16,654 nt of DNA, taken from a virus. Taxonomy: Duplodnaviria; Heunggongvirae; Uroviricota; Caudoviricetes. Shown here one piece after another: positions 1 through 16,654 of the stretch. The notes under the pieces are model-generated. The model saw only the letters and a program-made list of their open reading frames with translations. It made no database searches and had not been told where the DNA came from. The position numbers and the translations under genes were made by a program. The stretch lies in IMG/VR virus record IMGVR_UViG_2609459769_000016; one strand, 5' to 3'. Each line of letters opens with the position of its first letter. Positions within the stretch are counted from its first letter, which is position 1.

Positions 1-70
1 TCAGTATCTCGATAAGCGCAGAGAAATGATGCAGTGGTGGGCGGATTGGCTTGATGAAAAAGTGGAGTAA
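1..70 (+). CDS. 3' end of a tyrosine-recombinase (P4-type integrase-like) gene; the 5' part lies outside the window
   Basis: Plus-strand frame reads ...QYLDKRREMMQWWADWLDEKVE and stops at TAA 68-70. The MMQWWAD-type C-terminal tail is recalled from P4-family integrases; only 22 codons are visible. Confidence 0.4.
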   Translation, partial: QYLDKRREMMQWWADWLDEKVE

Positions 71-72
71 TC

Positions 73-222
73 CGGACCGTACTTCTTTATCCAGGCATAA
101 AGGCTGTGGGTGGTGATATCGAGACGTGTTGCAACGCTGGCAACAGAATAACCGCGATCAATAACCTGTTTGACTGCTTCAGTTTTAAACTCTTCGGGAT
201 AACGCTTACCGCTCATGGGCAC
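73..222 (-). pseudogene. IS3-family transposase OrfA, N-terminal helix-turn-helix fragment, truncated after about 50 residues
   Basis: Translation MPMSGKRYPEEFKTEAVKQVIDRGYSVASVATRLDITTHSLYAWIKKYGPD matches the IS3-family OrfA N-terminus. Downstream the frame is just the antisense of the integrase tail, ending at the stop at 1-3. Confidence 0.6.
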
Positions 223-264
223 CTCTCTTTAAGCCATCTTAAATGACTCTGAGGTGTCTGTTAA

Positions 265-732
265 ACCCGTGGCGATTCAAAACTGCGTGTTACGTTCGCC
301 CTGGACTGTTGCGATCGTGAAGCCATAGACTGGGCCGCAAGCACGGGAGGTTACGATAAAGCGACAGTGCAGGATGTTATGTTAGGAGCGATAGAAAAAC
401 GCTTTGGCGATAAAGTACCGGAACAGTCCATCCAGTGGCTGACAGATAACGGTTCAGCGTATAGAGCGCATGAAACACGGCAGTTCGCCAGAGAGTTGAA
501 TCTGGAGCCCTGCACAACGGCAATCAGCAGTCCTCAGAGTAATGGAATGGCAGAAAGGTTCGTGAAAACGATGAAGGAAGACTACATCGCGTTCATGCCG
601 AAACCGAATGTAAGAACGGCATTGCATAATCTTGCAGTGGCGATCGAACATTACAATGAAAACCATCCGCACAGTGCGCTGGGTTATCGCTCTCCGCGAG
701 AATATCGACGTCAGCGGGTAACGTTAACTTAA
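265..732 (+). pseudogene. IS3-family transposase OrfB, C-terminal DDE-domain fragment
   Basis: Open frame from 265 reads ...[14 protein letters not shown]...WLTDNGSAY...[11 protein letters not shown]..., containing the second Asp and the Glu of the DDE triad. The upstream part and first catalytic Asp are absent (in-frame stop at 262-264). It is in opposite orientation to the OrfA fragment. Confidence 0.65.
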
Positions 733-773
733 GATACACCCCCTATCTGGAAATAAGGGGGCAAGAACAATGA

Positions 774-1526
774 TCAGATTCCCTGGTGAGTAAGAATTTT
801 ACTTTCTGAACTCCTCTGAGAGTATTGACTTGGAGAAACACCAAAATAACGTCTAAATACATAAGTAAAGTATGAGACACTGGCATAACCACAGACCTTA
901 GCTACTTTACTAATAGGATAACAACGAGTGCTGAGTAAATATTCAGCCATTTGCATCCTCTCATCAAGTATGATCTTACTGAATGATACCCCCTCTTCTT
1001 TCAATTTCATCTTTAGTAAACTTTCGCTGAGATATAATCTTGATGATATATCCTTAAGACGCCATGGTGCAGATAAATCCGTATGAATAATCGTTTTAAC
1101 TTTAGCCCCTGTGCTTTTCAAACATCCAAACAGAAATACTCCAAATTGTTTTTCAGAAGAAAATGCAGAGAGACATGTAAAAGCAATAGACTCATCAAAA
1201 ATTTCTATGTATTCAGCACAGTGATTAGCCCAACTAATTAATCCTTTAATTAAACTGAAGTCAGCAAAGTTTATTTTTAAATAAGATGGATATTCCCTAC
1301 AATCAGAAATATCCCTTAAGTTATTAGCTTTCAAATAGCGACTAATAAACTCAGCGCCAAAATCCGCCACTATCACTCTTTCAGGATATGTCAGGAAAAA
1401 ATCTCTAGAGCTAGAGTCGACAAGTACAGATGAACCTCTCTCCAGAAACACACTCTCTTTTCCGAAATAAACATCAAAGGACTCCAAAATCAATATAACT
1501 GAACATGTAGTTGCCATATCATCCAC
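774..1526 (-). CDS. AraC/XylS-family transcriptional regulator, AppY/EnvY-like
   Basis: 250-aa ORF with a C-terminal AraC-type HTH (…ISKVAKVCGYASVSYFTYVFRRYFGVSPSQY…). The C-terminal half resembles AppY from memory; the N-terminal domain is divergent. It occupies the position appY holds relative to tail-fibre assembly genes in DLP12. Confidence 0.7.
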   Translation of the reverse strand: MDDMATTCSVILILESFDVYFGKESVFLERGSSVLVDSSSRDFFLTYPERVIVADFGAEFISRYLKANNLRDISDCREYPSYLKINFADFSLIKGLISWANHCAEYIEIFDESIAFTCLSAFSSEKQFGVFLFGCLKSTGAKVKTIIHTDLSAPWRLKDISSRLYLSESLLKMKLKEEGVSFSKIILDERMQMAEYLLSTRCYPISKVAKVCGYASVSYFTYVFRRYFGVSPSQYSQRSSESKILTHQGI

Positions 1527-1766
1527 CCAATTTAACTGAAACCAGGATGAAGTATATGCATATAAAGTTCACTTTGCCAAACTTCAGTATAAAAAACCAC
1601 ATAAAAAATAGGGTGTGATAAAAAATACCGTAACAATAAAGCAAAGGATTATAAAATCCGTTACAGTTACAAATGATACTCAAGAAACAATTCCTTAGGA
1701 AAAACTTATTTACAGCCAATAAGAGTAATGACTCGAACTTATTGATAGTGTTTTATGTTCAGATAA

Positions 1767-2961
<1,195 letters not shown>

Positions 2962-3269
2962 CTAAGAAAATTCCGATCTATTGTTAGGGTCATCAAAGTT
3001 ACTTAACAGTATTCCGAAATGAAAATACAAAGCAAGCTAATTGTCTTATTAAACATTATTATTGCATTTATATTATTTGAGCTTTTAGCTCAAAAATTTG
3101 GTTTGAGTACATTATTTTAAAGCAAGATAAACAATATCGGGCACTCTAGTTTTTATAATTAACAATTAAACGTCCATGAAATGTTATTTACTTTTCTTCG
3201 CTATTGTCATATCTTAATATAGTGGCTTACGCCACTCTACTTTCATCACATTTTGTACGTTTATGTACT

Positions 3270-3305
3270 CGCCATGAAGCTCTTTCATGGCGATTTTTTA
3301 TTCTT
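3270..3305 (+). terminator. Rho-independent terminator-like hairpin on the plus strand in the AT-rich island
   Basis: 9-bp perfect stem CGCCATGAA (3270-3278) and TTCATGGCG (3284-3292) with a 5-nt loop, followed by ATTTTTTATTCTT. Confidence 0.45.
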
Positions 3306-3385
3306 AATCCAAGAACATACTCCCTACCTATAGCAAAATCACTTTTTTAACAAAAGAATAACGTATTTAGGTAATCATTACGAAT

Positions 3386-3967
3386 TTACCCTATAGGTGC
3401 TACTGGCCATTCAATATCCGGTGCAGTTAATGTATCAACACGGTTCAGCAACACCAGATACTTTTTCCAGGCTTCCAGCAACAAGGTTTCTTCCTCCGTT
3501 GCGATTTCCAGATCTACAGCATCCTGAAGTGGCGCAATATGCTCACTGGCTACCTGCATCAGGCTGTTTTTTGTTTCTTCTGCCTCCCGGATCCGGAACA
3601 GTTTTTCTGCTTCCGTATCCTTCACCCAGGCTGTGCCGTTCCACTTCTGATATTCCCCTCCCGGCGACAACCAGGTAACATTTTCCGGTAACGGACCGAG
3701 TTCAGAAATAAATAACGCGTCGCCGGAAGCCACGTCATAAACCGTTTTACCCCGATGGTCTTCAACGAGATGCCACGATGCCTCATCACTGTTGAAAACA
3801 GCCACGAAGCCTGCCGGAATATCTGGTGGTGCAATATCGGTACTGTTTGCTGGCAGACCTGTATGAGGCGGAATATATGCGTCACCTTCACCAATAAATT
3901 CATTAGTTCCGGCCAGCAGATTATAAATTTTTATGGTCCGTGCTTGTTCACTCATTCTGAATGCCAT
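3386..3967 (-). CDS. tfa: tail fibre assembly protein Tfa, lambda-type
   Basis: 193-aa [57 protein letters not shown]... matches lambda Tfa almost throughout. Its ATG overlaps the stf stop (TAATG). Confidence 0.9.
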
Positions 3968-6900
3968 TATGCAAGCCTCACAATATAGTTAAATGCGATG
4001 TTTTTGACGGTGTTTTCCGCGTTACCCGCAGCGTTAACGGTGATGGTGTGTCCATGTGAGCCAATCGCAACGGAGTGCGTATGAGCACCAATACCGACAG
4101 TATGTGCATGTGCGCCTGCGATTGCAGCAGTGCCGGACAGCGAGTGGGTATGAGCACCATCTGATGATGTCTTCCCTGCATTACGAGTCTGGCCACTACC
4201 GCTTGTTGTGCTCATAATCCCCGCGCTTGGATTTGAAATCGCGGTATAACCATTAGGGAAAATGCTCGTGTTCGTGCCACCAAATGCACCGGAACTCTTG
4301 TGTTGGTGCGCGCCGGCACTATTTGCGGTCCCGCTAATACTATGGGTATGCGCCCCGGTGTTATTCGTGGATTTGGTTCCGTAATCAAACGACGATGTGG
4401 TTTTCGTCCCCAAATCCGTACTGGATGCGCTGGCGCTGTGGGTGTGCGATTTAATGCCGTCCTGTTCCTGAGACAATACGGCGCGACCACTGGCAGGTTT
4501 GCCCTTAATCGTCCAGCCACGCATATCAGGGATCACGCCTGACGGATAAGCGGCTGCAAGTTTCGGGTATGCAGATTTGTCAAAAGTCTGCCCCTGCATC
4601 AGGGCATAACCAGACGGAACGGTATCTGATGGCCACGGGATTGGTGCGCCGACTGGGTAGCTTTCTGGTGGAAGATTTTTCGAGGTATAAACTTCTGCCC
4701 AGTCTTCCTCAAAACCATAGCCATCTCTTGAGGAACGGTAGAACAGACCTCCATTTCTGTAATGTGCCTTCATCTGCAGGGTCCGGCAACTTCCGACTCC
4801 GGTATAGAAGTTAACCAGAATATAGCTGTCGCCAGAGCGGGTGACATTGTAAGCGCCTGATTCGGCATTCCATGGAACGCCCCCATCCGCATCGGCATAT
4901 GTATCCGTTGCCCTTCTGGCAAAAGCAGCCACATGCGCGGCGGTTAAAGTAATATCTTTGGAACCATCAAACTCAACACCAGAAACCAGTCTTGGCGTTT
5001 GCAGCTTTGTTGCTGTTAATGCATTACCATTCAGACTTGCGGACAGTTTGGTTCCAATAATCAGTTCGCCGGTTGCGTTATCAATAGCAAACGGTCTTAA
5101 TGTATTCCAGCCACCATAAACATCACCTTGATTGGTAAGCAGCAGGTAAGTTTTAGCGCCATCATTACGCCATAATGCACCATACTCCCCACCTATCATT
5201 CGAATCTGATTACCACCACGCGCTACAATTTCGTCTGTGGCAAAAAGTTTTTTGCACGACAAGTTATCGTTAACGATTAACGAATGAGACTCATAAAAAC
5301 CACGCCCACTCTTAAAATCAAGGATAACGTCCGCCGCGATACATTCAGTCGCCGGATTTGTTGCCCCAAACTTATAGGTCGTATCATTAACAACGAGATC
5401 AGCACCAGGTGCGGATATTGACAGGCCATCTTCGATAAACGCAAAAACAGGGAAAGCAGCGCCATCAACATAGAACACAGAGCGCAAATCATCGCCCTTA
5501 TTACTCATCATTATTGAGTGGATGGCTCGTTCATTGTTTTGATATTGCCAGAACATTCCATAAGCATAACGCCCCCTGTCAGTCCAGCCACCAGGCATAA
5601 CAAATCCGTTAAACTCGCAGTTATTCATCGGATCGCCTGCGGTTCGCGTTGCCGTGGTGATAATGACCCTTGATGCCAGTTCGCTTACTGAGCCAGCAGA
5701 ACGCATAACAACAACAGGGTAATATTTTCCAGATGTTGCACCTGCAGGAGCGTTAACCCGCACATAACGCATACCACGCTTATCAGCAAAGTCTGTTTTA
5801 CTGACCGCGTTAATGTTGTTCAGGAAGCGTCCCTTATCGGGTATATCAGCGCCGTTCTGGTCTTTCTGCAGACGTTTCTCTGCATTGTCATAGGCTGATT
5901 TTACTGCCTTTGGCGTTGCCGCCAGCGTTTCAGACGTACTGTTGGTCGCACTGCTGAGCTGTACTACCCCCTTTTTCGTCGTGCTCGCATCCTCAAGCGC
6001 CACGGCGGATGCAATATCCTCTGCCCGTTTTGCCGCTGTCTCGGCGCGCGTTGCCGCGGATTCCGCCGTACTTTTGCTCTGTGCTGCCGCTGCCGCACTG
6101 CCAGCTGCCTCTGTCGCCTTCGTGGATGCTGTCGTGGCGCTGCCCTTCGCTGCTGACGCCTGTCTGGTCGCCTCATCTTTTGAAGCAGACGCCGATGATG
6201 CCGATGACGCCGCCGAACTGGCTGACGATGCGGCAGCCGTTTTTGAGGATTCTGCGCTGGTTTCCGACGCTTTCGCGTTCGTTTCGGATGTCTTCGCTGC
6301 GGAAGCAGACCTCGCTGCTGCGCTGGCCTGTTCAGTGGCTTCGCCAGCCTTCGTTGTGGCTGTTGAAGCAGACGATGCGGCACTTTCTGCCGACTTTCCG
6401 GCAGCGGTGGCACTGGCTGAGGCCTGCCCGGCACTTGTTGACGCGGCGCTGGCAGACGACGCAGCCGCTGTTTTTGAGCCTGCCGCAGCTGAGGCACTCT
6501 GTCCCGCTGCCGTTTCAGAAGACTTAGCGTTCGTCTCGGACGTTTTGGCCGCCTTCGCAGAATTTGCTGTCGCCGTTGCCGAGGAAGCTGCGCTGCTGGC
6601 GCTCGAGGCTGCGCTCGTTTCTGATGATTTTGCCGCCTCTTTTGAAGCTGACGCATCCCGGGCTGAGGTGGCAGCTTCTGACGCTTTCGTGGTCGCGGTG
6701 GATGCAGAAGTGGCTGCTGATTGTTGTGACGCTGCCGCATTCGTTTCTGACGTTTTCGCCGCAGCGGCACTGGTGGCCGCCGCGCTTTTTGAGGACTCTG
6801 CAGCGGCAGCACTTTTTTCCGCTTCAGTGGCCTTTGTTGATGCCGTTCCTGCGCTGGAAGACGCTGACTGAGCCGACGACGCGGCCTGTCCGGCTGACGT

Positions 6901-7368
6901 GCTGGCTGCGCGTGCTGAGCCTGCAGCATCAGTCGCATGGGTTGCCGCCTCACGGGCTGATGTGCCGGCATCGCTGGCTGACTTCTTCGCGGCTGCCGTG
7001 TTCTGTGCCACCGCGGACGCGTTACGCGCCACCTCTTCCACCATCAGTTCAAAACGGCGCAGAGCCTCAGGACGGGCATCATCCTCTGTCATGGCACCGA
7101 GAAAATCATTCAGCGTACCGGGTTGAGAATCTTCATACACGGTAATGGTCCCGGCATGTGATGGCGGGAATCCCTCCACCAACAGACTGACGCTGTACTG
7201 ACCATACTCGACGTCCATTGTGTAACGCCCGGCTTCATCCGGGTTTTCTGAGGCCACTGTGTTCACCACCACCGTGGTGCTGTTGCGCCTGGCCTTTAGC
7301 TGAATGGTGCAGTTTTGTATCGGCTTACCTGCGCCATCTTTCAGTACACCTGAAATCCGTACTGCCAT
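3967..7368 (-). CDS. stf: side tail fibre protein Stf (lambda orf401/orf314-type, StfR-like, 1133 aa)
   Basis: N-terminus [49 protein letters not shown]... and C-terminus ...[63 protein letters not shown] match lambda Stf; the central part is a long Ala/Ser/Thr-rich repeat region. SD GGGGGGAA lies upstream of the ATG at 7366-7368. Confidence 0.9.
6020..7030 (-). repeat. Ala/Ser/Thr-rich low-complexity tandem-repeat coding tract inside stf
   Basis: Protein residues about 113-450 consist of reiterated units such as [11 protein letters not shown].. and [10 protein letters not shown]. The GCN-rich periodic DNA leaves long stop-free frames on both strands (track ORFs 5942-6871 +, 5964-6971 -, 6009-6527 +, 6564-7145 +). 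Confidence 0.7.
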
Positions 7369-7377
7369 ATTCCCCCC

Positions 7378-7406
7378 ACAAAAAAGCCCGCCTGAACCGG
7401 CGGGCT
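7378..7406 (-). terminator. Rho-independent terminator downstream of ybcW, directly upstream of the stf ribosome-binding site
   Basis: 8-bp perfect stem AGCCCGCC (7385-7392) and GGCGGGCT (7399-7406) with loop TGAACC. On the minus strand it is followed by UUUUUGU and then the stf SD and ATG. Confidence 0.5.
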
Positions 7407-7429
7407 GTCATAACACTGTGTTATGGTGA

Positions 7430-7636
7430 TCAGTCAACCACCAGGGAATAATCCTTCATATTATTATCGTGCTTCACCAACGCTGCCTCAATTGCTCTGA
7501 ATGCTTCCAGAGACACCTTATGTTCTATACATGCAATTACAACATCAGGGTAACTCATAGAAATGGTGCTATTAAGCATATTTTTTACACGAATCAGATC
7601 CACGGAGGGATCATCAGCAGATTGTTCTTTATTCAT
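7430..7636 (-). CDS. ybcW: YbcW-like small prophage protein (68 aa), function unknown
   Basis: Translation [68 protein letters not shown] matches DLP12 YbcW as recalled. Position and orientation fit the DLP12 gene order. Confidence 0.75.
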
Positions 7637-7879
7637 TTTGTCGCTCCATGCGCTTGCTCTTCATCTAGCGGTTAAAATATTACTTCAAATCTTTCTGTAT
7701 GAAGATTTGAGCACGTTGGCCTTACATACATCTGTCGGTTGTATTTCCCTCCAGAATGCCAGCAGGACCGCACTTTGTTACGCAACCAATACTATTAAGT
7801 GAAAACATTCCTAATATTTGACATAAATCATCAACAAAACACAAAGAGGTCAGACCAGATTGAAACGATAAAAACGATA

Positions 7880-8332
7880 ATGCAAACTACGCGCCCTCGT
7901 ATCACATGGAAGGTTTTACCAATGGCTCAGGTTGCCATTTTTAAAGAAATATTCGATCAAGTGCGAAAAGATTTAAACTGTGAATTGTTTTATTCTGAAC
8001 TAAAACGTCACAACGTCTCACATTATATTTACTATCTAGCCACAGATAATATTCACATCGTGTTAGAAAACGATAACACCGTGTTAATAAAAGGACTTAA
8101 AAAGGTTGTAAATGTTAAATTCTCAAGAAACACGCATCTTATAGAAACGTCCTATGATAGGTTGAAATCAAGAGAAATCACATTTCAGCAATACAGGGAA
8201 AATCTTGCTAAAGCAGGAGTTTTCCGATGGGTTACAAATATCCATGAACATAAAAGATATTACTATACCTTTGATAATTCATTACTATTTACTGAGAGCA
8301 TTCAGAACACTACACAAATCTTTCCACGCTAA
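7880..8332 (+). CDS. ybcV: YbcV-like DUF1398 prophage protein, function unknown
   Basis: [36 protein letters not shown]... (150 aa from ATG 7880). The track extends to a GTG at 7799; the true start is uncertain because neither start has a strong SD. Confidence 0.7.
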
Positions 8333-8622
8333 ATCATAACGTCCGGTTTCTTCCGTGTCAGCACCGGGGCGTTGGCATAATGCAATACGTGTACGCGCTA
8401 AACCCTGTGTGCATCGTTTTTAATTATTCCCGGACACTCCCGCAGAGAAGTTCCCCGTCAGGGCTGTGGACATAGTTAATCCGGGAATACAATGACGATT
8501 CATCGCACCTGACATACATTAATAAATATTAACAATATGAAATTTCAACTCATTGTTTAGGGTTTGTTTAATTTTCTACACATACGATTCTGCGAACTTC
8601 AAAAAGCATCGGGAATAACACC

Positions 8623-8916
8623 ATGAAAAAAATGCTACTCGCTACTGCGCTGGCCCTGCTTATTACAGGATGTGCTCAACAGACGTTTACTGTTCAAAAC
8701 AAACCGGCAGCAGTAGCACCAAAGGAAACCATCACCCATCATTTCTTCGTTTCTGGAATTGGGCAGAAGAAAACTGTCGATGCAGCCAAAATTTGTGGCG
8801 GCGCAGAAAATGTTGTTAAAACAGAAACCCAGCAAACATTCGTAAATGGATTGCTCGGTTTTATTACTTTAGGCATTTATACTCCGCTGGAAGCGCGTGT
8901 GTATTGCTCACAATAA
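8623..8916 (+). CDS. bor: Bor lipoprotein (serum-resistance lipoprotein family)
   Basis: 97-aa ORF MKKMLLATALALLITGCAQQTFTVQNKPAAV... with lipoprotein signal and lipobox LITGC. It is convergent with the lysis genes, as bor is in lambda and DLP12. Confidence 0.9.
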   Translation: MKKMLLATALALLITGCAQQTFTVQNKPAAVAPKETITHHFFVSGIGQKKTVDAAKICGGAENVVKTETQQTFVNGLLGFITLGIYTPLEARVYCSQ

Positions 8917-8947
8917 TTGCATGAGTTGCCCATCGATATGGGCAACT

Positions 8948-9409
8948 CTATCTGCACTGCTCATTAATATACTTCTGGGTTCCTTCCAGTTGTTTTTGCA
9001 TAGTGATCAGCCTCTCTCTGAGGGTGAAATAATCCCGTTCAGCGGTGTCTGCCAGTCGGGGGGAGGCTGCATTATCCACGCCGGAGGCGGTGGTGGCTTC
9101 ACGCACTGACTGACAGACTGCTTTGATGTGCAACCGACGACGACCAGCGGCAACATCATCACGCAGAGCATCATTTTCAGCTTTAGCATCAGCTAACTCC
9201 TTCGTGTATTTTGCATCGAGCGCAGCAACATCACGCTGACGCATCTGCATGTCAGTAATTGCCGCGTTCGCCAGCTTCAGTTCTCTGGCATTTTTGTCGC
9301 GCTGGGCTTTGTAGGTAATGGCGTTATCACGGTAATGATTAACAGCCCATGACAGGTAGACGATGATGCAGATAACCAGAGCGGAGATAATCGCGGTTAC
9401 TCTGTTCAT
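8948..9409 (-). CDS. rzpD: Rz-type inner-membrane spanin (i-spanin)
   Basis: Translation [55 protein letters not shown]... with an N-terminal TM segment and coiled-coil body. Its ATG overlaps the rrrD stop (ATGA at 9406-9409). Confidence 0.85.
9007..9189 (-). CDS. rzoD: Rz1-type outer-membrane spanin lipoprotein, embedded in rzpD in another frame
   Basis: 60-aa [63 protein letters not shown] with lipobox VVGC and a proline-rich body. It lies entirely inside the Rz reading frame. Confidence 0.8.
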
Positions 9410-9903
9410 TGCTGACCCCACAAACAGATTTCACGCTCAATCTCACGACGAGTCATGAGACCTTTCCATTGCTTACCGCCAGCATATGTCCAGCGACGTA
9501 GCTGATCACATGCGCCTTTGATATCGCCCTGGTTTATTTTGCGAAGAAGCGTCGATGTTCTGAAATTGCCAGCACCCACGTTGTAAACGAATGAGTAAAG
9601 AGCGCCGCGCGTTGTTTCCGGTATATCGACTTTGATGTACGGGTTAATTTGTCTGGCGACAGTGGCAAGGTCTTTATTCAAGAGTGCTTTGCATTCTGCT
9701 TTGGTATACGTTTTACCGAGCATGATGTCTTTTCCGGTGTGTCCGTGACATACAGTCCATACGCCAACGATATCTTTGTATGGTACGTAGCTGACACCTT
9801 CCAGACCATCGTTACCACTTGGGCCAGTAATTAACACTGATGCTATAGCAATTGCTCCGCCACCAATAGCAGCAGCAACGGCTTTTCGTAATGATGGAGG
9901 CAT
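9406..9903 (-). CDS. rrrD: SAR endolysin (phage-21 R-type lysozyme)
   Basis: 165-aa ORF with a Gly/Ala-rich N-terminal signal-anchor-release segment ([23 protein letters not shown]) followed by a lysozyme domain. It matches DLP12 RrrD as recalled. Confidence 0.9.
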
Positions 9904-10118
9904 TATTCACCTCTCGCAGCCTTGCGCTTATCTTCTTTAATCTTGAAATAAAGGTTTGTCAGGTACGTCAGCAGGCCAAATACCAGGCTACCCAGCACAC
10001 CTATTGCTGCCCACTGTGAGGGCGTGACTTTATCGAGCAGCTGTAAAAACCAGTAACCGGCACTACCTGCTGAGGTGCCATAGGCGACACCCGTTGTTAA
10101 CTTATCCATGGATTTCAT
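9903..10118 (-). CDS. essD: class II pinholin (phage-21 S-type), dual-start motif
   Basis: 71-aa [74 protein letters not shown] with two TM segments, Met1 and Met4, and SD GAGGTGGGG upstream. The track's longer 86-aa version starts at an upstream ATG with no support. Confidence 0.85.
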
Positions 10119-10239
10119 AACCCCACCTCGCAGACAAAGCGGGTGTAAATTGAGGGAATACAACGTATCGCAAAAAAGCAGAAACGTAACAGACTCGGAG
10201 TCAGTGAATAACTCAGGTATTGGGTTATCAGCTAATATC

Positions 10240-10279
10240 GAGACTCAAAAAATGGAAAAACCCGCTCGACGGCGGGTTT
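10240..10279 (-). terminator. Intrinsic terminator on the minus strand upstream of essD; candidate tR'-like terminator of the late leader
   Basis: 8-bp stem AAACCCGC (10258-10265) and GCGGGTTT (10272-10279) with a 6-nt loop. On the minus strand it is followed by UUUUUCCAUUUUUUG (window 10243-10257). Confidence 0.4.
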
Positions 10280-10705
10280 AAGCTGTGTGACGAAGTAACC
10301 ACTCTTAACAGCATAACCAATTTTTTACGTACGTAAACCACTAAATGATATTTGCGAGAATGCTACCGAGTATTGAAAACACCACTACAAATACATAAGC
10401 AAATCTCAACAAATAACCAACAAATAATTTCCAGCGTTATTTTTAGCTGGTTTAAATTGAATCTTCAAATTATAGAGCACTTATAAATAACAGCCATTAA
10501 TATAAATTGGCTAATAGATTTATTTTTATTCAGCCAAGAGCCATGAATAGGATTCGATAGAAAAAGTTCAGATAAAAATAGAGATCTACTTCACAAATCA
10601 AATGAGAAACCAAAACTTACATCTTGAAATAATCACATTGATTAGATGAATATTTATCGCGCAGTGACATCATTTTTTAATAATAGTTCAAAAAAAGGGC
10701 TCACG

Positions 10706-11788
10706 ATGAAAAAATTAACAGTGGCAATTTCTGCTGTAGCTGCATCAGTACTGATGGCGATGTCTGCTCAGGCAGCTGAAATTTATAATAAAGACAGTAA
10801 CAAGCTGGATCTGTACGGGAAAGTTAATGCTAAGCACTACTTCTCCTCTAATGATGCAGATGATGGTGATACTACTTATGCCCGTCTTGGCTTCAAAGGT
10901 GAAACCCAAATCAACGATCAACTGACTGGTTTCGGTCAGTGGGAATATGAATTCAAAGGCAACCGCGCTGAATCTCAAGGTTCCTCCAAAGATAAAACCC
11001 GTCTTGCCTTCGCTGGCCTGAAATTCGGTGACTACGGCTCCATCGATTATGGCCGTAACTACGGTGTAGCATACGATATTGGTGCATGGACCGACGTTCT
11101 GCCAGAATTCGGTGGCGATACCTGGACCCAAACAGATGTATTCATGACTGGTCGCACCACAGGTGTTGCAACTTATCGTAACAATGACTTCTTTGGTCTG
11201 GTTGATGGTCTGAACTTTGCTGCTCAGTATCAGGGTAAAAATGACCGCACTGACGTAACTGAAGCTAATGGTGATGGTTTCGGTTTCTCCACTACTTATG
11301 AGTATGAAGGATTCGGTGTAGGTGCAACCTATGCTAAATCTGACCGCACTAATAATCAGGTTATCTACGGTAACAACAGCCTGAATGCATCTGGTCAAAA
11401 TGCTGAAGTATGGGCAGCTGGTCTGAAATATGATGCGAACAACATCTATCTGGCTACCACCTATTCTGAAACCCAGAACATGACTGTTTTTGGTAATAAC
11501 CATATTGCCAACAAAGCACAAAACTTCGAAGTAGTTGCACAATATCAGTTCGACTTCGGTCTGCGTCCGTCCGTTGCTTACCTGCAATCTAAAGGAAAAG
11601 ACTTGGGTGCGTGGGGTGATCAGGACCTGGTTGAATATATTGATGTAGGTGCAACCTATTACTTCAACAAAAATATGTCCACTTTTGTTGATTACAAAAT
11701 CAACCTGATTGATAAGAGCGATTTCACGAAAGCATCTGGCGTTGCTACCGATGATATCGTTGCTGTAGGTATGGTTTACCAGTTCTAA
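10706..11788 (+). CDS. nmpC: outer-membrane general porin, NmpC/OmpC family, apparently intact
   Basis: [42 protein letters not shown]...VGMVYQF with signal peptide, porin beta-barrel repeats and terminal aromatic residue. It sits between quuD and essD as nmpC does in DLP12; the ATG at 10706 has an AAGGG SD. Confidence 0.9.
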
Positions 11789-11924
11789 TTTGATTACTAA
11801 AAGATATGTTGCGGGAGGCTTTGCCTCCCCAACATATAAGTGGCTCCCTCAAGCCACTTCCTTTAGGAGCACAACCTTGCTTCTAACTATATAAACCTTC
11901 TGTTATATATTACCCTTTATTTTT

Positions 11925-11959
11925 GGGGGCGTCTCAACGCCCCATTTTTAATAATTTTT
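11925..11959 (+). terminator. Rho-independent terminator downstream of nmpC
   Basis: Stem GGGGCG (11926-11931) and CGCCCC (11938-11943) with loop TCTCAA, followed by ATTTTTAATAATTTTT. Confidence 0.5.
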
Positions 11960-11976
11960 AGTAAACAATTGGCATA

Positions 11977-12360
11977 TTAATTAGAGTTATTAACAACGAT
12001 ATCCATCTCTAACCGGATATCTAATGCCATTAACATCCCTTCAATTATACCCTCAGCCTTCTGTAACCTTTTCCCGATATAACCATCAGAGCAGCAATGC
12101 TTACCTGCCAGTGACATGAATGTCATACCGACTACATAATAATCTACTAATAAATCGTGCAAATCGCTGTTGTTCTTTTTCAGACGGGCCATGCACCCGC
12201 AAATGATCATCGCGTCATCGTCACAACATTGCGGGCGAGATTTTACTTTTGAAGTAATTAATCCCTTAAAACCGGCGGCAATGGACGACCAGGTCACATC
12301 TTCATGATTATTAGCCGCCCACGCTCCCCAACGCTCAAGAACCATCTGAATATCACGCAT
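11977..12360 (-). CDS. quuD: late-gene antiterminator Q homologue
   Basis: 127-aa [63 protein letters not shown]... matches DLP12 QuuD as recalled. The track starts 5 codons upstream. Confidence 0.85.
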
Positions 12361-12445
12361 CAACTTACTCCACAAAAATCAGACCAGAACGCCAATTACA
12401 AGCAAAAATCAATAAAACAGTATTAGTTGATTGTTATCTCTGACT

Positions 12446-12586
12446 TCATACTCCTGCTCCTGTCAGGGTTTTGGCGTAATTCCTCAGTATTCGGTAATCG
12501 GTCAAAACAGAACTGGGGAAACGATATAAGCGCAGGCGCATCCAGCGGTGGCGAAGAAGTTCTGCCATATTAAACTCAAACATCAT
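12446..12586 (-). CDS. ylcG: YlcG-like small protein (46 aa)
   Basis: Hand-translated minus-strand [49 protein letters not shown]. Its ATG overlaps the rusA stop (ATGA), and the position between rusA and quuD matches ylcG in DLP12. It is below the ORF-track size cutoff. Confidence 0.5.
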
Positions 12587-12945
12587 TCATTCCCCATTTC
12601 GGTGATGGTCAGTTCCAGCCTCCCACCTTTGGTAACAGGCATCTTCACAACGCGGTAATCAACGACCTGAGCATCATCCAGCCAGAAACCTGCTTTAGTG
12701 AGTGCGTCAAAAGCGGCTTTTTGCAGATTATCCAGGTCACGGCGACGGCGATCCGGCATGTGGCACTCAATGCGGATTTTCACAGGGATAGCCAGGCCGA
12801 TATCCAGCATTGCGTTTTTAATGATTCTGGCGACGTTATCGCGGTATGCCTGCCCCTCTGCGCTGACGTGCGTGCGCCCGCGATTATGGCGGTAATAGCG
12901 ATTATTGCTCGGAGGCCAGGGTAATGTGATGCTGTAGGTATTCAC
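12583..12945 (-). CDS. rusA: RusA Holliday-junction resolvase
   Basis: 120-aa [123 protein letters not shown]. It uses a GTG start that overlaps the upstream ORF stop (GTGA). Confidence 0.9.
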
Positions 12946-13280
12946 GCCTTAATAATCCCCTCTTTCAGCCACATAACCTGTGTTTTCGCCATACCTTCCA
13001 GCGCGCATTCTTTTGCATATGCAGCATCGACTTGCTTGGCATGCCCTTTATAGCCGGTCTGATACACCTCGGTATTCGATATGCAGATGTTGAGGTCATG
13101 AGAATTGCTGGAGATGCCCAGCTTTCTACCCCATGCACTGACAGCATCATAAACAGCATTGCAACAGGCATTCGCATCAAAGGAGAGTGATATGAGCAGG
13201 AATACGGGTTTGTAAAAGATAACGCTTGTGAAAATGCTGAATTTCGCGTCGTCTTCACAGCGATGCCAGAGTCTGTAGTG
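12942..13280 (-). pseudogene. ybcO-like (DUF1364) 3' fragment with no start codon; mosaic or 5'-truncated ORF at the deletion junction
   Basis: The frame coupled to rusA is open for 112 codons (…[79 protein letters not shown]). The last 29 residues resemble the YbcO C-terminus; the rest does not, and there is no ATG/GTG/TTG before residue 72. The track's ORF 12965-13258 is a different frame. Confidence 0.5.
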
Positions 13281-13392
13281 TCAGATGATGACCGTACTCA
13301 AACATCGGGTTGAGTATTATTTTACTGTTTCTTTACATAAACATTGCTGATACCGTTTAGCTGAAACGACATACATTGCAAGGAGTTTATAA

Positions 13393-13674
13393 ATGAGTAT
13401 CAATGAGTTAGAGTCTGAGCAAAAAGATTGGGCGTTATCAATGTTGTGCAGATCCGGTGTCTTGTCTCCATGCAGACATCACGAAGGTATTTATGTAGAT
13501 GAAGGTATAGATATAAAGTCGGCATACAAATATTCCATGAAGGTTTATAAGTCTAATGAAGACAAATCCCCATTCTGCAATGTGCGAGAAATGACTGATA
13601 CCGTGCAAAATTATTATCACGAGTACGGTGGAAACGATACTTGCCCTCTCTGTACAAAACATATAGATGATTAA
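13393..13674 (+). CDS. ea8.5: lambda Ea8.5-like protein
   Basis: 93-aa ORF MSINELESEQKDWALSMLCRSGVLSPCRHHEGIYVDEGIDIKSAYKYSMKVYKSNEDKSPFCNVREMTDTVQNYYHEYGGNDTCPLCTKHIDD. SD AGGAG lies upstream, and spacing to xis is as in lambda. Confidence 0.85.
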   Translation: MSINELESEQKDWALSMLCRSGVLSPCRHHEGIYVDEGIDIKSAYKYSMKVYKSNEDKSPFCNVREMTDTVQNYYHEYGGNDTCPLCTKHIDD

Positions 13675-13691
13675 ACCCAATATTACATAAC

Positions 13692-13720
13692 AATCCTCGC
13701 ACTCGCGGGGATTTTTTTTA
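13692..13720 (+). terminator. terminator-like hairpin with U-tract downstream of ea8.5
   Basis: Stem AATCCTCGC and GCGGGGATT (one G-U pair) with loop ACTC, followed by TTTTTTTTA. Confidence 0.4.
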
Positions 13721-13762
13721 TCTGAACTCACTACGGCGAGTTTTGTTTTATGGAGATGATAA

Positions 13763-13930
13763 ATGCACTTCCGAGTCACAGGAGAATGGAATGGAGAGCC
13801 ATTCAACAGAGTTATCGAAGCCGAGAACATCAGCGACTGCTATGACCACTGGATGCTGTGGGCGCAGATAGCACATGCAGACGTAACCAATATTCGAATT
13901 GAAGAACTGAAAGAACACCAAGCCGCCTGA
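13763..13930 (+). CDS. small ORF between ea8.5 and xis (lambda orf55-like, 55 aa)
   Basis: ORF MHFRVTGEWNGEPFNRVIEAENISDCYDHWMLWAQIAHADVTNIRIEELKEHQAA with SD GGAG 7 nt upstream. Lambda carries a hypothetical ORF at this position (from memory). Confidence 0.5.
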   Translation: MHFRVTGEWNGEPFNRVIEAENISDCYDHWMLWAQIAHADVTNIRIEELKEHQAA

Positions 13931-13969
13931 TGGCGGTTTTTTCTTGCGTGTAATTGCGGAGACTTTGCG

Positions 13970-14188
13970 ATGTACTTGACACTTCAGGAGTGGAACGCAC
14001 GCCAGCGACGCCCAAGAAGCCTTGAAACAGTTCGTCGATGGGTACGCGAGTGCAGGATATTCCCTCCTCCGGTTAAGGATGGAAGAGAGTATCTGTTCCA
14101 CGAATCAGCGGTAAAGGTTGACTTAAATCGACCAGTAACAGGTAGCCTTTTGAAGAGGATCAGAAATGGGAAGAAGGCGAAGTCATGA
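13970..14188 (+). CDS. xis: excisionase Xis (lambda)
   Basis: 72-aa ORF MYLTLQEWNARQRRPRSLETVRRWVRECRIFPPPVKDGREYLFHESAVKVDLNRPVTGSLLKRIRNGKKAKS matches lambda Xis as recalled. It overlaps the int start by 23 nt. Confidence 0.95.
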   Translation: MYLTLQEWNARQRRPRSLETVRRWVRECRIFPPPVKDGREYLFHESAVKVDLNRPVTGSLLKRIRNGKKAKS

Positions 14189-15236
14189 GCGCCGGGATTT
14201 ACCCCCTAACCTTTATATAAGAAACAATGGATATTACTGCTACAGGGACCCAAGGACGGGTAAAGAGTTTGGATTAGGCAGAGACAGGCGAATCGCAATC
14301 ACTGAAGCCATACAGGCCAACATTGAGTTATTTTCAGGACACAAACACAAGCCTCTGACAGCGAGAATCAACAGTGATAATTCCGTTACGTTACATTCAT
14401 GGCTTGATCGCTACGAAAAAATCCTGGCCAGCAGAGGAATCAAGCAGAAGACACTCATAAATTACATGAGCAAAATTAAAGCAATAAGGAGGGGGCTGCC
14501 TGATGCTCCACTTGAAGACATCACCACAAAAGAAATTGCGGCAATGCTCAATGGATACATAGACGAGGGCAAGGCGGCGTCAGCCAAGTTAATCAGATCA
14601 ACACTGAGCGATGCATTCCGAGAGGCAATAGCTGAAGGCCATATAACAACAAACCCTGTCGCTGCCACTCGCGCAGCAAAATCAGAGGTAAGGAGATCAA
14701 GACTTACGGCTGACGAATACCTGAAAATTTATCAAGCAGCAGAATCATCACCATGTTGGCTCAGACTTGCAATGGAACTGGCTGTTGTTACCGGGCAACG
14801 AGTTGGTGATTTATGCGAAATGAAGTGGTCTGATATCGTAGATGGATATCTTTATGTCGAGCAAAGCAAAACAGGCGTAAAAATTGCCATCCCAACAACA
14901 TTGCATGTTGATGCTCTCGGGATATCAATGAAGGAAACACTTGATAAATGCAAAGAGATTCTTGGCGGAGAAACCATAATTGCATCTACTCGTCGTGAAC
15001 CGCTTTCATCCGGCACAGTATCAAGGTATTTTATGCGCGCACGAAAAGCATCAGGTCTTTCCTTCGAAGGGGATCCGCCTACCTTTCACGAGTTGCGCAG
15101 TTTGTCTGCAAGACTCTATGAGAAGCAGATAAGCGATAAGTTTGCTCAACATCTTCTCGGGCATAAGTCGGACACCATGGCATCACAGTATCGTGATGAC
15201 AGAGGCAGGGAGTGGGACAAAATTGAAATCAAATAA
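14166..15236 (+). CDS. int: site-specific tyrosine integrase Int (lambda)
   Basis: 356-aa ORF MGRRRSHERRDLPPNLYIRNNGYYCYRDPRTGKEFGLGRDRRIAITEAIQ...HLLGHKSDTMASQYRDDRGREWDKIEIK matches lambda Int as recalled, including the catalytic region and terminal Tyr motif. Confidence 0.95.
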   Translation: MGRRRSHERRDLPPNLYIRNNGYYCYRDPRTGKEFGLGRDRRIAITEAIQANIELFSGHKHKPLTARINSDNSVTLHSWLDRYEKILASRGIKQKTLINYMSKIKAIRRGLPDAPLEDITTKEIAAMLNGYIDEGKAASAKLIRSTLSDAFREAIAEGHITTNPVAATRAAKSEVRRSRLTADEYLKIYQAAESSPCWLRLAMELAVVTGQRVGDLCEMKWSDIVDGYLYVEQSKTGVKIAIPTTLHVDALGISMKETLDKCKEILGGETIIASTRREPLSSGTVSRYFMRARKASGLSFEGDPPTFHELRSLSARLYEKQISDKFAQHLLGHKSDTMASQYRDDRGREWDKIEIK

Positions 15237-15330
15237 TGATTTTATTTTGACTGATAGTGACCTGTTCGTTGCAACAAATTGATAAGCAATGCTTTTTTAT
15301 AATGCCAACTTAGTATAAAAAAGCAGGCTT
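15231..15330. other. attL (hybrid attachment site: lambda P' arm, 15-bp common core, bacterial arm)
   Basis: Core TTAGTATAAAAAAGC at 15310-15324 is the reverse complement of GCTTTTTTATACTAA, followed by AGGC (bacterial side). Phage-side AAATAATGATTTTATTTTGACTGATAGTGACCTG at 15231-15264 is the reverse complement of the lambda P' arm with Int arm-type sites, overlapping the int stop. Confidence 0.85.
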
Positions 15331-15370
15331 CAACGGATTCATTTTTCTATTTCATAGCCCGGAGCAACCT

Positions 15371-16654
15371 GTGAACACATTTTCAGTTTCCCGTCTGGCG
15401 CTGGCATTGGCTTTTGGCGTGACGCTGACCGCCTGTAGCTCAACCCCGCCCGATCAACGTCCTTCTGATCAAACCGCGCCTGGTACCTCTTCTCGCCCGA
15501 TTCTGTCGGCAAAAGAAGCGCAGAATTTCGATGCTCAACACTATTTTGCATCCCTGACACCAGGTGCTGCAGCGTGGAATCCTTCCCCGATTACCCTGCC
15601 TGCGCAACCTGACTTTGTTGTCGGCCCGGCGGGCACTCAAGGTGTAACGCATACCACGATTCAGGCGGCGGTAGATGCGGCAATTATCAAGCGTACCAAC
15701 AAGCGCCAGTATATTGCCGTGATGCCTGGTGAGTATCAGGGAACGGTATATGTCCCTGCCGCTCCGGGTGGAATTACTCTGTACGGTACAGGTGAAAAAC
15801 CGATTGATGTGAAGATTGGGCTTTCCCTTGATGGTGGCATGAGCCCTGCCGACTGGCGTCACGACGTCAACCCGCGCGGCAAATATATGCCAGGTAAACC
15901 AGCGTGGTATATGTACGATAGCTGCCAGAGCAAACGCAGCGACAGTATCGGTGTTCTCTGCTCTGCGGTCTTCTGGTCACAAAACAATGGCCTGCAACTG
16001 CAAAATCTGACCATCGAAAACACGCTGGGCGATAGCGTAGATGCAGGTAACCATCCGGCGGTGGCACTGCGTACTGATGGTGACCAGGTACAGATTAACA
16101 ACGTTAACATTCTCGGTCGTCAGAACACCTTCTTTGTCACCAACAGCGGTGTGCAGAACCGTCTGGAAACAAATCGTCAGCCGCGTACGCTGGTGACCAA
16201 CAGCTACATTGAAGGGGATGTGGATATCGTTTCTGGTCGCGGCGCAGTGGTGTTCGATAACACCGAATTCCGCGTGGTGAACTCACGTACTCAGCAAGAA
16301 GCGTATGTGTTTGCACCGGCTACGCTGTCCAACATTTACTACGGTTTCCTCGCCGTAAACAGCCGTTTCAATGCTTTCGGTGATGGTGTGGCGCAACTGG
16401 GCCGCTCGCTGGATGTTGATGCCAATACCAACGGTCAGGTGGTGATCCGTGATAGCGCCATCAACGAAGGTTTTAACACGGCTAAACCGTGGGCCGATGC
16501 GGTGATCTCTAATCGTCCGTTTGCGGGTAATACCGGCAGCGTAGATGATAACGACGAAATACAGCGCAATCTGAATGACACTAACTACAACCGCATGTGG
16601 GAATACAATAACCGCGGCGTGGGTAGTAAAGTGGTTGCAGAGGCGAAGAAGTAA
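15371..16654 (+). CDS. ybhC: YbhC outer-membrane lipoprotein (pectinesterase-fold acyl-CoA thioesterase family), host gene flanking att-lambda
   Basis: 427-aa ORF from a GTG start with SD GGAG; lipoprotein signal MNTFSVSRLALALAFGVTLTAC. ybhC is the chromosomal gene on the gal side of attB-lambda. The stop is at the window end. Confidence 0.9.
   Translation: MNTFSVSRLALALAFGVTLTACSSTPPDQRPSDQTAPGTSSRPILSAKEAQNFDAQHYFASLTPGAAAWNPSPITLPAQPDFVVGPAGTQGVTHTTIQAAVDAAIIKRTNKRQYIAVMPGEYQGTVYVPAAPGGITLYGTGEKPIDVKIGLSLDGGMSPADWRHDVNPRGKYMPGKPAWYMYDSCQSKRSDSIGVLCSAVFWSQNNGLQLQNLTIENTLGDSVDAGNHPAVALRTDGDQVQINNVNILGRQNTFFVTNSGVQNRLETNRQPRTLVTNSYIEGDVDIVSGRGAVVFDNTEFRVVNSRTQQEAYVFAPATLSNIYYGFLAVNSRFNAFGDGVAQLGRSLDVDANTNGQVVIRDSAINEGFNTAKPWADAVISNRPFAGNTGSVDDNDEIQRNLNDTNYNRMWEYNNRGVGSKVVAEAKK

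Follow-up and report, generated by a model that had tools for sequence, protein, structure and literature searches.

A previously unannotated small-protein gene of the YncL family with an unusually constrained 3′ untranslated region in a lambdoid prophage of Escherichia coli

A small gene between IS5 and tfa

The window, that is, the whole stretch of DNA analysed here (16,654 nucleotides), is a heavily deleted lambdoid prophage of Escherichia coli at the lambda attachment site, and in its relatives bioA and ybhB lie to the left and ybhC to the right. The locus under study is the 424-bp block (positions 2962–3385) between an IS5 element and the tail fibre assembly gene tfa, and it holds a previously unannotated gene for a small protein of the already known YncL family together with a 3′ untranslated region (3′UTR) which is unusually constrained (Table 1). 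An earlier note on this DNA had described the block as very AT-rich and the small open reading frame (ORF) as opposite in strand to every flanking gene, and both descriptions are accurate: the GC content of the block is 29% against about 50% in the flanks, and the IS5 transposase and tfa are both encoded on the minus strand. Among the E. coli genome matches listed there was no PGAP feature over the block.

Table 1. Coordinates of the features in and around the block between IS5 and tfa (window numbering)
Feature	Position	Strand	Evidence or remark
IS5 (1195 bp)	1767–2961	-	Right end adjoins the locus; transposase on the minus strand
IS5 terminal repeats	GGAAGGTGCGAATAAG at 1767; CTTGTTCGCACCTTCC ending at 2961
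CTAA, IS5 target site, first bases of the conserved block	2962–2965	.	Homology to more than 800 genomes starts at 2962
TATTGT, surviving -10 hexamer	2979–2984	+	Same promoter-like site in two lineages
33-codon gene, predicted YncL-family single-pass membrane peptide	3019–3120 (stop included)	+	ORF, pN/pS, NCBIfam and BLASTP
Variable part of the 3′UTR	3121–3220	+	67% identity between lineages, indels; holds TATAAT at 3154–3159
Hairpin 1, AGUGGC-UUAC-GCCACU	3221–3236	+	dG -8.9 kcal/mol, z -4.3
Linker CUACUUUCAUCACAUUUUGUACGUUUAUGUAC, mostly single-stranded	3237–3268	+	3 variable columns in 50 alleles; candidate seed or Hfq-binding region
Intrinsic terminator	3269–3305	+	Stem-loop 3269–3293, U6 3294–3299; dG -15.2, z -5.5
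Spacer to the tfa stop codon	3306–3385	.	67% identity between lineages; poorly conserved
tfa, tail fibre assembly gene	3386–3967	-	ORF and annotation in relatives; convergent with the small gene
stf	3967–7368	-	tfa follows stf

The block was found in 830 of 5426 complete E. coli genomes (about 15%), always in the chromosome and mostly at 98–100% identity, and it is also carried by the sequenced phages mEp332 (PV340541), whose block is 99% identical, PhiR70_1, and ev099, by 48 IMG/VR contigs, and by 26 metagenome contigs. The plasmid search gave no match to the block, and among the GTDB species representatives there was neither a match to the DNA pattern nor a relative confirmed by tblastn. On the right, 79 of 80 loci have tfa, with its 3′ end next to the block, which establishes the linkage to tfa at the level of gene order, while the left neighbour varies and is represented by a YdeO/GadX-like AraC regulator, sitABCD, a mosaic of fragments, or IS1; IS5 takes this place in the window only. 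Since tfa is constant on the right and the left neighbour is variable, the unit travels with the 3′ end of tfa, pointing towards this gene. A conserved promoter-like site, a terminator, an atypical GC content, and the fixed tfa combined with a variable left neighbour were found here as in phage morons. The part of the block at 2962–3305 is thus probably a prophage moron, that is, an independent unit of cargo which lies tail-to-tail with the late genes for the tail fibre.

Coding constraint and homology to YncL

The ORF which the earlier note had picked out by hand, from ATG at 3019 to TAA at 3120, was found at exactly these coordinates and encodes the peptide MKIQSKLIVLLNIIIAFILFELLAQKFGLSTLF, in which residues 7–23 form the single hydrophobic stretch with a mean Kyte-Doolittle value of 2.94. 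The accompanying warning that AT-rich DNA generates such features by chance was well placed, as a plus-strand ORF that starts with ATG and is 33 or more codons long is present in 31% of 424-bp shuffles and at least one TATAAT in 56% of them, so that neither is significant alone. The weakness of the translation signal was also rightly remarked, no Shine-Dalgarno sequence being present upstream of the ATG in any lineage. It is only the comparison of homologous loci that lifts the ORF and the hairpin-terminator block above chance.

For this comparison 83 loci carrying the block were used, with 50 distinct alleles and a readable ORF in 78 loci, and the lineages distinguished are the main type, a sit-linked type at 90–94% identity, and a 78% type (e.g., strain TUM12355, locus L006). 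Conservation of the 33-codon frame in homologous loci had been proposed as a check on the ORF, and the frame and its stop are kept in the three diverged lineages and in the 50 distinct alleles. The 78% lineage retains all 33 codons and the stop, its peptide reading MKIQSKLIILLNIIFALILFKLLAQKFGLYTLF, and differs from the main lineage by 18 nucleotides in the 102 nt of the ORF with 5 amino-acid changes. By codon position (1:2:3) these 18 differences are distributed as 7:1:10, and by the Nei-Gojobori method 11 of them are synonymous and 7 non-synonymous, which gives a pN/pS of 0.16. When the same substitutions were placed randomly, a stop arose in 36% of trials, and the combination of at most 5 amino-acid changes with no stop was obtained in 0.01% of trials (p about 1e-4), these selection tests drawing on three well-separated lineages with few independent substitutions. 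Of the 7 sites that are polymorphic in the main lineage 5 are synonymous, the 78 readable loci encode four protein variants, all of 33 aa, and none of the other five reading frames is open in either the main or the 78% lineage. Judged from these substitution patterns, coding constraint is evident and the 33-codon frame is a real protein-coding gene, with a predicted single-pass membrane peptide as its product.

Broken versions of the gene are rare. The start codon is lost in one locus (L060), and protein collections contain two frameshifts (P0018 and P0022) and a fusion protein without the first six residues of the peptide (P0023). Apart from variants of YncL, a concatenated query of the peptide and YncL recovered nothing but three disrupted copies of the peptide, of which two are frameshifted and one is an N-terminal fusion, and in the set of all protein-cluster representatives only the peptide itself and one frameshift variant were present. 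Three other ORFs were considered and rejected: a minus-strand 24-aa ORF at 3214–3288, in which most substitutions would alter the amino acids (hand translation, variable columns); a plus-strand 48-aa ORF at 3204–3350, whose frame is shifted in relatives by a 1-nt change in the length of a T-run; and a 37-aa ORF annotated in PhiR70_1 upstream of the promoter, the ATG of which is lost in two lineages.

In NCBIfam the only match for three peptide variants is YncL (“stress response membrane protein YncL”, NF000537), with scores of 25.0, 23.5, and 22.5 bits and E values from 1.3e-5 to 7.5e-5; these scores are below the equivalog cut-off of 35 bits, while K-12 YncL itself reaches 68.6 bits. In BLASTP the peptide aligns with K-12 YncL (b4598, MNVSSRTVVLINFFAAVGLFTLISMRFGWFI) over residues 1–28 without gaps from M1, 11 of 28 positions being identical (39%, E 2e-7), and ten columns are invariant across the four phage variants and YncL. 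The local alignment score is 60, against 20 +/- 4 with a maximum of 45 in 20,000 shuffles of the peptide, i.e., about 10 SD above, and the scores against seven other small hydrophobic E. coli peptides are 20–29. According to these shuffles and controls the similarity to YncL exceeds shared hydrophobic composition, and homology is thereby established at the sequence level. The match being significant but below the equivalog level, the peptide is best described as a prophage-borne paralogue of YncL rather than its orthologue, and the sub-threshold score explains why PGAP never names the gene.

Other resources were silent on the peptide. PHROGs and PADLOC gave no match to it, and the Pfam search, run with a copy of Pfam which does not include PF28073, matched neither the peptide nor K-12 YncL itself; PF28073 (YncL) was present solely as a precomputed label on YncL proteins. 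A tblastn search of phages and plasmids with the peptide gave no match, not even in the carrier phages, probably owing to the low-complexity filter, so that this outcome carries no information. A full-text literature search with the peptide or RNA sequences returned no paper, and nothing relevant was obtained in the literature on prophage YncL or on sRNAs near tfa.

Conserved 3′ end and disrupted promoter

Between the main and the 78% lineage the identity is 0.78 in the upstream region, 0.81 from the promoter to the ATG, 0.80 in the ORF, and 0.67 from the stop codon to the first hairpin; it then rises to 0.94 from the first hairpin to the end of the terminator (about 80 nt) and is again 0.67 beyond it. 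In the 50 alleles this hairpin-to-terminator segment has 10 variable columns of 80, and the stretches on either side of it have 83 of 195 (Fisher p 7e-7), so that the uneven profile of conservation is clear from the alignments. The stem of hairpin 1 contains one change, from C to U, which leaves a G-U pair, and the other changes in the segment are two in loops, including that of hairpin 1, three at linker sites, and further ones in the U-tract. The five differences are scattered, which speaks against a recent recombination tract as the source of this conservation. No compensatory base-pair change supporting the RNA structure was seen among the three lineages. No genome has the 3′ element without the ORF (827 against 830 genomes), and the U-tract is interrupted in two lineages (UUUCUUAUU).

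Both structures which the earlier note had proposed here are borne out. The hairpin at 3221–3236 is real by its folding energy and z-score and lies in the most conserved part of the locus, and the plus-strand terminator with U-tract that had been placed at 3270–3305 consists of a stem from 3269/3270 to 3293 followed by U6 (z -5.5). A scan for terminator-like sites detected 2 against 0.7 expected, and in L004 and L006 the terminator is likewise present at this position. No U-run comes after the hairpins when the minus strand is read, and therefore the terminator signal belongs to the plus strand.

Because a plain terminator needs no invariant single-stranded linker of about 32 nt, a function at the RNA level is suggested for the conserved 3′ end, and such a function, for example Hfq binding, mRNA stability, or production of a 3′UTR-derived sRNA, is probable from the sequence comparison. 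The succession of a hairpin, an AU-rich single strand, and a terminator with a U-tail is the architecture of an Hfq-binding module. At the gathering threshold Rfam gave no match in 2962–3385, and the relaxed search returned sub-threshold generic matches of the Hfq-sRNA kind (VrrA, MicC, Aar, Hrs12, RseX, and Esr41); membership in an Rfam sRNA family was rejected, these matches being far below the gathering score with E values of 0.04 or worse on 191 nt. Two further ideas were abandoned. A long-range 3′UTR helix in the fold of 3166–3302 was not reproduced in the other lineages, and a crossover site for a DNA invertase near 3300, of the hix or cix type, was considered and set aside, as the sequence has no dyad symmetry.

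On the upstream side, IS-free relatives have a promoter-like site TTGACT-17-TATTGT located 35 nt upstream of the ATG, and the 78% lineage has TTGACT-17-TATCGT at the same place; the site is found at 3093–3121 of L004 and at 2995–3023 of L006, which represent lineages that are 78% identical. In the window the -35 position (2956–2961) is the IS5 sequence CCTTCC, while at the point of insertion the IS-free relatives read CATTGACT followed directly by CTAAG. ATAA precedes the element and CTAA follows it, with no matching target duplication, which indicates that an adjacent deletion accompanied the insertion. To the left of IS5 there is a 43-bp remnant of an IS1 end (about 1724–1766), and the deletion removed the remainder of IS1 together with some 340 bp of the conserved DNA upstream. 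With a query spanning the junction every match listed from the 5426 complete genomes starts at 2962, and the IS5 junction seems to be absent from these genomes. The ORF and the 3′ end in the window are 100% identical to the commonest allele, which implies that the IS5 event is recent.

Thus, in the window IS5 and the deletion have replaced the -35 element and all upstream DNA, and the comparison with IS-free relatives demonstrates disruption of the promoter-like site; the small gene is intact, and its normal transcription has probably been lost through IS5. The probable silencing illustrates on a small scale how prophage cargo decays through IS elements. The conserved upstream promoter cut by IS5 had gone unseen in the earlier note.

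Proposed role, alternatives, and known systems

The yncL gene is induced by heat shock and in minimal medium, and production of its protein results in sublethal membrane depolarisation, nucleoid condensation, and sensitivity to pore-forming peptides (PMC12542507). YncL reduces viability when produced, the depolarisation is sublethal at near-native levels, there is no known antitoxin, and YohP shares with YncL the ability to give sublethal depolarisation (PMC12542507).

By analogy with YncL the following scheme can be proposed. In intact relatives the sigma-70-type site TTGACT-17-TATTGT would drive an mRNA of about 310 nt with predicted ends, composed of a short 5′UTR, the 33-codon ORF, which would be translated without a Shine-Dalgarno sequence, and a 180-nt 3′UTR, whose last 80 nt or so (hairpin, single strand of about 32 nt, and intrinsic terminator) make up the most constrained part. 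As a moron the gene would be transcribed from its own promoter in the lysogen, and the peptide would become inserted in the inner membrane and reduce the membrane potential, and this depolarisation may shift the lysogen to a low-activity, stress-type state. The terminator would stop the transcript before it runs antisense into tfa, and in the lytic cycle the late transcripts that pass through tfa would cover the small gene in antisense. Taken as a whole, a moron with an mRNA for a YncL-family peptide, a constrained 3′ end, and, in the window, a promoter cut by IS5 is the best explanation of the locus and a probable one.

It may tentatively be supposed that the 3′ end of this mRNA is also processed and acts as a 3′UTR-derived sRNA or sponge, so that a single RNA would be both coding and regulatory. 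The identity of 94% against 67% and the few variable columns in the 3′ end are in keeping with this, and there is a prophage precedent in KilS, an sRNA from the kilR 3′UTR of Rac, which is reported to target yncL (PMC8175672); sRNAs of prophages that bind Hfq are, moreover, described as frequent in pathogenic E. coli (Tree et al. 2014, as cited in PMC12711010). Against any such action in trans, no target of the linker emerged in the prophage, in the translation start region of the small gene itself, or in the K-12 yncL mRNA, the duplex energies being within the shuffle range for the window, the fuller L004 prophage, and the latter two sequences, and the interruption of the U-tract in two lineages also speaks against it.

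A rather doubtful alternative is that two genes are present, the second of them an independent sRNA of about 135 nt, transcribed from the TATAAT at 3154–3159, ending with the terminator at about 3300, and acting in trans via Hfq. The perfect TATAAT listed in the earlier note does lie at 3154–3159, and its key -10 bases are kept in the diverged lineage (TATAAT against TACAAT); the 3′ end resembles an Hfq module (hairpin, AU/U-rich single strand, and terminator with a U-tail), its linker is nearly invariant, and the sub-threshold Rfam matches are all of Hfq type (VrrA at 23 bits, MicC at 22.8, RseX, and Hrs12). As an sRNA promoter, however, this hexamer does not stand: it is at the chance level given by the shuffles (56%), there is no acceptable -35, the promoter scan made no call there in either lineage, and the first 50 nt or so of the supposed sRNA would fall in the least conserved stretch (67%, with indels). 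The distance of all Rfam matches from the gathering score and the constant association of the element with the ORF likewise argue against it. A separate sRNA gene starting at 3154 is therefore not favoured by the sequence evidence, and the hairpin and terminator are most simply read as the 3′UTR of the small-protein mRNA.

A low probability is given to a full dual-function prophage RNA, where the YncL-like peptide would lower the membrane potential and a released Hfq-binding sRNA or sponge would rewire host regulation. If this were true, the peptide could hinder DNA entry of superinfecting phages or favour tolerant low-energy lysogens, and the linkage to tfa would represent a phage-borne host-control module travelling with the tail-fibre cassette.

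The earlier note had compared the peptide with small membrane toxins. The single-helix peptide itself stands, given the hydrophobic residues 7–23 and the conserved coding frame, and a YncL-like depolariser is close to that class; the classical toxin-antitoxin arrangement is not found. A type I system, in which a lethal membrane toxin is restrained by an antisense or divergent sRNA, is accordingly unlikely, with a very small probability. The product is small and hydrophobic, its relative YncL reduces viability and depolarises the membrane, and the main lineage has a weak minus-strand promoter-like site from 3210 to 3181 (9/12 matches). This site, however, is not found in the diverged lineage, where the ORF-internal hairpin at 3076–3094, a possible antisense terminator, is also broken, and promoter and terminator scans of the main and diverged lineages detected no conserved antisense partner or minus-strand terminator. 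The scores against seven type I toxins are 20–29, i.e., background, against 60 for YncL; PADLOC had no match; the 3′ end does not fold back on the translation start, 33% of shuffles pairing equally well; and the sublethal depolarisation by YncL near native levels with no known antitoxin points in the same direction.

Finally, it is extremely improbable that nothing here is functional and that a chance ORF in an AT-rich spacer is combined with a terminator shielding tfa from incoming transcription: the 31% of shuffles with an ORF of similar size, the missing Shine-Dalgarno sequence, and the fact that the exact frame was called only twice, without a name, among about 15 billion predicted proteins would agree with this, but the substitutions favour synonymous sites, length and stop are preserved despite 20% nucleotide divergence, the resemblance to YncL is specific and far exceeds that of composition-matched shuffles, a conserved promoter lies upstream, and the invariant linker of about 32 nt would be superfluous for a simple terminator.

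With the small-protein moron as the preferred reading, a conserved gene of about one in seven complete E. coli genomes and of temperate phages is missing from every annotation listed, because of its size of 33 codons and a score just below the cut-off of the YncL model. The YncL family gains a horizontally mobile paralogue, which suggests that small membrane proteins with a depolarising effect serve phages as cargo. As a candidate regulatory RNA carried by a prophage the 3′ end is a concrete one, and it is the part of the locus most worth experiment.

Among known systems, the type I toxins Hok, Ldr, TisB, Ibs, ShoB, ZorO, and DinQ are similar to the present locus in the small hydrophobic peptide, the unannotated AT-rich gap, and the structured RNA nearby, while here there is no conserved antisense promoter, sequence similarity, or 5′-3′ fold-back. 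SgrS/SgrT is a coding sRNA, and both this pair and KilS/kilR have, like the present RNA, a short coding region followed by a conserved block of hairpin, single strand, and terminator of the type bound by Hfq; for the present RNA processing, Hfq binding, and a target are candidate properties, and no Rfam family matches it at threshold. The lambdoid phage morons, such as bor and lom of lambda, are alike in being cargo genes with their own promoter and terminator among late genes, in a composition unlike that of the neighbours, and in position, the tail-fibre end of the prophage being a place where accessory genes accumulate; the present gene is far smaller than the known lambdoid morons and was missed by every annotation. 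With YohP and other small depolarising proteins the peptide shares the class, i.e., fewer than 50 aa and a single transmembrane helix, and it has no sequence similarity to YohP (score 25, equal to background).

The closest system is YncL itself. K-12 yncL is located between patD and ortT and has the Shine-Dalgarno sequence AAGGUGG, whereas the prophage gene is cargo adjoining tfa, has no such sequence, and possesses a long 3′UTR, the highly conserved end of which is not matched by anything downstream of yncL. The two proteins are nevertheless alike in size (33 aa for the peptide and 31 aa for YncL), both have the hydrophobic helix at residues 7–23, and common to both are S5, L10, N12, A16, L19-F20, L22, and the (K/R)-F-G motif at 26–28.

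Insertion sequences and upstream DNA left of the small gene

The DNA left of the small gene, a 33-codon YncL-like frame, contains nested IS debris, namely an IS1 end remnant followed by a full IS5. The bases bordering IS5, ATAA and CTAA, form no target duplication, which implies a deletion adjacent to the element. When a junction-spanning query was searched against 5426 complete genomes, all matches listed started only at 2962, and, as judged from these matches, the IS5 junction 2961/2962 appears to be absent from this set.

In IS-free relatives about 1.1 kb of unannotated DNA lies between the small gene and an AraC-family regulator gene, whose closest NCBIfam matches, YdeO and GadX, are both well under the cut-offs (147 bits versus 348). 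The DNA directly upstream of the small-gene promoter in the relative locus L004 may represent a regulatory region, because its identity between the main and the 78%-identical lineages (78%) exceeds that of neutral-looking spacers (67%); a 37-aa ORF annotated within it in phage PhiR70_1 has lost its ATG in two lineages. Further upstream the sequence TGGCGGAGAGAGGGGGATTTGAACCCCCGGTAGAG... looks like a tRNA 3' half and is possibly an old attachment-site remnant; ARAGORN called no tRNA in it.

Positions of the described features (window coordinates unless L004 is named)
Feature	Position	Strand	Remarks
AraC-family regulator	774-1526	minus	AT-rich prophage cargo gene
IS1 end remnant	1724-1766		43 bp; abuts IS5 directly
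IS5, full	1767-2961
Sigma-70-like site, weak	3210-3181	minus	ATGACA-18-TAACAT; 9/12 matches
Rfam IS009 match, strong	3426-3624	minus	225 bits, gathering score 117; wholly within tfa coding sequence
Prophage-borne porin gene	10646-11788	plus	annotated ompC in relatives
tRNA-3'-half-like sequence	L004 about 2601-2665	minus	IS-free relative; deleted in window
DNA upstream of promoter, ~135 bp	L004 2946-3092		deleted in window

Possible mobility, damaged alleles and a weak antisense promoter-like site of the small gene

The tail fibre assembly gene tfa is convergent with the small gene, and the Rfam "gene" family IS009 appears to coincide with its protein-coding DNA. In L006, a locus of the 78% lineage, tfa fragments are located on both sides of the small-gene module (2737-2836 and 3441-3599), an arrangement that hints that the module and part of tfa moved as one unit. 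Only rarely is the small gene damaged: in the relative locus L060 its start is changed from ATG to ATA, and among the protein records P0018, P0022, and P0023 two are shifted in frame close to the AAAAA run (codons 25-27) and the third is an N-terminal fusion. These alleles may reflect either real decay or assembly errors. The promoter-like minus-strand site, oriented antisense towards the small ORF, was found in the main lineage and was not detected in the 78% lineage.

Remaining prophage genes

The tail fibre gene stf is directly followed by a ybcW-like gene (7430-7636; both within 3967-7636). Neither lom nor J nor any of the head and tail genes carried by relatives such as L001 is found in the window, which makes this prophage a small remnant. 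The porin gene is flanked by lysis genes and a Q-like antiterminator, and in this position it resembles nmpC of DLP12.

Follow-up and report, generated by a model that had tools for sequence, protein, structure and literature searches.

A defective lambdoid prophage at attλ of Escherichia coli, probably derived by large deletions from a phage type of which viable members are known

Related phages and prophages

The DLP12 prophage of E. coli K-12 lies at argU with its integrase gene intD and carries the gene order rusA-ylcG-quuD-nmpC-essD-rrrD-rzpD/rzoD-bor-ybcV-ybcW. Immunity, replication and head-tail genes have been lost from it, and what is kept includes the Q and lysis genes, bor, tfa fragments and an AraC-family regulator close to the far end. 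Phage λ recombines with a homologous segment of DLP12, whose R, Rz and nu1 genes function in λ (PMC3945230). Two viable phages carry a related arrangement: ev099 (NC_049953, Radostvirus) and mEp332 (PV340541), which has been propagated on MG1655 and combines λ-type int-xis, rusA-ylcG-Q-porin with S21/R21-type lysis genes, stf-tfa and a b-region with AraC and transposase genes in one genome. At attλ itself, remnants are found in the E. coli strains 52F4, NCTC9104 and PEC1009 with their relatives, and in E. coli B REL606.

The DNA analysed here (the window, 16,654 nucleotides in its full length, from IMG/VR record IMGVR_UViG_2609459769_000016) is in all likelihood a defective (cryptic, "grounded") lambdoid prophage that occupies attλ of E. 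coli between ybhB and ybhC. The element is real yet unsurprising, a dead λ-like remnant and an ordinary cryptic prophage, which very probably arose through two big internal deletions and insertion sequence damage in a phage type that has viable representatives today. The original prediction of a lambdoid prophage at attλ with extensive deletions and no capacity to form particles is supported by the missing genes and sites and by the exact λ core.

The window has the DLP12 gene order with 95-99% nucleotide identity, its QuuD, EssD and YbcW proteins are 100% identical to those of DLP12, and its style of decay is the same, with both elements struck by IS elements. They differ in that the window uses λ int and attλ at ybhC, has an intact porin gene of a different allele (88% nt) where the K-12 copy is disrupted by IS5, contains a complete stf where DLP12 has only tfa fragments, and lacks nohD and ylcI, which DLP12 keeps. 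The deletion endpoints are not the same. With λ (J02459) the window shares the att core and P' arm, whereas the Q, S and R genes of λ are unrelated in type, λ has no porin gene, and the window has a longer and mosaic stf, a different b-region and two thirds of the genome missing.

The two viable phages match the window over all its retained blocks. The window is strictly collinear with the mEp332 prophage order, interrupted only by two large gaps and an IS patch, and the same applies to ev099. The retained blocks are 99.1%, 97.1%, 94.4% and 98.7% identical to mEp332 and 99.2%, 97.6%, 95.9% and 99.0% identical to ev099, and attP/int and a b-region with an AraC regulator and transposase remnants are shared. 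Both phages keep the ~32 kb that the window lacks and are free of IS1 and IS5. In bor/ybcV/ybcW and ea8.5 they have types of sequence other than λ's own versions, which the window carries. All retained open reading frames are intact, with proteins 94-100% identical to λ or DLP12. Among phages and prophages no exact undeleted parent, defined as >99.9% identity across all blocks, was found.

Integration module

The right end of the element is λ-like throughout, with 98.3% identity of positions 13167-15324 to λ 29870-27724 (att, int, xis, orf55 and ea8.5). The λ 15-bp att core GCTTTTTTATACTAA is present without mismatch at 15310-15324 and forms the joint between prophage and chromosome, as the ybhC flank starts at 15325. 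Together with a P' arm that is 100% λ it makes up attL (15237..15324, minus strand), directly beside int (14166-15236, plus strand), which is intact and encodes a protein with 353/356 residues identical to λ (99.2%), including all tyrosine-recombinase catalytic residues (R212, K235, H308, R311, H333 and Y342). The xis gene (13970-14188, plus) is likewise intact with 71/72 identical residues (98.6%). Further inward follow orf55 (13763-13930, plus), ea8.5 (13393-13674, plus; Pfam Lambda_ea8_5, 97.8% aa to λ) and a C-terminal fragment of ea22 (13050-13190, plus). For 13050..13930, the stretch of ea22', ea8.5 and orf55, the RefSeq annotation of strain JKHS016 was used, and phrog_676 was assigned within it.

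Late block

The segment from 7420 to 13031 matches K-12 DLP12 at 95-98% in a shared gene order, which agrees with its prior description as DLP12-type, but that label does not fit 7420-9409 (Rz-bor-ybcV-ybcW), which is closer to λ, being 99.7% identical at the nucleotide level to λ 47954-45966. Within it, ybcW (7430-7636, minus) belongs to a λ right-end segment (7430..8332) with 99.8% nucleotide identity to λ and 98.8% to DLP12, and is followed by ybcV (7922-8332, plus; Pfam DUF1398) and the intact lipoprotein moron bor (8623..8916, plus; Pfam Lambda_Bor, 100% aa to λ Bor).

The genes at 8948..10118 constitute a lysis cassette of the phage 21 type with pinholin, SAR endolysin and spanins, all of them intact and on the minus strand. 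The spanin gene rzpD (8948-9409; Pfam Rz) has 96.1% aa identity to DLP12 RzpD and 98.7% to λ Rz, with rzoD as an open frame embedded in it (9007-9189). The endolysin gene rrrD (9406-9903) is 98.8% identical in protein sequence to DLP12 and matches PDB 4zpu/3hde (E about 1e-111), and essD (9903-10118; Pfam Phage_holin_2_1, "P21 holin S") encodes a holin 100% identical to that of DLP12.

An intact, phage-borne general porin gene of the nmpC/lc/OmpD type (10706..11788, plus; Pfam Porin_1, E=4e-153) lies on the opposite strand within the late transcription unit, convergent with quuD. Its nucleotide sequence is 96.8% identical to the porin gene of ev099, as against 88% for K-12 nmpC. The antiterminator gene quuD (11977-12360, minus; Pfam Phage_antitermQ, 100% aa to DLP12 QuuD), ylcG (12446-12586, minus) and rusA (12583-12945, minus; Pfam RusA, 99.2% aa to DLP12) are intact. 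A reading of QuuD as a Q21-type antiterminator was rejected, the relationship to Q of phage 21 (PDB 6p18/6jnx) being distant and the match only weak (E=7.6e-7, 32 bits, 80 aa).

Upstream of rusA lies a ybcO-like/ninF-like segment of 105 bp (12946..13050, minus), which is 96-97% identical to mEp332/ev099 over its full length and of which DLP12 ybcO matches just 86 bp. The segment is not a deletion scar but a mosaic joint of natural origin, which viable phages have too.

Tail fibre genes and left end

The side tail fibre gene stf (3967..7368, minus) is intact and mosaic and translates without stops into 1133 aa. In the protein a λ-like N-terminal domain and a long region rich in Ala and Ser are combined with a gp34-like trimerisation domain, a collar domain and C-terminal HxH repeats (Pfam phage_tail_N, Gp34_trimer and Collar). 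The nucleotide identity of the gene is 97.6% to ev099, while the 960 bp that encode the N-terminal end are 86% identical to λ. The adjoining assembly chaperone gene tfa (3386..3967, minus; Pfam Caudo_TAP) is intact and encodes 193 aa with 93.8% identity to λ Tfa. The designation of these genes as lambda-type thus holds for tfa, at 94% identity, and for the N-terminal end of stf, at 86%, but not for the divergent middle of a protein of 1133 aa as against 774 aa in Ur-λ Stf.

The left boundary had been placed at 3386, which is incorrect: in positions 1-1723 and 2962-3385 the window follows the attP-adjoining b-region of ev099/mEp332 at 97-99% identity, with 1-1723 matching ev099 26726-25004 and mEp332 45979-44257 at 99.1-99.2%. 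The element is larger than originally stated because 1-3385, with IS3-type remnants, an AraC-family regulator, an IS1 stub and IS5, belongs to the prophage. It extends to window position 1 and probably ~240 bp further, so that attR falls outside the window; in JKHS016, the nearest genome (1 mismatch in 13.7 kb), an att core with one mismatch is located 225-239 bp to the left of this position (L001 2762-2776) beside a P arm that is 86% identical.

The attR-proximal end (1..732) is phage b-region that contains IS3-family transposase remnants, with Pfam rve/rve_3 domains in 367-732; RefSeq lists pseudogenes at the corresponding position of JKHS016. It is followed by an intact cargo gene of the b-region for an AraC-family transcriptional regulator of 247 aa (774..1517, minus; Pfam HTH_AraC/HTH_18, phrog_1450), which shares 98% aa identity with the ev099 regulator and 29% with AppY, whose gene occupies the same relative position in DLP12. 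Next come a 43-bp stub of a terminal IS1 end (1724..1766, plus), a 100% match to the JKHS016 IS1 end (L001 4044-4085), and an IS5 copy (1767..2961, minus; 99.4% to K-12 IS5B, Pfam DDE_Tnp_1/DUF772) with an intact 338-aa transposase, the two of which stand in for 875 bp of phage b-region. The sequence flanking the stub parts from PEC1009 at 1723/1724, and IS5 shows no matching target-site duplication, with ATAA on the left flank and CTAA on the right.

Deletion junctions and lost modules

The two gaps in the collinear map end in short microhomologies. Junction A (7420..7423), defined by three-way alignments with λ and PhiR26_1, contains a 4-bp GTTA microhomology and joins the λ equivalent of 47954, just past ybcW, to 19595 in the lom-stf spacer, with a loss of ~20.1 kb that comprises cos and nu1 through J and lom. 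Junction B (13049..13050) was defined by aligning the window with mEp332 and 52F4. Here the nin region and the C-terminal end of an ea22-like gene meet at a 2-bp TA microhomology. The ~12 kb lost at this point held the remainder of ea22 and exo-bet-gam-kil-cIII-N, followed by the immunity region, O, P, ren and the greater part of nin.

Searches for the lost modules support this map. At E<=1e-4, tblastx of the window found nothing against λ 1-19594 (nu1 to lom), λ 29871-45965 (ea22, exo, N, cI, cro, O, P, nin, Q, S and R) or the equivalent segments of mEp332 and PhiR26_1, while a positive control gave 196 hits. The earlier statement that repressor, replication, terminase, capsid and tail-shaft genes are missing is therefore confirmed; genes for immunity, replication and morphogenesis are absent together with cos, as expected of a defective prophage. 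The predicted gene content was also recovered by Pfam and nucleotide identity for int-xis, the rusA to ybcW block and stf-tfa, but the block limits, left end and labels were imprecise, since the blocks as drawn overlap and the true junctions are those at 7420-7423 and 13049-13050.

Origin of the element

The parent was very probably a temperate phage related to λ and of the mEp332/ev099 type, in which λ int-xis-att, the rusA-ylcG-Q(QuuD)-porin segment with S21/R21-type lysis genes and a λ Rz-bor-ybcV-ybcW-cos right end were already joined, and which also carried the long mosaic side tail fibre and the b-region with its AraC regulator. After integration, two illegitimate deletions at 2-4 bp of microhomology very probably removed ~12 kb between ea22 and nin, and with it N, cI, cro, O, P and ori, as well as ~20 kb from cos and nu1 to lom, with IS1 and IS5 eroding the b-region at a later step. 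The monotonic mEp332 map with its two gaps and microhomology junctions is what derivation from a complete phage by deletion would leave behind.

The original prediction of three blocks of different ancestry fused at this site corresponds to another origin, in which pieces of three prophages (λ, a DLP12/21-like element and a λ-like tail fibre donor) recombined in this chromosome into a new chimera. Identity does vary with the reference, from 98% to λ for int-xis and 98-100% to DLP12 for quuD-essD to 86% to λ for stf, and some recombinational exchange within the family is real, as the window and the 52F4 remnant, near-identical elsewhere, do not have the same stf-tfa/b-region arm (stf 98.3% identical; in 52F4 the b-region is λ's own ea47-ea59). 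The history is accordingly not one of pure deletion, because recombination reshaped the family after or around integration. A fusion event in this chromosome is nevertheless improbable and largely refuted by the mEp332 collinearity: all three blocks occur in the same order in viable mEp332 and ev099, as do the ancestry joints at R/Rz (9409/9410) and the ybcO-like stub (12946-13050), and the only joints unique to the element are the two microhomology junctions. The original prediction had itself named collinearity with one intact phage as evidence against it, and in part this is what the mEp332 prophage map provides. Mosaicism thus appears to be a property of the parental phage and deletion the event that took place here.

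The deletions are very recent. Both junctions occur together in only 2/5426 complete E. coli genomes, and A and B are each found in 2/5426, whereas the λ-int/attL/ybhC joint is present in 1920/5426; a PEC1009-type junction occurs in 19 of these genomes and a 52F4-type junction in one. In the strains 52F4, NCTC9104 and PEC1009 the remnants at this locus have lost less DNA, and their endpoints are other ones that fall inside the gaps of the window. The 52F4 sequence departs from the window at a single position over 5631 bp and at two over 3606 bp. All compared attλ remnants share the locus and Int/Xis with the window (JKHS016, 52F4 and REL606 have a single Int protein accession in common) and lack immunity, replication and morphogenesis genes, each with its own deletion endpoints.

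The recent age of the deletions bears on the idea that the Q-lysis-side-tail-fibre set, with porin, bor and regulator, was retained by selection as a domesticated module, which is very unlikely. Every retained frame is intact, the lysis genes have since deletion A shared a single co-directional unit with stf-tfa, located downstream of quuD, and DLP12 shows a similar pattern of retention, with vesiculation affected by its lysis operon (PMC7918800). Such a module might serve in envelope turnover or vesiculation, as has been reported for DLP12, in altruistic lysis, or to provide helper phages with Stf/Tfa in trans. With 1-3 mismatches in ~9 kb against a less-deleted relative and 1 in 13.7 kb against JKHS016, the deletions are too recent for intact frames to be informative on selection, and intactness is expected by default. 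The configuration is confined to the 2/5426 genomes, relatives have already lost part of stf and suffered an IS1 hit in ybcV (NCTC9104) or lost the AraC gene (JKHS016), and the block is wholly absent from the REL606 remnant, the interior of which is unrelated.

A PICI-like satellite that keeps int-xis and needs a helper phage for particles would fit the missing structural genes but is refuted and has a negligible probability, as Pfam, PHROGs and tblastx show no replication/primase module, cos/pac site or capsid-redirecting genes, cos lies within deletion A, PADLOC and Pfam reveal nothing satellite-like in the window, and every segment is collinear with ordinary lambdoid phage DNA at 94-100% identity.

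Remaining capacity

As a deletion remnant, the element is predicted to be unable to replicate, package DNA or build particles because the genes and sites for these processes are absent. Porin, bor and the AraC regulator, as morons with their own promoters, can probably still be expressed, while rusA-quuD and the late operon, having lost pR, pL, N and cII, are probably silent for the most part; a simple promoter scan of the window gave no convincing pR'. The late operon now runs essD-rrrD-rzpD/rzoD-ybcW-stf-tfa on a single strand, and another phage with a Q protein of matching specificity could probably activate it in trans. The remnant DNA is probably a reservoir from which lambdoid phages that enter the cell can acquire sequence by recombination. 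With Int, Xis and an intact attL, excision of the element at low frequency could probably still occur.

Location and boundaries of the prophage

The window is E. coli chromosomal DNA at the λ attachment site, with ybhC at 15371-16654 and, in the nearest complete genomes, ybhB-bioA immediately to the left of window position 1. The att core GCTTTTTTATACTAA at 15310-15324 is an exact match to that of λ (J02459) and is separated from int by the 88 bp of the λ P' arm, which are 100% identical. The prophage was originally placed to start at 3386, which is wrong, as 1-1723 and 2962-3385 match the b-region that lies between tfa and attP in the viable lambdoid phages ev099 (NC_049953) and mEp332 (PV340541) with 97-99% identity. 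In the complete genome of JKHS016, an attR core with one mismatch and a P arm that is 86% identical and has recognisable arm-type sites are found 225-239 bp left of window position 1. The b-region match together with this outlying attR implies that the window begins inside the prophage. The sole second core-like site in the window (1584-1598, minus strand, GGTTTTTTATACTGA, two mismatches) was rejected as an internal attR; it is oriented as attL, and the surrounding b-region DNA is 99% identical to viable phages. Because this DNA is common to viable phages, the resemblance of the 15-mer to the att core is probably due to chance.

Gene content

The gene map was read leftward from attL with the help of Pfam, PHROGs and the RefSeq annotation of a 100%-identical relative. 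It begins with int (14166-15236), followed by xis, orf55, ea8.5 and a 141-bp ea22-like C-terminal fragment, and continues with a 105-bp ybcO/ninF-like stub, rusA, ylcG and quuD. A convergent porin gene (10706-11788) lies between quuD and essD; leftward of it are essD, rrrD and rzpD with the embedded rzoD, then bor and ybcV, both on the other strand, followed by ybcW, and finally stf (1133 aa) and tfa. The left end holds an IS5 directly abutting a 43-bp IS1 stub, an AraC-family regulator gene (774-1517) and IS3-type transposase remnants. All of the named ORFs are open and full length. Int is identical to λ Int at 353 of 356 residues, including all catalytic ones, and Xis at 71 of 72; QuuD, EssD and YbcW are identical to their counterparts in DLP12, the cryptic prophage of E. 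coli K-12 at argU, and Bor is identical to λ Bor. The label “phage-21-type” fits the lysis cassette, with its holin of the P21 family and an RrrD that matches P21/DLP12 lysozyme structures with E of about 1e-111, but not the Q gene, since QuuD bears no more than a distant relationship to Q21 (E=8e-7).

The intact porin gene has 96.8% nucleotide identity to the ev099 porin versus 88% to K-12 nmpC; the PGAP label in relatives (“ompC: porin OmpC”) misleads, given that the gene belongs to a prophage. The gene of the AraC-family regulator lies between tfa and the far att site, as appY does in DLP12, but its product is only 29% identical to AppY. Within the window, PADLOC found no hidden defence systems, no tRNAs and no satellite-like or defence-related features were found, and a tandem-repeat search of the GC-rich Ala/Ser region of stf returned none. 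The only structured-RNA match in Rfam is IS009 (RF02111) at 3426-3624 on the minus strand, which is full-length, reaches 225 bits where the gathering score is 117 and lies wholly within the coding sequence of tfa; conservation among tfa genes is a more probable reason for it than an independent RNA.

A mosaic inherited from one type of phage

The original prediction described three blocks of different ancestry fused at this site. The first of these, a λ-type int-xis arm, is borne out by 98.3% identity of 13167-15324 to λ 29870-27724. The second is collinear with DLP12 in gene order over 7420-13031 at 95-98% identity, yet its part at 7420-9409 (ybcW, ybcV, bor and rzpD) is nearer λ than DLP12, with 99.7% identity to λ 47954-45966; this segment is an already known λ/DLP12 homology block (PMC3945230). 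For the third, tfa is 94% and the N-terminal part of stf 86% identical to λ, but stf as a whole is a long mosaic fibre most similar to those of ev099 and mEp332 (97%), not λ.

The mixture of blocks is thus real, but their fusion in this chromosome is not upheld. mEp332, which was propagated on MG1655 and whose record is written from att, carries int-xis, a full early region, rusA-ylcG-Q-porin-holin-RrrD-Rz, λ-type head and tail genes, lom, stf-tfa, an AraC-like regulator and the same transposase remnants. Alignment places the window on it in monotonic order (15325-13693 to 1-1633, 13050-8566 to 14095-18575, 7423-2962 to 38921-43381 and 1723-1 to 44257-45979), and ev099 shows the same collinear behaviour. 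This implies that the three ancestries are the normal mosaic of one phage type, and on these alignments the element appears to have inherited them from a single type of parent. The ybcO-like stub is likewise no scar but a mosaic joint of the phage, because the viable mEp332 and ev099 genomes also carry it. A search of the phage collection for the exact undeleted parent found none, the best single phages reaching 94-99% per block, and the literature on the source of the mEp332 and PhiR phages yielded only a qPCR paper mentioning mEp332.

When the window is compared with PEC1009, a genome with another attλ remnant, 12 of the 15 mismatches across 7420-13031 cluster at 12697-12985, in rusA and the ybcO-like stub, marking a recombination boundary between ninF-type and ybcN-ninE-ybcO-type nin regions. 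Another viable relative, PhiR26_1 (PV340555), resembles an undeleted DLP12 relative, with a DLP12-type integrase, the order ybcN-ybcO-rusA-ylcG-Q-porin-lysis-bor-ybcV-ybcW, full λ-type morphogenesis genes, stf-tfa, ybcY, a PD-lambda-1 defence gene and an omptin gene at the far end.

Two deletions and continuing erosion

What is specific to the element is a pair of deletion junctions. At junction A (7420-7423) the equivalent of λ 47954 is joined to 19595 via a common GTTA, with the loss of cos and of nu1 to lom, about 20.1 kb. At junction B (13049-13050) the nin region is joined to the end of ea22 via a common TA, with the loss of about 12 kb including N, cI, cro, O and P. The predicted lack of cI, cro, N, O, P, terminase, capsid and tail-shaft genes agrees with a tblastx search of the window against λ 1-19594 and 29871-45965 and the equivalent segments of two viable relatives, which gave no match, compared to 196 matches for a positive control segment. 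The element has no gene or site for immunity, replication, packaging or virion assembly, while int, xis, attL, Q, the lysis genes, the side tail fibre with its chaperone and three cargo genes are kept intact. A 97-aa chimeric ORF across junction B (12965-13258, minus strand) is likely spurious: it matches nothing in Pfam, PHROG or PADLOC, and its frame is not that of the ybcO-like stub.

In the b-region, 875 bp of PEC1009/ev099 sequence are replaced by the IS1 end stub and the intact IS5 (1724-2961), the latter flanked by ATAA on the left and CTAA on the right and so without a matching 4-bp target duplication. JKHS016 and AST198 have a complete IS1 instead, with different flanking deletions: on the left it adjoins window position 1042, truncating the AraC gene, and on the right it adjoins sequence that the window has lost. 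The pattern resembles a succession of adjacent deletions mediated by IS elements, and the differing IS1 states indicate that IS-mediated erosion is ongoing.

The λ-int/attL/ybhC joint is present in 1,920 of 5,426 complete E. coli genomes, meaning that attλ is occupied in about 35%, but junctions A and B occur together only in JKHS016 and AST198, which, leaving the IS patch aside, show a single base difference from the window in 13.7 kb. Less deleted remnants are found in 52F4 (exo'//nin and A'//J' junctions) and in NCTC9104 and PEC1009 (a bet'//ren' junction plus A'//stf' or nohD//lom'); the PEC1009-type junction is seen in 19 genomes, the 52F4-type in one. The gaps of 52F4 lie wholly inside those of the window, with one mismatch in 5631 bp and two in 3606 bp, which points to the window as the product of either further, very recent erosion or a larger deletion that arose independently, in one prophage lineage shared with 52F4. 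The right arm of 52F4 differs, with stf 98.3% identical and λ's own ea47-ea59 as b-region, implying that recombinational exchange also occurred in this prophage family. Identity with the known attλ remnant of E. coli B was rejected, as REL606 shares Int and Xis but is unrelated in its interior. This defective prophage (12953-24745 of the REL606 locus) encodes Int and Xis with the same WP accessions as JKHS016, and its interior holds a terminase small subunit, an Acb1-family fragment and acyltransferases.

Expression and function

With pL, pR, N and cII lost, no strong promoter is known for int/xis or for rusA-quuD; a consensus scan upstream of rusA on the relevant strand found none. From λ biology, Q, the lysis genes and stf-tfa should be essentially silent, while the genes for the porin, Bor and the AraC-family regulator are morons that bring signals of their own and should therefore be expressible. 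Rare Int/Xis-mediated excision would be possible. Deletion A leaves essD-rrrD-rzpD-ybcW-stf-tfa co-directional, which means that a Q of matching specificity supplied in trans could drive the whole unit. No convincing pR' was seen downstream of quuD, by consensus scan or by eye, and the two hairpins there are interpreted as terminators that serve the convergent porin gene.

One could go further and regard the fusion of the start of the late operon (pR'-essD-rrrD-rzpD/rzoD-ybcW) to its end (stf-tfa) as a selected “tail-fibre donor” rather than junk, switched on by the QuuD-type Q of a helper. A co-resident or superinfecting lambdoid helper would then be given a 1133-aa side tail fibre and its chaperone, shifting the host range of its progeny, as well as extra lysis functions. 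We consider this highly improbable, and domestication of the retained Q-lysis-stf set in general is unlikely. Divergence from the less deleted relatives is about 2 per 10,000 sites, at which inactivating mutations are not yet expected, so that the intactness of the ORFs is uninformative on selection; in relatives, part of stf, ybcV or the AraC gene is already gone.

In nature and in function, the element belongs with cryptic lambdoid prophages such as DLP12, Rac and Qin. It differs from DLP12 in its integration module and site, its deletion endpoints, its intact porin gene of a different allele and its complete stf. The sequence is already known, being present and annotated in RefSeq genomes, and its importance beyond correct annotation is small. 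It is a further example of lambdoid grounding, in which the immunity/replication and morphogenesis modules are lost and IS elements whittle away afterwards, and one more data point in a nested series of deletion states at attλ; it also illustrates that what looks like a mosaic fusion in a remnant can be plain inheritance from the parental phage. Of the roles of remnants like this one, that of a reservoir for recombination is documented best: it is through precisely this block of homology that λ picks up DLP12 DNA, and R, Rz and nu1 of DLP12 work in λ (PMC3945230). Here, incoming λ-like phages find about 15 kb of homology with which to recombine. A link to vesiculation has been reported for the lysis operon of DLP12 (PMC7918800), and the intact extra porin, bor and AraC-family regulator of the element may affect envelope phenotypes.

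Follow-up and report, generated by a model that had tools for sequence, protein, structure and literature searches.

We propose that the segment between the late antiterminator gene quuD (Q) and the holin gene essD in the DNA analysed here (a stretch of 16,654 nucleotides, below called the window) is a self-contained cargo module, or 'moron', in which a porin gene of the nmpC/lc type, its regulated promoter, the regulatory RNA IpeX and a terminator lie in reverse orientation between Q and the late promoter PR', and we put the probability of this reading at about 85%. The segment has its own terminator, possesses the promoter PnmpC by homology, sits between two phage genes, and the related phage VT1-Sakai is without such an insert. 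According to the alignments, PR' and its terminator tR' have been kept and not displaced; the porin is inserted downstream of the 3' end of Q and upstream of PR'. The parts of the locus and the evidence for each are as follows.

3386-3967, minus strand: Tfa assembly protein (Pfam Caudo_TAP; 94% to lambda Tfa).
3967-7368, minus strand: lambda-type side tail fibre Stf, 1133 aa (Pfam phage_tail_N, Gp34_trimer, Collar; RefSeq order).
9903-10118, minus strand: essD, phage 21-type holin (P21 holin S family), first gene of the late lysis operon (Pfam Phage_holin_2_1; RefSeq).
10309-10247, minus strand: short late leader with a tR'-like terminator (terminator scan, VT1-Sakai alignment, folding).
10279-10258, with a T-run to 10247, minus strand: tR' hairpin, matching the VT1-Sakai 'terminator for pR' transcript'; fold confirmed.
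10337-10310, minus strand: putative late promoter PR', divergent from the porin, aligned with the VT1-Sakai 'putative late promoter'.
10337-10332 and 10315-10310, minus strand: putative -35 (TTTACG) and -10 (TATGCT) of PR', with a 16-nt spacer (alignment).
10338-10705, plus strand: AT-rich porin regulatory region holding PnmpC (alignment to K-12 and PA-2; GC profile).
10578-10598: CRP site within the porin regulatory region (PA-2 annotation, J02580, mapped through the alignment).
10283-10303: second CRP site, inside the PR' leader (same annotation and mapping).
10706-11788, plus strand: intact nmpC/lc-type porin, 360 aa (translation, Pfam, NCBIfam, identity to NmpC/Lc).
10706-10774, plus strand: porin signal peptide, 23 aa (match to the annotated Lc signal peptide).
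11789-11956, plus strand: porin 3' UTR, the IpeX regulatory RNA, 168 nt (~98% identity to K-12 and PA-2; ends in the porin terminator).
11926-11943, with a T-run to ~11955, plus strand: porin intrinsic terminator (terminator scan).
11977-12360, minus strand: quuD, Q-type late antiterminator, convergent with the porin (Pfam Phage_antitermQ, E 4e-53; RefSeq quuD).

In a lysogen, the host would transcribe such a module independently of the phage late operon, and a trimeric general-diffusion porin would be exported by means of its signal peptide. Through its IpeX tail, the porin transcript would lower the synthesis of host OmpC and OmpF, and the cell surface would be partly re-equipped with the phage porin, with OmpC reduced. 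Late transcription from PR', which lies beyond the module, would head away from it, and no collision would be expected.

The porin gene itself is complete. Its listed open reading frame, 10646-11788 (+), is longer because of an upstream in-frame ATG; RefSeq and PA-2 start the gene at the ATG at 10706, which gives 360 residues. Pfam Porin_1 matches residues 29-360 on model positions 1-337 of 337 (E 3e-153). After the 23-residue signal peptide the mature protein begins with AEIYNK, where solved mature OmpC chains begin too; its alignment with the solved OmpC, OmpK36 and PhoE chains extends from their residue 1 to the terminal phenylalanine, and the end of the protein, VYQF, is the usual one with a C-terminal aromatic residue. 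The earlier note had described a full-length porin that has a signal peptide and a terminator of its own and is read against the direction of quuD and essD, and had set it against a K-12 nmpC disrupted by IS5; these observations agree with ours, the signal peptide being identical to that of Lc, the intrinsic terminator lying on the plus strand at 11926-11955, both neighbouring genes on the minus strand, and the K-12 copy being split by IS5B. A single-sequence structure prediction of the porin reached a pLDDT of 29.7 and gave no usable model.

Of the NCBIfam models, the protein exceeds the cut-off for the OmpC subfamily only and stays below the PhoE and OmpF equivalog cut-offs; its RefSeq entry, WP_000737275.1, is named 'porin OmpC'. 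It is 90.1% identical in amino acids to PA-2 Lc and likewise 90.1% to K-12 NmpC with IS5 removed (between these two proteins the identity is 98.9%), closer to both than to OmpC, OmpF or PhoE, and it does not differ at all from the porin of phage PhiR34_1 (100%). Judged by these identities, the porin is of the phage-carried nmpC/lc type, in a 360-aa allele which is not that of K-12 or PA-2, and the predicted product is a functional outer-membrane porin of the general-diffusion trimeric type. It counts against our reading that function was shown for the K-12/PA-2 allele and the window has the 360-aa one. Two further open reading frames, one antisense inside the porin (10745-11587, minus strand) and a small one at 10108-10281 (plus strand), matched no family and were not counted as genes.

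The window is ~100% identical over its 16.6 kb to complete E. coli chromosomes, for instance that of strain JKHS016, whose RefSeq annotation, with Pfam used as a check, provided the gene order. The prophage site lies between ybhB and ybhC, beside the bio genes. From right to left there follow a lambda-type integrase, an excisionase, a few fragments, rusA, ylcG, quuD, the porin, essD, rrrD, rzpD, bor, ybcV and ybcW, and directly past ybcW the side tail fibre gene, its assembly gene, an AraC-family regulator and insertion-sequence debris. The annotation of the matching genome places no head, tail-shaft, immunity or replication genes in the element, and no tRNA genes were found within the window. 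The element is what remains of a lambdoid prophage, strongly decayed and located at the lambda attachment site, in which Stf and Tfa were stranded beside ybcW through deletion of the head and tail genes. Because its carrier is a decayed prophage, the porin module now behaves as a host gene.

The regulatory region in front of the porin has a GC content of 27-30%, against ~47-50% in the lysis genes, and over 10119-10720 its alignment with K-12 and PA-2 gives a mean column identity of 97%. PnmpC is placed here by homology to the K-12 region, as a probable location within it and not as a fixed -10/-35 or start. In K-12, PnmpC was mapped by 5' RACE, with a detectable transcript; deletion of 199 bp upstream of the nmpC start codon abolishes its effect; it drives expression of the IS5 transposase, is activated by CRP at two sites, is repressed by OmpR, IHF and MprA, and is targeted by RyhB (PMC11677980). 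By analogy with the publications on K-12 DLP12 and PA-2, the porin of the window would probably be expressed and regulated in the same manner.

The porin 3' UTR, 11789-11956, differs at only four positions from the sequence 3' of K-12 nmpC and PA-2 lc (~98% identity), folds as a series of stem-loops (-62.9 kcal/mol, z = -9.2), and is found in 80 of 80 IMG/VR loci that carry this allele (the best 80 of 461 relatives) at 93-100% identity. According to three papers, IpeX is a 167-nt RNA that originates from the phage porin promoter within the porin transcript and represses OmpC and OmpF (PMC12197685, PMC3617542, PMC5069750); its published position is after the stop codon of nmpC/lc and ahead of the rho-independent terminator, and the region in the window likewise extends from the stop codon to the terminator at 11926-11955. 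By position and sequence this 3' UTR is the published IpeX, and OmpC/OmpF repression may be expected of it from the work on K-12 DLP12 and PA-2. An Rfam scan of 9800-12500 at a permissive threshold gave a single match, a chance-level Trp_leader on the tR' hairpin (E 0.52); Rfam holds no IpeX family, so no independent model to score the RNA of the window, and the RefSeq records of the matching genome and of K-12 leave IpeX unannotated.

The layout of late transcription was clarified by comparison with VT1-Sakai, an H-19B-type Stx1 phage whose Q is 78% identical to QuuD. DNA homology runs through Q to ~12027-12028, is interrupted there, and continues at 10338-10256 (minus strand) with a block annotated in VT1-Sakai as the late promoter, the Q-utilisation site (qut) and the rho-independent terminator of the PR' transcript. 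Upstream of PR', where VT1-Sakai has 88 bp, the window has a 1.69-kb insert. The PR'/tR' block precedes essD by ~130 nt, and each of the 76 untruncated related IMG/VR loci (from the best 80 of 461) contains it. Among 11 porin-carrying sequences it is the best-conserved stretch of the locus, with a DNA diversity of zero over 10269-10318 and 0.047 over 10319-10368. A simple promoter scan had left PR' unlisted, as TTTACG/TATGCT has 8 of 12 positions and the threshold was 9. For K-12 DLP12, a lysis-operon promoter directly upstream of essD, controlled by a Q-like protein and RpoE, and QuuD-dependent read-through of a terminator are published, as reported in PMC7918800 (citing Rueggeberg 2013, 2015); in the window, promoter activity of the PR' block and its response to QuuD are predicted by this analogy. 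The porin and the late operon are divergent, with ~370 bp of 27-30% GC DNA between them, and late transcripts would never cross the porin, because Q-modified polymerase starting from PR' runs away from it.

These data bear directly on the claim of the earlier note that the porin occupies the usual place of the late promoter and leader, so that porin expression and Q-dependent late transcription could interfere. The first part has to be given up, PR' (10337-10310) and tR' (10279-10247) being retained upstream of essD, and a model in which the two transcriptions converge and interfere we consider very unlikely. It is true that the porin is flanked by quuD and essD, both on the strand opposite to its own, and that the quuD message is convergent with it. 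This message alone converges on the porin, and, as no T-run follows the porin terminator when it is read in reverse, read-through of the message could be antisense to IpeX and the porin. However, the block homologous to PR', qut and tR' of VT1-Sakai lies past the porin in the late direction and points away from it, its conservation is the highest of the locus, the DLP12 literature has the lysis promoter just upstream of essD as well, and the remnant is without an immunity or early region to drive strong quuD transcription. Plaque-forming phages share the layout, which is therefore compatible with late gene expression. The porin may also be intact and yet effectively silent, a quiescent gene held off by nucleoid proteins on its AT-rich promoter and with no present role, which we regard as unlikely. 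Intactness does not guarantee expression, E. coli B is a strain in which nmpC is described as quiescent, a regulatory region of 27-30% GC is typical of silenced horizontally acquired DNA, and the carrier prophage is decaying. The published action of OmpR, IHF and MprA as repressors of PnmpC (PMC11677980) points the same way, but the near-identical promoter of K-12 gave the 5' RACE transcript and IS5 transposase expression described in the same paper. The reading frame, promoter and IpeX are, moreover, kept in thousands of genomes, and this wide conservation, together with a dN/dS of 0.05-0.13 across the variable half of the porin, argues for continuing purifying selection on it.

OmpC is the receptor of PA-2 and, more generally, a receptor for many phages and lambda-type side fibres. 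The original description of IpeX is that of Castillo-Keller, Vuong and Misra (2006, J Bacteriol 188:576), and its abstract reportedly states that PA-2 lysogens make Lc and lose OmpC. The earlier note had linked the porin to a lambda-type Stf in the same element, with OmpC as the known receptor of such fibres. The fibre gene is indeed there (3967-7368, minus strand), recognised by Pfam and by identity to lambda, its N-terminus being 79% identical to lambda orf-401 and its C-terminus 69% to orf-314; that Ur-lambda Stf binds OmpC is published (PMC12617516). IpeX repression, binding of Stf to OmpC and the PA-2 observations therefore offer a known mechanism, porin replacement, for a link of the porin to OmpC, and to this extent the suggestion stood. 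It did not extend to the fibre of this element. The idea that porin and Stf are a co-adapted pair, the allele being matched to its own fibre for resistance or recognition, would draw on the related Stf tips that many porin-carrying lambdoid phages also have, on the OmpC binding of Ur-lambda Stf, and on porin alleles that vary only at indel-prone sites, the presumed surface loops; we nevertheless find it extremely unlikely. The last 299 residues of Stf are 99.3% identical in ev099 and mEp332, whose porins belong to different classes (98% and 90% identical to that of the window), and PhiR34_1, with a porin identical to ours, has an Stf tip that is just 84% identical. Among the phages with both values no co-variation of porin allele and Stf tip was seen, and from these comparisons porin allele and fibre tip assort independently. 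Stf cannot be built onto a virion here, because the element has no head and tail-shaft genes, and, as its tip is only 69% identical to that of lambda, OmpC specificity is not assured.

Returning to the porin module as cargo, its variation is unevenly distributed. The 11 porin sequences fall into three classes: one of 365 aa (K-12, PA-2, Kati, mEp332, Chlobot), the 360-aa class of the window (PhiR34_1 identical, ev099 98%), and a second 360-aa class (ev207, 2G7b, PhiR49_1). Residues 1-180 are almost invariant, with two differences from PA-2 Lc, and nearly all differences fall in five patches, at about residues 181-187, 218-232, 268-272, 306-315 and 340-352. Four of these (181-187, 218-232, 306-315 and 340-352) lie at or beside indel sites of solved OmpC-family porins, as taken relative to the window porin from the OmpC, OmpK36 and OmpK37 chains; by established porin topology we take such indel-prone sites to be surface loops, and these four patches would then lie in or next to loops. 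In the DNA, the PR'/tR' block, the proximal porin promoter, the first ~90 codons and the 3' UTR are nearly invariant among the 11 sequences, and over the 3' 60% of the porin coding region they differ pairwise by 0.10-0.25 on average. In this variable half, synonymous divergence is 0.8-2.1, at the dN/dS given above; no positive selection on the variable patches can be claimed, synonymous sites there being saturated (dS undefined or >1). The pattern suggests old lineages of alleles, or else the exchange of an interior, with purifying selection acting.

Other genes, too, occupy the stretch that separates Q from PR': with the same Q type, PhiR40_1 has in it one unrelated reverse-oriented ORF and SfII two, so that this gap seems to take up cargo repeatedly. 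We may even suggest, tentatively and with more doubt than conviction, two readings: in lambdoid phages with this Q type the gap may be a recurrent slot for reverse cargo, insulated from late transcription, and the porin with IpeX may act as a 'receptor swap' cassette. The near-invariant promoter, first ~90 codons and IpeX around an interior in at least three old allele classes are the pattern behind the second suggestion; if it is true, loop-encoding interiors would be exchanged by recombination under pressure from phages, colicins or antibody. Our data concern the pattern of porin variation and not its selective cause, and 'receptor swap' is one explanation that would fit it.

The module is widespread. 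Among 5426 complete E. coli genomes, 4223 contain its 1797-bp porin segment, at least 80% covered in one place in 2465 of them; the segment is also present in 43 phage records at ~91-100% identity, including isolated temperate phages and the PA-2 lc record J02580 (91.4% over the whole segment). In IMG/VR, 461 stretches encode a relative of the porin; the best 80 of them have 99-100% protein identity, and quuD flanks the porin in all 80. The Q-porin-S layout was found in nine phage records, isolated and plaque-forming phages included. With one genome taken per species, the porin together with QuuD or IpeX was found only in E. coli and E. albertii.

The intact module is thus a common and long-described lysogenic-conversion module that was already known, and an intact nmpC/ompD has been published for the non-K-12 strain EAEC 042 (PMC2808357). 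As a discovery it matters little, phage-borne nmpC/lc being known since the 1980s and IpeX since 2006. The value of the analysis is in a corrected map of the locus, on which the late promoter is kept and divergent and the 3' UTR is a known regulator of OmpC and OmpF. PGAP labels the gene 'porin OmpC' and IpeX stays unmarked, which can mislead studies of porin loss, antibiotic permeability and phage receptors in clinical E. coli.

Among the known systems, the lc gene of PA-2 (J02580; Blasband, Marcotte and Schnaitman 1986, J Biol Chem 261:12723, as cited in PMC11677980) has the same position and orientation, with the lysis genes on one side and the porin reversed, and the same signal peptide; identity is 97% in the regulatory region, where CRP sites are annotated, and ~98% in the 3' UTR. 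It differs in its length of 365 aa against 360 in the window, at the identity of 90.1%, with the differences in the five patches past residue 180, and PA-2 is a viable phage whereas the carrier in the window is a defective remnant. The nmpC of K-12 DLP12 (qsr') has the same neighbours, rusA, ylcG, quuD, nmpC, essD, rrrD, rzpD, bor, ybcV and ybcW, and its promoter and IpeX are 97% and ~98% identical to those of the window. It is, however, split by IS5B near the 3' end, and the porin of the window is intact and of another allele class; DLP12 lies elsewhere on the chromosome, while the element of the window is between ybhB and ybhC with a lambda-type integrase, and 16 bp that precede essD in both the window and PA-2 are missing from K-12.

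The IpeX of the window has 168 nt, against the 167 nt published (Castillo-Keller, Vuong and Misra 2006), in the same position and at ~98% identity; with four nucleotide differences from the RNA of K-12 and PA-2, its activity here would follow by analogy to the literature. The nearest non-phage relatives of the porin are chromosomal OmpD-type porins of Citrobacter, Enterobacter and Salmonella arizonae, 76-79% identical over the full length; unlike the porin of the window, they are on large chromosomal contigs, with no QuuD, EssD or IpeX homology within their 2.5-kb flanks.

The Stx phages H-19B/VT1-Sakai share with the window a 78% identical Q, and their late promoter block aligns with that of the window in the -35, the length of the spacer, the -10, the leader and the hairpin of the terminator. 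The PR' of VT1-Sakai overlaps with the end of Q, and the stx1 cargo follows downstream of PR', co-directional with it and Q-dependent; in contrast, the cargo of the window lies upstream of the putative PR', reversed, and would be Q-independent.

Among its allele classes, the porin gene (10706-11788) diverges in a mosaic manner: hardly any differences are seen in the untranslated flanks on either side or in the opening ~90 codons, and in the interior synonymous sites are saturated, with dS of 0.8-2.1. This mosaic divergence suggests that recombination breakpoints lie within the porin gene itself. The gap between Q and the putative late promoter PR', where the porin resides, is also occupied in two phages with the same Q type, PhiR40_1 (L007:1990-2436) and SfII (L008:329-1943), by reverse-oriented ORFs which are unrelated and have no assigned function, and these differing ORFs suggest that the gap is a recurrent cargo slot. 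Further genes discussed here are the following, in window coordinates.

8623-8916 (+), bor, serum-resistance lipoprotein gene, a second reverse-oriented cargo gene just beyond the lysis genes
774-1526 (-), intact AraC-family regulator gene, with YdeO and GadX as top matches, both below the cut-off
within 14166-16654, lambda-type integrase with an arm-binding domain, encoded by the DLP12-like element of the window

The record of the phage PA-2 lc porin (GenBank J02580) annotates two CRP sites, one of which maps inside the PR' leader at 10283-10303. The porin start codon is about 400 bp downstream of this site, and we may suggest that the site, if real, could target the late promoter instead of the porin.

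A complete IS5 of 1195 bp (1767-2961), with 99.6% identity to the IS5B that interrupts nmpC in K-12, is carried by the same remnant as the porin but at another site, flanked by the AraC-type regulator gene and tfa. It is absent from the corresponding position in the chromosome of E. coli JKHS016, the closest genome. The JKHS016 counterpart of the AraC-family gene is truncated by IS1, whereas the window copy is intact.

As to the decay of the prophage, in the stretch 7369-7636 the start of stf is separated from ybcW (7430-7636) by 62 bp, and therefore a deletion took out every gene for the head and the tail shaft. What is left of the early region has shrunk too, to a truncated ybcO fragment placed directly against an ea22-like one.

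This remnant also differs from the cryptic prophage DLP12 of K-12. A stretch of 16 bp of the essD leader (GTATCGCAAAAAAGCA, 10165-10180), present both in the window and in PA-2, is missing from K-12 DLP12. The DLP12-like gene set (14166-16654 in the window, and also L003) is inserted next to the bio genes, with ybhB on one side and ybhC on the other, and this site differs from the one used by DLP12 in K-12.
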